This document shows positions 1-64,000 of a DNA stretch of 64,000 bases, one piece after another. The notes below the pieces were generated by a model. It did not search any database. It was not told the origin of the DNA and worked only from the letters and a program-made list of their open reading frames with translations. Every line of letters begins with the position of its first letter. Position 1 is the stretch's first letter. Source of the DNA: Actinomycetes bacterium. Lineage in GTDB: Bacteria > Actinomycetota > Acidimicrobiia > Acidimicrobiales > JAMCPL01. The position numbers and the translations under genes were made by a program. The DNA is taken from contig JAKAWR010000010.1 in NCBI GenBank assembly GCA_021816935.1, positions 42,607-106,606 on the forward strand, in the 5' to 3' direction.

Positions 1-37
1 CAACAGAGCCGTCGAGACCCGCCGCGATGGGGATCCG

Positions 38-697
38 TTGAGCGAAAACCCTTCCCCCTCGAAGCCAGCGGTGGACGACATCTCGAGTCGGGATGCGACC
101 GGTGGAGCTCCTCGCCCGGGGCGGAAGTTGAGCGCTGTGCGGCGTAAGTGGCTCGTTGTGGCTGGGACTGGGTTGGTGTCCGTCGCCGCGGCAGCCGGCG
201 GGCTGCTGGCAGGGGTCGTTTCTTCCGGCGGGCCTCGACGGCTGGGCGCTCCGGCGACAGGGAGCGCCGAGCGGTACGTATCGGGCGCAATGGCACAGGC
301 GGCGGCTCAAGAGCGTCAGGGCCACCTACTCCAGGCGCTCCAGCTCTACCGGAAAGTCCTGTCCGTCGACCGGACCGAGTCCGACGCGCTGGCCGAGTAC
401 GGGTGGATCACCTACGAGTCCGGTGTAGCCTCGCACAACGCGGCGCTTGTCGCGGAAGGATCTGCCTACGTGAAGAGGGCCGTCACGTTGGCCCCGAAAT
501 CATATGCCCCGCATCTGTACCTTGGCACGATATACCTCGATGGCGGGGGATCGGCTGCCGAGGCTGTCCGGCAGTACCGGGAGTTCCTTGCTGGCAAACC
601 GCCGGTACAGCTCGTGCGGGAGGCAACGCCGTTCATGAAGCGGGCCGCCCAGAGAGCACGCGAGCCGATCAGCGGAATGCCGGCGACGGCACCCTGA
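38..697 (+). CDS. Membrane-anchored tetratricopeptide-repeat protein
   Basis: N-terminal hydrophobic segment (WLVVAGTGLVSVAAAAGGLLAGVV) followed by TPR-like helices (ALQLYRKVLSVD..DALAEYGW; AVTLAPKSYAPHLYLGTIY). Confidence 0.6.
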   Translation: MSENPSPSKPAVDDISSRDATGGAPRPGRKLSAVRRKWLVVAGTGLVSVAAAAGGLLAGVVSSGGPRRLGAPATGSAERYVSGAMAQAAAQERQGHLLQALQLYRKVLSVDRTESDALAEYGWITYESGVASHNAALVAEGSAYVKRAVTLAPKSYAPHLYLGTIYLDGGGSAAEAVRQYREFLAGKPPVQLVREATPFMKRAAQRAREPISGMPATAP

Positions 698-771
698 CCG
701 ATAGGGGGCGTTGCGTGCGGCCGGGGACGATCGGACTGACCGGGCACGCCATGCGATACTGCAGGATAGGA

Positions 772-2553
772 TCAGCCCAGCGGGATCGTGTCGCCGGCTT
801 GATTCACGTCGTGGGTCTCGTCGTTGCCACCGGGCCGGCCTGTGCGCTCGAGACGGTCCCGGTTGCCTGGCAGGCCCCTATCCTCGGCATTACCGATGCC
901 GCCGGGATCATCGTCATCGGCGGGTCGGCTCTCGCCACCAGACCGGCCCGGGCCGGTGGCAGGGTCGATATTGCGGGCTTGGTCCGAGTCGGAGGCCCGG
1001 TCGGTATTGCCTGACTGACCCGATCCGGCGAGTACAGCCTTCGTTCCCTCGGCAAGGATCCTCTCGCCTCGCTCCCTGAGCTCGTCCAGGGTGCGCATGG
1101 CTTCATTGAACTTCTCGATCCGGACGGCAATCCACCGTTCCAGCGGGGGGACTTCTGCACCCGCTCTCGTGACCGTATGAAGCTGGACCCTTCCGATTCC
1201 CTTGAGACTCCTCGGTCGTAGCGGCCGCGTCACCAGACCAGAGCTGAGGAATTCGGGATCACCCTCGAGGGAGCGGGCTATCTCGTCCGTGATCGTTATC
1301 GCTCCCGGGTTCGTGATTGCCATGGCACGGCTCGCTATATTGACGACAGCCCCGAAATAGTCGCCTTCCTGGACGATTACGGGCCCGTAGGCGATGGCGA
1401 CTCTCACGTCAGACAGCAGATCGTCATCGGCATACGCCTCGGAGAGCGAGAGGCCTATCCGGCAGGCAGTCAGGGGGGAATCGGCAACGAACATGACCTC
1501 GTCCCCGATCATTTTTACCACGCGCCCGCCGCCGGCGGTCACGGTGTCGTGGGCCACCTCGTCGAACCGCGCTATGACTGCCGCCAATTCCTCTCCAGAC
1601 GCCTGCTGAGTCAGTACCGTGTAACCCACCATGTCGGCGAAACCTACGGCCAGGGATGGCGAGGTTGGTGCCAGTCCCCGGTTGCGGAGCGACATGGCGC
1701 GCCTTACGGCGGCTTGGACGTGCCGTCTCCAAACGTACTCCAGCATCCGGCCCATAAAGGGCATCCAGGATCCGGCGATTCCTGCGAGGCGATCGGCCTG
1801 GGCCACATGATCGAAGTCCCCGGCAGCCTGATTTGCAAGCGCAAGCGCCGAACTTACCTGTGCGTCAGCAATCCGCTCCATCGAGGATCCGATCACCCGT
1901 GCCATGTCAATGGCTTCGTTCTGCTCGATTACGCCCAGTCGCGTCATGGCGATGAAAACCTGAACAGCCTCGAGATCCAGGTCGGTGAAGATCGCTTCGT
2001 CTTCTCCTACGTCCGGAAAGCCCAGTGCTCGCCAGAGACGGCGGGCCACCTGCACCTCTATGCCGCTTCTATCCACCAGCTGGGCTTCGGTGTAGTAGGG
2101 GCCTACGGGAAGGAGCAGCTTGTCTGCCACGAGCAGATCAGCTATGCCGTCCGAAAGAGCAGCATCTATCGTGGCGGTAGGGACGCCCTTTTCGGAAAGG
2201 AACCTCCTGATCCGGTTGACAGCGCTAGTTCGTTCCGCCGCTGGCCGACTAGGAGTTCCCGGGTGCCCGGTCACAACGTCCGTTGGGCCTCTTGCGGATC
2301 CGGTTTCCTGTTGTGCAGTAGGGTTGCGCTCTCCTCCAGGCATCGGTCGAAGCCCTGCTGTATCGTGCGGCTTAGCTCTCGGATCAGTTCGCTGTCCCGT
2401 GGCATCCGCGGTCCCGCCCGCCTGCCGGTCCGCGCCAGGATTCGTTCCTACGGATGGTTTGCCTGCGATACCTGGTGCGGGCTGCGCCGGTTTGGCGACG
2501 AGGCGGCGTCGCAGGCGTAGTCGGCGGAATCGCGGTAGACGGGCTTTATCCAT
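772..2553 (-). CDS. Class III adenylate cyclase with N-terminal regulatory domain (Rv1264/Rv2212-like)
   Basis: GFADMVGYT, VKMIGDEVM and GDYFGAVVNIASR carry both metal-binding Asp, the ATP-specifying Lys/Asp and the catalytic Asn/Arg; RRLWRALGFP regulatory motif. Start uncertain. Confidence 0.88.
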   Translation of the reverse strand: MDKARLPRFRRLRLRRRLVAKPAQPAPGIAGKPSVGTNPGADRQAGGTADATGQRTDPRAKPHDTAGLRPMPGGERNPTAQQETGSARGPTDVVTGHPGTPSRPAAERTSAVNRIRRFLSEKGVPTATIDAALSDGIADLLVADKLLLPVGPYYTEAQLVDRSGIEVQVARRLWRALGFPDVGEDEAIFTDLDLEAVQVFIAMTRLGVIEQNEAIDMARVIGSSMERIADAQVSSALALANQAAGDFDHVAQADRLAGIAGSWMPFMGRMLEYVWRRHVQAAVRRAMSLRNRGLAPTSPSLAVGFADMVGYTVLTQQASGEELAAVIARFDEVAHDTVTAGGGRVVKMIGDEVMFVADSPLTACRIGLSLSEAYADDDLLSDVRVAIAYGPVIVQEGDYFGAVVNIASRAMAITNPGAITITDEIARSLEGDPEFLSSGLVTRPLRPRSLKGIGRVQLHTVTRAGAEVPPLERWIAVRIEKFNEAMRTLDELRERGERILAEGTKAVLAGSGQSGNTDRASDSDQARNIDPATGPGRSGGESRPADDDDPGGIGNAEDRGLPGNRDRLERTGRPGGNDETHDVNQAGDTIPLG

Positions 2554-2793
2554 GCCGGTGTTCGTTCTCGGCGGTGCGGCTTGCGGTCACCCTTCCAGGC
2601 TACGTCCCTACAGGTCCCGTATACAATGAACCTGATGCAATTCTACCAGCTCGAACCGGTGGCGGGTGTTCTGTTCGCTGCCGTCAGATGCGCTTCGCCG
2701 TTCCATCGTGGTCGTGGGAGCGCCCGCGACTACCTTCCTGCCTCATGTCCCTGTCCGCGGGATGCCTGATCCCCGGCGACTTCTTGCAACGTC

Positions 2794-3438
2794 GTGAGTC
2801 CCGATCCCCAATGGCTGCTTGCTGCACCCGAAGCGGTTGCGTCCGGGTCTGCTGCCGTACTGGTGCCGGTCAAGGCATTTCACGATGCGAAACGTCGCCT
2901 CTCTTCCGAGCTTTCCACCGAGGAACGGGCGACTCTGGCGCGCACCCTTGCGGAAGGAGTTGTTGCGGCAGCGGCTCCGCTGCCCTGCGCTGTCGCATGC
3001 GACAGCGAGGAGGTGGCTTTGTGGGCGCAGGACCTCGACTTGATCTTGTTGGAGATGCCGCCCTCGGATCTGAACGAGGCCGTCTCGGAGGGGCTCCGGC
3101 GTTTGTGGGCGATGGGGGCCGGCGAGGTCGTGGTGGCATCAGGCGATCTACCCGGCGCCCGCGACCTGAGCCGCCTTACGGGGTTTGCGGGCGTAACGAT
3201 CGTTCCCGACAGAGGGGAACAGGGGACCAACGTATTATGCCTTCCCAGGAACTCCACCCTTCAGGTGTCGTACGGCCCAGGATCGTTCAGGCGCCACCTG
3301 CGCCTTGCGGCCCTTGCGGGAACGCCGGCACGGGTGCTGCGAATGCCGGAGTTGATGCTCGATATCGATCTCCCTGAGGATCTACGCGATGCCGTTCTTG
3401 CGAAGCGCGACTCTGGGTTGTCGCCGCCTTCGAACTGA
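2794..3438 (+). CDS. cofC: 2-phospho-L-lactate/PEP guanylyltransferase (F420 biosynthesis)
   Basis: VPVKAFHDAKRRLS, GDLP, PDR..GTN, YGPGSFRRH and LDIDLPEDL motifs of CofC/FbiD. Confidence 0.9.
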   Translation: MSPDPQWLLAAPEAVASGSAAVLVPVKAFHDAKRRLSSELSTEERATLARTLAEGVVAAAAPLPCAVACDSEEVALWAQDLDLILLEMPPSDLNEAVSEGLRRLWAMGAGEVVVASGDLPGARDLSRLTGFAGVTIVPDRGEQGTNVLCLPRNSTLQVSYGPGSFRRHLRLAALAGTPARVLRMPELMLDIDLPEDLRDAVLAKRDSGLSPPSN

Positions 3439-3447
3439 GCAAAGGGC

Positions 3448-3478
3448 GGCGGCGAAGGTCGTAGCGACCTTCGCCGCC
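3448..3478. terminator. Bidirectional terminator-like hairpin between convergent cofC and hup
   Basis: Perfect 14-bp inverted repeat GGCGGCGAAGGTCG-tag-CGACCTTCGCCGCC. Confidence 0.7.
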
Positions 3479-3521
3479 TATGGGCTCCATGCTGGAGCGT
3501 GTCAGTAATCCGTGGGCAGTT

Positions 3522-4058
3522 CTAGCGGGAGCGTGAACCGGCGCTGGGCGCAGGCCGTCTTGCGGGCGCCGCCTTCTTTGCGGGTGCAGGCTTTCTTGCC
3601 GGAGCGGCCTTCTTTGCAGCAGCGGGTTTCCCGGCGGGGACGGCCTTCTTTGCGGGTGCGGCCTTTGCCGATACTCGGGGCGCGGCCTTCTTTGTAGCAG
3701 CGGCCTTCTTTGCAGCAGCGGGTTTCCCAGCGGGGGCCGCCTTCTTCGGAGGGGCAACCTTCTTTACGGCGGGTGCTGCCGCCTTGCCGTTGAGGACATC
3801 CTTCACAGTGCTGCTGACCGCGAACCTAAGGCCCTTCGAGGCGGGGATCCTCATGGCCGCACCTGTCTGCGGGTTCCTGCCCGAGCGAGCGCCCCTCTTG
3901 GTAGGGTTGAAGCTTCCAAAGCCAATCAACGAAACACGGTTGTTCTTCTTTACCTCGTTCACGATCGTCGTCCTGAAGGCATCGAGCACCTGCTCTATAT
4001 TGCGCTTCGATACATCCGTGGCTCTGCCGATAGCGTCGACGAGTTCTGCCTTGTTCAT
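3522..4058 (-). CDS. hup: HU DNA-binding protein with Lys/Ala/Pro-rich C-terminal tail (HupB/Hlp type)
   Basis: MNKAELVDAI...LIGFGSF...RSGRNPQTG HU core plus PAKKAA repeats; ATG at 4058 preceded by a GGAGG RBS. Confidence 0.92.
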   Translation of the reverse strand: MNKAELVDAIGRATDVSKRNIEQVLDAFRTTIVNEVKKNNRVSLIGFGSFNPTKRGARSGRNPQTGAAMRIPASKGLRFAVSSTVKDVLNGKAAAPAVKKVAPPKKAAPAGKPAAAKKAAATKKAAPRVSAKAAPAKKAVPAGKPAAAKKAAPARKPAPAKKAAPARRPAPSAGSRSR

Positions 4059-4159
4059 GTTGCCTCCTTGTCTTTGGCCGCCCATATAGCGAACCGATAA
4101 ACATTTAAGCCGATTCCAGGCCGCAGGTCAATGATTTTCACGGCTGCTATGCTCTCGGC

Positions 4160-5701
4160 GTGAGCGGGACTCTCGAGGAGCACCAACCGGGGCGCCCACC
4201 GGGACATCGGGAGGGGCGGCAACCGGGGCACCAGGAGGGGCGGCAACCGGGGTGCGGGTCGGCAGACCTTGATGCGCTGAGAGCCATGGGGAGTGGAGCG
4301 ATATACCTTGGTGCACGGGAGGGGATGTGGGTGCATGCAAGGCCCGAACGGTCGGTGATGGTGCTTGGCCCACCGCGTTCCGGCAAGACGACATCGATCG
4401 TGATCCCGGCCGTGCTTTCCGCAGACGGTCCTGTCGTGTCCACGTCGACGAAGCCGGAGGTCATGAGATCGACCGTTCACCAGAGGCTCCGGCTTGGGCC
4501 GTGCTACCTGTACGATCCGAGCGGGAAGATCGATCTTCCAGAAGGTGTGGAGCGCCTCGTGTGGTCCCCGGTGGCGGCCTCTGCGGATTGGAGGCAGGCC
4601 CAGATCGTGTCACGAATGATGGTGAGGACTGCGCGAGTGCCCGGCGGGGGTGTTGATTCGGGAAGCGCTCACCGGGATCCGCATTGGACAGAGCGGGCTG
4701 AGTCGTTGCTGGCTTCGCTCCTTCACGCCGCAGCGCTCACGGACAGGCCGATGAGGGACGTCGTGTCATGGGTGGATGCCCGCAAGGCATCCGAAGCCCT
4801 GGACGTTCTCGAGCGTGGTGGCGACCCGTCCGCCTTTGCGCGTGATCTACTGTCCGGGATCGTGGCAACGGACCTAAGGGAGCTGAGCGGGATCTGGTCG
4901 TCTGCGTCGGGGGTTCTCGGAGCGTATCGCAACGAACCGGCCATTGCCTCGACGAAGGGGCCCGCCTTCGATTCCGCAGGCTTCTGCCGGTCGCGGGGGA
5001 CGGTTTACGTCTGTGCGTCCGGCCTGGACCAGGATCTGGCGGCCCCTTTGATCGTCGGGCTCCTGACCGATATCCAGAATGCACGGTTTGCGATACATAG
5101 CGATATGGCAGGAGAGCACGGTGGTGTGCCACCGGTGCTGTTCGCACTCGATGAAGTAGCGAACATTGCTCCCCTGCCGAACATGACTTCGCTCGCGAGT
5201 GAGGGTGGAGGTCAGGGTATTGTGACACTGGCATGCCTCCAGGACCTTTCCCAGGCGCGGCAAAGATGGGGCGATCAGGCGGAAGGCTTCATGTCGCTTT
5301 TCGGAGTCACGGTGGAGCTTCCCGGGATCAAGAACCCGCGTACCCTGCAAGCCGTCGAACTTCTTTCGGGGACTGCCGAAAGGAGGCGTGAGTCGGTGAC
5401 CGGTCCGGCAGACCGACCGGGCGTCGTCAACCTGGCGGCAGGGCTCCTTTCGGGGGGTGGTCGTCAGTTGCCTCAGCCGACGCGGACCGTTTCCACGGAG
5501 ATGCGGCCAGTGCTACCGGCAGCCGAGGTGGCACGGGGCCGCCCAGGCGCAGCACTCCTCATTGACGAACGGAGCTCGATGTCGTGGGTCACGCTCACGC
5601 CATGGTTCGATTGGGAGCCGTTCAGGTCGGCGGTCCGTGTCCAGTCCCGCTCAATGGAGCGTGACCGCCTCTCCAGCGGGTCGGGCGGGCGAGAGCTGTA
5701 G
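4160..5701 (+). CDS. VirD4/TraG-family type IV coupling ATPase (TraM-recognition C-terminal domain)
   Basis: Walker A GPPRSGKT, VVSTSTKPE, Walker B FALDEVANIAPLP, SEGGGQGI and QDLSQARQRWG motifs typical of actinobacterial TraG/VirD4. Confidence 0.85.
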   Translation: MSGTLEEHQPGRPPGHREGRQPGHQEGRQPGCGSADLDALRAMGSGAIYLGAREGMWVHARPERSVMVLGPPRSGKTTSIVIPAVLSADGPVVSTSTKPEVMRSTVHQRLRLGPCYLYDPSGKIDLPEGVERLVWSPVAASADWRQAQIVSRMMVRTARVPGGGVDSGSAHRDPHWTERAESLLASLLHAAALTDRPMRDVVSWVDARKASEALDVLERGGDPSAFARDLLSGIVATDLRELSGIWSSASGVLGAYRNEPAIASTKGPAFDSAGFCRSRGTVYVCASGLDQDLAAPLIVGLLTDIQNARFAIHSDMAGEHGGVPPVLFALDEVANIAPLPNMTSLASEGGGQGIVTLACLQDLSQARQRWGDQAEGFMSLFGVTVELPGIKNPRTLQAVELLSGTAERRRESVTGPADRPGVVNLAAGLLSGGGRQLPQPTRTVSTEMRPVLPAAEVARGRPGAALLIDERSSMSWVTLTPWFDWEPFRSAVRVQSRSMERDRLSSGSGGREL

Positions 5702-5728
5702 CCTGCAACGGGCTACGGCACTTGGCAG

Positions 5729-8700
5729 TCAATCGGCGGATCCCTCATCCCGTCGCGAGACGGGATTCGCGTCGAGGCGGATGGTGGCGATCTCGTAGGG
5801 GCTCAGGACGCAGGATCCATCGAATGGCGCGACCGTTGAGCCAGCCAGGTTTACGATCGAGCCCGGCAAACCGGGCAGTTCGATCGTCGTGGGCGACCCT
5901 GCCGGGTTGAACACGCGCAACTCGACTGCGTGAGCGTGACGTCGCAGCGACGATATTTCGGCGGTTCCCAGGCGAACTTCCAGAGCCGAGCCGCTGGCCG
6001 GGAGTGCCCCCCCACCTTCGCTGTCGACTGCATCCAGTTCGGAGAAGGCGTCTTCGGCCAACTCGTACGGATTGGAGTACTTCGTGCTGAGAGCGTATCG
6101 CGCAACGATTTCCTTGCCGAGCAACTGGAGCCCGGCTACGGGCGTGAGCGGTCCGGCTGGGAGCGGCCTGTACCTCATGCCGAGCCGTGACAGCATCCCC
6201 GTCGCCCGCAGAAGCGTGATCGCGAGTGAGCGTGCCTGGCCTCCGGTCATGCCCACCTTCGTACCTACCGTCCGGGCGGCGCCTTCAGTCGCGCCCAGCT
6301 GCCGGTCAGGTACCATGGCCACCTGCAGCTGGGCACCCGCCATGCGCTGGCCTTCCGCCTTTGCCTGAGCAGCAGGTCGTCCGGCCTCCTGTCTTGGCGC
6401 CAGGGTCGTCCGCCGAGGTCCCGAATCTGCAATTTCGATGAGCTCGTACTCGCATAGGCCCTGGTGGGCAAGCGTCAACCCGCCAGCTGATACGAAGCCT
6501 CGTGACGGGAAGGTTGGAAGGCCGACCTCCTCCGAGCGACCCTCGGCATCGAGCCCGCGTTCGACCTGACCGAAGGCGTCACCGGCAACCGAGCAGCGGG
6601 CGGGCGAGGGGAGGGGGAAGTGGACGCGCAGCCGGTGGTCCCTCGCCGGATTGACGAAAGACGTTGTAACCCGGAGTAGCCGGTCGCCGGCCCTGAGCTC
6701 CAAGAGGGTCACGACTGCCACCCGGGCGGAGCCTGTCCGCTTCGAGCAGGATGGGTCGAGTGCTTCGGGCCAGGTGAACATTGCATCAATTTGTACGGTG
6801 GCACGCACCGGGCCGCGCTCCACTACCGATACTTCCACGGCATCTGGCGTATCGACGAGCGAGTCGGCGGGAGGAGGGGAGTAATTGTAGGAGTCTCCGG
6901 CATCGCCGCTGTCGACGAGGCGACCGAACCCGGAGATACCGTCGACCGACCATGTGCCGCTTTCCGGATCCACGATAATCTCGACGATCCCGTTTGACAT
7001 CACGGTGCCGCCGGGCCCTTCGATGACGGCGACCGGACTCTCCAGTGGAGCAGGCTCAAACGCTTTCCAACCGAATCCGGGCACATCGCCCGCCAGCGCA
7101 AGCACCCTTCTATGGGGCTTGCGATCAAGGTGGACGTTGACCACCGTCCCGGGGTTTTCGGCGATGAGCGTCGCGAGGTGCTGCTTTGCCGCGTCGACCT
7201 GCAGGCCCACCTTCTCCGACGGGCCGAGCGTAACGTGAACCTCTATGTATGGGGGGGTGCGCCCCGACGGGGGAGTGCGCTCGGAGGGCTGGGCGTGCTC
7301 GGACGGGGCGGTGTGCTCGGAGGAGTGGACCAGGTCCATGGTGATTTCCTGGACCCAGTCGTCCATGATTTTCGGGGACTGCAGCATCGGAAGCACATGG
7401 GCGACGGTCTCGGCGCTAAAGGTGAGTGGTCCCGGGATCGCGGCCGTTTCGTGCAGTACCTGTACACCTTCCGGGGCCGGCCCCGAAGCTGGGATCAGGA
7501 CCTCCACCATGGCAGAGCGGCGTCTCGCCGACGGGTTAACTACAGTGGGCCCTGAGATGGCGAGATTGCCAGCCAAGCGTGCGAGTGACTGCTCCGATAT
7601 CCCCTTGGCGATCTCGGTTGCCTCTCGGAAACGGCCGTTCACCGTGTCCACCACTTCGTCGACGGAGCACGCACATATAGAGTCGTGCGCCTCGTTCCAG
7701 ATTGCGTACTTCCATGCAATCTCGAAGAGGCGCTCGGGCCATTCGCCGTCGGGTAGGTAAAGCGCGGCGTAGGGTTCGGCTCGTCTCTCGAGCTCCATAA
7801 AGGTCTGGTCGGCAGCGACCTTTACGTCGACATGATTGGACGCTACCCCCATAAGAAGATTCGCCCGAGCGCCGGATCGAAGCTCGCCTCTGTGCGTGCG
7901 GGGCCCCGGAAGCTCACTCCGGCCCAGCCCGGACGCCGCCGTAGCGGTGCTTCGTGAGAGGGCTGCGGGCAGCGATTCAACGGCGAGGGTGACGTGATCG
8001 AAGCCGAGAGCGCCCCACCGCCGCCGCTCATCCGGATCGCCCAGCAGAGCCTGCGCTTCCTGCACCGTGGCTGCAAGGTGATGTTGCGGAGGTTCGTGAT
8101 CGCTTCCGTTCATGACGAGCAGGTGGCCGTCTATGGCGTCGTGGAATCGCACGGCGGTTTCGCGGAGGCGGCCGAGGAGAACACCGGGATCCTCAGGGAG
8201 GTGAACGCCGTTGGAGTAGCCCTCGAGTAGATACTCGGCCTCCACCGCCGAGCCATCGGGAGATTCCCAGGTGAACGTTGTCGTGGTTACCGATGAAGGT
8301 ACCCCCCTCCAGACGATAGCTGTCCCGAAACCCGCAAGACGAAGGATCTGGGGCATCTGGGCGATGTGGCCGAACATGTCCGGCAGGTAGCCAATCTGCA
8401 TCGCTCCGCCGAAGCTCGCGGCCCTCTCCATGCCGAGTTGCAGGTTCCTCACCAGCGCCTCGCCGGAGACCAGGAACTCGTCAGCGAGTACGTACCAGGG
8501 GCCAAGGGTTATACGCCCTGCGAGAGCGAGGGATCTGATCCGTTCTTCGTTTCCGGGACGGACCTCAAGGTAGTCGTCGACCATCGCCATCTGGCCGTCC
8601 ATGAGGAATGCAGCGTAGCCCGGGTCGCCCTCCATGATGTCCAGAACGGAGTCAACTACGCCTACTAGCCTCATGCGGAACCGCTGGTACGACGAGTACC

Positions 8701-8800
8701 ATTCCCGGTCCCAGTGAGTGTGGGGGACGATCGAGATGTGGAGGTCCATCGCGTCGATGCTACAGGGCGGGGGCATGGATAACTGCTCCTCCATGATCAC
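5729..8800 (-). CDS. Glycoside hydrolase family 38 alpha-mannosidase
   Basis: VPHTHWDREWY, LMDGQ, GPWYVLADEFLVSGE, GYLPDMFGH and HDSICACSVD motifs. Confidence 0.92.
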   Translation of the reverse strand: MIMEEQLSMPPPCSIDAMDLHISIVPHTHWDREWYSSYQRFRMRLVGVVDSVLDIMEGDPGYAAFLMDGQMAMVDDYLEVRPGNEERIRSLALAGRITLGPWYVLADEFLVSGEALVRNLQLGMERAASFGGAMQIGYLPDMFGHIAQMPQILRLAGFGTAIVWRGVPSSVTTTTFTWESPDGSAVEAEYLLEGYSNGVHLPEDPGVLLGRLRETAVRFHDAIDGHLLVMNGSDHEPPQHHLAATVQEAQALLGDPDERRRWGALGFDHVTLAVESLPAALSRSTATAASGLGRSELPGPRTHRGELRSGARANLLMGVASNHVDVKVAADQTFMELERRAEPYAALYLPDGEWPERLFEIAWKYAIWNEAHDSICACSVDEVVDTVNGRFREATEIAKGISEQSLARLAGNLAISGPTVVNPSARRRSAMVEVLIPASGPAPEGVQVLHETAAIPGPLTFSAETVAHVLPMLQSPKIMDDWVQEITMDLVHSSEHTAPSEHAQPSERTPPSGRTPPYIEVHVTLGPSEKVGLQVDAAKQHLATLIAENPGTVVNVHLDRKPHRRVLALAGDVPGFGWKAFEPAPLESPVAVIEGPGGTVMSNGIVEIIVDPESGTWSVDGISGFGRLVDSGDAGDSYNYSPPPADSLVDTPDAVEVSVVERGPVRATVQIDAMFTWPEALDPSCSKRTGSARVAVVTLLELRAGDRLLRVTTSFVNPARDHRLRVHFPLPSPARCSVAGDAFGQVERGLDAEGRSEEVGLPTFPSRGFVSAGGLTLAHQGLCEYELIEIADSGPRRTTLAPRQEAGRPAAQAKAEGQRMAGAQLQVAMVPDRQLGATEGAARTVGTKVGMTGGQARSLAITLLRATGMLSRLGMRYRPLPAGPLTPVAGLQLLGKEIVARYALSTKYSNPYELAEDAFSELDAVDSEGGGALPASGSALEVRLGTAEISSLRRHAHAVELRVFNPAGSPTTIELPGLPGSIVNLAGSTVAPFDGSCVLSPYEIATIRLDANPVSRRDEGSAD

Positions 8801-8853
8801 GCGCCACCACGCCTGATCGGCGTGGCGGCGGTCATATGCGATAAGAGTGGAGT

Positions 8854-9270
8854 ATGAGGATCGCGTTCGGAACCGATGAGGAGACCGTGGTAACGGGGGC
8901 GCTTGTGGCGCAACTGGAGAAGATGGGCCACGAAGTTATTTGGACGGCGAGGGGTGAAGAGTGGCCAGAAGTCGGGAGGGGAGTAGGCGAGGCGGTCGCG
9001 AACGCCTACGCCGATGCAGGGATAGTCTGCTGCTGGACCGGTACGGGCGTGTCGATAGCCGCGAACAAGGTCCGGGGCGTGCGTGCGGCGCTGTGCTGCG
9101 ATGCCGAGACGGCTCGCGGGGCGAGGCGTTGGAACGACGCCAACGTCTGCTGTCTCAGCCTGCGGTTGATATCAGAGGAGGTCGGAAGGGAGATCCTTGA
9201 CGTTTTCCTCTCGGTGGGTCCGGATGAGGGTGAGGCCCCGCGGATAGGCCGCGTCGAAGCCCTCCCGTGA
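8854..9270 (+). CDS. rpiB: RpiB/LacA/LacB sugar-phosphate isomerase
   Basis: CWTGTGVSIAANKVRGVRAA and ARRWNDANV. Confidence 0.85.
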   Translation: MRIAFGTDEETVVTGALVAQLEKMGHEVIWTARGEEWPEVGRGVGEAVANAYADAGIVCCWTGTGVSIAANKVRGVRAALCCDAETARGARRWNDANVCCLSLRLISEEVGREILDVFLSVGPDEGEAPRIGRVEALP

Positions 9271-9292
9271 TAGCGCTCCGCTCGTCAACCCT

Positions 9293-10432
9293 TCAGTTGT
9301 CTCCGGGTAGCATTCCGCTTTCTGCTCTGGCGGACCGTTTCAGGTCGCCGTTGGCGCCGGGGCCTAGTCCCTGGCCAGGATCGCGACTCTCCAAGCGGAT
9401 CCGCGGCAGAGCGTATGGGTGGTTCTCCTGGAGGAAGCCGACAAGTTTCTCGTAGACCTCGCACTGGAGGTTCCAGCCTGACGACGAGTCCTTGGCGCTC
9501 ATGAGGGCACGGACCTGCAGGGTGGAAGGTCCGCTGCCGGTCACCTGGAGGTTCCAGACCTCACCGCTCCAGTCGGATGACTGTTCGAGGATGCGGTGAA
9601 GCTCGTCGCGCATGGCGGCGATCGGCGCCCGGTAGTCCACTTCCAGCTGAGCGAAGGATAGCAGGCCGGCACCCGATCGGGTCCAGTTTTCGAACGGGTT
9701 CTTCACGAACCAGGACACAGGGATGACGAGCCGGCGAAGGTCCCAGATCCTGACCACTACATAGGTGAGGCTGACTTCCTCGATGCGGCCCCAGTGGCCG
9801 TCGATGACGACGACGTCATTTATCCGAAAGGGCTGCGCGATGCCTATCTGAGCTCCGGCGAGCAGGTTCGTCATGATCGGCTGGGCCGCGAGTCCCACAA
9901 CAACGCCAGCGATGCCTGCCGACGCCAGGAGTGATGCCCCGTAGATGCGGCCCTGCGAAAAGCTCATGAGGAGCATCCCCGCAGCGATGACCACGATGGC
10001 CGCCTGTGCCAGTCGTTTGAGGAGCGTGACCTGGGTGTGGACCCTCTGGGCCTTGCCGGCCCGGTCAGGATCGGTGGACTCTGCCGTGTTGTCGAGCTGG
10101 AATCGACGAAGAAAAGCCTGTTCAGCGGTGGTTACTACCCGTGAAGCGAGCCATGCAAAGGAGAGCACGAGGACTGTTACCGTGGTGTGGGTAAGCCAAC
10201 CGTGCCAGAGAGGTGTGAGGCGGATCTTGGTCAGGGCGCCGGCAGCGAACGCGAACGGTACGGCGATTCGCGCGGGCCCCCGGAGCCGGGCGACCGAACG
10301 GGCGAAGCTGGGATGGTCCCGCCTCCGTAGCGCCACGATCGCCACGGCAATGCCCAATGCCTGGACTACGTAGCCACCTACGAGGCAGAACGCGAGTACC
10401 AGAAGAGACTGTCCAGTGCTCACCCATGCCAT
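9293..10432 (-). CDS. MscS-family mechanosensitive channel
   Basis: TM helices, SLLASAGIAGVVVGLAAQ..NLLAG, PFRIND, IWDLRRLVIP and FENWTR. Confidence 0.9.
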   Translation of the reverse strand: MAWVSTGQSLLVLAFCLVGGYVVQALGIAVAIVALRRRDHPSFARSVARLRGPARIAVPFAFAAGALTKIRLTPLWHGWLTHTTVTVLVLSFAWLASRVVTTAEQAFLRRFQLDNTAESTDPDRAGKAQRVHTQVTLLKRLAQAAIVVIAAGMLLMSFSQGRIYGASLLASAGIAGVVVGLAAQPIMTNLLAGAQIGIAQPFRINDVVVIDGHWGRIEEVSLTYVVVRIWDLRRLVIPVSWFVKNPFENWTRSGAGLLSFAQLEVDYRAPIAAMRDELHRILEQSSDWSGEVWNLQVTGSGPSTLQVRALMSAKDSSSGWNLQCEVYEKLVGFLQENHPYALPRIRLESRDPGQGLGPGANGDLKRSARAESGMLPGDN

Positions 10433-10567
10433 CCTATCGGCACCAGCACCGCGCCGCTCGGCGGGCGCTGGCGGGTCGGCCTCCTCTGCGGCGGGCTCGA
10501 TGGGGTGTGGCGGCGCGCTCGGCGGGTGTAAGTAAGGCGGGAGCGGGCCAAGCGCACCTGGCGCCCT

Positions 10568-12271
10568 CTACTTGCGTGCGGGGCGGTTTTCGGTCGGCCG
10601 TGATCGCGTCGCCGGAAGTAAAGGCTTCTCTACCTGGGAGAGCCTTACTTGTCGGCAGTTCTCGGGGTGGTGGGGGTCGTTCCCGGACACAAAGTCGCGC
10701 TTTCCTTTTCCCTCTACAAGTGACCAGTTTTCGCGGGTCTTCAGGTCGTGGTGGTAGCTGCAGAGCCTGTTGAGCTCCGATAGGACGGTAACGTGGCTGT
10801 CTGCCCACGGCGTTCTGTGGCCTACTTCCAAGAGCATGGTGGATGAGCAGCCTCTTGCCGCGTAGGTGGGATAGGTCCACTCGAGAGCGGTCTGCTGTTT
10901 GGTTGTCGGTCGCCTACCGAGGCGCACTACCGAGTGGACCTCTTCGGCCCTTGTCAGAACAGCGGCCAAGAAGGGATCTCCCGTATCTATCAGCTCTTTC
11001 GCGACAGATGGAGAAATGGGACCAACCCATGCGATTTCGCAGACCTCCCCTTCCTTCACGCGCCCCCTGACGATGGCAGCGTAATCGACGCGGACGATGA
11101 TCTTCGTCCGGGAAGCAAGCGCACGGATAGTTCCACCCTGGGGAGAGAACGCCTGGCGAGATCCACTGGTGGAGGCGAGCGAGCAGAGAGCCCCATCGTC
11201 GCCCGCGGGTGATCCCGTAGAAGAGGCCGGCGGAGCCGCATTCGCGGTCGTCGAAATTCCGGAAGGCGTATGAGCGTCACGTCGGCCTCTATTGTCAGTG
11301 CCGGGTCTGTCCGCAGAGCTGTCGTGGACTGTGGATACGCTGGCGAGCCGAACAGTGCCAAGAGGTCGGCCGCCTAGCGAAGCGGTGCCGTTGCCGGCAA
11401 GACGGGCGCTCTTGGGAGAGGTATTGGCGGGTGAGGCGTCCGCGGGAGGAAAACAGATGGGAGGGGTTTCTTCGCCGACGGCGAAGCGTTCGGGTCCTCC
11501 GGTGTACGACCGGTCAGCTAGTCGCACTGCGGTACTACCGGTCGCAGTGGCGTATTCAGATCTCGCTGTTGCCAGGGCATCGTCGAATACGGATATGAAC
11601 GAATCGAAGCCGTACGCCTCGAAAGGCTCACCCCGGCGCTCCTTGCGGGCCTCGTCGAAGGCCTTCTGGTGGCGCTGGTGGATCACGGCTTCGAGGAGTG
11701 CGAGCTGTTCAGGGTTGGCACCCGCCTTCAGGTGCCTCATGCCGTCTGTATCGGTGTAGCAGCGAAAATGGCGCTGGGAATGGATGGTCCACCGTCTCTC
11801 GTCGGGGTCTGTGACCTCACGCTTTACAGCAGCGCATAGGTCTTTCAGCTCTGCTAGGGAGTGGTCTTTCGTAGCAGCCAAGAGCTTCTCTTCAGCAAAC
11901 GGGTTCATCTTGACGGCATCCGAGATCGTTGCAAACTGGGACTCGGAGACATCTCCTGCAAGCGCCGTTCTTGCGAGCATGTCCTGGTGGCGTAGGCGAC
12001 GTCCCATCTCGATCGTGGACCTCGCATGACCGAGGCTGATCTTCTCCGTCCTTGCGATCCCGTGGGCGTCGGATCAGTCGGTCTCGGACGTGAACACGTG
12101 AGCCTCTGCCGCGACGCTTGCGGCCATGGTCTTCGCAGCAGCGGAAAGTCTCTCGATTCTCGACAGCGAACTTATCAGTCTCCCGACCTCTCCGCTTGGT
12201 ATTCTTTTCGGGTCGAAGGCCGCGAGGGCACCTTTGAGGTCTCTTTCGATCCGATAAGTAGCATCGAACAT
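10568..12271 (-). pseudogene. DUF222/HNH (13E12-type) gene interrupted by an in-frame TGA
   Basis: ORFs 12074-12280 and 10568-12007 are in the same frame, separated by TGA at 12074-12076 (ETD*SDAHGIAR). C-terminal HNH region degenerate (TYAARGC...LEVGHRTPW...LNRLCSYHHDLKT). Confidence 0.75.
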
Positions 12272-12279
12272 ATGTACCA
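12264..12279. promoter_or_regulatory. Putative LexA (SOS) box overlapping the DUF222 start codon
   Basis: TCGAAC-ATAT-GTACCA versus actinobacterial consensus TCGAAC-N4-GTTCGA (2 mismatches); includes the ATG TTC GA of Met-Phe-Asp. Confidence 0.55.
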
Positions 12280-12428
12280 TCGTAGCTGAGGGGTGTATTC
12301 GTTACCATCTTCCCGCCGGGTATTGTCAGGGCGAGGCGGCCCGCCGGGCGAGTCATGGCGGCCGGGCGTAGAGGGGATTGAGCCGATGGAGAGGTGGGGG
12401 CGAGCGGGATGAGGGCCCGGCGAGGCTC

Positions 12429-13370
12429 TTACGGCGGCGCGTTCGAGCCTGCAGCGCCGACGATGCTGGCAACGACAAGGAGCCCTCCAGCCAATTGGAG
12501 CCCTCGAAGGTGCTCGCCGAGGAACAGGTATCCGATGACGTTGGCCATCAGCGGAACGGCGAACGACGTGGTGGCGATGCGTGTTACGGAGACCCGGATC
12601 CTGATCAGGTGGACGTAGGCAAACCAGCCGATGGCACTGGTAGCGGCACTGAGAAGTAGCCATCCGGTCGGTTCGAGCACGCCAGTGGCAGCTTGGGGTC
12701 GCCACTGCTCGACCAGGGGATCGAATGCCACGAGCGCAACTCCCGCGAACAGGAAAGCCGGACCGAGCGTTGCCGTCAGGATCCCCACGTCTGTTTCTCC
12801 CGTCATTCGTGTCCAGCGAGGGTAGTGCCTCTGTCGGATCCATGCACCGGCTGCCGCCTGGATCGTCGAGCCGCCGGTCCAGCAGATCGCCGCGCCGAAG
12901 GCGAAGGCTACTCCCGTCGCTTCAACATGCCACCTACCCTCGGGAAGCAGCAGTAGCGCCGCCCCGGCAACGCCCGCTGCGACGCTGAGAAGCCGGCGAA
13001 AGGCAACCCGCTCCTTGAGGACCAGCCACCCGGCAACCGCGAACATAACTGGTTGCAGGTACACGAGCAGCGACGCGAACCCGCTGGTGAGGTAGCGAAC
13101 GGCATAGGCCATACCCAGTTGCAGGCCGATGACGTTCAGGAGAGCGACGAGCACTGTCACCACGATGACCCCCGGCTGGCGGATGCGCTGTTTGATGAGG
13201 AGCGAGAAAGCAAGAAGTATCAATCCGGTTACGATACTTCGAAGCCCGGTGAATAGTATCGGAGGATACAGGCGCAGAGCCTCTTGAGTGGTTGGCCATC
13301 CGAGCGCGAAGAAAACCACGAATACGATCGCGGTAAGGGTGATCCATCGCCTCTCGCTGCCGGGCGTCAT
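12429..13370 (-). CDS. EamA/DMT family transporter
   Basis: About 10 TM helices in two EamA repeats; YPPILFTGLR, ASLLVYLQP, LVLKER, LFLGEHL. Confidence 0.85.
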   Translation of the reverse strand: MTPGSERRWITLTAIVFVVFFALGWPTTQEALRLYPPILFTGLRSIVTGLILLAFSLLIKQRIRQPGVIVVTVLVALLNVIGLQLGMAYAVRYLTSGFASLLVYLQPVMFAVAGWLVLKERVAFRRLLSVAAGVAGAALLLLPEGRWHVEATGVAFAFGAAICWTGGSTIQAAAGAWIRQRHYPRWTRMTGETDVGILTATLGPAFLFAGVALVAFDPLVEQWRPQAATGVLEPTGWLLLSAATSAIGWFAYVHLIRIRVSVTRIATTSFAVPLMANVIGYLFLGEHLRGLQLAGGLLVVASIVGAAGSNAPP

Positions 13371-13529
13371 AGGGCGCTCCGGGAACCACCCGCCGGTCTT
13401 GCGGTGACGCCGGGAAGGTGCGAGGCTGCTATGTAAGCGGCGAGACCGCTATGATCGCGGCGAGGCCGCCGTGCTGGCGGCGAAACGGTGCCGCAGCACT
13501 GCACATGGATTGTCCGAGACGAGGTGGAG

Positions 13530-14759
13530 ATGCCTGAAGCCATAACTGAAGCGGATTTCGAGAAAGAAGCGCTGGCCTTTCTTGAGGCCAATGCCGAGCC
13601 GAGGAAGGAGGCGAAGGCGACTTGGGGCGAGGGTTCGGATTCGATGAGCATCTTTCCCGAGCGTACTCCCGAGGAGGACAGGGCGGACCTGGAGGCGGCC
13701 CGCGGGTGGTCCCGCAGCCGTTTTGACGCGGGGTTCGGTTGGATCACCGGGCCGGAGGAGTACGGTGGCAGGGCACTGGACCGCTCGTATCAGAGGCTGT
13801 ACGACTCGCTGGAGGCTCGATTCGACACCCCTTCACAGGCGGTGTTTGGCATCGGGCTGGGCATGATTGCCCCGACGATCCTTGCACATGCCATCCCGGA
13901 GGTGAGGGACCTCTACCTGAAGGGCCTCTACAGGGGAGATATCGTCGCGTGCCAGCTTTTCAGCGAGCCGAGCAGCGGGAGCGACCTGGCGAGCCTGCAG
14001 ACCAGGGCCGTCAAGGACGGTGACGAATGGGTGGTGAACGGCCAGAAGGTTTGGACTTCGGGGGCGCACCTTTCGGACATAGGCGAGATCATCTGCAGGA
14101 CCGATCCTGACGTGCCCAAGCACAAGGGGCTTACCGGTTTCGTGGTCGACATGCATGCTCCCGGCGTCGAGGTTCGCCCGCTGCGCCAGATGACCGGCGG
14201 AGCGGCGTTCAACGAGGTCTTCTTTACGGATGTGAGGATCCCCGATTCCCATCGCCTCGGCGACGTGAATGCCGGCTGGGGGGTAGCGCTCACGACGCTG
14301 ATGAACGAGCGGGCGGCCATTGGCGGCGGCGCTGGCGGTGTGGCGCTCGGGGGCATGGGCACCCACAGGTTGATACAACTGGTGCAGCATTACGGCAAGT
14401 CGAAGGACCCTCTCGTTCGTCAGAAGCTGGTGGACGTTCTTATCAACTACCGGGTCTCCTCGTACAATACGCTTCGCGCCATGGCAAAGATCAATGCCGG
14501 GCAGCTCCCCGGACCGGAGTTGTCCATAGCGAAGCTGTCGCTCACGCAGAATCTCATGCGGGTGTCGGAGCTGGTTTCCTCCGTGCTCGGGCCGAAGCTC
14601 GTGGCGGACAGCGGCGAGTGGGGCACCTACGCGTGGGGCGAGTTCCTGCTGTCCGTGCCGGGGATGAGGGTGGCTGGTGGCACTGACGAGATCATGCGCA
14701 ACATCGTCGGTGAGCGCGTGCTGGGCCTGCCCAAGGAGCCGTCACCCGGCAAGGCCTGA
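13530..14759 (+). CDS. Acyl-CoA dehydrogenase
   Basis: CQLFSEPSSGSDLA, VNGQKVWTSGA, FNEVFF and GGTDEIMRNIVGERVLGLPKEP; ATG 13530 after GAGGTGGAG. Confidence 0.92.
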   Translation: MPEAITEADFEKEALAFLEANAEPRKEAKATWGEGSDSMSIFPERTPEEDRADLEAARGWSRSRFDAGFGWITGPEEYGGRALDRSYQRLYDSLEARFDTPSQAVFGIGLGMIAPTILAHAIPEVRDLYLKGLYRGDIVACQLFSEPSSGSDLASLQTRAVKDGDEWVVNGQKVWTSGAHLSDIGEIICRTDPDVPKHKGLTGFVVDMHAPGVEVRPLRQMTGGAAFNEVFFTDVRIPDSHRLGDVNAGWGVALTTLMNERAAIGGGAGGVALGGMGTHRLIQLVQHYGKSKDPLVRQKLVDVLINYRVSSYNTLRAMAKINAGQLPGPELSIAKLSLTQNLMRVSELVSSVLGPKLVADSGEWGTYAWGEFLLSVPGMRVAGGTDEIMRNIVGERVLGLPKEPSPGKA

Positions 14760-14939
14760 CGGGCCAGGGCCAGGGCCAGGGGGACACCGTGCGCTCCTTA
14801 TCGTCATCCGATGGATGTGGTGGCGCATGCCGGCCGGACCCCGGACGGTCCTCGCCGGAAACCTGGATCTCGCGTTATCCGGGACCCTGCCTCCCGGCAA
14901 GGCTTGGCAGGCATGCAACCAAGAGGCAGTGCCGTCTCC

Positions 14940-15210
14940 GGCGGGGACCGCGATCTACGGGCACGGCGCAGGCAGTTGGCGGGGTTCTCCGTAGCCATGA
15001 GTCCCGTGACGGCGACCACGAAGGGGTCTTTCCTCGCAGTATGGCCGAGCGGGTCATCCCCGATGCCCACGGCGTCGGATCTCAACTGGAGCGAAGGTAC
15101 CACCATCGAACGCAGTCGTCGTTGAGGTGGGAACGGGAGGCAAGGTTTCCCTTTACAACAACGCAGGATCCGTCCGGGTGGTCTGCAATGTCGAGGGCTA
15201 CTTCGGCTGG
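14940..15210 (+). pseudogene. Frameshifted remnant of an actinobacterial secreted-protein repeat domain
   Basis: VTATTKGSFLAVWPSGSSPMPTASDLNWSEGTTI in one frame and VGTGGKVSLYNNAGSVRVVCNVEGYF in another resemble the 'SYLTVWP...PTASDLNW...GQVSIYNNAGS.DV.GYY' repeat recalled from actinobacterial surface proteins. Confidence 0.55.
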
Positions 15211-15238
15211 AGGTGTGACGCGGACGGGCCGGTGGAGT

Positions 15239-15958
15239 TCAGACGTCCACGCCCGGCAAGCGACTTTGCACACCCGCAGCCTGGCCGAAACGGGAGGCGA
15301 AGGACCAGCTCTTGCGGTGGAGATCCGAGAGGCCGGCCTGCTCCAGGCCGCGGATGTGGGCCGGCGACGGATAGCCCTTGCAGGACGCGAGGTCGTAATG
15401 GGGGTAGCGGGGGGCGAGCGAGCGCATCAGGTCGTCTCGCGTGACCTTGGCTATGACGGAGGCCGCCGCCACCGAGGCGCAGTAGGAGTCTGCCCGGGGA
15501 AGCATGGCTATCTCGGCTCGTGCAGCGCGGGCATCGTGGCCTGCCATGTTCACGAGGCCGTCTACCACGTATGCGGATGGCTGCAGGGCTGAGGGGAGGC
15601 CGTCCAGGGCACGTGTGAGGGCGAGCCTGAGGGCGGCCGACATGCCAAGTAGGTCGCACTCCTCCTGGCCGGCGTGGCCGACCGACGAGGCGGCGCACCA
15701 GGCCTTGACAGCTGGATACAGCCGCTCTCTGGCCTTCTCACTCAGGGCTTTGGAATCACGAAGGCCCGCGGGCGGCGGGCCACAGCCGGTGGCGACTACC
15801 GCTATTCCCACGGAAACCGGCCCGGCCCATGCCCCTCTCCCTACTTCGTCGACGCCGCCGATGAGAGCGTGGCCGCGGGCGAAGAGACGGGACTCCACGT
15901 CCAGAGTCGGTACGGGACGCCCCGAAGCACTAAGAGGGGCGGCGGGAGGCAGAGGCAC
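15239..15958 (-). CDS. rnhB: Ribonuclease HII
   Basis: GVDEVGRGAWAGPV, LRDSKAL, VVDG, SVAAASVIAKVTRD, KGYPS and HRKSW. Confidence 0.93.
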   Translation of the reverse strand: MPLPPAAPLSASGRPVPTLDVESRLFARGHALIGGVDEVGRGAWAGPVSVGIAVVATGCGPPPAGLRDSKALSEKARERLYPAVKAWCAASSVGHAGQEECDLLGMSAALRLALTRALDGLPSALQPSAYVVDGLVNMAGHDARAARAEIAMLPRADSYCASVAAASVIAKVTRDDLMRSLAPRYPHYDLASCKGYPSPAHIRGLEQAGLSDLHRKSWSFASRFGQAAGVQSRLPGVDV

Positions 15959-16363
15959 TGACTGGAGTTGCGATGGTTGATGTGTCAGAGTCCGAGCCCA
16001 TGGGTAGGAGGATTGCGGGCGCAGAATCGACCGGTTGGCCTGGGGTGCGTTCGGCGGTCGAAAGAGTTGCGGCTACGTGCTCGGGGGTGCCCCCGGATGC
16101 TGAACGAACATAGAAAGGTCGAGGCTGTCCAGGCCCGGTCATATGAGTGAAATCTCGGTAAACTCGGGTGTGCTCGTAGACATTCGCAGGGGCGACGAGT
16201 TAAACTGGTCGTGTACTCGCAGGGGCAGGCACTTGGTAGAGAGTGGATGAGACGGGAGCGAAGGCGGTGGCAGGATTAGATGGGTCCGGTCCGAGAACAG
16301 GCGGCAACGGTCAGAGAGCAGATGGGAAGTACCGGGGAGGACACGAAAGGCCATCGCCGGGGA

Positions 16364-16609
16364 ATGAACGTCGGAGTGAGCCAGGATCGGGATGGTGAGG
16401 AGGAACCGCAGGCGATGCTGCCGGCAGGTACTCACGTTGAGGTGAGGAATCGGTATCTCGGAACTTGGGCTCGGGGGTTCGAAGTTGTGGCATCGGTGGA
16501 TGGTACGTACGAGGTCCGGCGCATATCGGACTCGAGCGTTATGCCCGACGTGTTCAAGCCCGAAGATGTGCGGCCGAGCCGCCGCCGCCAAGGTCTCTGG
16601 TGGGCCTGA
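16364..16609 (+). CDS. Small conserved hypothetical protein (SH3/KOW-like beta fold)
   Basis: LPAGTHVEVRNRYLGTWARGFEV...YEVRRISDSSVMPDVF reads as a globular beta domain. Start uncertain. Confidence 0.55.
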   Translation: MNVGVSQDRDGEEEPQAMLPAGTHVEVRNRYLGTWARGFEVVASVDGTYEVRRISDSSVMPDVFKPEDVRPSRRRQGLWWA

Positions 16610-16686
16610 GGCTCTTTGAGAGCTGAGCGGGGTCACTGCCGGTGCCAACCTAGGCAGAGTCCGGGTGGCGGACACAGCTCGGGCGG

Positions 16687-16995
16687 TCAGATGTTCCCTG
16701 CGGCGCGCGCCTCATCCAGTGCTCCGATGAACTGATCCACGGGGAGCGCGACCATCGTTTGGGTCTTGAGGGTGCCCCTGGCGCCGAGGGCGGTGGCGAC
16801 CTTCGCCATGATTCGTTCGTCCGGTGCCTCCAGCACCGTGCAGAAGTCGTACTGGCCGAGCAGAGCCCACTGGGCGAGGACCTTGGCACCCATCTGCTCG
16901 ACTTCCGAGTTGACCTGACCAAGGCGCTTGGGATTGGTGTGCAGCGTTGACATACCGTCGGGCCCGAGTGTGGAAAGCATTAGAAAAGTCGGCAT
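16687..16995 (-). CDS. GYD domain protein
   Basis: MPTFLMLSTL...WALLGQYDF...EAPDE...ARGTLKTQTM. Confidence 0.85.
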   Translation of the reverse strand: MPTFLMLSTLGPDGMSTLHTNPKRLGQVNSEVEQMGAKVLAQWALLGQYDFCTVLEAPDERIMAKVATALGARGTLKTQTMVALPVDQFIGALDEARAAGNI

Positions 16996-17030
16996 AGGCG
17001 GAGCATAGCGCACAGGTGCGTTGACCGCCA

Positions 17031-17073
17031 CAAGATCCGGTGGCCAAGATCCGGTGGCCAAGATCCGGTGGCC
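17031..17073. repeat. Tandem repeat, 3 x 14 bp (CAAGATCCGGTGGC)
   Basis: Exact repeats in the divergent GYD/manB intergenic region. Confidence 0.9.
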
Positions 17074-18723
17074 GGGAACATGCGGCCTGCGTCATGGTGT
17101 CGGGGGCGTACCGGCGTGCCTCCCCCGAAAGGGGCGGTTTGGACGCGTCCGCTACAATCGGTAGCCGTGGAAGGAACCGTGAACCAGGGGGACGCCGCAG
17201 CTTCGTCAGGTGTTCCTACCGGCGAGTCGGGTGTCGTCGCTGCCGCGTCCGGCGGGCGGCTCGGGGCCATTTTCAAGGCGTACGACGTCCGCGGGGTCGT
17301 TCCGGCTGAGCTGGATCCGGATCGAGCCAGGGCAATTGGATTCGGTTTCGCGAAGCTGTGTCTGGGCGTGAAGGCCGGGGGCGGCACCGAGAGAGGGGGC
17401 AGCGGCGGCGACAGGGCGCCGGCCGTTGCCGAGGCCGGGGACCGCACGAGAATAGTTGTTGCACGAGATATGCGCCCCTCCGGCACTGAGCTGGCCGGAG
17501 CGTTCATGGCGGGTGCCCAGGCGGCCGGAGTATCCGTGGTGGATGCAGGCCTTGCTTCGACGGATATGCTTTACTTCTCCGCCGGGAGGCTCGATTGCCC
17601 GGGCGCAATGTTCACCGCTTCGCACAACCCGGCGCAGTACAACGGGATCAAGCTCTGCTACGAAGGGGCGCGCCCCGTTGGTCAGGAAACCGGTCTTGCC
17701 GAGGTGAAGCAGCTTGCCGAGAAGGCGCTCGAGACCGGAGAGCATCTCGGCCCGCCTGCGGACGGGACCCGGAGGGCTCAGGCCGACCTCCTTGGCGAGT
17801 TCGCAGAGCACGTCCTTTCTTTCGTGGACGTCAACCGCCTGGCGGAGCTGACCGTTGCAGCAGACGCGGCGAACGGGATGGGGGGGCTCGTCGTTCCGGA
17901 GGTTTTTGCCCGGTTGCCCTTCAGGCTGTTCCTTCTCTATCCCGAGCTCGACGGCACCTTCCCGAACCACCCTGCCGATCCCATTCAGGAGGAGAACCTC
18001 GCAGACTTGAAGAAGATGATTCTTTCTCAGGGGGCCGACGTAGGGCTTGCTTTCGACGGCGATGCCGACAGGGTTTTCCTCGTGGACGAGAATGCAAGAC
18101 CGGTGTCAGGCTCGACGACCACCGCGCTCGTGGCCGCTTCGATGCTCGAGAAGAACCCCGGTGCCACGATTCTCTACAACATCATCTGCTCGAAAGCCGT
18201 TCGCGAGACGATCGCTGAACTGGGGGGCATCGGTGTGAGGACGAGGGTGGGCCACTCCTTCATCAAGAAGGTCATGGAGGAGACCGGCGCTGTCTTCGGT
18301 GGCGAGCATTCGGGCCACTACTACTTCCGTGACAACTACCGTGCCGACTCGGGCCTTATCGCCGCGATGGTCGTGCTGGAATTGATGAGCCGGACGGGCA
18401 GGCGGCTTTCCGAGCTCGTGGCTCCCTACGACCGTTATACGACATCGGGGGAGATCAACCTGCATGTCGAGGATCCGGCCCGTTGCGCCGCGGAGGTTGC
18501 GTCCCTGGTCGAGGGCCGGGGTGTGGACTGCGACAGGACGGACGGGTTAACGGTAGACTTCGGGGACTGGTGGTTCAACCTGCGCCCGTCGAACACGGAG
18601 CCGCTTCTCCGGCTGAACGTGGAGATCGGGAAGGGCGGGGATGTGCAGGCGAAGGTCGAAGAGGTGCGCGGGATGATCGAGGCGGGTAGCGGCAACGGGG
18701 GACCGGAGATGAGACTGGAGTAA
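17068..18723 (+). CDS. manB: Phosphomannomutase/phosphoglucomutase
   Basis: FKAYDVRG, MFTASHNP (phosphoserine), FDGDADR, GGEHSGH and NLRPSNTEP. True start probably downstream (~17168-17180). Confidence 0.92.
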   Translation: MAGNMRPASWCRGRTGVPPPKGAVWTRPLQSVAVEGTVNQGDAAASSGVPTGESGVVAAASGGRLGAIFKAYDVRGVVPAELDPDRARAIGFGFAKLCLGVKAGGGTERGGSGGDRAPAVAEAGDRTRIVVARDMRPSGTELAGAFMAGAQAAGVSVVDAGLASTDMLYFSAGRLDCPGAMFTASHNPAQYNGIKLCYEGARPVGQETGLAEVKQLAEKALETGEHLGPPADGTRRAQADLLGEFAEHVLSFVDVNRLAELTVAADAANGMGGLVVPEVFARLPFRLFLLYPELDGTFPNHPADPIQEENLADLKKMILSQGADVGLAFDGDADRVFLVDENARPVSGSTTTALVAASMLEKNPGATILYNIICSKAVRETIAELGGIGVRTRVGHSFIKKVMEETGAVFGGEHSGHYYFRDNYRADSGLIAAMVVLELMSRTGRRLSELVAPYDRYTTSGEINLHVEDPARCAAEVASLVEGRGVDCDRTDGLTVDFGDWWFNLRPSNTEPLLRLNVEIGKGGDVQAKVEEVRGMIEAGSGNGGPEMRLE

Positions 18724-18726
18724 GCC

Positions 18727-19074
18727 GTGTCGCTGGATGATTTACTGATCGAGATACTTGCCTGCCCGGAGGACAAGGGATCCCTGCTCTATTTCAAGGA
18801 GAGGGATGTTCTGTACAACCCGCGCCTCAAGCGGGTTTATGCGATCAACGACGGGATCCCGGACATGCTTGTCGATGACGCCCGAACCGCAAGCGACGCT
18901 GAGCACGACGAGCTGATGGCGGAGGCGGCACAGGGTGGAGTCATCGAAACCATGACGAGACAGGGTGTCGGCGGTGGGGAAGTGGACACTGGCGATGCAA
19001 CGGAGGAAGGTGTAGCAGGCGCAACGGAGGAACATGCCAGCGGAAAGGGCTGGAAAAGCGGGTCCGAGTCGTGA
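18727..19074 (+). CDS. Trm112/YcaR family protein
   Basis: LIEILACPEDKGSL...YAINDGIPDMLVDDAR. Confidence 0.85.
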   Translation: MSLDDLLIEILACPEDKGSLLYFKERDVLYNPRLKRVYAINDGIPDMLVDDARTASDAEHDELMAEAAQGGVIETMTRQGVGGGEVDTGDATEEGVAGATEEHASGKGWKSGSES

Positions 19075-20225
19075 CTGACGCGTCGCGGGCCAGCCGGTTT
19101 GCGTGGGGCCCGGGCGACCTGCGTCCGGTGCCGGACTCTCTCGATTCCCTCGGAATGCGCCCGCTGGCGCGTCGCACGCCCGATCAGTTGATCCAGGGGT
19201 CAGAGGCTGCGATGGCCGTGGGCGTGCCGGACATCGCGGGCGAGGTGGGCAATGTCGTCATTTGCGGCATGGGGGGAAGCGCGTTCGCAGGTGAAGCGCT
19301 TGCGGCCCTGCCGGGGGGCTGCAGGGTGCCCGTGGCGGTCAACAGATCCTATGCCCTGCCGGCCTACGTGGACGCGCGTAGCTTTGTCGTCGCCGTGTCC
19401 TTCTCCGGCGAGACCGAAGAGACGCTCAGCTCGTTCCGGCTCGCAAGGGAAAGGGGCGCTCGGCTCGTGGCAATAGCGTCGGGAGGGACGCTCGAGGCGT
19501 TCGCAAGGGAGTGGGGCGTGCCGTTCGTCACGGTGGATGGGGCTATTCCCCAGCCGAGGGCGGCTTTCGGTGCTCTTTTCGGCGCTCTCTGGACGGTTAT
19601 GGGTCGTGCAGGGCTGATGGGCTTGGCGGAGGCGGAGTTGCCCGATGCCGCAGGGGAGGTGGGCGATTCCGCGGGGAAGGTACGCGACGCCGCTGGGGAG
19701 TTACGCGAGGCCGCAGAAGAGCTGCGAAAGAGCTTCCTGGCTGCGGAGAAGAACTTGTTCATACAGGACCTGGCAGCGAAGCTCTACGGCAAGATCCCGC
19801 TCGTGTGGGGCTCAGAGGGCTTTGCTTCGGCTGCGGCCACGCGCTTTCGGACCCAGGTGAACGAGAACGCCAGGATGCCCGCTTTCAGCTCAGTCGTACC
19901 GGAGCTCATGCACAACGAGGTGGCGGGTTGGGGCCAGCTCGGCGACGTGACACGCCAGCTCGTCGTGGCTGTCGCACTTCGCCACGACTACGAGCATCCA
20001 CAGGTCGCCAGGCGCTTCGAGCTTCTCCGGGAGATAGCGGGCGAGTCCCTCTGTGATATGGTCGAGGTCCGCGCGGCTGGATCGACTGCGCTGGCGCAGT
20101 TCCTGGACCTGGTTGCGGGCGCGGACCTGGTTTCGCTGGAGCTGGCCCGGGAAGAGCGTATCGATCCGGGGCCGGTTCCCCTGCTTGCAGATCTGAAACG
20201 CCGACTTGCGGATGTGCCATCCTGA
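19071..20225 (+). CDS. Bifunctional phosphoglucose/phosphomannose isomerase (SIS domain)
   Basis: GMGGSA, VSFSGETEETL, SGGTL, QPRAA, QVNENA and PELMHNEVAGW. Confidence 0.88.
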   Translation: MTDASRASRFAWGPGDLRPVPDSLDSLGMRPLARRTPDQLIQGSEAAMAVGVPDIAGEVGNVVICGMGGSAFAGEALAALPGGCRVPVAVNRSYALPAYVDARSFVVAVSFSGETEETLSSFRLARERGARLVAIASGGTLEAFAREWGVPFVTVDGAIPQPRAAFGALFGALWTVMGRAGLMGLAEAELPDAAGEVGDSAGKVRDAAGELREAAEELRKSFLAAEKNLFIQDLAAKLYGKIPLVWGSEGFASAAATRFRTQVNENARMPAFSSVVPELMHNEVAGWGQLGDVTRQLVVAVALRHDYEHPQVARRFELLREIAGESLCDMVEVRAAGSTALAQFLDLVAGADLVSLELAREERIDPGPVPLLADLKRRLADVPS

Positions 20226-20376
20226 CATGCGGCAGCGTGGCGACGGGGTCCGTGACCCCGGGAGCGGAATCCCGGAAGAGGCCGTCGGCGAGCCCCCCGG
20301 AGCGGGCAGGCCCAGCCGAGGCCACCCTGCCAGGTACGGAGCACCGATTGATCGATACAGACGGAAAGGGTAAGGA

Positions 20377-21738
20377 GTGACAATGGGAAACGACGTGCCG
20401 GCCCGGACGGGCAGCGACGTGTTGGATACCGGCCTTGCGCCGCTCGGGAACCAGCGGATCGCTTGGGCGGATAGCCACATGCCAGTGCTTTCGTCCATCA
20501 AGGAACGGTTTGCAAAGGAGCGCCCGCTGGAGGGAGCGAAGATCGCCGCGTGCCTGCATGTGACGACGGAGACCGCCAACCTGTTGCGGACACTCGTTGC
20601 CGGCGGGGCTGATGTGGTGGCGTGCGCCTCCAACCCGCTGTCCACCCAGGATGACGTTGCAGCCTCGCTGGTGGAGGACGAGGGAATCCCGGTATTTGCC
20701 GTGCGGGGCGAGGATGCGGCGAGCTACTACAGCCACATTGACGCCTGCCTCGATTTCCACCCGAACATCACGATGGACGATGGGTGCGATCTCGTTACGA
20801 GGCTCCACCAGACGAGGGCAGATCAGGTGGCGGAGGTTGTCGCAGGTACTGAGGAGACTACAACCGGCGTCATCCGGCTGCGTGCCATGGAGGCGGCCGG
20901 GGCGCTCGGATATCCGATCGTGGCGGTGAACGATGCCTATACGAAGCATCTTTTCGACAACCGCTACGGCACCGGCCAGTCTTCCTTGGACGGGATCATG
21001 CGTGCTACCAATGTGCTGCTTGCGGGGCGCAAGGTCGTTGTTGCCGGGTACGGGTACTGCGGCAAGGGAGTGGCTACCAGGGCGAGGGGCATGGGCTCTC
21101 AGGTGATCGTGTGCGAGGTTGATCCCCTCCGTGCACTCGAGGCCGTTATGGACGGCTACAGGGTGGAGCCTATGATGGATGCGGCGCGGGAGGGAGACAT
21201 CTTCATAACGGTTACCGGCGACAGGGAGGTCATCTCGCGGGAGCATTTCCTGGTGATGAAGGACGGCGCGCTGCTCGCTAACTCCGGGCACTTCGACGTG
21301 GAAATCAACCTGGCCGAGCTGGATCGGATGGCGGGCGGGCGCAGGAGGGAGGTCCGGCCGAGCGTCGAGGAGTTCGTAATCGACGCAGGAGAAGGCCCTG
21401 GCAGTCCTGGCGGCGGGTCGGGAGCAACCGGTTCCCCGGCCGTCGTGGGCGGCAAGCGCATCCTTGTTATTGCGCAGGGAAGGCTTGTAAACCTGAGCGC
21501 GGCAGAGGGCCATCCGGCGGCTGTCATGGATATGAGCTTTGCCAACCAGGCACTGGCCGTTGAATGGGTTTACGGCCAGAGCCGGGCGGGCACGCCGCTT
21601 GACGTACGGGTGCATGGCGTCCCTGCCGAGATCGACTCGCAGGTTGCGAAATTGAAGCTGGAGGCGCTCGGCACGGAGATCGATGTGCTTACCGAGGCGC
21701 AGGAGGAGTACCTGCACTCGTGGGAGACCGGGACTTGA
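20377..21738 (+). CDS. ahcY: Adenosylhomocysteinase
   Basis: [49 protein letters not shown] and [11 protein letters not shown]. Confidence 0.96.
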
Positions 21739-21863
21739 TCGGTACCGGAACTGCTGGCCGAGCCGCCGGAGCCGCCGGAGGGGATGCTGGCCGAGCCGTG
21801 GCCGGTGTGGTCGCTGGAGAAACCCGGCAGAGCGTGGCCCGCGGGCAGGAATAGGGGAATGCC

Positions 21864-24767
21864 TTGAGCGTACTGGAGAGAGTCCTTCGCACCGGCGAGG
21901 GAAAGCGCGCAAGACGCCTGGCCGAGCTCGTACCGTACGTGAACGATCTCGAACCGGGCGTCGAATCCCTCTCCGACGCTGAGCTCGCAGGGAAGACGGC
22001 CGAGTTCAGGGAGCGCTTGGAGCGCGGCGAAACCCTGGACGATCTGCTCGTGGAAGCTTATGCGGTGGTGAGGGAGGCGGCCTGGAGGGTGCTCGGCCAG
22101 CGGCACTTCGATGTCCAGATCATGGGTGGGATCGCGCTCCATTTCGGCTGGATTGCCGAGATGAAGACTGGCGAGGGCAAGACGCTCGTGTCAACCCTGC
22201 CTGTGTACCTGAACGCGCTCGGCGGCGAAGGGGTGCACGTGGTTACCGTTAACGACTACCTGGCAAGGAGGGACTCGGAGTGGATGGGGGAGGTTTACAA
22301 GTTCCTCGGTCTCACCGTCGGTCGGGTCTCGCCGGAAATCGAGGGATTCGAGGAAAAGAAGTCAGCTTACGCCTGCGATGTTACCTACGGTACGAACACG
22401 GAGCTCGGCTTCGACTACCTGCGGGACAACATGGCACGCTCTCGCGAAATGATGGTCCAGCGGGGCCACCAATTCGCGATCGTCGACGAGGTCGACTCGA
22501 TTCTCGTGGACGAGGCGCGTACGCCGCTTATCATCTCGGGTCCCGCGATGGAGTCTGCTCAGACATATTACCAGTTCGCCGGGCTGGTCAAGACGATGAA
22601 GCCGGAGGTCGACTACGAAGTGGACGAGGAGAAGCGGATTGTCGTCCCCACGGAGGAGGGCATAGAGAAGGTAGAGCGCCACCTCGGTCTGACCAACCTG
22701 TACGATTCGCTCGCCGTCAACTATGTCCATCACCTGACCCAGGCGTTAAGGGCCAAAGAACTGTACAAGCTGGACAAGGATTATGTTGTCATGGACGGCG
22801 AGGTCAAGATCGTCGACGAGTTCACCGGCCGGGTGCTGGAGGGCAGGCGCTGGTCGGAGGGGCTGCACCAGGCGGTCGAGGCAAAGGAGCGGGTGCGGAT
22901 CCAGGAGGAGAACCACACCTGGGCGACCGTTACCCTCCAGAACTACTTCCGTATGTACGAGAAGCTGGCCGGCATGACCGGTACCGCCACGACCGAAGCG
23001 GCCGAGTTTGCCAATACCTACGGCATGCAGGTCGTGCCCATCCCCACCAACGTCCCGATGATCAGAGAGGACCATCGTGACGTGATATACAAGTCGGAGG
23101 ACGCGAAGTTCGCCGCCGTGGTCGAGGACCTGGCCGCCCGGTTCAAGGCAGGCCAGCCCGTGCTCGTCGGCACTGCATCCGTGGCGAAGTCCGAGCAACT
23201 TTCGGAGCTGCTCGAGAGAAGGGGCATCCCCCATCAGGTGCTGAATGCCAAGCAGCACACCCGGGAGGCCGAGATCGTGGTCCAGGCGGGAAGGATCGGA
23301 GCGATCACCGTCGCCACGAACATGGCGGGAAGGGGTGTGGATATCCTGCTCGGCGGTAACCCGGAGGGGTTGGCGAGGCGGGAGGTCCTTGCGTCAGGTG
23401 TCGACTTGGCAAGCGAGGAGGGAGCGGCGCTATACGGGAAGAAGCTGGAGAAGTTCAAGGCCGAGTGCGCGAAGGAGGCGAAAAAGGTCGTGGAACTCGG
23501 GGGCCTCTACGTGCTCGGGAGCGAGCGCCACGAGAGCCGCCGGATCGACAACCAGCTTCGCGGCCGCTCAGGTCGCCAGGGGGATCCGGGCGAGTCACGG
23601 TTCTACCTGTCGCTCGAGGACGACTTGATGCGACTTTTCGCCACGGGTGCGATGCAGTGGGTGATGGACCGGGCCCTTCCCGAGGACATCCCGCTGGAGG
23701 CGAGGATGGTCACCCGGGCCATCGAGAAGGCGCAGAACACGGTCGAGCAGCGTAACTCCGAGATCCGTAAGGATGTGCTCAAGTACGACGAGGTCCTGAA
23801 CGAGCAGCGCAAGGTCGTCTACGCCAGACGGATCCAGATCATCGATGGAGAAGACCTTTCCGGCATGACGGAGGCGCTCTTGGAGGAGGTCGTGATGTCG
23901 GCCGTGCAGGCTTACTGCCCGTCGGATTTCCAGGAGGAGTGGAATACGAACGGCCTCGTGACGGAGATCCTTCAGTACTACCCTACGCGTTTCCAGCCCG
24001 AGGAGCTTCTCGAGGCGGCGGATGCGGCCCATCTGACGGAAAGCATCCTGGCCGAGGCGCTCGACTACTACTCCCGGCGGGACGAGGCGTTCCCCGGCGG
24101 TGCAGAGGACGCGAGAGCCGTCGAGAGGGAGGTCATGCTCCAGATGCTCGACCAGGCATGGAAGGACCACCTCATGGAGATGGACTACCTGCGTGAGGGG
24201 ATTAATCTTCGTGCGATGGGCCAGTACGACCCGCTGGTGGCCTGGCAGAAGGATGGTTTCGACATGTTCGGGGCCATGATGGAGGGGGTCAAGTTGGACT
24301 ACCTCCGCTACGTCCTGCACGTCGAGGCGATCGAGGCTCCGGCCAGCGAACCGGCGCTGGAGGGAGCAAGCTACCAGGCAGCGGAGGATCCTGCGATGGA
24401 ACCGGGCATGGCCGTCGAGATGGCGGGTGTACCGGTGTTCCCGTCAGGCGACGCAGCCCGGGTGAGTGGCCCGGCTTTCGTTACGGGGGCTACGGCTGCC
24501 GGCGGAACCGGGCGGGCCCGAGGAGGCGGCGCCGGAGCGGGTCCGGTCGCGGTTGGTGCGGGAGTCCGAGCCGGGGCGGACGGCCGTGGAAGGGCCGGCG
24601 GTGCAGGAGGTCGCGTGCGGACCGGTGGAGCCGGAGATGCGGGAGCGCGGACTGGTACAGGAGGGGAAGGCGTCGTGGGCACGGGAGGCGGTGCGAAGGT
24701 GGGGCGCAACGATCCGTGCTGGTGCGGTAGCGGCAAGAAGTTCAAGTTCTGCCATGGTACTTCCTGA
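21864..24767 (+). CDS. secA: Preprotein translocase ATPase SecA
   Basis: EMKTGEGKT, IVDEVDSILVDEARTPLIISG, TNMAGRG, QLRGRSGRQGDPG and C-terminal SEC-C GRNDPCWCGSGKKFKFCHG. Confidence 0.97.
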   Translation: MSVLERVLRTGEGKRARRLAELVPYVNDLEPGVESLSDAELAGKTAEFRERLERGETLDDLLVEAYAVVREAAWRVLGQRHFDVQIMGGIALHFGWIAEMKTGEGKTLVSTLPVYLNALGGEGVHVVTVNDYLARRDSEWMGEVYKFLGLTVGRVSPEIEGFEEKKSAYACDVTYGTNTELGFDYLRDNMARSREMMVQRGHQFAIVDEVDSILVDEARTPLIISGPAMESAQTYYQFAGLVKTMKPEVDYEVDEEKRIVVPTEEGIEKVERHLGLTNLYDSLAVNYVHHLTQALRAKELYKLDKDYVVMDGEVKIVDEFTGRVLEGRRWSEGLHQAVEAKERVRIQEENHTWATVTLQNYFRMYEKLAGMTGTATTEAAEFANTYGMQVVPIPTNVPMIREDHRDVIYKSEDAKFAAVVEDLAARFKAGQPVLVGTASVAKSEQLSELLERRGIPHQVLNAKQHTREAEIVVQAGRIGAITVATNMAGRGVDILLGGNPEGLARREVLASGVDLASEEGAALYGKKLEKFKAECAKEAKKVVELGGLYVLGSERHESRRIDNQLRGRSGRQGDPGESRFYLSLEDDLMRLFATGAMQWVMDRALPEDIPLEARMVTRAIEKAQNTVEQRNSEIRKDVLKYDEVLNEQRKVVYARRIQIIDGEDLSGMTEALLEEVVMSAVQAYCPSDFQEEWNTNGLVTEILQYYPTRFQPEELLEAADAAHLTESILAEALDYYSRRDEAFPGGAEDARAVEREVMLQMLDQAWKDHLMEMDYLREGINLRAMGQYDPLVAWQKDGFDMFGAMMEGVKLDYLRYVLHVEAIEAPASEPALEGASYQAAEDPAMEPGMAVEMAGVPVFPSGDAARVSGPAFVTGATAAGGTGRARGGGAGAGPVAVGAGVRAGADGRGRAGGAGGRVRTGGAGDAGARTGTGGEGVVGTGGGAKVGRNDPCWCGSGKKFKFCHGTS

Positions 24768-24838
24768 GCGTCCCCGGGACCGCTGGCGGCGCCCCCCCGT
24801 GTGGGTAAGGGTCTGTTTGTTGAGAGCCTGCGGCTGCC

Positions 24839-25951
24839 ATGGCGCTTCCTGAGGCAAGGGAGACGCTGTCGTCACTGTCGAAGCGGCTGGACGAGGCGAA
24901 GGTCTATATGGGCGAGGATCGGCTCGGGGCGCGGGCGGCGGAACTGGAGGCTCAGGCTAGCGAGCCCGACCTCTGGTCTGACCAGGAACGGGGGCGCGCC
25001 GTGACGAGCGAGCTGGGTCACGTTCGCGACGATCTCGAGGTGCTGAGCAGTCTTGCCCGGTCACTCCAGGACGCGGAGGTCCTTCTCGGACTGCTTGCGG
25101 AGGAGGGGGAGAGCGGCGAGGACGAGGATCTGGACCGTGCGATAGCGGAACTGGACGCCCGCCTGTCGGAGCTGGAGTTGCGGTCCCTCCTGTCCGGCGA
25201 ATATGACGAGCGAGACTGTGTAGCTGAACTGCATGCGGGAGCGGGAGGCACCGACGCCCAGGACTGGTGCGAAATTCTGCTGCGGGTCTACCTCAGGTGG
25301 GCCGAGCGCTACGGCTACGAGGTCGAGCTGGACGAAGTGACTGAGGGCACCGAGGCGGGCCTCCTGTCCGCGACGTTCATTGTGAAGGGCCGGTTCGCGT
25401 ACGGGATGCTCTCGGCGGAGCGCGGCGTGCACCGGCTCGTGAGGATGTCCCCATTCGACTCGCAGCACCGGCGCCATACGAGCTTTGCGTCGTTCGACGT
25501 GATCCCGTTTCTTCCAGACTTGCCGGATATTGAGATAGACGAGAAGGACCTGCGCGTCGATACTTACCGTTCGTCCGGCGCGGGTGGCCAGCATGTGAAC
25601 AAGACCGATTCGGCGGTGCGGCTGACCCATCTGCCCACCGGGACCGTCGTGTCCTGCCAGAACGAGCGAAGCCAAACCCAGAACAAGGCGAGAGCCATGC
25701 AGATCCTTGTGTCTAAGCTGGCCTCCATCCAGCAGGCGGAGCGCCGCCGGCAGATGGACGCGATCTCGGGTCCGAAGAGCGAGGTCGCCTGGGGAAGCCA
25801 GATACGTTCCTACACCCTCGCTCCCTTCCAACTCGTGAAGGACCACCGGACGAGCCACGAAACCGGCAACGTCGAGGCCGTCTTGGATGGCGACATCACG
25901 GCGTTCATGGACGCGGAACTCAGGCGCCGCCGGCAGGACAGCGCGCCGTAG
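24839..25951 (+). CDS. prfB: Peptide chain release factor 2
   Basis: SPF anticodon tripeptide (RMSPFDS), GAGGQHVN and WGSQIRSY; continuous ORF with no programmed frameshift. Confidence 0.95.
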   Translation: MALPEARETLSSLSKRLDEAKVYMGEDRLGARAAELEAQASEPDLWSDQERGRAVTSELGHVRDDLEVLSSLARSLQDAEVLLGLLAEEGESGEDEDLDRAIAELDARLSELELRSLLSGEYDERDCVAELHAGAGGTDAQDWCEILLRVYLRWAERYGYEVELDEVTEGTEAGLLSATFIVKGRFAYGMLSAERGVHRLVRMSPFDSQHRRHTSFASFDVIPFLPDLPDIEIDEKDLRVDTYRSSGAGGQHVNKTDSAVRLTHLPTGTVVSCQNERSQTQNKARAMQILVSKLASIQQAERRRQMDAISGPKSEVAWGSQIRSYTLAPFQLVKDHRTSHETGNVEAVLDGDITAFMDAELRRRRQDSAP

Positions 25952-25969
25952 TCCCCTGAGCTGGGGCCC

Positions 25970-26282
25970 TCAGCGCCGAAAATCCCGCCCCAGCATGTGG
26001 TCGGTTGCCTCGTCGGCCTTTTGTGTCTCGTGCGATTTTACCCGATCGATTGGCTCTCCGAGGCGTCCCCAACCAACAGCCGAAAGCTGATCCACCATTA
26101 CGAACGTATCCGATCCCTTGACCCTCGCTCTGGGGCGAAACGAGGCCGGTCGGCATGATGTGGATGTCGGAGCTGGTACCGCCGCCGAGAGCGGCCACGT
26201 CGTCCGATTGCAGAACGACAGCATGGCGAACGCCCCTCTGCCCCCTTCCTGCAGGCCGTAACCGATGAACGTCACCACGTAC
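25970..26282 (-). pseudogene. MazF/PemK toxin pseudogene
   Basis: (V)RGDVHRLR...QRGVRHAVVLQSDDV, +1 frameshift at ~26195, then PLSAAVPAPTSTSCRPASFRP...VDQLSAV..RLG. Expected start codon reads GTA. Confidence 0.75.
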
Positions 26283-26400
26283 GAAGGGTTTCCAGGTCAG
26301 CCTGGACACGAGCCACCTCCCTGCGGTCGCGTTCATCGGTCCGGATAGCCTCGGCCTCAGCGGTGAGTCGTGCTCTGCGCTGTTCGGCGGCGGCAGTGAT
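26272..26400 (-). pseudogene. 5'-truncated antitoxin remnant overlapping the toxin start
   Basis: Frame reads [42 protein letters not shown], resembling C-termini recalled for antitoxins of actinobacterial MazF genes; its stop overlaps the toxin's first codons. Confidence 0.6.
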
Positions 26401-26456
26401 GTAGTCTGCTAGACTTGCCTGGGCACCGGAAGGTTCGGTGCGCACACTTTGCGATT

Positions 26457-27239
<783 letters not shown>

Positions 27240-27323
27240 GCGTGCGCGCTGCGTGCCGGTTGGACGTGCGTGCGTGATGCCTTGCGCCGAGACTGAGGTC
27301 GCCGGGCAGGCGGGTCCGGTCTG

Positions 27324-28205
27324 ATGGCAGTGTCTGTGGATTTCGTAGCTCGGGAGACCGGTTCCAACCTGTGGCGGAACAAGGCGATGACTCTTGCGGC
27401 AGTCCTGACCGTGGCCGTGTCGTTGTCGCTGCTTGGCGCGGCGCTGTTCCTGCGGCAGGGGATCTCGAATGCCACAGTCAAGTGGCAGCATGGGGTAAAC
27501 GTGATCGTCTGGTTCCACGCTGATTCGAGCACGGCCACTCAGCGGGTGATCGGCGAGGAGTTGACCCAGAACAGTTATGTCCGTAGCTGCACATACCACA
27601 GCCAGGCGCAGGATTACCGGGCCGCTCTTAAGGCGGTTCCTGCGACCGCAGCCTCGGTGCTCTCCGCGTCTACTACGCCGGCATCGGACTGGTGTGCACT
27701 GTCGAACCCGCAGGAGGCGACCGCCGTGGCAAGGACTTTCCAGAACTCTCCGGGCGTGCGGAACGTCCAGTACCCGAGTCAGGCGATCAAGAACATGGAG
27801 AACGTCACGCACGCGCTGCAGTGGGCTTTTATCATTGTGGCGCTGGTGCTGCTCATCTCTTCATCGGTTCTCATCGTGAACACGATCAGGCTTGCCATCT
27901 TCTCGCGTCGCAAGGAGGTCTCCGTGATGAAGCTGGTGGGGGCGACGGACTGGTTCATTCGCGTTCCGTTCATTCTGGAGGGCCTTGTCCAGGGGCTGCT
28001 CGGTGCGCTGGTGTCGGTTCTTGTCGTGTTGGCACTGAACTGGACCATTGACGGAGTTAGCTCGGGCAACATCACAAGTATCGTTTACAGGATGAGGCTT
28101 TCGGGTGCGGACCTCGGGTGGACGCTCGTGATGGTCGTTCTTGTGGGCCTTGTGGTCAGTACCGTAGGGTCCGGGTTCGCCGTCAGGCGCTTTCTCGACG
28201 TCTGA
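27324..28205 (+). CDS. ftsX: Cell division permease FtsX
   Basis: NLWRNKAMT, NTIRLAIFSRRKEVSVMKLVGATDWFIRVPFILEG. Confidence 0.93.
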   Translation: MAVSVDFVARETGSNLWRNKAMTLAAVLTVAVSLSLLGAALFLRQGISNATVKWQHGVNVIVWFHADSSTATQRVIGEELTQNSYVRSCTYHSQAQDYRAALKAVPATAASVLSASTTPASDWCALSNPQEATAVARTFQNSPGVRNVQYPSQAIKNMENVTHALQWAFIIVALVLLISSSVLIVNTIRLAIFSRRKEVSVMKLVGATDWFIRVPFILEGLVQGLLGALVSVLVVLALNWTIDGVSSGNITSIVYRMRLSGADLGWTLVMVVLVGLVVSTVGSGFAVRRFLDV

Positions 28206-29485
28206 TGCCGACGCAGCCGCCGGTGCCGCCGCCAGCGGTCGCCGCTGATGGCGTGGTCGGGGCAACTGTAGCCGTACTTTTCGGCGGGCCATCGCCCGAG
28301 CACGACGTGTCGATCCTGACGGGGCTTCAGGCGTTGCACGAACTGGGTAGAGCGGGGAGGCGGGCCTTCGGAATCTACTGGAGCAAGGTCGGGGACTTCT
28401 ACCGGGTGGAGGGTCTACCGGAGGCGAAGGAGTTTGCCGCTGGCCTGCCTCCCCGGTCCGAAAGGCTTGCGTTGGTCGCGGGTCCGGGTGCGGGAGGTCA
28501 TGGCGGCGTGGGTTCGGGTGGGGGATTCCATACCAGGGGGCGCCTCAGGATGCAGCGGATGGACCTGGATGTGGTGCTCAACTGCTGCCATGGAGGCCCC
28601 GGCGAGGACGGAGCGATCCAGGGCATGCTCGACTCAGCCGGGGTGCTCTACACCGGACAGGGGGCGGCTGGCTCGTCCCTGTGCATGGACAAGCTGGCCT
28701 TCCACGGAGTGGCTGGTGCCCTCGGCATTCCCACGCTGCCCCGGAGGCTGCTTCCCGGTCGTGGTCCTGCGGGCGGTGACGCCTTGGGTGGCCGGTCGCA
28801 TCTAGGTTCGGAAGTCCAGGGAGGGCCGGGAGCGTCAGGTGGTCCGACGCCGGCACCGCTCGTCATCAAGCCCCGTTACGGCGGTTCGTCCATCGGGGTC
28901 GAGGTAGTCGCGGATATGGCCACAGCCGTAGCTCGGGCGTCGGTCAGCCCGCATCTTGGACGGGGAGCAGTCGTCGAGCCCTACCGATCCGACCTTGTTG
29001 ACCTGAATGTCGCTATGAGGAGCTGGCCCTCCTTCCAGTTGTCGGCGATCGAGCGGCCACTCAAGCAGATATCGTCCAACGAGATACTTGCCTTCGACGA
29101 CAAGTATGCCGGTTTCGAGGGGATGGCCGGAGCCCCGAGGGAGCTACCGGCGAAGATAGATGGCGAGACAGCAGATGCTGTCGCAGGGATGAGCCGGGAA
29201 ATAGCAGCAGCGATCTCGTTGCGCGGCGTCGTCCGTGTCGATTTCCTCTGGGGCGGGGGTGCTGGCGGGGCCGAGGCCGGAGCCGAACTCTACCTGAACG
29301 AGGTGAACTCGATACCGGGGTCGCTCTCCCGGTATCTATGGATCGAACCTCCCCTAGCGTTCTTGCAGCTTATCGACGATCTGGTTGCGGAGGCGCTGGC
29401 GGGGCCCCCCGCGGTCTACGGCACTTCGGGGGCGGATGGGGCGCTCCTCGATCGAGCTGTCCGCATGGCCTCGAAGCTCGCCTGA
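28205..29485 (+). CDS. ddl: D-alanine--D-alanine ligase
   Basis: VLFGGPSPEHDVSILTG, HGGPGEDG, CMDK, IKPRYGGSSIG, RVDF and NEVNSIPGS; ATG overlaps the ftsX stop (TGATG). Confidence 0.88.
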   Translation: MPTQPPVPPPAVAADGVVGATVAVLFGGPSPEHDVSILTGLQALHELGRAGRRAFGIYWSKVGDFYRVEGLPEAKEFAAGLPPRSERLALVAGPGAGGHGGVGSGGGFHTRGRLRMQRMDLDVVLNCCHGGPGEDGAIQGMLDSAGVLYTGQGAAGSSLCMDKLAFHGVAGALGIPTLPRRLLPGRGPAGGDALGGRSHLGSEVQGGPGASGGPTPAPLVIKPRYGGSSIGVEVVADMATAVARASVSPHLGRGAVVEPYRSDLVDLNVAMRSWPSFQLSAIERPLKQISSNEILAFDDKYAGFEGMAGAPRELPAKIDGETADAVAGMSREIAAAISLRGVVRVDFLWGGGAGGAEAGAELYLNEVNSIPGSLSRYLWIEPPLAFLQLIDDLVAEALAGPPAVYGTSGADGALLDRAVRMASKLA

Positions 29486-29534
29486 ACCGTCACCCCAGTT
29501 CAACGGGCAACTTCGCGATGGCTTCCGAGGGTCG

Positions 29535-29613
29535 TTGACACGGCTGTAAGTACTGTGCTGTAATTACACCTGTATCTAGTGGTGTCCGGTGTGAACACCA
29601 CAAGATATAGTGG
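29535..29613 (+). promoter_or_regulatory. nrdJ promoter with tandem NrdR boxes
   Basis: TTGACA (29535), 18 bp, TGTAAT (29559); 16-bp boxes CACCTGTATCTAGTGG (29567-29582) and CCACAAGATATAGTGG (29598-29613), 31 bp apart as is canonical for NrdR. Confidence 0.85.
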
Positions 29614-29838
29614 TATTGGGCCTTCTCGACTGGCTGCACGAGAATGCCGTGCCTGCTATGGTGACTGCTGAGCGAGAGCGTCCGGTGGATGCGAGAGCGA
29701 GGAAGCCGGCCGGCTGATGGGAGGCGGCGACGGAGCCGCTACCGGTTCGGTGGTCGTGAAGCTTGAGCAGGTTGGCAGGATGCGGTACCGACCACGGTCG
29801 GCTGGTTGCGAGGACACGATTTCGTGCGAAAGGGAGCC

Positions 29839-32800
29839 ATGACGATAGCGCCGGAAATGAACATGATAGGGGTGAAAAGGCATTTCACGACTTCGGGGGT
29901 CGATCCGTACGATCTCGTGGACTGGGAGCTGCGTACCGCCAGGATAGACAATCCGACGGACGGCAGCGTCGTCTTCGAGCAGCGAGACGTGGAGGTGCCT
30001 CGTACGTGGAGCCAGAACGCCACCAACATCCTTGCGCAGAAGTACTTCAGGGGGGCACTGGGCACACCTGAACGGGAGCATTCGCTGAAGCAGGTTTGCA
30101 ACCGAGTGGTTGATACGATCGCAGCCTGGGGCGATAAGGACGGGTACTTTGACGGTCCCGAGGAGGTCGAGGCGTTCGTTGCCGAATTGAAGTACCTGAT
30201 CATTACTCAGAGGGCCGCTTTCAACTCGCCGGTCTGGTTCAACATCGGTGTGTTGGACGTGCCGCAGCAGGCTTCAGCGTGTTTTATCCTGTCGGTGGAC
30301 GATACGATGGACTCGATCCTCAACTGGTACACGGAGGAGGGGACGATTTTCAAGGGCGGGTCCGGCGCCGGGGTCAACCTCTCGTCCATCAGGGCGTCAA
30401 GTGAGCCGCTGAAGGGTGGCGGGACGGCGTCCGGCCCGGTGTCGTTCATGCGTGGGGCAGACGCCTCGGCCGGTACGATCAAGTCCGGCGGAAAGACGCG
30501 CCGTGCCGCAAAAATGGTCATCCTCAATGCCGACCACCCGGATATCGAGGAGTTCATCTGGTGCAAGGCAAGGGAGGAGCGCAAAGCCAGGGCGCTGCGT
30601 GAGGCCGGCTTCGATATGAGTCTCGACGGAGCGGATTCGTTCTCGGTCCAGTATCAGAACGCGAACAATTCGGTGAGGGTCACCGACGAGTTCATGTGGA
30701 GCGTGGTCGATGGTGGCACGTGGGACCTGACGGCGAGGCACGGGGGCCAGGTGCTCCGGAGCGTGGATGCCCGCGGGCTTTTCCGCCAGATCGCCGAGGC
30801 AGCGTGGGATTGCGCCGACCCCGGTATCCAGTTCGACACCACCATTAACAACTGGCACACGACGCCCAATGCTGGCCGGATCAACGGCAGCAATCCATGC
30901 TCAGAATATATGCACATAGACAACTCGGCCTGCAATCTGGCCAGCCTGAACCTGCTCAAGTTCCTGGAGAGTGACGGTGGTTTTAAGGTCGAGGATTTCA
31001 AGGCAGCCGTCGAGCCCGTGTTCGTGGCGCAGGACATCCTTGTGTCGAATGCCGACTATCCGACGCCGAAGATTGCCGAGAATTCGCGCCGGATGCGCGA
31101 GCTCGGGCTTGGTTACGCAAACCTCGGTGCCGCCATCATGGCGCAGGGGATGCCCTACGACTCACCTGAGGCAGGGACCTGGGCGGGTGCGGTTACGGCG
31201 CTCATGACCGGTCACGCGTACCGCGTATCGGCCCGCATGGCGGCGAGGCTAGGGCCCTTTGCCGGCTACCACGCCGATTCCGAGGGGACGGCGCGGGTGC
31301 TCTCCCAGCATCGCCAGGCCGTCGCGGCGATAGACGAGGAGCTGGTGCCGACGGACCTCCTGTCTGCGGCTCAGGAGGCCTGGGACACGGCGGTCTCGGA
31401 GGCAGAGGCCAACGGCGTGCGCAACTCGCAAGCCACCGTGTTGGCCCCCACCGGAACCATCGGTTTGTTGATGGATTGCGATACGACGGGGATTGAGCCG
31501 GATCTGGGCCTGGTCAAGACGAAGCGCCTAGTGGGCGGTGGAACGATGTCGATTGTGAACCAGACGGTCGGGAGAGCGCTGGAGCGGCTGGGCTACTCGA
31601 GTGCCGAAGCCGATCAGATCACAGCGTACATAGACGAGCACAAGAGTATTATGGGCGCTCCCGGGCTCCAGCCGGAGCACCTCCCTGTCTTTGCGTGCTC
31701 GATGGGGGACAATGCCATTCATTACATGGGCCACGTCAGGATGATGGCCGCCGTGCAGCCGTTCATCTCGGGCGCTATCTCGAAGACGGTCAACATGCCG
31801 GAGGATGCGACGGTTGAGCAGGTGGAGGAGTTGCTCTTGGACGGCTGGAGGATGGGGCTCAAGGCTATCGCCATCTACAGGGATAACTGCAAGGTGGCCC
31901 AGCCGCTGTCAGTGACGAAGCGTGACAAGGGAGAGCGGGGCGACGCTGCCGGGGCCGGCGAGGATGCGGGAGGCGCAGCAGGCGGCGGGACGGGCATTGA
32001 GCCAGGGGGCGTGGTGGGCGCCGGGAGCCAGCCTGGCGGAGTGCCAGGGGGAGCGACCTTCGATGAGCCAGCCCTGAGCCAGCGTATCGAGGAGCTGGAG
32101 CGCCTCCTCCAGACGGAGGTTGCTGTCAAACGCCCCGTGCGAGAGAGGCTACCCCGCCGCAGGCACTCGGCTACGTTCGCGTTCCGAGTTGCAGACTGCG
32201 AGGGCTACGTGACGGTGGGGGAGTACGACGACCGGCGGCCGGGCGAAGTTTTCATGAAGGTATCGAAGCAGGGATCCACGCTCTCCGGCATCATGGACGC
32301 GTTCTCGATCTCGGTCAGCCTTGGGTTACAGCACGGCGTTCCGCTGGCGACCTACGTGCGGAAGTTCACGAACATGCGCTTCGAGCCAGCCGGGATTACC
32401 GACGACGCCGACCTGAGGATCGCCTCCAGTCTCGTCGACTACATATTCCGGCGCCTCGCTCTCGATTATCTGAGTCTCGACGAGCGCCAGGAGCTCGGTA
32501 TCCTCTCGACGAAGGAGCGAACCCAGCCCACGCTACCCGGCATGGATGAGGTCGGCGTGGAATCCTCGGGCATCGTTGAAGGGTCTCCCGGCTCTGCGTC
32601 GGGCGAGGTCGGACCGCGGGGCAAGGTTGCGCCGGCGGGGCAGGAAAAGACGGTCGGTGGCGAGGACGGTGCGGAGCCCGGCGTTAGCGCTGAAGGCAGT
32701 GCTGGGGCAGGTGTCAGTGGGGCAGGTGCCAGTGGGGCAGGTGGCGCAGGTGCGGGCGACGCTGCAGGTGTCGCCAGTGCTGCTGCAGGTCGTGTCGTGG

Positions 32801-32943
32801 GAGCCCCTCCTTCTGCCGCCAACGCAACCGTGCAGAGAGCAGAGAGAGACGCTCCCATGTGCTACGAGTGCGGCAACGCGATGCAACGCTCGGGATCCTG
32901 TTACGTCTGCACCAGTTGCGGTACGACCAGCGGCTGCAGTTAG
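29839..32943 (+). CDS. nrdJ: Vitamin B12-dependent (class II) ribonucleotide reductase with C-terminal TSCPD-type/Zn-ribbon domain
   Basis: FNSPVWFN, SACFIL, SGGKTRRAAKM, SNPCSE (radical Cys), APTGTI and terminal CYECG...CTSCGTTSGCS; ATG after AGGGAG. Confidence 0.95.
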   Translation: MTIAPEMNMIGVKRHFTTSGVDPYDLVDWELRTARIDNPTDGSVVFEQRDVEVPRTWSQNATNILAQKYFRGALGTPEREHSLKQVCNRVVDTIAAWGDKDGYFDGPEEVEAFVAELKYLIITQRAAFNSPVWFNIGVLDVPQQASACFILSVDDTMDSILNWYTEEGTIFKGGSGAGVNLSSIRASSEPLKGGGTASGPVSFMRGADASAGTIKSGGKTRRAAKMVILNADHPDIEEFIWCKAREERKARALREAGFDMSLDGADSFSVQYQNANNSVRVTDEFMWSVVDGGTWDLTARHGGQVLRSVDARGLFRQIAEAAWDCADPGIQFDTTINNWHTTPNAGRINGSNPCSEYMHIDNSACNLASLNLLKFLESDGGFKVEDFKAAVEPVFVAQDILVSNADYPTPKIAENSRRMRELGLGYANLGAAIMAQGMPYDSPEAGTWAGAVTALMTGHAYRVSARMAARLGPFAGYHADSEGTARVLSQHRQAVAAIDEELVPTDLLSAAQEAWDTAVSEAEANGVRNSQATVLAPTGTIGLLMDCDTTGIEPDLGLVKTKRLVGGGTMSIVNQTVGRALERLGYSSAEADQITAYIDEHKSIMGAPGLQPEHLPVFACSMGDNAIHYMGHVRMMAAVQPFISGAISKTVNMPEDATVEQVEELLLDGWRMGLKAIAIYRDNCKVAQPLSVTKRDKGERGDAAGAGEDAGGAAGGGTGIEPGGVVGAGSQPGGVPGGATFDEPALSQRIEELERLLQTEVAVKRPVRERLPRRRHSATFAFRVADCEGYVTVGEYDDRRPGEVFMKVSKQGSTLSGIMDAFSISVSLGLQHGVPLATYVRKFTNMRFEPAGITDDADLRIASSLVDYIFRRLALDYLSLDERQELGILSTKERTQPTLPGMDEVGVESSGIVEGSPGSASGEVGPRGKVAPAGQEKTVGGEDGAEPGVSAEGSAGAGVSGAGASGAGGAGAGDAAGVASAAAGRVVGAPPSAANATVQRAERDAPMCYECGNAMQRSGSCYVCTSCGTTSGCS

Positions 32944-33072
32944 CCTGGATTCCCACGTTAGGTTGGTGGGTTAAGACCACGGGTACTCTTGTCGACCCAA
33001 TGCCAATCCGAGCCGCTGGTCCTCCCCCCAGGGAACGGCGACCTCGGTATCTGCGAACCAGGCGTCGAGTAA

Positions 33073-33232
33073 GGGCCCGTGTCATAATTAATTGAGCGAT
33101 CCCGACGGCCAGATGACGCCCCTGGCTGTGTCCTCGTCCTCGATGTACTCCCTGGTACATCTGCGTCCTCGTCCTTGCCAGATGACGCCCCTGACTCGCC
33201 GGATATCATCCCACTAATTATGACACGGGCCC
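33073..33232 (-). mobile_element. Non-autonomous MITE-like/structured repeat, copy A
   Basis: Perfect 18-bp TIR GGGCCCGTGTCATAATTA, flanked by TAA on both sides; internal similarity to copies at 37621, 42830 and 61940. Confidence 0.8.
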
Positions 33233-33361
33233 TAAGTAGGGGTTGTGGGCCAGCTCGGCGAAGCGCACCTCGCCCGCGCCGTCGGTGATCGCGGCCCGCG
33301 CCGAGACCTGACCTCAATTGGAACTCCGAAGTGAGAGTGCCCGCCTTGGAGCAGTGCCGCC

Positions 33362-33664
33362 TCAGCGGTGGGCATCGCCCGAATGGCCCAGGTGCCAGCG
33401 GGAACAAATCTCGCACCGATAGACTTCCAGGTCCGCGCCCTGCTCCATTGCGAGCCGCAGGGTCTCGCGCTCGGCAGCTTCCGGGGTGTTGAAGCGGGTC
33501 TTGGGCTTGCCATCCCGCCGCCAGTGGCCGTAGCGAAGGTCGCCCCCTGCGGACCCGGGCCGTTCCCTTGATCCCGACCGGGAACGTCGCGGAGCGCGGG
33601 ACTTGCTCTGGTTGTCGGCATCCGGGCGGCGAACGGGGCGAGCCTGCTCGGTAGGTCGGGTCAT
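33362..33664 (-). CDS. Small hypothetical protein with putative Zn-binding CxxCxxxH motif
   Basis: WRRDGKPKTRF...EVYRCEICSRWHLGH. Confidence 0.6.
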   Translation of the reverse strand: MTRPTEQARPVRRPDADNQSKSRAPRRSRSGSRERPGSAGGDLRYGHWRRDGKPKTRFNTPEAAERETLRLAMEQGADLEVYRCEICSRWHLGHSGDAHR

Positions 33665-33730
33665 GACTGAAAGGCTACCTTGGAGCCAGCTGCTCTGCGT
33701 CAGGGCAGGTGGCCGAGGCGGCGTGGACGA

Positions 33731-35071
33731 TCAGCGGGCCGGCGGACCCATTAGTTGGCGAAGCCGAACGCGCCCACCTGTTCGCAACACCGCTGAGCGG
33801 TAGATGCGGGCCGCTACGGCAGCGACAGCAACGGTGCACAGGATGCACAATGCAACCGACAGGAGGAACTGCCACCACGTGGCCTGGTTGAAGCCGACCA
33901 ACGTCGGCATGGCAAAGGGGGCGGTGGGTGGCAGGTAGGCAAGCACCTTCACGAGCATCGACGGGCTCCCGGAGCTGACGCCGATGAGGGAGACGATGTA
34001 GCCGAAGAGGAGAGGCAGGCTCAGTGGCAGTGCCAGGCTCTGGATCTGGTCCTGGCGCTCCCCAAGAGAGCCGGCCGCGGCGTACACCCAGCTGTAGAAG
34101 CCGTAGCCGAGCACCAGCCACACCAGCGCGGCTGCCACGACAACCGGAGCCGTGCCGTGGACAAGGTTCGAACCAACCGCCTTGCCGAGCACGAGAGCGA
34201 ACGCTACGAGCGCCACGGCTTGAGCCAGTGCGACCGCACCGATGCCGGCTACTTTGCCCGCGAGCAGTTGGATCGGACGCACCGTAGCGAGCAACACCTC
34301 TACGACCCGGCTTGCCTTTTCCTCCATCACCCCCATCAGCGTCCAGGTGAGGTACTGGTTGAGTACGACGAAAATAAGTATGATGCCGAGAAGGGCGGTC
34401 GATTCTGACGTGGTCTTGCGTGGCTTTCCGGGCTGCAGGCTTTCGACCGGCAACGGCTGAGCGCCGGCGACAATGGCCGCTTGCCCCGAGGTCAATCCCG
34501 CGCGAGCGTAGGCGTGATAGGCGCCGAGATCCAGTGACACCTCACGTACATAACGAGCCTTGGGAGAGGTGTCGGTAATCGAGAGAGGCTTCTGAAGCAG
34601 GACCTTCTTCGTCCCCTCCAGCACCAGGTCGAGCCGGCCGGAATCGAGGCCGGTCCTGGCCTGCGCCAGGTCCGGCTCGCTTACGATCCGCACCGTCAAT
34701 CCGGCGCTGCTTGCGAGTTGCTCGAGTGCCCTGTTCAACGCGGTCGAATCAGCGACAACACCCACCTTTGCGTTCTGCGCCGCCCTGCCGTGCAGCGTTG
34801 GGATGATGACGGCGGCTGCAACCACCCCGAACAGAATGACCGTCACCACCCGGAACACCCGGCCGCGAAGGCGTTCGCGGATCTCCCGCCCGGCGACAAT
34901 GCCGGTGTCGCCAAAGAGCCTGCGATCCCACAATCGCGTCGCGCGGGAAGCTGCCGGTGACGGTGACTGCACTGATGACTGTGACGCCGAACGGCGCTTC
35001 TTGCGGACGCGCAGCAGCCGGATGATTACAGCGAGCACGAAGGCAGCGATGACGATCGGGAATGCCTTCAT
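33731..35071 (-). CDS. ABC-2 type (NatB-like) exporter permease
   Basis: GVMEEKASRVVEVLL, LLAGKVAG, YAAAGSL and LPPTAPFAMP; ATG overlaps the ATPase stop. Confidence 0.88.
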   Translation of the reverse strand: MKAFPIVIAAFVLAVIIRLLRVRKKRRSASQSSVQSPSPAASRATRLWDRRLFGDTGIVAGREIRERLRGRVFRVVTVILFGVVAAAVIIPTLHGRAAQNAKVGVVADSTALNRALEQLASSAGLTVRIVSEPDLAQARTGLDSGRLDLVLEGTKKVLLQKPLSITDTSPKARYVREVSLDLGAYHAYARAGLTSGQAAIVAGAQPLPVESLQPGKPRKTTSESTALLGIILIFVVLNQYLTWTLMGVMEEKASRVVEVLLATVRPIQLLAGKVAGIGAVALAQAVALVAFALVLGKAVGSNLVHGTAPVVVAAALVWLVLGYGFYSWVYAAAGSLGERQDQIQSLALPLSLPLLFGYIVSLIGVSSGSPSMLVKVLAYLPPTAPFAMPTLVGFNQATWWQFLLSVALCILCTVAVAAVAARIYRSAVLRTGGRVRLRQLMGPPAR

Positions 35072-35967
35072 CGCCCCACCGCCTCCCGGAACACTTCGGA
35101 AAGGCGGCGACGTTCGAAGCCGAACTTGGTGACCCGTCCGGCGGTGCGCGCGGCGTCCAGGACGGTATCGCTCTCGACGGAATCGTCGAGGATCAAGCGC
35201 ACTTCGCCCCCTTGGACTTCTGAGACAGTGACACCGGGCAGGGCGCCCGCCCAAGCCGCGCGCCGGTCCCCCTCTACGCGAATTGCGAGCCGCCGCGCCC
35301 CCTGCGTTGCCAGCTCGTCGACGGTGCCGCTCGCCACGAGCCTTCCGTGGTCGATGATTGCCACCGATTCGCACAGGTCCTCGACGAGGTCGAGCTGGTG
35401 GCTGGAGAACAGCACGCAGCGCCCAGCGCGTGCCTGTTCAACGAGGACCTGGCCTATTACATCGACGCCGGCAGGGTCCAGTCCGGCGAGGGGCTCGTCA
35501 AGGACGAGGACGTCCGGGTCGTGAACGAGCGCCGCCGCCAGCTGGACGCGCTGCTGGTTGCCGTGCGAGAGCGCTTCTACCTTGTCCCGTGCACGGTCCG
35601 CCACCTCCAGGCGCTCGAGCCACCGCGCCGTGGCGGACGCGGCCTCGGCGGATCGCATCCCGTGCAGTCGCCCGAGGTAATCGAGCTCGTCGGCCACGAG
35701 CATGTTCGGGTAGAGCCCGCGCTCCTCGGGCATGTACCCGAAACGGCGTCGCTCGGCCGCCCCGACAGGTGTCCCGTTCCATCGGACGGATCCGGCGTCG
35801 AGATCGGTGAGCCCGAAGATGGCCCTCATCGTGGTGGTCTTGCCGGCTCCGTTCGGCCCGAGGAAGCCCACGACCTCGCCGGAAGGAACCGAAAAGCTCA
35901 GCCCGTCGAGTGCCGTAACGGCACCGAATTGACGGGTCAGGCTGTCGACCTCGAGGGAACTACTCAC
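35068..35967 (-). CDS. ABC transporter ATP-binding protein
   Basis: GPNGAGKTT, GYMPEERGLY, LSHGNQQRVQ, LDEP and SSHQL. Confidence 0.92.
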   Translation of the reverse strand: MSSSLEVDSLTRQFGAVTALDGLSFSVPSGEVVGFLGPNGAGKTTTMRAIFGLTDLDAGSVRWNGTPVGAAERRRFGYMPEERGLYPNMLVADELDYLGRLHGMRSAEAASATARWLERLEVADRARDKVEALSHGNQQRVQLAAALVHDPDVLVLDEPLAGLDPAGVDVIGQVLVEQARAGRCVLFSSHQLDLVEDLCESVAIIDHGRLVASGTVDELATQGARRLAIRVEGDRRAAWAGALPGVTVSEVQGGEVRLILDDSVESDTVLDAARTAGRVTKFGFERRRLSEVFREAVGR

Positions 35968-36079
35968 CGAGTCTCCATGGCTTCCGATGATAAGCGGGCA
36001 GCCAAGCCAGTTGCAATGACCGGAATGCCCTCCGAGTAATTCTCGAAGGTCGTGGCGTAAAGGCAGCTGCGTTCCAGCG

Positions 36080-37321
36080 CTACTGGCGTGAGCGCCCGGC
36101 GCCCGGCTCGGTGGTACCGGCGGCGGCAGCGCTGCCGGACTGTGGGGCGGCACCTCGGGATCCTGAGCCGGGAAGGCCGTCGAGCCAGTGTGCCACCTCT
36201 GTCGTGAGCCGCTTGCCCCGCACGCGCATCTCGAGGACGGAGTGGGCTTCGAGGAAGCGAGCATTGGGCATCCCGGCGGCTAGTTCGACCGCGTCGGCGT
36301 AAGGGTGAATGCGGTCATGGCGGTGGCCGATCACGAGAGTGGGTGCGCCGATGGATGTCACCTGCTCAGGGGTCGGTACGGAGGCGCCCATGAAAAGCCC
36401 CTCCAGGACGGCCAGTGCGTGTCTGGGATCTAGCGATGCCTCGTTCAGGAAGCTGTCGAGCGGCGCGAACCCGGTTCTCGGGACCATCGAAATCAAGCGG
36501 GCGAGTACCGAGTAGGGTCCCTCGAGGTACCGCATCGCCGCGAGCATCGGGACGAAGGTCACAGCGGCCGTAGGTATGGCGTGCGTCAGCGAGGGCATTT
36601 CGACGATGAGACCCCCGATCCGTTCGGGTGCGGCGAGAGCGGCGAAGAGGGCGACGTTAGCCCCGAGGGACACACCGCCTACGACTGCCCTGTCGATCCC
36701 CAGGTGGTCGAGGAGGTTGATCGCGTCGGTAGCGTAGGAGTCCATGCGGTGGCGCTGCCGGTCGAGCGGCTTTGCAGATGCACCGTGGCAGGGGAGGTCG
36801 AGGAGGATCACCCGGTTCCCGGCCAGAGCGAGCCGCTGCGCAAGAGGCCTGTTCAGGTTGGCGTCCAGAAGCAGACCATGGAGGTACACGACGGTACGGT
36901 TTGCGGTTCCGGACCCGTGGATCTCGTAGGAGAGATCCACCCCGCGTGAGATGAAGGACTCGATGCGGTAGGGTGGCCGATGGCGACGGGCGGCCGGATA
37001 GGTACCGGGTCGGCCGGGCTCCAGACGCTCCTGCCCGCTGTCGCGGCCCGGCGAGGGCCGCTTGCCGTTCCTCCCGACCGGAGATGAGCGCTTCGCTCTC
37101 CGTTCAGCTGGCGAGGCTCGCCGCTCGTTCCCCTCGCCGCGGGGTTCCCCCCTCCCGTTCCTCCCGACCGATGAGTCGTTCTTCCCGGAATGCTGCTCGA
37201 ATGATGGCGTTCGGGCAACTCGCAGCTGGTACCAGCGATCGGCAGGAATGGCTCCGGTACCCGGGGTCTTCTCGTGCGGGGGCCTGTGGCCGTCCGCGCC
37301 AGTATGCCGATTGGTTGCCAT
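36080..37321 (-). CDS. Alpha/beta hydrolase
   Basis: YLHGLL, LDLPCHG, GVSLG nucleophile elbow. Basic disordered N-terminus, start uncertain. Confidence 0.8.
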   Translation of the reverse strand: MATNRHTGADGHRPPHEKTPGTGAIPADRWYQLRVARTPSFEQHSGKNDSSVGRNGRGEPRGEGNERRASPAERRAKRSSPVGRNGKRPSPGRDSGQERLEPGRPGTYPAARRHRPPYRIESFISRGVDLSYEIHGSGTANRTVVYLHGLLLDANLNRPLAQRLALAGNRVILLDLPCHGASAKPLDRQRHRMDSYATDAINLLDHLGIDRAVVGGVSLGANVALFAALAAPERIGGLIVEMPSLTHAIPTAAVTFVPMLAAMRYLEGPYSVLARLISMVPRTGFAPLDSFLNEASLDPRHALAVLEGLFMGASVPTPEQVTSIGAPTLVIGHRHDRIHPYADAVELAAGMPNARFLEAHSVLEMRVRGKRLTTEVAHWLDGLPGSGSRGAAPQSGSAAAAGTTEPGAGRSRQ

Positions 37322-37620
37322 GATTGATTACGAGGATATCGCAGCGGTCCCGGCAGGGCGCGCATACCCTGGAAGAATGTGACGAAAGACCCCAGGCGCA
37401 ACTACTACGCTCGAGCCTCCGGATCAGGTAGTAAGGCTTGTGGATCGTGGGACGAGCCGTTGGGTACCGGTCGACAAGAACTCACGACGATAGGTAACGA
37501 GTCCGGTCCGCGCCGATGCACGATAGCGGTGCGTGCCGCGCCGCATCGAGCGTGAGGTCCGAAACCGTTGTTCCGGGAACCCTGCCACCATGAGAGTCTA
37601 CTCGGGGAGCAACGGATGCC

Positions 37621-37785
37621 AGTGCAGTGTCCACCAAGTAGTGCGATGCTATTCGGCAAGGCAGCGGCGTCATCTGGCAAGGCGGATAACGCAGGCGTAC
37701 TGGGCAGTAAGACGAGGACGACAACGCAGCCAGCGGCGTCATCCGCCCGGCGAGAGCGCGCTGATTAGCTGGTGATCACTGTACT
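37621..37785 (+). mobile_element. MITE-like/structured repeat, copy B
   Basis: Imperfect TIR AGTGCAGTGTCCACCA / TGGTGATCACTGTACT; interior (GGCGTCATCTGGCAAGG...CGAGGACGACAACGCAGCCAGCGGCGTCATC) aligns with the reverse complement of copy A. Confidence 0.72.
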
Positions 37786-37893
37786 AAGCTCAAGATCCGT
37801 GCCGGTCGCTTTCCTGGTTGTTCTTGGCGTGCTCGGGGTGCCGAGCATGGCGCTCAGGCCCTCGGGCCGTAGCGTTCCACAGGGAATGTACTC

Positions 37894-38637
37894 GTGAAGG
37901 GCGTTCTGCTTGCCGGCGGGAGCGGTACCAGGCTCTATCCCCTTACGAGGATCACCAACAAGCACCTGCTCCCGATCTGGGATCGGCCGATGGTTGCATA
38001 CGGAGTCGAGGCACTTGTCAAGGCCGGTATCACTGAGATCATGCTGGTGACCGGCGGGACCCACGCGGGCGAGTTCCTTCGCCTTCTGGGTAACGGTCAT
38101 GAGTACGGTATCGAGCGACTTGCCTATGCTTACCAGGAGAGTGCGGCAGGGATAGCCGATGCGCTGGGCCTTGCCGAGCGGTTCGTCGGCGATGACCGGG
38201 TAGTGGTGATGCTCGCTGACAACATCCTGGAGTACTCGATCCGCTCCTATGTGGAGAGCTTCGAGGCTCAGGCGTCAGGCGCGCGCCTGCTCCTGTGGGA
38301 GGAGACGAGCGGCGACCACCTGCGGAGCCTGGGTGTCGCCGAGATCGGCGAGGGTGGCAGGCTGGTTGACATCGTCGAGAAGCCCTCCGAGCCGCCGAGC
38401 AAGCTGGCCGTGACCGGAGTCTACATGTACGATCCCGCGGTGTTCGGCATGGTGAGGCAGCTCGAGCCGTCGGCCCGCGGAGAGCTGGAGATCACCGACG
38501 TGAACAACTTCTACGTGAAGGCGGGGACCGCGGATTACGACGTGCTCAAGGGGTTCTGGGGCGACGCCGGGGAGTCCATCGAGGCCTACTACGCGGTCAA
38601 CGACTTCGTTCGCGATAACGGGGTCAACAAGGACTAA
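37894..38637 (+). CDS. Glucose-1-phosphate thymidylyltransferase-like sugar nucleotidyltransferase
   Basis: LAGGSGTRLYPLT..NKHLLP, EKP and PSARGELEITD. Confidence 0.88.
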   Translation: MKGVLLAGGSGTRLYPLTRITNKHLLPIWDRPMVAYGVEALVKAGITEIMLVTGGTHAGEFLRLLGNGHEYGIERLAYAYQESAAGIADALGLAERFVGDDRVVVMLADNILEYSIRSYVESFEAQASGARLLLWEETSGDHLRSLGVAEIGEGGRLVDIVEKPSEPPSKLAVTGVYMYDPAVFGMVRQLEPSARGELEITDVNNFYVKAGTADYDVLKGFWGDAGESIEAYYAVNDFVRDNGVNKD

Positions 38638-38686
38638 GACGCTCCGACGAGGGCTGGGGTGCTGAGGAGGGCAGAAGGCTGATGTC

Positions 38687-40315
38687 CTACAGGGCGGCAG
38701 CCCATGCGATTGCCTCCTGGCGGTGCCTGGCGTAGTCGACCTTTCCATTGGGAGCCCGCCCAATGGTATCGACGAATCGCACCCGTTTCGGGGCCTTGTA
38801 GCCCGCGAGGTTGGCCTTTACGTGGTCGATCAGCTCGTGGGCGGTAACCTGCGATGCCGACTGTAGTTCCACCACGGCAGTGATCGCTTCGCCGAACTTG
38901 TCGTCGGGGATGCCAACCACAACAGCGTCCCGCACTCCGTCGTGCGCTTTGATAACCTCTTCGACCTCTTCGGGGAATACCTTCTCGCCGCCCGTGTTGA
39001 TGCATTCCGAACCCCGACCGAGCAGATGGATGGTCCCGTCTGCACCGATGGTTGCGAAGTCGCCGGGTATTACGTAGCTCACTCCGCCAATCAGCCTGAA
39101 GGTGGCTGCGGTCTTTCGCTCGTCCTTGTAGTAGCCGATTGGGTTGCGCCCTGGCAGGGCCACGATGCCGGAAGTATCTGAGCCGGGAGCGACCTCTTCC
39201 AGCGTGTCCGGGTCGAGAACCCTCACGCCCTCTCCCAGCGTGAACTTGCCCGTATTGGCTGCCGTGACACCCGACGAGATCGACATGCCCATCCCGACAG
39301 CCTCGGACGACGAGAAAACATCGACGAGCAGCATGTTCGGGTTGCGATCCAGCAGGGCCTCCTTGGTCTGCTCGCTCCACATCACTCCTGACGAGATGAT
39401 CGAGACGACGCTGGCAATGGTGTAGCGGTCCGGATGCGCCTCCAGCTCGGCGACGATCGGTTTGGCGAACGCGTCCCCGACGATCGAGAGGGCGTTGATT
39501 TTCTCGCGGGTGACGGTCTCCAGAAGTTCCGCTGCATCGAAGCTACGCTTCGTGAGGGTGACGATGGAGCCGGCCATAGACATGATGCCGAGTGCCGTGA
39601 ACGCTCCCGTGCCGTGCATCAGCGGGCAGGCTGGTAGCAGGGATATGCCGGGCCCCTTGAGCGCACGTCGCACGCCGTCCATGCCGCCGGTCAGGCTGAA
39701 CGGAGCGAGGGAGAGGCCACCCAGGACGCGCATGAAAAGGTCGTCCTGGCGCCACATGACCCCCTTTGGATAACCGGTCGTCCCTCCCGTGTAGAGGAGG
39801 TAGAGGTCATCACCGGTCCGCTCCCAGGGGGCGGTGAAACGGCCCTCCCGAGCACTCGTGACCGCCTCCTCGTAGGGCGTCGCCCACTCGGGGCACGGCC
39901 CGCTGCCGTCGTCCACGAAGAGCCAGATCTTCACGTTCGGCAGCTTCGATCTGATCGGTTCGATACCTTCTGCGAAGCTCCCTTCGAATACCACGGCTTC
40001 GGTGTCTGCGTTGTCCCACAGGTAAATCAGCTCATCCTTCATGTAGCGGTAGTTGGTATTGACCGGTACCATACCCGCCTTGAGCGTTCCGAATACCGAT
40101 TCCATGTACTCCGGCCTGTTGTAAAGGTACTGCGCAACCTTCGACTGGTAGGTGAGCCCGGAGCCAACCAGGGTCGCAGCCAGGCCGTCCGCCCGCCGGT
40201 CCATCTGCGACCAGGTATAGCGCCTGTCCCCGTGCACAAGGGCGGTGGCGCCGGGAAGCTGGTCAGCGATCACTTCCCAGAGGTCGGCAAAGTTCCACTT
40301 GGAGTTATCGGTCAC
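38687..40315 (-). CDS. Acyl-CoA synthetase (FadD19-like)
   Basis: YTGGTTGYPKG, PLMHGTG, IPGDFA, GRGSECINTGGEKVFPEEVE and GYKAPK. Confidence 0.92.
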   Translation of the reverse strand: MTDNSKWNFADLWEVIADQLPGATALVHGDRRYTWSQMDRRADGLAATLVGSGLTYQSKVAQYLYNRPEYMESVFGTLKAGMVPVNTNYRYMKDELIYLWDNADTEAVVFEGSFAEGIEPIRSKLPNVKIWLFVDDGSGPCPEWATPYEEAVTSAREGRFTAPWERTGDDLYLLYTGGTTGYPKGVMWRQDDLFMRVLGGLSLAPFSLTGGMDGVRRALKGPGISLLPACPLMHGTGAFTALGIMSMAGSIVTLTKRSFDAAELLETVTREKINALSIVGDAFAKPIVAELEAHPDRYTIASVVSIISSGVMWSEQTKEALLDRNPNMLLVDVFSSSEAVGMGMSISSGVTAANTGKFTLGEGVRVLDPDTLEEVAPGSDTSGIVALPGRNPIGYYKDERKTAATFRLIGGVSYVIPGDFATIGADGTIHLLGRGSECINTGGEKVFPEEVEEVIKAHDGVRDAVVVGIPDDKFGEAITAVVELQSASQVTAHELIDHVKANLAGYKAPKRVRFVDTIGRAPNGKVDYARHRQEAIAWAAAL

Positions 40316-40558
40316 CCTGACATAGTAGGCGATACTCCGGGGTACGAGCCACAAGGCCGTCCGGAGTACAGGAGAAGGCGGGTGGAGCGCGGTCGGGAAA
40401 TGAGCCTGGCGGGCGGGGGCGAGCGGCGAGGCGGGTGGAGCGGGCTGGGGGAATGAAAGGGTGGAAATGGTAGGTGAGTCGCGGACATGGGGCAAGGTGG
40501 AGGCGGGAAGGATGGCGGTGCAGGTTGCCGCGGGGCGTGCCGGGCGGTAACGTGGAGT

Positions 40559-40611
40559 GGGGAAGTCGGGGGAAGTCGGGGGAAGTCGGGGGAAGTCGGG
40601 GGAAAGCGGGG
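40559..40611 (+). repeat. 10-bp tandem repeat (GGAAGTCGGG) x4 plus a partial unit; G-quadruplex-competent
   Basis: G4-AAGTC-G5-AAGTC-G5-AAGTC-G5-AAGTC-G5-AAAGC-G4. Confidence 0.85.
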
Positions 40612-40719
40612 CGGAGAGCGGGGAAGCTGGAGGTGAACCGGCAACGCAGGGTGGGGCGTAGCAGGGAGCGGGGATACGGGAACGGGCAATCGGCATTCGA
40701 CAGAAGGAGAGAAGAAGCC

Positions 40720-41934
40720 ATGGAGCTTGCACTTCCCGGCGAGGACCACCCGGCCCGTGTCGCATTCCGCGAGTGGCTTGCCGCTCACCCGGATCCGAGT
40801 CCGATGGATCTGGCCCGATCGGGGTACGTCGGTCCGCACTGGCCTGAGCCGTGGGGACTCTCGGCGGGACCGATCGACCAGCTCGTCATCGACGACGAGA
40901 TGCGCAAGGCGGGGATAAAGCGTCCTCAGAACAGGATAGGTATCGGCTGGGCCGGACCCACCATCCTCCAGTACGGTACCGATGCGCAGAGGGAGCGCTA
41001 CCTGCTTCCGCTCCTGGCCGGGGATGAGATCTGGTGCCAGCTTTTCTCCGAGCCCGACTCGGGTTCCGATCTGGCCTCGCTCTCGACGAGAGCCGTGCGT
41101 GACGGGGACGAGTACGTGGTGAACGGCCAGAAGATTTGGACCAGCTTCGGGCACGAGTCGCAGTTTGGCATCCTGCTTGCAAGAACCGACCCGGATGCCA
41201 GAAAGCAGGACGGTATTTCCTATTTTATCTGCCCGATGGATGCTCCGGGCGTAACCGTCGACCCGATAATCGACATGACCGGGCTACACGCGTTCAACCA
41301 GGTGTTCTTCGATGATGTCCGGATACCTGCGGAGAACCTCGTGGGGGAGGAGAACGGCGGCTGGGCGCTGGCCAAGGTGACCCTCGGGAACGAGCGAGTG
41401 TCGCTGTCCGGCGAGGGCGCGTTGTGGGGGGACGGACCGTCGGCCGAAGCTCTTGTGGAGATCGTGAGACGGTCGGGCAGCATGCTGACGCCTACGCTCG
41501 CCCAGCGCATGGTTCAGGTGTGGTCGGAGTCGGAGATCCTTCGGATCTTGCGTATGCGCCAGATCGGTGCGGCGATCGAAGGCCTGAAGCCCGGACCCGA
41601 GGTGTCCGTCCGGAAGGCGATGGCAGACGAGCACGGCAAGCACCTGATGGATCTGGCGAAGGACGTCGCCGGCTCGTACGGGCTACTAGCCGACGCCGGC
41701 CCGATGGAGGGACTGCAGGGGCGCCACGCCGGTGAGCCGGTTCTCGACGGCGGAGGGGTCTGGCCTGCCCTTGTTTGGTCAATGGGCTACCTCTACGCGC
41801 AAGCGCTTACGATCGGAGGCGGCACCTCTGAAGTTCAGAGGAACATCATCGGCGAGCGGATACTGGGCCTACCGAGGGAGGCCGACGTAGAGGAGGGACT
41901 CACCTGGGCCGAAAGCAGGGCCAGGAGGCGTTGA
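40720..41934 (+). CDS. Acyl-CoA dehydrogenase
   Basis: WCQLFSEPDSGSDLA, NGQKIWTS, FNQVFFD and GGTSEVQRNIIGERILGLP. Confidence 0.92.
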   Translation: MELALPGEDHPARVAFREWLAAHPDPSPMDLARSGYVGPHWPEPWGLSAGPIDQLVIDDEMRKAGIKRPQNRIGIGWAGPTILQYGTDAQRERYLLPLLAGDEIWCQLFSEPDSGSDLASLSTRAVRDGDEYVVNGQKIWTSFGHESQFGILLARTDPDARKQDGISYFICPMDAPGVTVDPIIDMTGLHAFNQVFFDDVRIPAENLVGEENGGWALAKVTLGNERVSLSGEGALWGDGPSAEALVEIVRRSGSMLTPTLAQRMVQVWSESEILRILRMRQIGAAIEGLKPGPEVSVRKAMADEHGKHLMDLAKDVAGSYGLLADAGPMEGLQGRHAGEPVLDGGGVWPALVWSMGYLYAQALTIGGGTSEVQRNIIGERILGLPREADVEEGLTWAESRARRR

Positions 41935-41954
41935 TGGCGGGCAAGGCGCTTGGT

Positions 41955-42815
41955 TTACCGGGCGAGCTTGACCACCTGAAGCACGAAGTGGGCGAACGCG
42001 TCCGGGTGGGTGAGGTGTGCTCCGTGACCGGCACCCCCGAGATCTGACATCTCCGCACCCGGGATAATCGCGCGCAGCTCCCTTACGCTGCGGCGCAGGC
42101 GTGAGGGCGAATGCTCGCCTCTCAAGAGAAGGACAGGTATCGCGATCGGTTCTGCGGCCAGCCTCGGTCCTCCCATCCGGAGCGCCTGGGTCTCCGCCAC
42201 GAGTGCCGCGCCGTCCTGCATGATCTCTTCCTTCGTCCGTTCGGGCAGCCTGTCCCAGGTTCTACGTCCGGCAACCCGCCGGAAGAAAGTCTCCGCTGCA
42301 AGTTCCGGCCTGGCGAGGTCGAGCATATTGGGGCGGGCAGGTGCCCACCAGGGTTCCCAGGGTAGGGGCGGCTCGTAGGCACCGACGGCCTTCAAGGTCG
42401 GGGGATGGGCCATGGCTGCCGCAAGGGCGATGGTGGCCCCGTACGAGTGTCCTACGACGACAGATTCGCGCCCGTCGATCAGAGCAAGAAGGTCTTGCAC
42501 GTGCCGGTCAAAGGCGTCAACTTCCCTATCCGCCGAGCCTCTTCGTACCGGCGGGCCTGCCGGTACGTCTTGCGCGGGCCTGCAGCCCGGCTCATCGCCT
42601 GTACGGCACCCCGGATCGCTCGCGGCCGCTCGGGACCTCGCGTAACCGCGGCGGTCATAGGTAAGCACGTTCTGTCCGGCGAGTCGCCTGACGACGCGCC
42701 GGAAGCTTGCTGCTCTGTCGAGGGAGCCGTGAACCAGCACGACCAGGGGCGGCCTGCCCGGCTGCTCGTCGACGTTCAGAGCCTGATCGGTCTTCGCCTG
42801 ATCGGTACGGGGCAT
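41955..42815 (-). CDS. Alpha/beta hydrolase
   Basis: VHGSLD, YDRRGY, GHSYG and GAGHGAHLTHP. Confidence 0.85.
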   Translation of the reverse strand: MPRTDQAKTDQALNVDEQPGRPPLVVLVHGSLDRAASFRRVVRRLAGQNVLTYDRRGYARSRAAASDPGCRTGDEPGCRPAQDVPAGPPVRRGSADREVDAFDRHVQDLLALIDGRESVVVGHSYGATIALAAAMAHPPTLKAVGAYEPPLPWEPWWAPARPNMLDLARPELAAETFFRRVAGRRTWDRLPERTKEEIMQDGAALVAETQALRMGGPRLAAEPIAIPVLLLRGEHSPSRLRRSVRELRAIIPGAEMSDLGGAGHGAHLTHPDAFAHFVLQVVKLAR

Positions 42816-42829
42816 CGCAACACAACCTA

Positions 42830-43036
42830 GTGCACCGTCTCATAAGTAACCATGCGATCCCACCAGCCAGATAACGCCGCCGGCTGTGTCCTCGTCCTCG
42901 ACGTACTCCCTGGGACGCGCATACAATGTGCTCCGCCATGCCTGTCCCGCAACAGTCCACCGGACTGTTGCGCATCCTTGCCAGGCAGCGCCCCTGACTT
43001 GCCTATTATCATCACGCTATTTACTAGACGGTGCAC
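42830..43036 (-). mobile_element. MITE-like/structured repeat, copy C, with ~50 bp internal insert
   Basis: TIR GTGCACCGTCT / AGACGGTGCAC inside CTAG...CTAG; interior GGCTGTGTCCTCGTCCTCGACGTACTCCCTGG nearly identical to copy A. Confidence 0.8.
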
Positions 43037-43470
43037 TAGCGGTCCGGCGCGAGTCCCGATCGTGGGGACGATCCGGTTCGGGGGATCGCTCCCGTTTCGC
43101 AGGCCGGCCGGTTCGCCCGGTAGCGGGAAGAAGAGGGACCCTGGCGCGTCCAGTTTGAAAATTGGCCCGTCACCAGGAGAGTGTGGTCAACCACGAGGGG
43201 TGGATGAGGTAAAGCCCCAATTCCACACTTGCCCTCATGGAAGGAAAGACTACCTGTTCGCATCAGGAAAATCCACGCCTCGGGGGGATATCGCAGCGAA
43301 CCTCGCTCTCGTACCATAACAAGTGCTTAAGAGAATTGGGCTCAAGTTCTAACACCGTTCGTCGATATGTAAGAGAGATCACTACAGAGCGTGGCGAGGA
43401 CAGTGCATAGAGGTGTTGATCCAGGGCCCGGGCGTGCAGATCGGCAAATCGGCAAGATGGGAGGTCCGAG

Positions 43471-45108
43471 GTGCAGGGAGTGATTGAAGAGAAGTGCGAG
43501 GCGATTAGGGAGAGCGGCGGTGGGCTGGCGTCCACGCGAGCCAGGCGGGCTGGACGGATCGCCCACCAGGTGAGACGGGCTGTGGTGAGCGCCACGTGGC
43601 AACGCCCGGAGACGTCCGCTGCAATTGGGATCGTAGCACGCCGCGAGACTAAGGAGAGGGCAGCGAAAGATGGTGAGGTGGGCTTCAGCCTCATCGAGGT
43701 GCTTGTCGGGATGTTCCTCTTTGCAGTGACGGCGATTCCCATGTCGTCGATCTTCACAGGGGGCGTTAGCGACGCGGCGCTGGCCTCGCACCAGTCCGAT
43801 GCGGTCGGCCTGGCCTCCGGTGCGCTGGCGAAAGCCCAGTCGGTTTCCTATGCAAACCTTGGCTTCTACGATGACCAGGTGAGCGCGGCAACCGCATCCA
43901 ATTCGTGGTACCAACCGGATCCGAACGGCGACAGCTACGTGTCGCTCGGCGCGACCACGCCGGCAGGGGCCACCCCGGTGCTCTCACCGGTGTCGAGCAA
44001 CCAGGTTGGTCCTCTCCACTACATCGTAGGATTGCAGATCGTCTGGGTTGCAGCCGAGAACAGCGCGGCCGGCGGCGGTGTAGTTACGGACTACCAGGCT
44101 TACAAGCAGGTCACGGCTCAGGTGAGGTGGGCGGCGGCCCACGGAGCGACGGACAGCATCCAGGAGAGCACCATCCTCTACTCGGGGAACCAGGGGCCGT
44201 ATTCCGGTCCGGGTTCGGGCGCATCTTCCAGTAGCTCTTCGGGCTCGGGGAGTAGCCCGTCAACAGCTCCCAGCACGATGTCCGCTTCGACTCCCTCCGG
44301 CTCGGCGGGCGAGACGTCGACCGTGGTCAACTGGTCGGGCGGTACTGTCGACTCATCCGGGTACTACGTGGTTCTATGGTCGACGAACCCCGGCGACCTT
44401 CCGGCAGCGAATGCAAGCGGCAGCGGCACCCTGAACACGACGACGGACGTTGTTGCCAGCCCCCATCAGGCCTCAACCAGCACCTCGTACTCGGTCGAGG
44501 GGCTCGCTCCCGGTATGCAGTACTACTACGAGGTCGTCGCTTTCTCGGGAGAAACCGGAGACTGGTCCACTTCTGCCATCGTCGACAGCACCACGTCGGC
44601 AGTCACCTCGAGTTCGACAGCGGAGAGTTCCGGGCTCGGAACCGGAAGCAGCGTTGACCCGCAGTGCTCGGTGATCTCGCTGGCGGTCGTAGGAGCAGGA
44701 TCGGGAGACACCGGCAAGACGTACCTCAACAGTGACGGCAGGATGAGCGAGAACCTCGACCTTGCCGTAAACGCGACCGGTTGCCAGGGGGACACCATTC
44801 AGGTAACCGACCAGACCGAAGCCAAAGCGGAATCCGGCTGCAGTAGCCAGTGCGTTTCTCCCCAATCGGAATTCACCCTCTCGGCCACGGCATGGGAGAA
44901 CCAGAGCGAGGCGGACAGCCCGAAGGACCAGGGGGCGCAGTTCACCGGCACCGTCCAGTCTGCAGGAGAAAGCGGCTGGGTCACGGGGCAGCACGTCTTC
45001 AGCGTGACGGTGAACGGCGCGGCTCTCGATCATCCGGTGACCGCATCAATGAACGTGTACCCATTCGAGCCCGGATCCGAGCGCTCGGATTCGCAGAGCG
45101 GCTGCTGA
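43471..45108 (+). CDS. Type IV prepilin-like protein (PilV-like) with fibronectin type III and Ser-rich C-terminal domains
   Basis: G|FSLIEVLV cleavage/methylation motif (F at 43684), hydrophobic helix, FN3 signature (VNWS...YSVEGLAPGMQYYYEVVAFS). Start uncertain. Confidence 0.8.
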   Translation: MQGVIEEKCEAIRESGGGLASTRARRAGRIAHQVRRAVVSATWQRPETSAAIGIVARRETKERAAKDGEVGFSLIEVLVGMFLFAVTAIPMSSIFTGGVSDAALASHQSDAVGLASGALAKAQSVSYANLGFYDDQVSAATASNSWYQPDPNGDSYVSLGATTPAGATPVLSPVSSNQVGPLHYIVGLQIVWVAAENSAAGGGVVTDYQAYKQVTAQVRWAAAHGATDSIQESTILYSGNQGPYSGPGSGASSSSSSGSGSSPSTAPSTMSASTPSGSAGETSTVVNWSGGTVDSSGYYVVLWSTNPGDLPAANASGSGTLNTTTDVVASPHQASTSTSYSVEGLAPGMQYYYEVVAFSGETGDWSTSAIVDSTTSAVTSSSTAESSGLGTGSSVDPQCSVISLAVVGAGSGDTGKTYLNSDGRMSENLDLAVNATGCQGDTIQVTDQTEAKAESGCSSQCVSPQSEFTLSATAWENQSEADSPKDQGAQFTGTVQSAGESGWVTGQHVFSVTVNGAALDHPVTASMNVYPFEPGSERSDSQSGC

Positions 45109-45121
45109 AAACCGCCGGACC

Positions 45122-45784
45122 ATGGCCTGCACGGCGGCCGGTGCCGCAGCCGGAAAGGGAAGGACCTGCGTGCAGGTGGCCGAAGGCAGGCTGCGGGGCG
45201 AGGGCGGTATAACCCTAGTGGAGCTGATGGTGGCCTCGGCAGCGATGCTCGTTCTCGTCGGGGCGTTTATCACCACCTTCTACACAATCACCTCGAGCGA
45301 GACCAATACTGTTGCTTCCGAGAACGCAGCTGACGCAGTCAGGATCGGCATGGTGCAACTGCAACACGACATTCAGAGCGCGAACCCCGTCGTAGCACTG
45401 CCGAGCGTTTCGGATTACGGGAACGAAGTGACGATAAGCGTGGAGGAGCCGTCTGGGCCCAATCAGCAGGTCACCTGGACCTACGATTCCGCGACCCACA
45501 CTCTCTACCGGCAAGCGGGTGGGTCCGGCGGCTCCTCCGTTCCCGAGATCACCGGGGTGGTGAACGGTGCGTCGACGCCCGTGTTCAGCTACTTCGACTC
45601 CGCGGGCAACAACCTGGTGGCGGGCGCCAATACCACGTCGGCGGAGGTGGCGGCATGCGCATCCAGAATCAGCGTGCAGATCGACGTGAGCGGCGGGCAG
45701 AAGACGACCCCGTACGCGGAGCACATGAGCGTTGCCGTGCCCGACAACCTTCCCTCGGCAACGGCAGGTGCAGCATGCGCATGA
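45122..45784 (+). CDS. Type IV prepilin-like protein (PilW/PulJ-like)
   Basis: GEGG|ITLVELMV motif, LQHDIQSA and PVFSYFD. Confidence 0.82.
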   Translation: MACTAAGAAAGKGRTCVQVAEGRLRGEGGITLVELMVASAAMLVLVGAFITTFYTITSSETNTVASENAADAVRIGMVQLQHDIQSANPVVALPSVSDYGNEVTISVEEPSGPNQQVTWTYDSATHTLYRQAGGSGGSSVPEITGVVNGASTPVFSYFDSAGNNLVAGANTTSAEVAACASRISVQIDVSGGQKTTPYAEHMSVAVPDNLPSATAGAACA

Positions 45785-45939
45785 GGCATTCCGCCGCCGA
45801 GAGCAGTTGGTGCCAGTTGCCGCCGCCCTCAGAGCGTGACCGAGTGGGCTACGCCTGGAACCAGCCCATGAAGATACCGAAGAACCGCTGGTGGCGGAGC
45901 ATTGCCCGGCATCTCGCCAGCGGGCTGCGAGGGGTGTGA
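45781..45939 (+). CDS. 52-aa micro-ORF paralogous to the leader of the downstream prepilin
   Basis: ATGA overlap with the upstream stop and GTGA overlap with the downstream start; YAWNQPMKIPKN..RHL versus YTWNQPVKIGKS..RHL. Confidence 0.45.
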   Translation: MRHSAAESSWCQLPPPSERDRVGYAWNQPMKIPKNRWWRSIARHLASGLRGV

Positions 45940-47339
45940 TCGTGCCGTCCGGCAGGAGCGGCTCTGGCGGCTGGTACCATCCTGACGCGTCGCGGGCCCG
46001 GATAGAGCAGGCGAGATACACCTGGAACCAGCCGGTGAAGATCGGGAAGAGTCATCGGCTGCGAGGACTCTTCCGTCACCTGCTGCGCGTGCGGAGGGAC
46101 GAGAGTGGATCGCTGATGGTGGTTCTGGCCGTCATATTCGTTGTCTCTCTGCTCGGTCTCGCTCTCGTGGGAAGGGTGTTCGGCGACCTGTCCAACTCGT
46201 TGGCAGTCTACGACGTACAGAGCGCGCGGGCACAGGCGCTGGCAGGGTTGTCTGATGCCATTTTCCGGCTCGATCAGCAGGTGCCGCCCTACCAGAGCTT
46301 CTGCGTGGGATCGTCATCGTCGTGCACCGTTGCGGTGGTACCGGCGGCGAGAGGGGTCCAGTACTCGGTAACCGTGGATCAGGCCACGGGGTCGAGCGCC
46401 ACAATCCTCTCCCAGGGCACTTCTCACGGGCACCACTACACGCTGAAAGCTACGGTGACGAGGGCCGTCAACTACCCGTTCCCCATCTTCGGGGTCTCGT
46501 CGGTCACCCTGAACGGATCCAGCGGCACCACCAGTATCATTGCCACCGATCAGTACGGCAACGGCGACGGTGCCAATGCCGACCTCGGCAGTGACTCGAA
46601 CGTGACGTGTCACGGTTCGGGGTCCTACGGTACGCATCAGGTGACCTACGACGGCGGGTCATCGAACTGCCCGCACTGGGTTCAGGGGGCCGGGTCCTAC
46701 GATCCCCAGCAGCCGGTGGCGACTTGCCCGGCTCCGACCGGGAGTTTCCCGCCCACGCCGTGCATGCCCTCGTCCTACCAGTCTTGCCCGAACAACGGGG
46801 ATTTCAGCGGCACATCGTCGTCCCCTTATGTTCTGGAGCCGGGTGTCTACGACTGCCCGAACGGGGTCAACTTCAGCGGTACCGTGAACATCGACTACTC
46901 GTCGACGGTGAACGACGGGCAGGTGCAGATCTACGTGCTCCCAAGTACCGGCAACGCCACAGTCTCGATGGCTGGGTCGACGGTAAACCAGTGGCAGGTC
47001 CCACCCTCGAGTTCGTCTCCGGGTGTTGTGGGAGATCCGGTCGACCTGCAGGTCTACGTCTCGGGGGGAGGTAGCATCGACATGGGCAGCGGGTCGAATG
47101 TCGGCGGCTTCAACGGCATGATTTATGCACCGGGCATGTCAGCGACGGTGAACGGGGGTCAGCTCAACCTGACGGGAGCGTTCGTGCTCAACCAGTTCGT
47201 TGTCAACGGCAACCCGAACCTCACAGTTCATTACGATTACCGCCAGGAGGAACTCGGCTCCGCGGGCTGGAGCGAATCGGGAACGGTACAGATTCCCGAT
47301 TCTTCGTTCACGCCGACGCCGACGCCGACGCCGGCGTGA
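45936..47339 (+). CDS. PilX/GspK-like minor pilin with Cys/Gly/Asn-rich C-terminal adhesin-like domain
   Basis: RRDESG|SLMVVL (no Glu5, as in PilX), ARAQALAGLSDA, and C-terminal GMIYAP...LTGAFV...HYD. Confidence 0.75.
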   Translation: MIVPSGRSGSGGWYHPDASRARIEQARYTWNQPVKIGKSHRLRGLFRHLLRVRRDESGSLMVVLAVIFVVSLLGLALVGRVFGDLSNSLAVYDVQSARAQALAGLSDAIFRLDQQVPPYQSFCVGSSSSCTVAVVPAARGVQYSVTVDQATGSSATILSQGTSHGHHYTLKATVTRAVNYPFPIFGVSSVTLNGSSGTTSIIATDQYGNGDGANADLGSDSNVTCHGSGSYGTHQVTYDGGSSNCPHWVQGAGSYDPQQPVATCPAPTGSFPPTPCMPSSYQSCPNNGDFSGTSSSPYVLEPGVYDCPNGVNFSGTVNIDYSSTVNDGQVQIYVLPSTGNATVSMAGSTVNQWQVPPSSSSPGVVGDPVDLQVYVSGGGSIDMGSGSNVGGFNGMIYAPGMSATVNGGQLNLTGAFVLNQFVVNGNPNLTVHYDYRQEELGSAGWSESGTVQIPDSSFTPTPTPTPA

Positions 47340-47614
47340 GGTTGTGAGGGCCCGGCCGGGCGGGGGCGGCAGGCGGGAGCGCCGGCCGGTTCATGATTTG
47401 GCAGGTAGGTGGAGGGCGTTGCGGGCTGCGATCGGGAACGGTTCTTCGGATGAAGTACTCGTCGATGCCGGCTTCTTGCCAGTGGAGGGTGAGTCCCATT
47501 GACATCGGTGGTGCTTTGCCGTTCTTTGGGCTCGAGCGTCTACAGGATGCTTGAGCCCCGAACGTGGGACGCGGGGCAGCCCCCAGATTGCCAGGCCCCA
47601 GGAACTGGTAGCTT

Positions 47615-48058
47615 GTGGTCGTGGCAGATCTACAGGTTGTCGACGTCGAGGACTTTATTCCGCACCGGCCACCGTTCCTTCTCGTCACGTCGGTAACCGA
47701 GCTGGTGCCCGGACGCGAAGCGCGCGGCTTCTGGCAACTTACGGGCGAGGAGGACTTCTTCAAAGGTCATTTTCCCGGCAGGCCGACCCTGCCCGGTGTT
47801 CTGATGGTCGAGTCGCTCGCGCAGCTCGGCGCGGTCGCAGTGCTGGCAATGCCCGAGTATGCAGGCTCTATCCCGCTATTCGGTGGCATCGACCGGGCTC
47901 GTTTCCGGCGCCAGGTCGTCCCTGGCGACCGGCTCGATCTAGCTGTGAGGATGGACCGCCTTTCATCGAGGGGAGGGCGCGGATCAGGTACAGCGAGCGT
48001 TGGGGGCGAGGCGGCCTGCCAGGTCGACCTACTGTTCGTCATAGCGCCCGCTCGATGA
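47615..48058 (+). CDS. fabZ: 3-hydroxyacyl-ACP dehydratase
   Basis: IPHRPPFLLV, FFKGHFPGRPTLPGVLMVESLAQ and RFRRQVVPGD. Confidence 0.92.
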   Translation: MVVADLQVVDVEDFIPHRPPFLLVTSVTELVPGREARGFWQLTGEEDFFKGHFPGRPTLPGVLMVESLAQLGAVAVLAMPEYAGSIPLFGGIDRARFRRQVVPGDRLDLAVRMDRLSSRGGRGSGTASVGGEAACQVDLLFVIAPAR

Positions 48059-48213
48059 GCGGCAACGTGGCGTGGGCCGGTGTGGGATGAGAGATGTCGA
48101 GCCCTCCTGCATCTCCTGCTTGCCGACCGGCAAGGAGTCTTCTCACCGGAGTGGTGATCCGGAGAACGCGAAATGATCGGCAGAGCAGGTGGCCAGTTGG
48201 GGTGGGTCCTGCC

Positions 48214-49011
48214 ATGAGCGAGGTGCGACTTGCAACCTGGAACGTCAACTCGTTGCGGGCTCGTATGGACCGCGTTGTGGAGTGGATCTCGTATGCACGC
48301 CCTGATGTCCTATGTCTCCAGGAGACGAAAATGCAAGACAGGGACTTCCCGGCACACGATCTGGCCGATCTCGGCTACGAGGCCGTCCATCACGGTGACG
48401 GGGGCTGGAACGGTGTGGCCATTCTCTCGGCGGCGGGTATCGCAGGTGTCAGGATCGGCTTTGGCGACGGTGCGGACGACGAGATGGGCTGCAGGATCGT
48501 CTCGGCGGAATGTGGCGAAATCAGGGTGTTCTCAGTGTACGTGCCGAACGGCAGGGAAGTGGGGAGCGAGTTCTACTACGCGAAGCTCGAATGGCTCGGC
48601 TCCCTTCAGCGAATGCTGGCGAAGGAGTGGGACCAGCGGGAAGCGCTGGCGGTGTGCGGGGACTTCAATGTGGCACCCGACGATCGGGACGTGTGGAATC
48701 CGGCGGCTTTCGAGGGTGCCACCCATGTGACGGAACCGGAGCGGGACGCCCTTGGTCTCCTTGGCCGGTGGGGGCTCGTGGATCTTTTCAGGCTACACAA
48801 CAAGGCGGATGGGCTCTTCAGCTGGTGGGACTACAGGGGCGGTGCGTTCCATAAGCACCAGGGCATGCGGATCGATCTGATCCTCGGGACGGCACCCCTC
48901 GCCTCCTGGTGCACCGCTTCCATCGTGGACCGGCAGGCCCGTAAAGGCCCTCAGCCGTCGGATCATGCACCGGTGATGGTCTACCTGGATCCTGGTAGGG
49001 GTGGCTCGTGA
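48214..49011 (+). CDS. xth: Exodeoxyribonuclease III
   Basis: ATWNVNSLRAR, LQETK, VYVPNG, GDFNVAP, SWWDYR, MRIDL and SDHAPV. Confidence 0.93.
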   Translation: MSEVRLATWNVNSLRARMDRVVEWISYARPDVLCLQETKMQDRDFPAHDLADLGYEAVHHGDGGWNGVAILSAAGIAGVRIGFGDGADDEMGCRIVSAECGEIRVFSVYVPNGREVGSEFYYAKLEWLGSLQRMLAKEWDQREALAVCGDFNVAPDDRDVWNPAAFEGATHVTEPERDALGLLGRWGLVDLFRLHNKADGLFSWWDYRGGAFHKHQGMRIDLILGTAPLASWCTASIVDRQARKGPQPSDHAPVMVYLDPGRGGS

Positions 49012-49070
49012 GGTTGTTGAGGGCAGCGTTGCAGGCAGCGGCGCGGGCAGGCTGGTAGGGAGGGCGAAGG

Positions 49071-49874
49071 ATGCTCCAGGTGTATCTGTCGGGCCGGCTG
49101 TTCGGGGCCAGGTTCGGTGAGGGCCCCGTGAGGGTTGTTGCACTTCATGGATGGGGAAGGAGCCACCGCGACTACGAGCCTGCATTCGGGCGTGGGATCG
49201 TAGACGAGGGCCTGGCGCCAATCCCAGCTTCAGTGGTTGCCGTTGATCTGCCCGGGTTCGGCGCCTCGCCGCCTCCGGTGGAACCGTGGTCCACTGCCGG
49301 CTACGGGCAGCTGATTGCGGATCTCATCGAGGAGGTGGCGACCGATTCCGTCGTCGTGGTCGGTCATTCCTTCGGCGGGCGGGTGGCGGCGCGCCTTGCG
49401 GCTTCGAGAGGCGACCTGGTGGCGGGCCTGGTACTTGCCGGCGTTCCACTCAGGCTCGCGGGGGCCGGGGCCGGCCGGCCGGTGCGACGGCCTGCAGTCC
49501 GTTTCCGGGTCGCGCGCTCCCTCAGCAGGTGGGGCCTCGTTTCTGAGGGGACGATGGAGCGGGCCCGCCGCCGCTACGGCTCTGCCGACTATGGTGCCGC
49601 ATCCGGTGTAATGAGGGAGGTTCTGGTGCGTACCGTGCAGGAGGTGTACGACGACGATCTGGCCCGGATTGCCTGCCCGGTGGAGATCGTCTGGGGGGAG
49701 AACGACACCGAGGTGGGCGTTGAAAGTGCCCGCTTGCTGGCCGGGGTCCTGAAGAGGTCACGCCTTAGGGTCGTTCCGGGTGCCGGACACCTGATCCCGA
49801 CCGAGGTACCGGGCGCATTGCTTGGCACGACCGTGGAGGTGCTCGAGGAGGCCGGCATTGGCCGCTGCCACTAA
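49071..49874 (+). CDS. Alpha/beta hydrolase upstream of murF
   Basis: LHGWG, DLPGFG, GHSFGG, YGSADY and GAGH. Confidence 0.85.
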   Translation: MLQVYLSGRLFGARFGEGPVRVVALHGWGRSHRDYEPAFGRGIVDEGLAPIPASVVAVDLPGFGASPPPVEPWSTAGYGQLIADLIEEVATDSVVVVGHSFGGRVAARLAASRGDLVAGLVLAGVPLRLAGAGAGRPVRRPAVRFRVARSLSRWGLVSEGTMERARRRYGSADYGAASGVMREVLVRTVQEVYDDDLARIACPVEIVWGENDTEVGVESARLLAGVLKRSRLRVVPGAGHLIPTEVPGALLGTTVEVLEEAGIGRCH

Positions 49875-51636
49875 TTGGCTTCCTGCTGCGGTCGACCTGG
49901 TTGCGCTTGGGCCCGCGCTCGCTCGTTGGCTGCGGGTGGCTCAGCGCGAACACTACATACCGGAGTCCGCGTCAACCTTCGCAATTCGCTGGTGGGGCTC
50001 ATCGGCCATGAATGCCGGACTCATGGTATTGGGATGCGCCGGGATTGTCTTCGCCGCCTTCTGGCCGCTGGCTGCGTTGGCGGCAGGTGTGGCAGGCATC
50101 CTCGGTCCGGTGGGTCTGACCATTAGAGGCAGGACGGCACCGCTTCGATGGACGAGGAGGCTGCGTACCCTAGCGGCGGTTACTGCCTTGGTTCTGGGAG
50201 GTGTGATGGTTGCCGGTGCGGCTTTCGGGCGCGAAGCGGTAGTGGGAGCGGCGCTCGTTATGGGAGTTCCTGCAGCCGTGGACCTGGCATGTTATATCAG
50301 CCTTCCCTTCGAGTCGCTTCTGCTAAAGCGGCACTTGAGGCGAGCGGCTGCGCGGCTGGCAAAGGTCGGGCTACGGATTGTTGCAGTTACCGGTTCCTAC
50401 GGTAAGACCTCGACGAAGCTGTACGTTGCCCACCTACTGGCGGGCACCCGGTCGACAGTCGCAACCCCGGGCAGTTACAACAATCTGGCGGGCCTGGCGA
50501 GGACGGTGAACGAGCAGGTAGGAGACGGCACGGAGGTTCTTGTCGCCGAGATGGGGGCTTACCGGCCGGGCGAGATAAGGGAGCTGTGCAATTGGTTCCC
50601 TCCCGACGTGGCGGTTATCACCGCAGTGGGACCAGTGCACCTCGAGCGGTTCAGGACCGAGGAGAGGGTGCTCGCCGCGAAGTCGGAGATCGCCGAGAAG
50701 GCCCCGGTAGTGGTGCTCCAGGTGGACGATAAGCGTCTGGCGGCGCTTGCCAGTGCGCTCGAAGCCAGCGGGAAGAGGGTTGTCAGGTGTTCCGGGGGCA
50801 ACCCGGGGGGCGGCCTGGAGGGCGGTCGGGAAGTGCGGGATACCGACGTCGCCGTCCTCGTTCAGGAGGGCACTGTGCAGGGCACCCGCGGCGCCCAAGG
50901 CGAAAGCAGCTCGAAATTGGCCGATGGAGAGCCGATCCGGCGTTATTCGGTCTTCGTGGAAGGCAAGTTGATCGGCGATGGCTTAGCAATCGAAGGAAGC
51001 CCTTCCAACGTGGCCTGCGCTGCGGGTGTGGCTGTCGCTATGGGGCTCAGCGGGCAGGAAATTGCCGGACTTGCCGGCTCACTTCCTCAGCCGGCCCATC
51101 GGCTGGAGGTTGTAGCGTCGGCTGGAGGTTGTATGGTCCTCGACGACACATACAACTCCAATCCCGCCGGCTGCCGTGAGGCTCTGCGGCGCCTTGGTCA
51201 AGTGGCTGGCGGAAGCGGCCGTGAGAACGGTCGTGTAGTTGTAGTGACCCCGGGGATGGTGGAGCTCGGCCGTATCCAGGCCGAGGAGAACGAGCGCTTC
51301 GGTAAAGTTGCCGCCGAGGTGGCGACCGATCTGCTCGTAGTGGGCAGGACGAACCGGAGCGCCCTCCTTGCCGGAGCGCGGCGGGCCGGAGCTATCGGCG
51401 AGGCGGTGGGACCGTCTGAGGGCTCGGGGGCGCCCAGGGCGACAGAGCATCAGGCGGCAACAGCCGAGGCACGGCTCGGAGAAGATGCCTCCGACCCGGG
51501 CTCCGGGATCTCTCATCGCCAGTGCCGGGTCCGTACGGTGGCGACCCGCGATGACGCGGTGCGATGGGCGAGGGAGAACCTCGGCCCGGGCGACGTGGTC
51601 CTATACGAGAACGATCTGCCGGACCACTACCCGTAG
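49858..51636 (+). CDS. murF: UDP-MurNAc-tripeptide--D-Ala-D-Ala ligase with N-terminal membrane segments
   Basis: VTGSYGKTSTK, SYNN, EMGA, HLERF, DDTYNSNP, TPGMVELG and YENDLPDHY. Confidence 0.88.
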   Translation: MAAATNWLPAAVDLVALGPALARWLRVAQREHYIPESASTFAIRWWGSSAMNAGLMVLGCAGIVFAAFWPLAALAAGVAGILGPVGLTIRGRTAPLRWTRRLRTLAAVTALVLGGVMVAGAAFGREAVVGAALVMGVPAAVDLACYISLPFESLLLKRHLRRAAARLAKVGLRIVAVTGSYGKTSTKLYVAHLLAGTRSTVATPGSYNNLAGLARTVNEQVGDGTEVLVAEMGAYRPGEIRELCNWFPPDVAVITAVGPVHLERFRTEERVLAAKSEIAEKAPVVVLQVDDKRLAALASALEASGKRVVRCSGGNPGGGLEGGREVRDTDVAVLVQEGTVQGTRGAQGESSSKLADGEPIRRYSVFVEGKLIGDGLAIEGSPSNVACAAGVAVAMGLSGQEIAGLAGSLPQPAHRLEVVASAGGCMVLDDTYNSNPAGCREALRRLGQVAGGSGRENGRVVVVTPGMVELGRIQAEENERFGKVAAEVATDLLVVGRTNRSALLAGARRAGAIGEAVGPSEGSGAPRATEHQAATAEARLGEDASDPGSGISHRQCRVRTVATRDDAVRWARENLGPGDVVLYENDLPDHYP

Positions 51637-51726
51637 CCAGGCCGCACTCGGCTCGGCAAGCTCCACCTCCCGCCGGGGCCGGTCACGCAGGCAGGGCGGC
51701 CGGCAAGAGCAGCCGCGCCGCCGCGC

Positions 51727-52374
51727 TCAGCTTTCCCTGTCGATGGCCCTGTCGATGGCGTCCCGTAGCTCCCGTGCCGCCTTCGCCGGATCTGGCGCCT
51801 CGGTCAGGTATCGCACAACGACAAAATGTCGCACCCCGGCAGTGGCCAGAGCGGGAACAGTCGCAGGGCTAACGCCACCGGTCACGAATACCGGTACCGT
51901 TGACGTCTCGACCGCGGTTTCGATGTAGGCAAACCCCGTCCCCGGTCGTCCCGGCTTTGTCGGTGTCGGCTCCACAGGCCCCGCTGAGATGTAATCGACG
52001 GGCTCCGTTGCCGCGCGCTCGAGCTCCGCGACGGTGTGTGTGGAACGCCCGATGATGGCGTGCGGGCCAAGGATCGACCGGGCCGTAACAGGCGAGACGT
52101 CGTCCTGGCCCACATGCACGCCTGCGGTTCCGACCTGCAGTGCTATGTCCGGCCTGTCGTTCACTATCAACGGGACGGCGAAGTCAGAGCATATCCGGAG
52201 GCAACGATCGGCCACACCGGCCAGGTTGCGAGCGTCCAGTTGCTTGTCGCGCAGCTGTACCAGGTCAACACCGCCGGTGATGCAGGACGGCAGGAAGCTG
52301 TCGATGTCCGGCCGAGCGGGAAGGCAGAGGTAGAGGCTGCGATCCGCGACGGTACGTGCGGAAAGGTCGTTCAT
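51727..52374 (-). CDS. thiE: Thiamine-phosphate synthase
   Basis: VQLRDK, VNDRPD, GVHVGQDD, GRSTH and PTPTKPG. Confidence 0.92.
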   Translation of the reverse strand: MNDLSARTVADRSLYLCLPARPDIDSFLPSCITGGVDLVQLRDKQLDARNLAGVADRCLRICSDFAVPLIVNDRPDIALQVGTAGVHVGQDDVSPVTARSILGPHAIIGRSTHTVAELERAATEPVDYISAGPVEPTPTKPGRPGTGFAYIETAVETSTVPVFVTGGVSPATVPALATAGVRHFVVVRYLTEAPDPAKAARELRDAIDRAIDRES

Positions 52375-52729
52375 GGCTACAGGTTATTCGTGTTATCGGA
52401 CTCTCTTGTTCTCCCTCTCGAGCGTTCTGCTCACCGTCTCACTGGCATTGCAATCTTGCCTCCGTGCCGGCACTCCAGCCTCCGCCGGCCCTCCGGCCGG
52501 GCTTTGCGTGGCTTCGCCCCTGTCCTGTACTCGAACGTCCACCGGACGTTCTCGTTTCTCCGCCTTGCCCTACTCGCCTGGATGAACGAAACTGGCTGTG
52601 GCTGCGCCGCTGCCATTCCTCTCGACGGTACAGCGGACCGTCTCATCCAACCTCCCGATCTGCTGAGGCTCTTACGGGGTTTGATACTTGGTCAGGACCT
52701 GACCCGAGCGAGAGCAGCTACACGGTGTG

Positions 52730-52759
52730 TTGATACCGGCGCAACGCGTGTGGTACAAT
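52730..52759 (+). promoter_or_regulatory. SigA-type promoter for the LRV-repeat gene
   Basis: TTGATA, 18 bp, TACAAT with extended TG, followed by a GGAGG and ATG 52789. Confidence 0.6.
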
Positions 52760-52788
52760 GCTACCGAGGAGGTAGAGAGAGGTCGGAT

Positions 52789-53739
52789 ATGACTGATACC
52801 TACGATCTGCATGAGCTGATGGGAGTGATCAGGCGCGCGGTTAGCGAGGATCAGGCCAAGAGGCGCCGGGCCGCATCGGCTCCGGAGGCGACTCCCTTTA
52901 TTCTGGCAGTATTGGCGATGGACGTGGAGGAACGGGTCCGTGAAGCGGTAGCAGCCAACACGAGTTCGCCCAGCATTGTTCTTTCACACCTGTTGCACGA
53001 TCCGAGTGAGAAGGTCCGTGCTGCGTTGGCGTCGAACCCGACCGTCGGTGCGGACATTGCGGAAGAGCTCGCCAAGGACCGGTCGTACCTTGTGAGGGTG
53101 GCACTTGCAGGCAACAGGGTTACCGGCCCGGCGCTTCTCGGCTACCTTATTGCTGACCCAAGCTGGCAGGTTAGGGAAAAGGTCGTAATGCATCGGAACG
53201 CCGACGCGGCGATCCTGTCGAGCCTTGCAGAAGACGATTCCGCGGACGTCCGGCGTGCGGTAGCCAGGAACCCCCTGACACCTCTCACCTGGTTGCGGGA
53301 GCTGGCGATGGATGGAGACCGCTCGGTACGGATGGGTGCGTTCGGTAACGAAGCTGCCGACCAAGACGTGCGCCAGGCTGCGGAAGGTGGCATGGCGGGT
53401 CGTATAACGGACAGTCATCCAGCTGCTAACCCTTCAACTGATCCCCGTTCACTGGAGTCAATGTGCGAGAGCGAGAACTGGGTGATCCGGCAGGGAGTGG
53501 CGATGAATCCGGGCGCGCCGAAAGACGTGCTGATGAAGCTGGCCAAAGATCGCAATTGGCAGGTGAGACGGGGGGTCGCTGCCAATGCGAAGGCTCCGAA
53601 GGAGGTGCTCTTGGTGCTCGCTTCCGATGCCAATCATGATGTGTGCCAGGCGGTTGCTAATAATGCCTCTACGCCGGCGGAGATCCTGGCGATAGCGCTC
53701 GCCGGGCTGGGACGGCGGACGACAGTTGGCGTTATTTGA
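52789..53739 (+). CDS. Leucine-rich-variant (LRV)/HEAT-like repeat protein
   Basis: About 9 copies of a 24-aa LA.D....VR..VA.NP..P repeat. Confidence 0.8.
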   Translation: MTDTYDLHELMGVIRRAVSEDQAKRRRAASAPEATPFILAVLAMDVEERVREAVAANTSSPSIVLSHLLHDPSEKVRAALASNPTVGADIAEELAKDRSYLVRVALAGNRVTGPALLGYLIADPSWQVREKVVMHRNADAAILSSLAEDDSADVRRAVARNPLTPLTWLRELAMDGDRSVRMGAFGNEAADQDVRQAAEGGMAGRITDSHPAANPSTDPRSLESMCESENWVIRQGVAMNPGAPKDVLMKLAKDRNWQVRRGVAANAKAPKEVLLVLASDANHDVCQAVANNASTPAEILAIALAGLGRRTTVGVI

Positions 53740-53761
53740 ATCTTCGCCGCGCTGTAGCCGG

Positions 53762-54637
53762 TCAGGTTGTTGCGGTTTTTGGGGGGCGCAAGCGCCGGCT
53801 TGACGTCCCTGTAGAGGCTCGGCGATGCACCGCCGGAGAGGGCGTGGGCGTTTCTCCCAATGGGGTCGACAGGTACACCCTCCTAGCCATCCAGGGGCTT
53901 ACGATGACGGCTTCACTTCCGCGTTCTAGGGTCACGTGGCCGTCGCCGGATCTCGCCAGCACTGCAACGGCAGTACCGGGGATCAACCCGTGGTTGGAAA
54001 GGAAGGCCAGGTTCTCCGAATCGGCTTCGATCTCTTCCGTGACCCGCCGGATGACATAAGAGCGTCCCGCGGCCGGCTCGATATCGGAGAGAGGCATGTG
54101 ACCGGAGAACGATTGGAGCGTGTCGCGCCGATTTGCTGGAACGGCTGTCGCCGCCGTTGTGGCGTCAGCCGTTCCGCTGCTCCTCCTATTCCGCTCGCTG
54201 CCGCGAGACCCGGCGTCCCGGACGGCCTGGCGAGCTACGGGGATAGGGTTGCCGTGCGGGCAGGTCCCAGGATTACCAAGCAGTTCGACAAGCTTTCCCT
54301 CCACTTCGTCGGAGATTGCATGCTCCCAGCGCCCCGCCTCGGCGTGAGCCTTGTGCCACTCGAGCCCGATCACGTCTACCAAGAGCCGTTCGGCGAGCCG
54401 GTGCTTTCGAACAACGCCTTCCGCTCGGGCAAGACCTTCGGAAGTGAAGTTGACGATCCTGCCCTTCCGCGTTATGTAACTTGCCTCGGCCAAGCGCTCC
54501 AGCATCTCGGACACCGACGGTGCCGAGCGGCCGAGCCGTTGGGCGATGCGAGCCTGTATGACCGGGGTCCCCTCTTCCCATATACAGTAGATCGTCTCTA
54601 GATACTCTTCGAGCGGAGGATGAACCTCTTCGGTCAC
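53762..54637 (-). CDS. DtxR/IdeR-family metal-dependent regulator with FeoA domain
   Basis: EEYLETIY, ARIAQRLGRSAPSVSE, RKHRLAERLL, EAGRWEH, CPHGNPIP and C-terminal GLIPG. Confidence 0.9.
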   Translation of the reverse strand: MTEEVHPPLEEYLETIYCIWEEGTPVIQARIAQRLGRSAPSVSEMLERLAEASYITRKGRIVNFTSEGLARAEGVVRKHRLAERLLVDVIGLEWHKAHAEAGRWEHAISDEVEGKLVELLGNPGTCPHGNPIPVARQAVRDAGSRGSERNRRSSGTADATTAATAVPANRRDTLQSFSGHMPLSDIEPAAGRSYVIRRVTEEIEADSENLAFLSNHGLIPGTAVAVLARSGDGHVTLERGSEAVIVSPWMARRVYLSTPLGETPTPSPAVHRRASTGTSSRRLRPPKTATT

Positions 54638-54833
54638 CCCGAGAGTTTACCAGCGGGCACAGAAGGCCCGCCCGGTATGGCCGGTGGGCGTACGATGATC
54701 CGGGACCTGGTGGACGAGGGTAGAACCGCGGTGCTGTCGTTGCTTTCTGGCTGAGCCCGCCCGATTCCTCCTGCCCGGGCCCAAGGTCGCAGCCTGCCTC
54801 CCGGTCGGCTGCAAGACCAGGTCCGCACACGCT

Positions 54834-55628
54834 TCAGAAAATCCCGTGGCGACCTTCGCCGGACTTGAAGCGCGTTGCCCCCTCAATAGTCTCACCGCTT
54901 TCGAGGGTGGCAGTCCCGTGGCGGTGCTCGTTGGCGAGCGCTGCTTCAAGGTCCATTGGCCACTGCTCATAAGATGATAGGCGGTCGCCGCGCATGCATA
55001 GGCGTGGGAACGAGGCGATCTCGTGCGCCAGCTCGACGGCGGTCGCCAGAGCGCTACCGGGCGGGCAGGTGCGATTGACGAGTCCCATCGCGAGTGCCTC
55101 CTCAGCTCCGACAGCCCGGCCGGTCAGGATCATGTCGAGCGCACGGCTGTGGCCGATCAGGCGCGGCAGCCTGACGGTGCCGCCGTCCAGCAGTGGCACG
55201 CCGAAGCGCCGGCAGAAAACCCCGAATGTGGCGTCGGTGGTTGCTACCCTCAGGTCGCACCAGATGGCAAGCTCGAGTCCGCCAGCCACGGCCCAGCCCT
55301 CTACTGCGGCGATGACCGGCTTCGAAAGGAGCATCCGGGTGGGTCCGAGAGGACCCGGGCCATCCGGCGACACCTGGTTCGGGTGGCCAGCTGCGATGGC
55401 CTGGAGGTCTGCTCCTGCGCAGAAGGTGCCGCCGGCTCCTGTCAGCACGGCTACGCAGGAGATTCCGTCGGCGTCGAACGCGGTAAATGCCTCGGTCAGC
55501 GCCTCCGCGGTCGCGAGGTCGACGGCGTTCCTTCTACCTGGCCGTTCGATCGTGATGATGCGAACGTTGCCGTCGTCTTCGGTCGTGATGATATTCCGCG
55601 TCTCTGTTCCTTCCTCTGTCCCTGCCAT
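54834..55628 (-). CDS. Enoyl-CoA hydratase/isomerase
   Basis: FCAGADL, KPVIAAVEGWAVAGGLELA and FCRRFGVPLLDGGT. Confidence 0.9.
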   Translation of the reverse strand: MAGTEEGTETRNIITTEDDGNVRIITIERPGRRNAVDLATAEALTEAFTAFDADGISCVAVLTGAGGTFCAGADLQAIAAGHPNQVSPDGPGPLGPTRMLLSKPVIAAVEGWAVAGGLELAIWCDLRVATTDATFGVFCRRFGVPLLDGGTVRLPRLIGHSRALDMILTGRAVGAEEALAMGLVNRTCPPGSALATAVELAHEIASFPRLCMRGDRLSSYEQWPMDLEAALANEHRHGTATLESGETIEGATRFKSGEGRHGIF

Positions 55629-56010
55629 GATTTCCTCCACGCTGGCTGTACGGTGCGGGTCGAACCCGAGCATCCTGGTCGACTCCCGCTCCGTGGTCGG
55701 CTCCGGGGCTCGTCATGCCCGCCGGGTCGGACTGTATCACGGGAGGTCCTTCGGCGTCGCCAAGCAGGCGGCTCGGGACAACCCGGAAGCAGAGCATGGT
55801 CGCGTGGTATCATCACTGCACCGGCAGGAAGACTGGTTCAGCGTTGCCGATACCGGCACGCTGGGCGAGTTACTGCAGGTGGCGGGTGACAAATGATGGT
55901 TGGGCCGATTCCAGGATCGGCCAATGGCGCGAACGGGCAGGCAGCTGCAGCGGCGATCGGTATGAAGCCGAGGCCGGGGTTGGCCGGCGGTCCGGTAGGA
56001 GAGTGAAACG

Positions 56011-56868
56011 ATGAACCCAGCTATGACCCATCCGATCTTGATGGCGACCGCATCGGCCCAACCCACCTACACGGTCCCGGGCTCGGCGGCTGCCGGCGCG
56101 GGGGCAGTGGTGGCCGTATGGTTGTTGTTGATCCTGGCGATCTTCGTGGTGTACGTGGTGGGGCTGTGGCGTGTCTTCACGAAGGCAGGGCAGCCGGGTT
56201 GGTCCGCGATCATCCCGATCTACAACTTCTGGGTGCTGCTGAAGATTGTCGGCCGGCCGGGATGGTGGATCCTGATGATGCTGATCCCCTTGGTCAGCAT
56301 AGTTTTCCAGATTATAGTGCTGAACGATCTCTCGAAGAGCTTCGGCCACGGGACGGGGTTCACCGTCGGTCTATTCTTCTTGCCCTTTGTCTTTGTTCTG
56401 ATCCTCGCATTTGGCAGTTCGACCTATCGCGGCCCGTCGGCACTCGGAGGGCAGATGCGGACGGGTTATCCGGGCGGGTACCCCGGCTACCCGCAGCAGT
56501 CGGGTTATCCCGGGGGGCTAGGCGGTGGACTTGGTAGTCCCGGTGCAGGCTATGGTGCTCCGGGGGCCTATGGCTCTCCCGCGAGCGGTGGACTTGGTAG
56601 TCCCGGTGCAGGCTATGGTGCTCCGGGGGCCTATGGCCCTCCCGTAGTCGGTAGCGGCGGACAAACCGGCGGCAGTTTCGGCGTGCCTCCGACACCCGGC
56701 GGCGCAACGGCACCTGGCGCTCCGGGCGGCTACTCGCCGCCCGCGCCGTCGACAGGTCCGGATTGGTATGCCGATCCGAGCGGCCGGAATCAGCATCGCT
56801 ACTGGGACGGATCTACTTGGACGGATCACGTCGCAAACCAGGGAACGCAGTCCACGGATCCCGTCTAG
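56011..56868 (+). CDS. Membrane protein with DUF5684-like N-terminus and C-terminal DUF2510
   Basis: WRVFTKAGQPGWSAIIPIYN...SKSFGHG; Gly/Pro/Tyr linker; WYADPSGRNQHRYWDGSTWTDHV. Confidence 0.8.
   Translation: MNPAMTHPILMATASAQPTYTVPGSAAAGAGAVVAVWLLLILAIFVVYVVGLWRVFTKAGQPGWSAIIPIYNFWVLLKIVGRPGWWILMMLIPLVSIVFQIIVLNDLSKSFGHGTGFTVGLFFLPFVFVLILAFGSSTYRGPSALGGQMRTGYPGGYPGYPQQSGYPGGLGGGLGSPGAGYGAPGAYGSPASGGLGSPGAGYGAPGAYGPPVVGSGGQTGGSFGVPPTPGGATAPGAPGGYSPPAPSTGPDWYADPSGRNQHRYWDGSTWTDHVANQGTQSTDPV
56521..56646 (+). repeat. Intragenic tandem duplication, 2 x 63 bp
   Basis: (G/S)GGLGSPGAGYGAPGAYG(S/P)P repeated with near-identical DNA. Confidence 0.85.
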
Positions 56869-57163
56869 AACACCCACGCCGCGACTTCGTAGCCGACCCC
56901 GATGGGCGGGGAACCCTCAGGGCAGGCGGCTCCCGCTGGCGGTGAGTTGGGCGAGGCGCTTGGGAGTGGCCCCAGTGGGAAGCGGAGAAATCCGGGTAGC
57001 GGGCCGTTGCCCGGTGTAAAATACCTCAGGAAATGTGTGCATCCGGTTACGGCTCGGCTCACGAGCTGCAGGTGAGGATCCTGGATGTCGTGACGTCGGC
57101 AGGGTTCGGAGCGTGTGCCGCCCCGGAGCTTGCGGGCCGGAATGGAAAGGAGCGCACAGTCTC

Positions 57164-57490
57164 ATGACAAGATCAACCAGTCGCATCCTGGCGATACTGG
57201 CGGTGACACTGGCAGGATCCGTCGCCGCAGGTTGCGGAGGCAGCAATAATTCCGCCGTCAAAACAGTGCCATCGTCGACCACGGCGGTCACGACCGGCTC
57301 GTCGCGTACTGGCAGTGAATCGGGAAGTACGTCGTTGTCAGGCACCGGCAGGTCGATCAGCACATCGTCGAACGTGCTGTCGCAGCAGACACTGACCCAG
57401 GTGCAGGGTGCGCTCAATACGCTGAACTCGATTCTGTCGCAGGCCCAGACGGACCTCAACAGTTCCCCGGCCAACCCGGCAGAGGGTTGA
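57164..57490 (+). CDS. Small Ser/Thr-rich lipoprotein
   Basis: Signal peptide with lipobox VAAG|C; GGAG upstream; short C-terminal amphipathic helix. Confidence 0.65.
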   Translation: MTRSTSRILAILAVTLAGSVAAGCGGSNNSAVKTVPSSTTAVTTGSSRTGSESGSTSLSGTGRSISTSSNVLSQQTLTQVQGALNTLNSILSQAQTDLNSSPANPAEG

Positions 57491-57495
57491 TCGGT

Positions 57496-58347
57496 ATGAC
57501 AACAATCCATCGTTCCAGACGTACATTGTTGCGGGTGGCAGCGTTACTGGCCGCAGGGGGCTCCATGGTTCTCGCTCCGGGAGTCGCTTTCGGCGGTTCG
57601 GCAACATCGAGTGCAGTACCGACTGCCGGCGCAGGGGGCAGCTCCTTCAATCCGGGATCTGCGCCGAGCGGCCAGTGCAAAGCGAACTTTGCTACGCATC
57701 GGAACCAAGTCGAGCTGGCCCTGTCCGATCGCGTTACCAGGCTTCAGGCGCTCCAGAGTCGCGTTTCGGGGGTGCAACACCTAAAGAGTTCCGACGTCTC
57801 GGCCCTGTCGGGCGACCTGTCGGCGCAGTTGTCGGGGATCGAGGAGCTCCAGACCAAAGCGCATTCCGATACCACGTGCCTGCAGTTGTTCGAGGATGCC
57901 AAGTCGATGATTGTCGATTACAGGGTATACGTGGTGATGACTCCGCAGGTGGACATCGTCATCGCGGCGGATACGGAGGCTTACGTGGAGCAGGTGCTTC
58001 AAGGTCTTGAACCGAAGATCCAGCGGGCTCTGAGCATTTGCCAATCAACCTCGGCTACCGTCGGGGGCCTCAATTGCACGGCGGCGGAGAATGCGTTCAG
58101 CCAGCTCAAAGCGCACGTGTCTACCGCGGCGCAGGTGACGAGTACCGGGGGCAACGGCGAGAGCATCTCCTCTGCGGTTCTTGCGGCCAAGCCCAGCGGG
58201 TACCCGGCGAACCGCTCGATAGGGACTACCGCCTTCAGCGCTACGCGGCAGGCTCAGGCAGACCTGCTGGCCGCTCGGGCCGACCTCGAGACGTTGGTCG
58301 GAATTGCCCGGTCCGCGAAGCTCGGGGGAGCGAAGGGGACAGCCTGA
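57496..58347 (+). CDS. Secreted alpha-helical hypothetical protein (possible Tat substrate)
   Basis: SRRTLL twin-arginine motif, hydrophobic core ending VAFG, helical heptads, 4 Cys. Confidence 0.6.
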   Translation: MTTIHRSRRTLLRVAALLAAGGSMVLAPGVAFGGSATSSAVPTAGAGGSSFNPGSAPSGQCKANFATHRNQVELALSDRVTRLQALQSRVSGVQHLKSSDVSALSGDLSAQLSGIEELQTKAHSDTTCLQLFEDAKSMIVDYRVYVVMTPQVDIVIAADTEAYVEQVLQGLEPKIQRALSICQSTSATVGGLNCTAAENAFSQLKAHVSTAAQVTSTGGNGESISSAVLAAKPSGYPANRSIGTTAFSATRQAQADLLAARADLETLVGIARSAKLGGAKGTA

Positions 58348-58519
58348 CCGCGCGGATACTTCGCGTTACGCATACGCCGCCGGTTACGGCGGGAGGCAAG
58401 CTCCTCTTCGGTCGCTGCAGGTAAAGCGGGCCGTGGGGTCCGCCATTACGCATCGCGGGTTGTCATGCGCCAAGCGCCGACGATCGACCAGCCGACGATC
58501 TATCCCACGATGACCGTGA

Positions 58520-59165
58520 TCATGGTTCAGGTCGGCATGGGCGCGATCCCGAGCGCTCCTTGTCCAGTGGCCGGGTCGGAGCAGTCGACCTCGACGGTAG
58601 CTGCCGTTCCCTGAACCGACTCGAGGCTGCCGCTCCTCGGGCCCATATCCATGCACTCCCGCAGGCGACGAGACCCAGTGCGGCTGCAGCCAGGAAAGAA
58701 ATGGGGACCGACGGGGGCGGTACAGCTCCCGGCATGCCGGGAGGGCGACCCTGCCACGTGCTGGCGATTTCACCGGTCACGGGCCGGGGCCTGGACCGCT
58801 CTGTCTCATCCATGGCCCGGCCCGTCTTACTCCGGGTGCCGACTATGTCGACGCCCGCCTCGCTCGCCGTCGTCGCTGCCCCGCCTGCCTCAGCCCGGCT
58901 CCCACCTGCGTCAGCGTCTGATTGCTCAGTCCGACTTCTCACTGTCACCCGTCTTTCCCGATCGTTCGAGCGTGCTCACCCAGGTCGCGCCGTCCTCGGG
59001 CCGGCATCTGGGGCAGTCGCGGCGCTCGCCGAGGGGGAGGAACTCGTGGTCCTGGCTCCCTTTGAGCCGGTCCCCCTCGAGGGCGTGCTCTCGTCCCAGG
59101 GATTTACCTACGAGGTTGCCGAAAGTGGCGGCACCTGGCGAGTGCCCTTCCGGGGCCCGTCATGA
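58520..59165. pseudogene. Scrambled remnants: membrane-protein N-terminus (- strand) and DUF2249 C-terminal half (+ strand)
   Basis: Minus strand MPGAVPPPSVPISFLAAAALGLVACG.. is truncated. Plus strand ALAEGEELVVLAPFEPVPLEGVLSSQGFTY..TWRV (59015-59165) lacks the LDVR N-terminus. Confidence 0.5.
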
Positions 59166-59530
59166 GCGAGCTAGGTGACCGGGGACCGGATCCGGGACCT
59201 CTCGAGGCAGCGGTCCAGGCGCGGGATCCGGTCGGGGCAGCCTGGGATGCGCTCGGGCGCGTATACGACCCTGAGCTATGCCTGGACTTGGTTTCCCTTG
59301 GGCTCGTCTACGGGGTCCGCGATGACGAGGGTACCGTCGTCGTGGAGATGACGCTCACCACTCGGGGATGCCCGGCAGCGGAGAGCCTGTCGGAGTTGGC
59401 GAGGGCGGCCGTTCGGGATGCCCTCGGGCCGGAAGTGGGCGTCGATGTCAGGCTGGTGTGGGACCCGCCGTGGAGCCCGTCGATGATGAACGACGAGGCG
59501 GCAGCGGCCCTGGGCTTCAGGCACGGCTGA
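59162..59530 (+). CDS. SufT/PaaD (DUF59) metal-sulfur cluster assembly factor
   Basis: VYDPELCLDLVSLGLVY, MTLTTRGCP and LVWDPPWSPSMM. Confidence 0.88.
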   Translation: MSELGDRGPDPGPLEAAVQARDPVGAAWDALGRVYDPELCLDLVSLGLVYGVRDDEGTVVVEMTLTTRGCPAAESLSELARAAVRDALGPEVGVDVRLVWDPPWSPSMMNDEAAAALGFRHG

Positions 59531-59641
59531 AGACGGGTCCAGGTGGCGAGCGCTGGCCCAAGCCCCCAGCACGGCCGCAGTAACTCTAGGATACAATAGA
59601 AATACCAGTAAGCAGCAAGGCGACAGGAAGGAGATTACCCC

Positions 59642-60403
59642 GTGGCACCGATGGCAAAGCAGGAGGCCTACGAAACGATGCTCCGGCATCATACTCTTCT
59701 AGCGGAGCAGCTCGATGATCGGGTGAAGGCCGTGCGATCGGCAGTAGCCGATGCGACCTGCAACAGCGAGTCCGGTGACGCTGTCGCGCCTGGCTCCCGA
59801 AGGGCGATGGGGTTCCGGACCCGAGCGCCGGGCTACATGCCGGCGGTGGCGGAACTGGCGGCGTTCCTGGCCGAGGAGGTCCTTACCCACGCCCAGGCCG
59901 AGGAAGAGTCCATTTATCCTGTCGCAGCGAGCCTGCCCGGTCTCGCAGGCGTTATCGACGGTATGATCGAGGGGCACCGGAAGCTGTCATCTCTAGCGCG
60001 GGAGTTGGATGGCATCGAGGATGGAGCAGGCGCGGTAGGCAAGGCCGATGAGATTGCAGGGCTTTTCGCTGGTCACGCGTGCGAGGAGAACGACATCGTT
60101 CTCCCGCCTCTTCTGGACAACGAGAGCGTCGACCTTACCGGGTTGCTTGCAGAGATGCACCGGCTGACCGAACAGGCGCGGGTGCTCGACGTTCGGCGTC
60201 TTGTTCCGGCCGAGCGCCACGAGGCGATCTTCGCGGCTTACGAGGCACTTGCCCCTGCGGAAGGCTTCGTGCTCGTGAACGACCACGACCCGAAGCCCCT
60301 GTACTACCAGTTCCAAGTAGAGTACGCGGGTCAATTTACGTGGGACTACCTGGAGTCGGGTCCCCGGACCTGGCGGGTTCGCATCGGGCGCCCACCGGCT
60401 TGA
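59642..60403 (+). CDS. Hemerythrin domain-DUF2249 fusion protein
   Basis: HH, HAQAEEESIYP, H and HACEENDIVLP hemerythrin ligands; LDVR...RH..IF...NDHDPKPLYYQF...WRVRI. Confidence 0.85.
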   Translation: MAPMAKQEAYETMLRHHTLLAEQLDDRVKAVRSAVADATCNSESGDAVAPGSRRAMGFRTRAPGYMPAVAELAAFLAEEVLTHAQAEEESIYPVAASLPGLAGVIDGMIEGHRKLSSLARELDGIEDGAGAVGKADEIAGLFAGHACEENDIVLPPLLDNESVDLTGLLAEMHRLTEQARVLDVRRLVPAERHEAIFAAYEALAPAEGFVLVNDHDPKPLYYQFQVEYAGQFTWDYLESGPRTWRVRIGRPPA

Positions 60404-60490
60404 TGGCCGCCAGTGGCGTCAAGGCAGTCCGGGTTTACGACGACCCGGGACGTTTATGTCCGGCCAGCGAACTCGAAATACGAAAACCGA

Positions 60491-60870
60491 GTGGAGGTGG
60501 CGGGAATTGAACCCGCGTCCCCCGGCTCTTCGACAGAGCTTCTCCGAGCGCATCCAGCGCAAGATCTCAGTTGCGGGAACGGTGCTGGCCCCGCCCGGGC
60601 AACCCAGCCGGCTCTAGTTTCCCAACCGCACCGCCGGCTGCGTGCAGGTTGGTATCCCCGATTTCATGACACCCCGTCCGCTAGAGGCGGACCTGCTCAG
60701 CAGTCGCCGTCCCCCGGGGAGAGGTACGGCAGGGGCGGGTTGCCCTCAATCAGGCAGCCAATGCCAGTTCAGAGTTGGCGTTTGTTTGTTTCCCGGCTCT
60801 TTAGCGTGGTTCCGGGCACCACGGCTCGCTTCCTCTGTCTCGACTACCGGAGTCGAATCCTTTCACCCCC
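60491..60870 (-). ncRNA. ssrA: tmRNA, tag peptide (A)ANSELALAA
   Basis: 5' GGGGGTGAAAGGATTCGAC; 3' GCGGGTTCAATTCCCGCCACCTCCAC; acceptor stem with G3-U wobble; tag ORF 60779-60750; CCA not fully encoded. Confidence 0.95.
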
Positions 60871-61146
60871 GTGTGAACATTTTCTTACAGGAACAGGCGT
60901 GTTCGATTCGTGCCCTTGCAGCAAACGAACACAGGTCTCTATTCCCGGTAGGAAACCGTCGATATGTGTTAACGCAACTTGTCAAGGATCGGTCGGGCAG
61001 GCACAGGGCCGGCACCCGAAGCGTGAGGGTGCGCGTTGCAGACCCTCACCTCTGGTAATAAAGTGTACACCGGCGGTCGAGCAGCGGTGCACGGCAGGTG
61101 AGGCACGCCGGATCTACGGTGGACGAAGAGAGAAAGGGAGACGGCA

Positions 61147-61899
61147 ATGAAGACGAGCACGAAGGACGCGCTGCGGGCGGAGACCGTGTTCATCCCCGGC
61201 CATGGCGGCGACGAGATCGAGGCCTACCTGGCTCAGTCGCTGGCGGAGGGTTCCCATGGTTCAGTGGTCGTCCTTCACCACATGCCGGGATACGACGAGG
61301 GCACGAAGGAGATAGCCCGCCGGTTCGCCTCGCAGGGCTACATTGCGGTGGTTCCCAACCTTTACAGCAGGGAGGCTCCCGACAAGAGCCCGGAAGAGGC
61401 ATCCCGGATAGCGAGGGAGCAGGGCGGCGTTCCCGATGAGAGGCTGGTTGGTGACGTGGATGGAGCGGCGTCGTTCGCTAAGTCGCTCGATTCGTCTAAC
61501 GGGAAGGTCGCGGTAATCGGCTACTGCTCGGGAGGAAGGCAGGCATTCCTCGCCGCATGCAGCCTAGACCTCGATGCTGCCGTCGACTGCTACGGCGGTT
61601 TCGTCGTGAAGACCCCTCCTGCCGAGATGCCCTTGCATGTCAAGCCGGTGGCGGACAAGGCGAAGGACCTGTCGTGCCCCCTTCTCGGGCTCTTCGGAGC
61701 TGAAGACGCCTTCCCGGCTCCCGACGAGGTGGCGGACCTCGACCGCATTCTTACCGAGGCCGGCAAAGAGCACGACTTCCATACCTTCGAAGGGGCCGGT
61801 CACGGGTTCTTTGGCGCGGATGGGGATATGTTCAGGCCGGCTGCCGCCAGGGAGGGTTGGTCCATTATCTGGGACTTCTTCCATAGGCACCTCGAATGA
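61147..61899 (+). CDS. Dienelactone hydrolase family protein
   Basis: GYCSGG nucleophile, FGAED and GAGHGF. Confidence 0.9.
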   Translation: MKTSTKDALRAETVFIPGHGGDEIEAYLAQSLAEGSHGSVVVLHHMPGYDEGTKEIARRFASQGYIAVVPNLYSREAPDKSPEEASRIAREQGGVPDERLVGDVDGAASFAKSLDSSNGKVAVIGYCSGGRQAFLAACSLDLDAAVDCYGGFVVKTPPAEMPLHVKPVADKAKDLSCPLLGLFGAEDAFPAPDEVADLDRILTEAGKEHDFHTFEGAGHGFFGADGDMFRPAAAREGWSIIWDFFHRHLE

Positions 61900-61939
61900 G
61901 AGTCGCCGGGTTCGTCGCTGCGAAACGCGTCAGAGGCTC

Positions 61940-61992
61940 CGGCGTCATCTGGCTGGCGAGATCGCATGGTTATTTATGAGACGGTGCGCTAG
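61940..61992 (+). mobile_element. Partial copy D of the MITE-like repeat, overlapping the smpB 3' end
   Basis: 48/53 identity to the reverse complement of 42827-42879, ending in CTAG. Confidence 0.8.
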
Positions 61993-62496
61993 CTCCCGGG
62001 CAGCCTCCCTCGATTCGTCGCGCTCCTGAATGGCCTGTCGCTTGTCCCACATGCGCTTACCACGTGCGAGTGCGAGCGACACTTTGGCCCTGCCCTGCTT
62101 GAGGTAGATGGCTAGCGGTACGAGGGTGAGGGAGGCCCTCTCCACCTTCCCGGCGAGCTCGTCGATCTCGGCCCGGTGAAGTAGCAGCTTGCGCTTCCTG
62201 TCCGGGTCGTGCGCCCCGTAGGCTCCCCCCTGCTCGTAGGGTGCAATGTGGGCGCCTATCAGCCACATCTCCCCGCCGTCGACGGCACCGTACGCGTTGG
62301 AGAGCGAGCACTGGCCAGCGCGTAACGACTTGATCTCGGATCCCTGAAGCACAATCCCGCATTCGAAAGTCTCGATGATGTCATAGTCGAACCTGGCCCT
62401 CCGGTTACGAGCCATGGTCCGGGGCGCGCCCGTATCCCGCTTCCCGGCCTTGGCCCTGGATGGGTTCGGCGATCGTGGCTTCCTTGGACCCGTCAC
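61945..62496 (-). CDS. smpB: SsrA-binding protein
   Basis: NRRARFDY, GIVLQGSEIKSLR, RKRKLLLH, TLVPL and ARGKRMWDKR. Start is GTG 62496 or ATG 62415. Confidence 0.95.
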   Translation of the reverse strand: MTGPRKPRSPNPSRAKAGKRDTGAPRTMARNRRARFDYDIIETFECGIVLQGSEIKSLRAGQCSLSNAYGAVDGGEMWLIGAHIAPYEQGGAYGAHDPDRKRKLLLHRAEIDELAGKVERASLTLVPLAIYLKQGRAKVSLALARGKRMWDKRQAIQERDESREAARELAHRLINNHAISPAR

Positions 62497-62577
62497 GCCA
62501 GCCAGCGTACCAGGCTGTTTCGCCCGCCCTGCCGACAATTGAGGCGGGAACGTGGTCGGCTGCCGGTATGGTTGTAG

Positions 62578-63009
62578 GTGATGATCGTGCTGCCGGCTGG
62601 CCTGTATTCGGAGATGATGGCTCATTGCCTGCGGGGATTACCGGAGGAGGCGTGCGGGTTGCTGGGGGGTCACGGCGATGTAGCCGAGGTGTTCTATCCG
62701 GCGGGCAATGAGGCCCGTTCGGCCCGCCTGTATACCGTAGAGCCGAAAGCCCATCTCCTTGCCGACCGCGACGCCGAGGAAAGGGGCATGGCCGTCGTCG
62801 GCGTCGTTCACTCCCACACCCACACGGAGGCATATCCCTCACCGATCGACGTGGACCAGGCGGTGGATCCGTCCTGGCATTACCTGATCGCAAGCTTCTG
62901 CCGGGTGATGCCGTCGCTCAGGTCGTACAGGATCGTGGGTGGCGCGGCCGAGGAGGAGGAACTGAGGATCGTCGCCACGATGGGCGGCACTGGCGGCCTG
63001 CACGGATAG
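62578..63009 (+). CDS. mec: JAMM/Mov34 peptidase, CysO-cysteine peptidase
   Basis: PEEACGLL and HSHTHTEAYPSPID JAMM motif; upstream of cysO-cysM. Confidence 0.88.
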   Translation: MMIVLPAGLYSEMMAHCLRGLPEEACGLLGGHGDVAEVFYPAGNEARSARLYTVEPKAHLLADRDAEERGMAVVGVVHSHTHTEAYPSPIDVDQAVDPSWHYLIASFCRVMPSLRSYRIVGGAAEEEELRIVATMGGTGGLHG

Positions 63010-63183
63010 AATATTCAGATAGCGGATTAGAATAGTCGTAATTGACAACGAGTTGCTCTGGTCGAGGCGGAAATGCGGGGGTTCCCGCCGGTAGATCGCC
63101 AGGCTGGAAGCGGTTGTTGCAGCCTGTGATGGCCAGGAGATAGGAGAGTCGTGGAACGAGTTGTGGGAATTGGAGTCTCACCT

Positions 63184-63480
63184 GTGACAATAATTAAAGT
63201 GCCGGCAGTTCTTAGAACGCAGACCAATGGGCAGAGTTCGGTGGAGGTGAGCGCGAGGACTGTCGGGGAGGCGCTCAGGACGCTTGTGGACATCTATCCC
63301 GGCCTGCGCGGCCAGGTTGTCGATGGGGAGGGCGAGCTGCATCGTTTCGTTAATGTCTACGTGAATGACGATGACGTCCGCTATCTGGCGAAGCTGGGTA
63401 CCGAGATAGCGGATGGCGACACGATTACTATCCTGCCGGCCGTGGCAGGCGGCGACGGGCCGGTCGTCCGAGCCGGCTAG
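63184..63480 (+). CDS. cysO: Ubiquitin-like sulfur carrier (MoaD/ThiS family)
   Basis: LHRFVNVYVNDDDVRY...ILPAVAGG plus an 8-residue extension; GTG after GGAG. Confidence 0.85.
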   Translation: MTIIKVPAVLRTQTNGQSSVEVSARTVGEALRTLVDIYPGLRGQVVDGEGELHRFVNVYVNDDDVRYLAKLGTEIADGDTITILPAVAGGDGPVVRAG

Positions 63481-63536
63481 TCCGGATCGGGTGACAGAGG
63501 GACGAGGATGGGCTGCGGCCGGGGCCGGATCCGGCG

Positions 63537-64000
63537 ATGAGGCTCGCGAGCATATTGGACCTGATCGGTAAGACGCCGCTCGTGGACGTCTCTGGGCTGT
63601 CGCCCGTGCCGGCCGTTCGCATTCTCATGAAACTCGAAGGCCAGAACCCGGGCGGCTCCGTGAAGGACAGGGTTGCCCTCTCGATGGTGGAAGATGCTGA
63701 AGCCTCCGGCTCGTTGGGTTCCGGTGCCACGCTGCTCGAGCCGTCCTCGGGCAATACCGGCATCGCTCTGGCCATGGTGGCGAAGGTCAAGGGCTACCGC
63801 CTCAAGGTGGTGATGCCGGAAAACGTATCGGTCGAGCGGCGCCAGGTGCTTGAAGCCCTGGGTGCGGAGATCCTCGACTCCCCGGGAGCCGAGGGTTCGA
63901 ACGGCGCCGTTCGGATGGCAGAGAAGGTACATGCGGACCATCCAGAGTGGGTATTCCTGTACCAGTACGCGAACCCGGCGAACCCGAGGGCACACTACGA
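63537..64000 (+). CDS. cysM: PLP-dependent cysteine synthase (partial, runs off the window)
   Basis: MRLASILDLIGKTPLV...KLEGQNPGGSVKDR...EPSSGNTGIALA...YQYANPANP. Confidence 0.88.
   Translation, partial: MRLASILDLIGKTPLVDVSGLSPVPAVRILMKLEGQNPGGSVKDRVALSMVEDAEASGSLGSGATLLEPSSGNTGIALAMVAKVKGYRLKVVMPENVSVERRQVLEALGAEILDSPGAEGSNGAVRMAEKVHADHPEWVFLYQYANPANPRAHY

Follow-up and report, generated by a model that had tools for sequence, protein, structure and literature searches.

A miniature inverted-repeat element family of one actinobacterial order with a conserved, strand-specific predicted fold

Element copies in the analyzed window

The window, the whole stretch of 64,000 nucleotides that was analyzed, contains three copies of a repeated element (A, B and C) and a fragment (D). 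They lie at the positions given in an earlier note on this DNA, and all four were confirmed. The repetition of A, B, C and D is far beyond chance. The identified features are:

33070-33072 and 33233-33235, no strand: left and right target duplication of copy A, TAA, 3 bp
33073-33232, minus strand: copy A, a 160-nt GGGCCC-type miniature inverted-repeat element (MITE), 170.1 bits against model R1
33073-33090, plus strand: left terminal inverted repeat (TIR) of copy A, 18 nt, GGGCCCGTGTCATAATTA, with a perfect inverted partner at 33215-33232
33215-33232, minus strand: right TIR of copy A
37622-37784, plus strand: copy B, an old TG...CA-type element with decayed ends, 134.8 bits, G-rich strand plus
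42830-43036, minus strand: copy C, a 207-nt long form with GTG...CAC ends, 98.7 bits
42919-42976, plus strand: inserted module of the long form in copy C, 58 nt, standing in place of one GGAC box
61940-61989, plus strand: fragment D, the last 50 nt of the element (from the second box 1 to the terminus) with TA next to it, hmm positions 3-49

The G-rich strand of copy A, which is the rod-forming one, is the minus strand, and copy B is oriented in the opposite direction. Copy B is preceded by CA (37620-37621), a decayed TA, and followed by TA (37785-37786). The TA dinucleotides next to copy C (42828-42829 and 43037-43038) lie inside CTAG on both sides. The perfect 18-bp TIR and the TAA flanks noted before for A, as well as the CTAG flanks of C, were recovered. 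In the 58-nt module of C, a hairpin GCAACAGTCC-ACC-GGACTGTTGC was found at 42949-42971. A comparison with Rfam gave no match up to E = 5 in the region 32900-43200, and the only match in the window at the gathering score was a tmRNA.

Size and distribution of the element family

In the 2.3-Mb genome (G000, an assembly that is 85.5% complete), 56 nhmmer matches were obtained, 39 of them full-length and 17 partial. The full copies comprise 23 of the GGGCCC type, including A, and 16 of the TG type. Their length is either 160 nt or, for the long form, about 205 to 207 nt, and 35 of the 39 are located outside genes according to a crude gene set. Sixteen of the 160-nt GGGCCC-type copies are mutually 98.8 to 100% identical, and this subfamily was amplified recently in this genome. 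Derivatives with a 90-bp deletion between direct box-1 repeats were found here as well.

Of the 151 genomes and 123 genera of the order, 22 and 19, respectively, contain the element according to a structure-aware model, with all matches between 153 and 163 nt in length. A scan of a sequence collection with the 17-mer of box 1 yielded true double matches only in a few uncultured Actinomycetota MAGs, next to many single chance matches. The 18-mer TIR of A matched five times in the collection scan, in low-GC metagenome contigs, which was judged to be chance.

The repeats are a MITE family without a transposase gene of its own. This agrees with the MITE reading put forward previously and follows from the TIRs, the target duplication, the fixed length of about 160 nt, the lack of coding capacity and the large number of copies. 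A literature search combining miniature inverted-repeat elements with Acidimicrobi- retrieved no paper. The family is new among MITEs, and its strand-specific fold, described below, is conserved to an unusual degree.

The locus was found in six sequencing runs from three studies, all of them DNA. Assembled contigs end at the repeat edges, and no empty site was seen, since none of the joints among those listed skips exactly one element. The copies break the assemblies of these MAGs, and model R1 can be used for their annotation.

Termini and target duplications

The common TG...CA subfamilies have GTG...CAC ends and duplicate TA in a YTAR context. In about 90 TG-type copies, the base next to each TA on the inner side is nearly invariant (G on the left, C on the right), and the outer flanking bases vary freely, with C more frequent than T on the left and G more frequent than A on the right. 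Models of a 4-bp CTAG or a 3-bp duplication were rejected for the TG type, because the inner G and C are invariant, whereas in at least 16 copies the left and right outer positions are not the same.

The GGGCCC subfamily does not follow the TA rule and has a 3-bp TTA/TAA duplication instead. Its flanks (n = 23) were TTA/TTA in 14 copies, TAA/TAA in seven and TAA/TTA in two, and are thus identical on both sides in 21 of 23 cases. A second GG...CC subfamily with TTA flanks was found in genome G070. The claim that a common core is carried by different ends holds in this form, with a TA-duplicating GTG...CAC class and a TWA-duplicating GG...CC class.

These termini also bear on the idea that the element is a structured RNA spreading through an RNA intermediate. 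Such mobility could be imagined from the strand-specific fold with its G·U pairs, and the earlier note had considered a mobile non-coding RNA. The ends are, however, those of DNA transposons with TIRs and with TA or TWA duplications, the reverse transcriptase family PF00078 had no match in six genomes of the family, and Rfam families were not matched either. An RNA-mediated mobility is hence extremely improbable, and this part of the claim was abandoned.

Predicted fold and covariation

Folded as RNA, the G-rich minus strand of A is predicted to form one continuous rod with a minimum free energy of −93.6 kcal/mol (z = −10.4), compared to −68.6 kcal/mol (z = −7.25) for the other strand. The helix drawn in the earlier note is the predicted minimum-energy fold of this strand. 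It consists of 18 pairs between two CAGGGGCGUCAUCUGGC boxes, including four G-U pairs and two bulged A, and the predicted apical hairpin is GAUGUAC/GUACAUC. The sequence of the apical hairpin is free to vary. In the rod of the G-rich strand, box 1 and box 2 pair with each other even though their orientation is direct and not inverted.

The purine-rich segments had been described as loops. In the predicted fold they are probably not loops: GGAC/GGAC would form G-C pairs with tandem G·A mismatches between them. The isolated G-C/C-G pairs of this segment flip together across the copies.

The GGA motifs of the element had also been proposed as CsrA-type sites, in which case the transcripts might titrate CsrA. 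Four GGA motifs are present per element, and CsrA is encoded in this genome (86.3 bits), about 630 bp from one of the copies. Against this, CsrA was found in 7 of the 22 element-bearing genomes versus 29 of the 129 others, and it was not matched in G010, G079, G084, G070, G057, G061, G139 and G014, which hold 6 to 19 or more copies and include those with the highest copy numbers. Moreover, the GGA motifs are placed in the predicted G·A helix and not in hairpin loops. A role in CsrA titration is accordingly very improbable, and the proposal was not upheld.

The observation that the ends differ between copies yet remain complementary within each copy could be extended to 103 distinct copies from about 20 genomes. 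In these, 95.1% of the terminal helix is paired, and all six pairs show changes on both sides. In a MAFFT alignment (A1), 93.6% of the cells were paired versus 79.1% in shuffled alignments, and changes on both sides were found in 30 of 41 pairs versus 18.6; none of 500 shuffles reached either value, although these controls overstate the covariation because the copies are related. In a second alignment of 103 sequences (A2), which was fitted to the model's own structure, the paired fraction was 92.6% versus 71.8%, and 28 to 47% in slid controls, with compensatory changes in 38 of 41 pairs. Covariation was strongest in the most terminal helix and was also found in the interior helices (8 of 8, 8 of 9 and 6 of 7 pairs).

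The majority-base frequency is 0.73 in the interior, whereas the terminal 22 nt reach 0.60 to 0.63 and TIR positions 3 to 6 reach 0.51. It was therefore correctly suspected that the fold is kept better than the sequence of the ends.

Strand asymmetry

On the predicted pairs, 203 G·U cells were counted versus 28 A·C cells. When the palindrome was aligned with strand-neutral scoring, the ratio was 158 to 19, so that the G-U pairs single out one strand as had been supposed. With RNA parameters, the G-rich strand was the more stable one in all 36 diverse copies (by 20.4 kcal/mol). DNA parameters favor the same strand in 36 of 36 copies as well (by 6.4 kcal/mol), and for this reason the strand preference does not separate an RNA from a single-stranded DNA reading. 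In co-directional gene contexts, the G-rich strand was the sense strand in 13 of 18 cases, which is not significant and is based on crude gene calls. The orientation of the elements showed no bias with respect to the local GC skew or the majority gene strand (17 versus 22).

Transposition or repair could require the rod in the form of folded single-stranded DNA. The fold-back would let the ends of such a short, stiff element meet, or one end could serve as template for the other, and selection would act on mobility and not on RNA. The stability difference under DNA parameters is consistent with this, as are the narrow length range of 153 to 163 nt across the order and the covariation maximum in the most terminal helix. 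IS630/Tc1-type enzymes, however, are double-strand cut-and-paste enzymes, and a Y1/HUH transposase was not found in this genome. In addition, the strand difference under DNA parameters is small, no continuous rod is predicted with them for the G-rich strand of A, and the lack of a relation to GC skew does not fit. A precedent is given by REPINs, whose hairpin is assumed to act in single-stranded DNA and shows compensatory changes (PMC3116915). In total, this explanation is considered unlikely.

A further alternative is a purely selfish MITE. The hairpin would then be the by-product of a DNA palindrome that is symmetrized by template switching or gene conversion between its arms, each subfamily would descend from a founder with matched ends, and no single-stranded form would be selected. 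This is unlikely in our view. Stable predicted hairpins are general among MITEs according to PMC10969869, the 90-bp deletion derivatives indicate active rearrangement at the DNA level, the orientation is unbiased with respect to GC skew and the majority gene strand, and the TIR differences can be accounted for by matching IS630 ends. Symmetrization of DNA should, on the other hand, yield Watson-Crick pairs on both strands and not an excess of G·T over A·C of 158:19 or 203:28, which is located at fixed positions in many subfamilies. It also leaves unexplained why box 1 and box 2 pair despite their direct orientation and why conservation is higher in the interior than at the ends.

Candidate transposases

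Complete IS630-family elements of 1212 bp with TA flanks were identified in G083 and G112. Their transposase has 377 amino acids and reached 157.7 and 154.5 bits with NF033545 (cut-off 100 bits). The right end of one further IS630-family element was found in G057. The MITE termini agree with the ends of these IS elements in 18 to 21 of 24 bases (21 in G079 and G063, 20 in G014 and 19 in G057), whereas in our reading the TG-type ends of the genome studied here resemble IS630 ends over approximately the first ten bases only. From the TA duplication and the nearly identical IS630 termini, we infer that IS630-type transposases move the TG...CA subfamilies in trans.

The earlier note had named as a counter-finding that the TIR types map to known IS elements and that the interior is a transposase remnant. 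The first part applies to the TG...CA ends, which map to IS630; the interior is not a remnant.

In this genome (85.5% complete), a transposase of the IS630, IS5/PIF or IS4 type was not found. The families PF01609, PF13359, PF13358 and PF13586 had no match, nor did the IS630 protein of G057, which was matched in just 4 of the 22 element-bearing genomes. For the GGGCCC subfamily, a DDE_Tnp_4/IS5 transposase was likewise not found in this genome, and the expected partner is an IS with GGGCCCGTGTCA ends and TWA duplications.

Several candidates were discarded. The IS5-type element of G057 was first favored as partner of the GG...CC elements due to its subterminal resemblance and was then dropped, since four copies at contig ends define its true termini as GAGTACATA... 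The rve matches in this genome belong to an IS30 fragment and to IS3-family elements, which lie at contig ends and whose left end differs (TGACCGGACACC...). On C18, a TIR-like stretch beside a small HTH gene lacks an inverted counterpart, and the ends of an IS4-like gene in G003 and of a 2-kb IS in G014 are unrelated. The solo TIRs seen in G014, G061 and G079 come from copies that are decayed or lie at contig ends and not from autonomous elements.

A REPIN-like element that a REP-associated tyrosine transposase (RAYT) mobilizes would also be a dispersed hairpin-forming repeat with compensatory changes, as reported for REPINs (PMC3116915). The elements described here have target duplications and TIRs matching IS630 ends, and PF01797 had no match in this genome. 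The single strong match among genomes of the family (G001) is an IS200/IS605-type gene without an element copy nearby. Mobilization by a RAYT is thus regarded as exceedingly improbable.

Proposed mobility and function of the rod

The copies probably represent a non-autonomous DNA-transposon family that belongs to one actinobacterial order, where at least 19 genera carry it, and whose interior is held as a fold. IS630-type transposases would move the TG...CA subfamilies in trans by cut-and-paste. The GGGCCC subfamily, including A, has kept the common interior; its transposase would be one that cuts with a 3-bp stagger (PIF/Harbinger- or IS5-like), as suggested by the TTA/TAA duplication. The differences between the TIRs would largely follow the diverging transposases, whereas the interior stays constant as a fold. 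The G-rich strand is predicted to form a rod over the whole element, with the terminal helix, two long helices containing conserved G·U pairs and two bulged A, the GGAC/GGAC segment and the apical hairpin.

According to PMC10969869, MITE transcripts fold, RNase III cuts Correia elements and ERIC elements alter mRNA levels. By analogy, the rod may matter when it is transcribed by read-through: it would form a self-contained duplex, which would be processed or would insulate the neighboring mRNA. We give this slightly less than an even chance. It is rather unlikely that the core of about 120 nt is a structured RNA module with a function of its own in transcripts and that the transposon ends are interchangeable vehicles. 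The cargo would then be the conserved unit: the rod, with its fixed G·U pairs, bulged A and tandem G·A helix on one strand, would have lasted in at least 19 genera, and the ends would have been re-tuned repeatedly, with a switch from TA (IS630-type) to TWA (PIF/IS5-type) duplication at least twice.

The usual definition of a MITE rests on its ends, and the interior is seen as filler; here, the fold and the interior are kept across the order and the ends diverge, and the fold bears a clear strand signature. Should the rod act at the RNA level, the dozens of copies in each small genome would constitute a ready layer of post-transcriptional structure in these acid-mine-drainage actinobacteria. 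If it acts in DNA, it would bear on the question of how very short elements join both ends for transposition.

Comparison with known repeat systems

With the IS630 family, the bacterial branch of IS630/Tc1/mariner, and its MITEs, the elements have the TA duplication, the GTG...CAC ends, the small size, the many copies and the lack of a gene in common. In contrast to IS630-derived MITEs, the interior is not derived from an IS and is kept order-wide as a covarying, strand-specific rod. Furthermore, one subfamily duplicates TWA, and a partner was not found in this genome. The plant counterparts of IS630/Tc1/mariner MITEs are the Stowaway elements with TA duplications (PMC6327408).

The GGGCCC subfamily resembles Tourist-like MITEs and PIF-Harbinger elements (IS5-related), which likewise duplicate 3 bp (TTA/TAA), and matches 9 of the first 10 bases of the ZmPIFa TIR (Table 2 in PMC6327408). 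Different from Tourist/PIF, the remaining TIR and the entire interior are those of the TA-type subfamilies.

In REPINs (REP doublets), the hairpin is the conserved unit and compensatory two-sided changes are common (PMC3116915), as found here. A TIR/TSD signature is absent from REPINs, which rely on a Y1 transposase, whereas the present family shows TA or TWA duplications together with IS630-like ends, and Y1 was not found in this genome.

The Correia and ERIC elements are unrelated to the present family in sequence and their hosts belong to unrelated phyla; the fold described here is a predicted one. To our knowledge, a G·U strand asymmetry and an order-wide covariation have not been described for either of them. 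Correia elements (CREE/NEMIS) of Neisseria and ERIC elements of enterobacteria are TIR elements of 100 to 160 bp whose transcripts form long hairpins on which RNase III or RNase E acts (PMC10969869). We think that the rod of the present family may work in a similar way to these transcripts.

Copies in the window and in the source genome

The four sites named in the earlier note all contain in the window sequence what was described there:

33073-33232, rod-forming strand minus: copy A, perfect 18-bp terminal inverted repeat (TIR), TAA on both flanks
37622-37784, opposite orientation: copy B, an older copy
42830-43036: copy C, 207-nt form, TA within CTAG on the flanks
61940-61989: fragment D, 50-nt terminal fragment

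The window belongs to contig C7 of the source genome (G000; 2.32-Mb assembly, 18 contigs, 64.4% G+C, 85.5% complete). The genes beside the elements are housekeeping genes (class II ribonucleotide reductase, ABC-2 transporter, hydrolases, nucleotidyl transferase). The reductase (B12-dependent, 1045 aa, C-terminal TSCPD domain; 29806-32943, plus strand) lies directly upstream of copy A. An ORF at 61945-62625 (minus strand) has its stop codon inside fragment D, and a tmRNA gene (60489-60870, minus strand; 134.9 bits to RF00023) is located about 1.1 kb from the fragment. At 35609-36009, in the ABC-transporter ATPase gene, the contig depth in four metagenome runs was 460-920 compared to about 5-10 nearby, probably representing conserved ATPase sequence common to other organisms.

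A profile search of the genome resulted in 56 matches, 39 full-length and 17 partial; several of the latter are derivatives of about 90 bp in which all sequence between the two direct copies of the interior motif box 1 is missing. The GGGCCC end class comprises 23 of the full copies (17 of 160-161 nt, 6 of 205 nt) and the TG class 16 (11 long, 5 short; first bases decayed in some). Identity among 16 of the 160-nt GGGCCC copies is 98.8-100%, indicative of recent amplification in a burst. According to a crude, GC3-based gene set, 35 of the 39 full copies lie outside genes, and the contexts are co-directional (18), convergent (12) or divergent (9).

The long forms carry a 58-nt module (42919-42976 in the window) with its own perfect hairpin. 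It sits at the right GGAC box, another interior motif present twice, in G000 and at the left one in copies L041 and L096 from related MAGs, with constant strand orientation within the element in both. Of its 36 matches, 3 lie outside elements (a few solo look-alikes); further positions noted in G000 are C11:30047, C15:9955 and C8:58864. Three copies of a related MAG (L019, L022 and L011) are nested or recombined chimeras with mismatched ends, one TIR type being joined at box 1 to the tail of another.

Other mobile elements were observed in G000 as well. An IS3-family element spans a contig break (C6:114548-115616, C18:1-800), and three solo copies of its left end (about 96 bp; C5:20387-20482, C1:48089-48185, C10:143394-143492) were found, the one on C5 directly abutting a GGGCCC-type MITE. 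IS30-type transposase fragments (HTH_38; 'GHWEGDLI' motif) are located at C18:729-1421 and C11:80214-80633 (both minus strand), adjoined by a small two-HTH protein (C18:1445-1918).

Predicted structure and covariation

Folded as RNA, the minus strand of copy A (G-rich strand) was predicted to form one rod of -93.6 kcal/mol (z -10.4), compared to -68.6 kcal/mol (z -7.25) for the plus strand, which retained only the terminal and apical stems. The G-rich strand was more stable in all 36 diverse copies, with a mean margin of 20.4 kcal/mol as RNA and 6.4 kcal/mol with DNA parameters.

In the MAFFT alignment of these copies (A1), 41 pairs were predicted by RNAalifold, 30 of them with compensatory changes. 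Paired cells amounted to 93.6% (79.1% in shuffles; 30-50% when partners were slid), and none of five measures was reached by any of 500 shuffles. In a second alignment of 103 distinct copies (A2), which was fitted to the structure by aligning to the model, 92.6% were paired compared to 71.8%, and double changes were identified at 38 of the 41 pairs (interior helices 8/8, 8/9 and 6/7). The copies are related, and this inflates the contrast with shuffles.

Box 1 occurs twice as a direct repeat, and its two copies have diverged at different yet still complementary positions (C-G in place of U-A in 10 of the 36 copies); this argues for pairing between them rather than for a protein site present twice. 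The GGACGAGGAC boxes, likewise in direct orientation, are predicted to pair through G-C pairs spaced by tandem G·A, with isolated pairs switching from C-G to G-C in 23-26 copies. The frequency of the majority base was highest in the interior (0.73), lower over the terminal 22 nt (0.60-0.63) and lowest at TIR positions 3-6 (0.51), consistent with the earlier claim that structure is kept better than end sequence.

The predicted pairs include 203 G·U and 28 A·C cells, so that the opposite strand would be only 81.7% paired. Since this count uses the structure predicted on the G-rich strand, each copy was additionally aligned with the reverse complement of itself, and the two transition mismatches were given equal scores. 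In this strand-neutral alignment, isolated mismatches flanked by Watson-Crick pairs were G·T in 158 and A·C in 19 cases (237 and 145 when, more crudely, the flanking pairs were not required). The G-U pairs single out one strand, as had been suggested.

Element ends and target duplications

The flanks of about 90 copies were inspected. In TG...CA copies, a G almost always directly precedes TG and a C almost always directly follows CA, TA being the next two bases; in at least 16 copies the outermost flank position is unequal on left and right (left C > T, right G > A). The element ends are therefore GTG...CAC, with TA as duplication and YTAR as target. These flanks are incompatible with a 4-bp duplication of CTAG.

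A search for PF13358 in ten element-rich genomes gave one match, in G057, where an end matching the MITE termini begins directly after the transposase stop codon. Complete full-length relatives of 1212 bp flanked by TA were found in G083 and G112; against the IS630 equivalog NF033545 (cut-off 100), their 377-aa proteins score 157.7 and 154.5 bits. MITE termini match the ends of this IS type at 21 of 24 positions in G079 and G063, 20 in G014 and 19 in G057, in agreement with reading the TG type as an IS630-type MITE. Similarity stops at about 20 nt; we therefore read the interior as not derived from the IS, in disagreement with a transposase remnant. G057 also contains a multi-copy IS5-type element of about 1 kb (DDE_Tnp_4, 64 bits; ends GAGTACATA...), which breaks the assembly at four contig ends (C34:1-1050, C13, C44 end, C53 end).

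For the GGGCCC subfamily, the 23 flank pairs were TTA/TTA (14), TAA/TAA (7) and TAA/TTA (2), and the duplication is a 3-bp TWA, which the IS630 type is not known to make. Compared with TG-type copies in the same genome, the differences are confined to the outermost six or seven bases; inner TIR and entire interior are the same. G070 contains, alongside TG-type copies, another GG...CC subfamily, which is flanked by TTA. The mapping of TIR types to known IS applies to TG...CA termini of G079, G063, G014 and G057 and not to GGGCCC, for which no partner was found in G000.

Distribution across the order

In a DNA search, the interior of copy A was matched in 8 of 61 related genomes and its ends were not. 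A covariance model (R1) was built on the 36 copies of A1. Of the 151 genomes of the order searched with it, 22 contain the element, and these represent 19 of 123 genera. With few exceptions the matches are full-length (153-163 nt), and the number of scored copies in a single genome reaches 19 or more. Matches to the IS630-type transposase described above were found in 38 of the 151 genomes, including only 4 of the 22 with the element; this tally takes in G047 and G146 (both flagged unpublished), on which no other claim rests.

Possible role of the rod

IS630-type transposition requires two like ends of each partner; the differing but matched ends are thus largely explained by following those of diverging IS630-type partners. 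Such divergence leaves unexplained the order-wide interior conservation, the compensatory changes well away from the ends and the one-strand pattern of G·U and G·A. These suggest selection on the G-rich strand in some single-stranded form.

G·U and tandem G·A pairs are far more stabilizing in RNA than in DNA. For this reason, and with Correia and ERIC elements as precedent (PMC10969869), the rod may act in the RNA form of the G-rich strand, which we tentatively favor at somewhat below even chances. Against RNA, no clear orientation bias was found: the G-rich strand is the sense strand in 13 of 18 co-directional contexts (crude gene calls), and orientation relative to local GC skew or majority gene strand was 17 vs. 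22. A folded ssDNA stage, for which REPINs offer a precedent (PMC3116915), is a less likely alternative, as is the absence of any function.

The idea that the repeated GGA represents CsrA-type sites is not supported by the distribution across the order: CsrA was found in 36 of 151 genomes, namely 7 of the 22 with the element and 29 of the 129 others. G000 itself encodes CsrA (C9:132550-132708, plus strand, 86.3 bits). RNA-mediated mobility, raised as a mobile structured ncRNA, was rejected, as no reverse transcriptase was found in 6 genomes of the family and the ends are transposon-type.

Comparison with known elements

No Rfam family matches the element, and our literature search found no paper on MITEs of this group. 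PIF/Tourist elements are marked by TTA/TAA duplications and a TIR starting with GGGCCCGT, and the GGGCCC subfamily resembles them in both; profile and protein searches of G000 found no transposase of this type. The ZmPIFa entry in Table 2 of PMC6327408 reads GGGCCCGTTTGTTT, together with TTA. Among the MITEs, a known kind of element, the copies form a new family, and its unusual features are the covarying strand-specific core and the switch of duplication type on one core.
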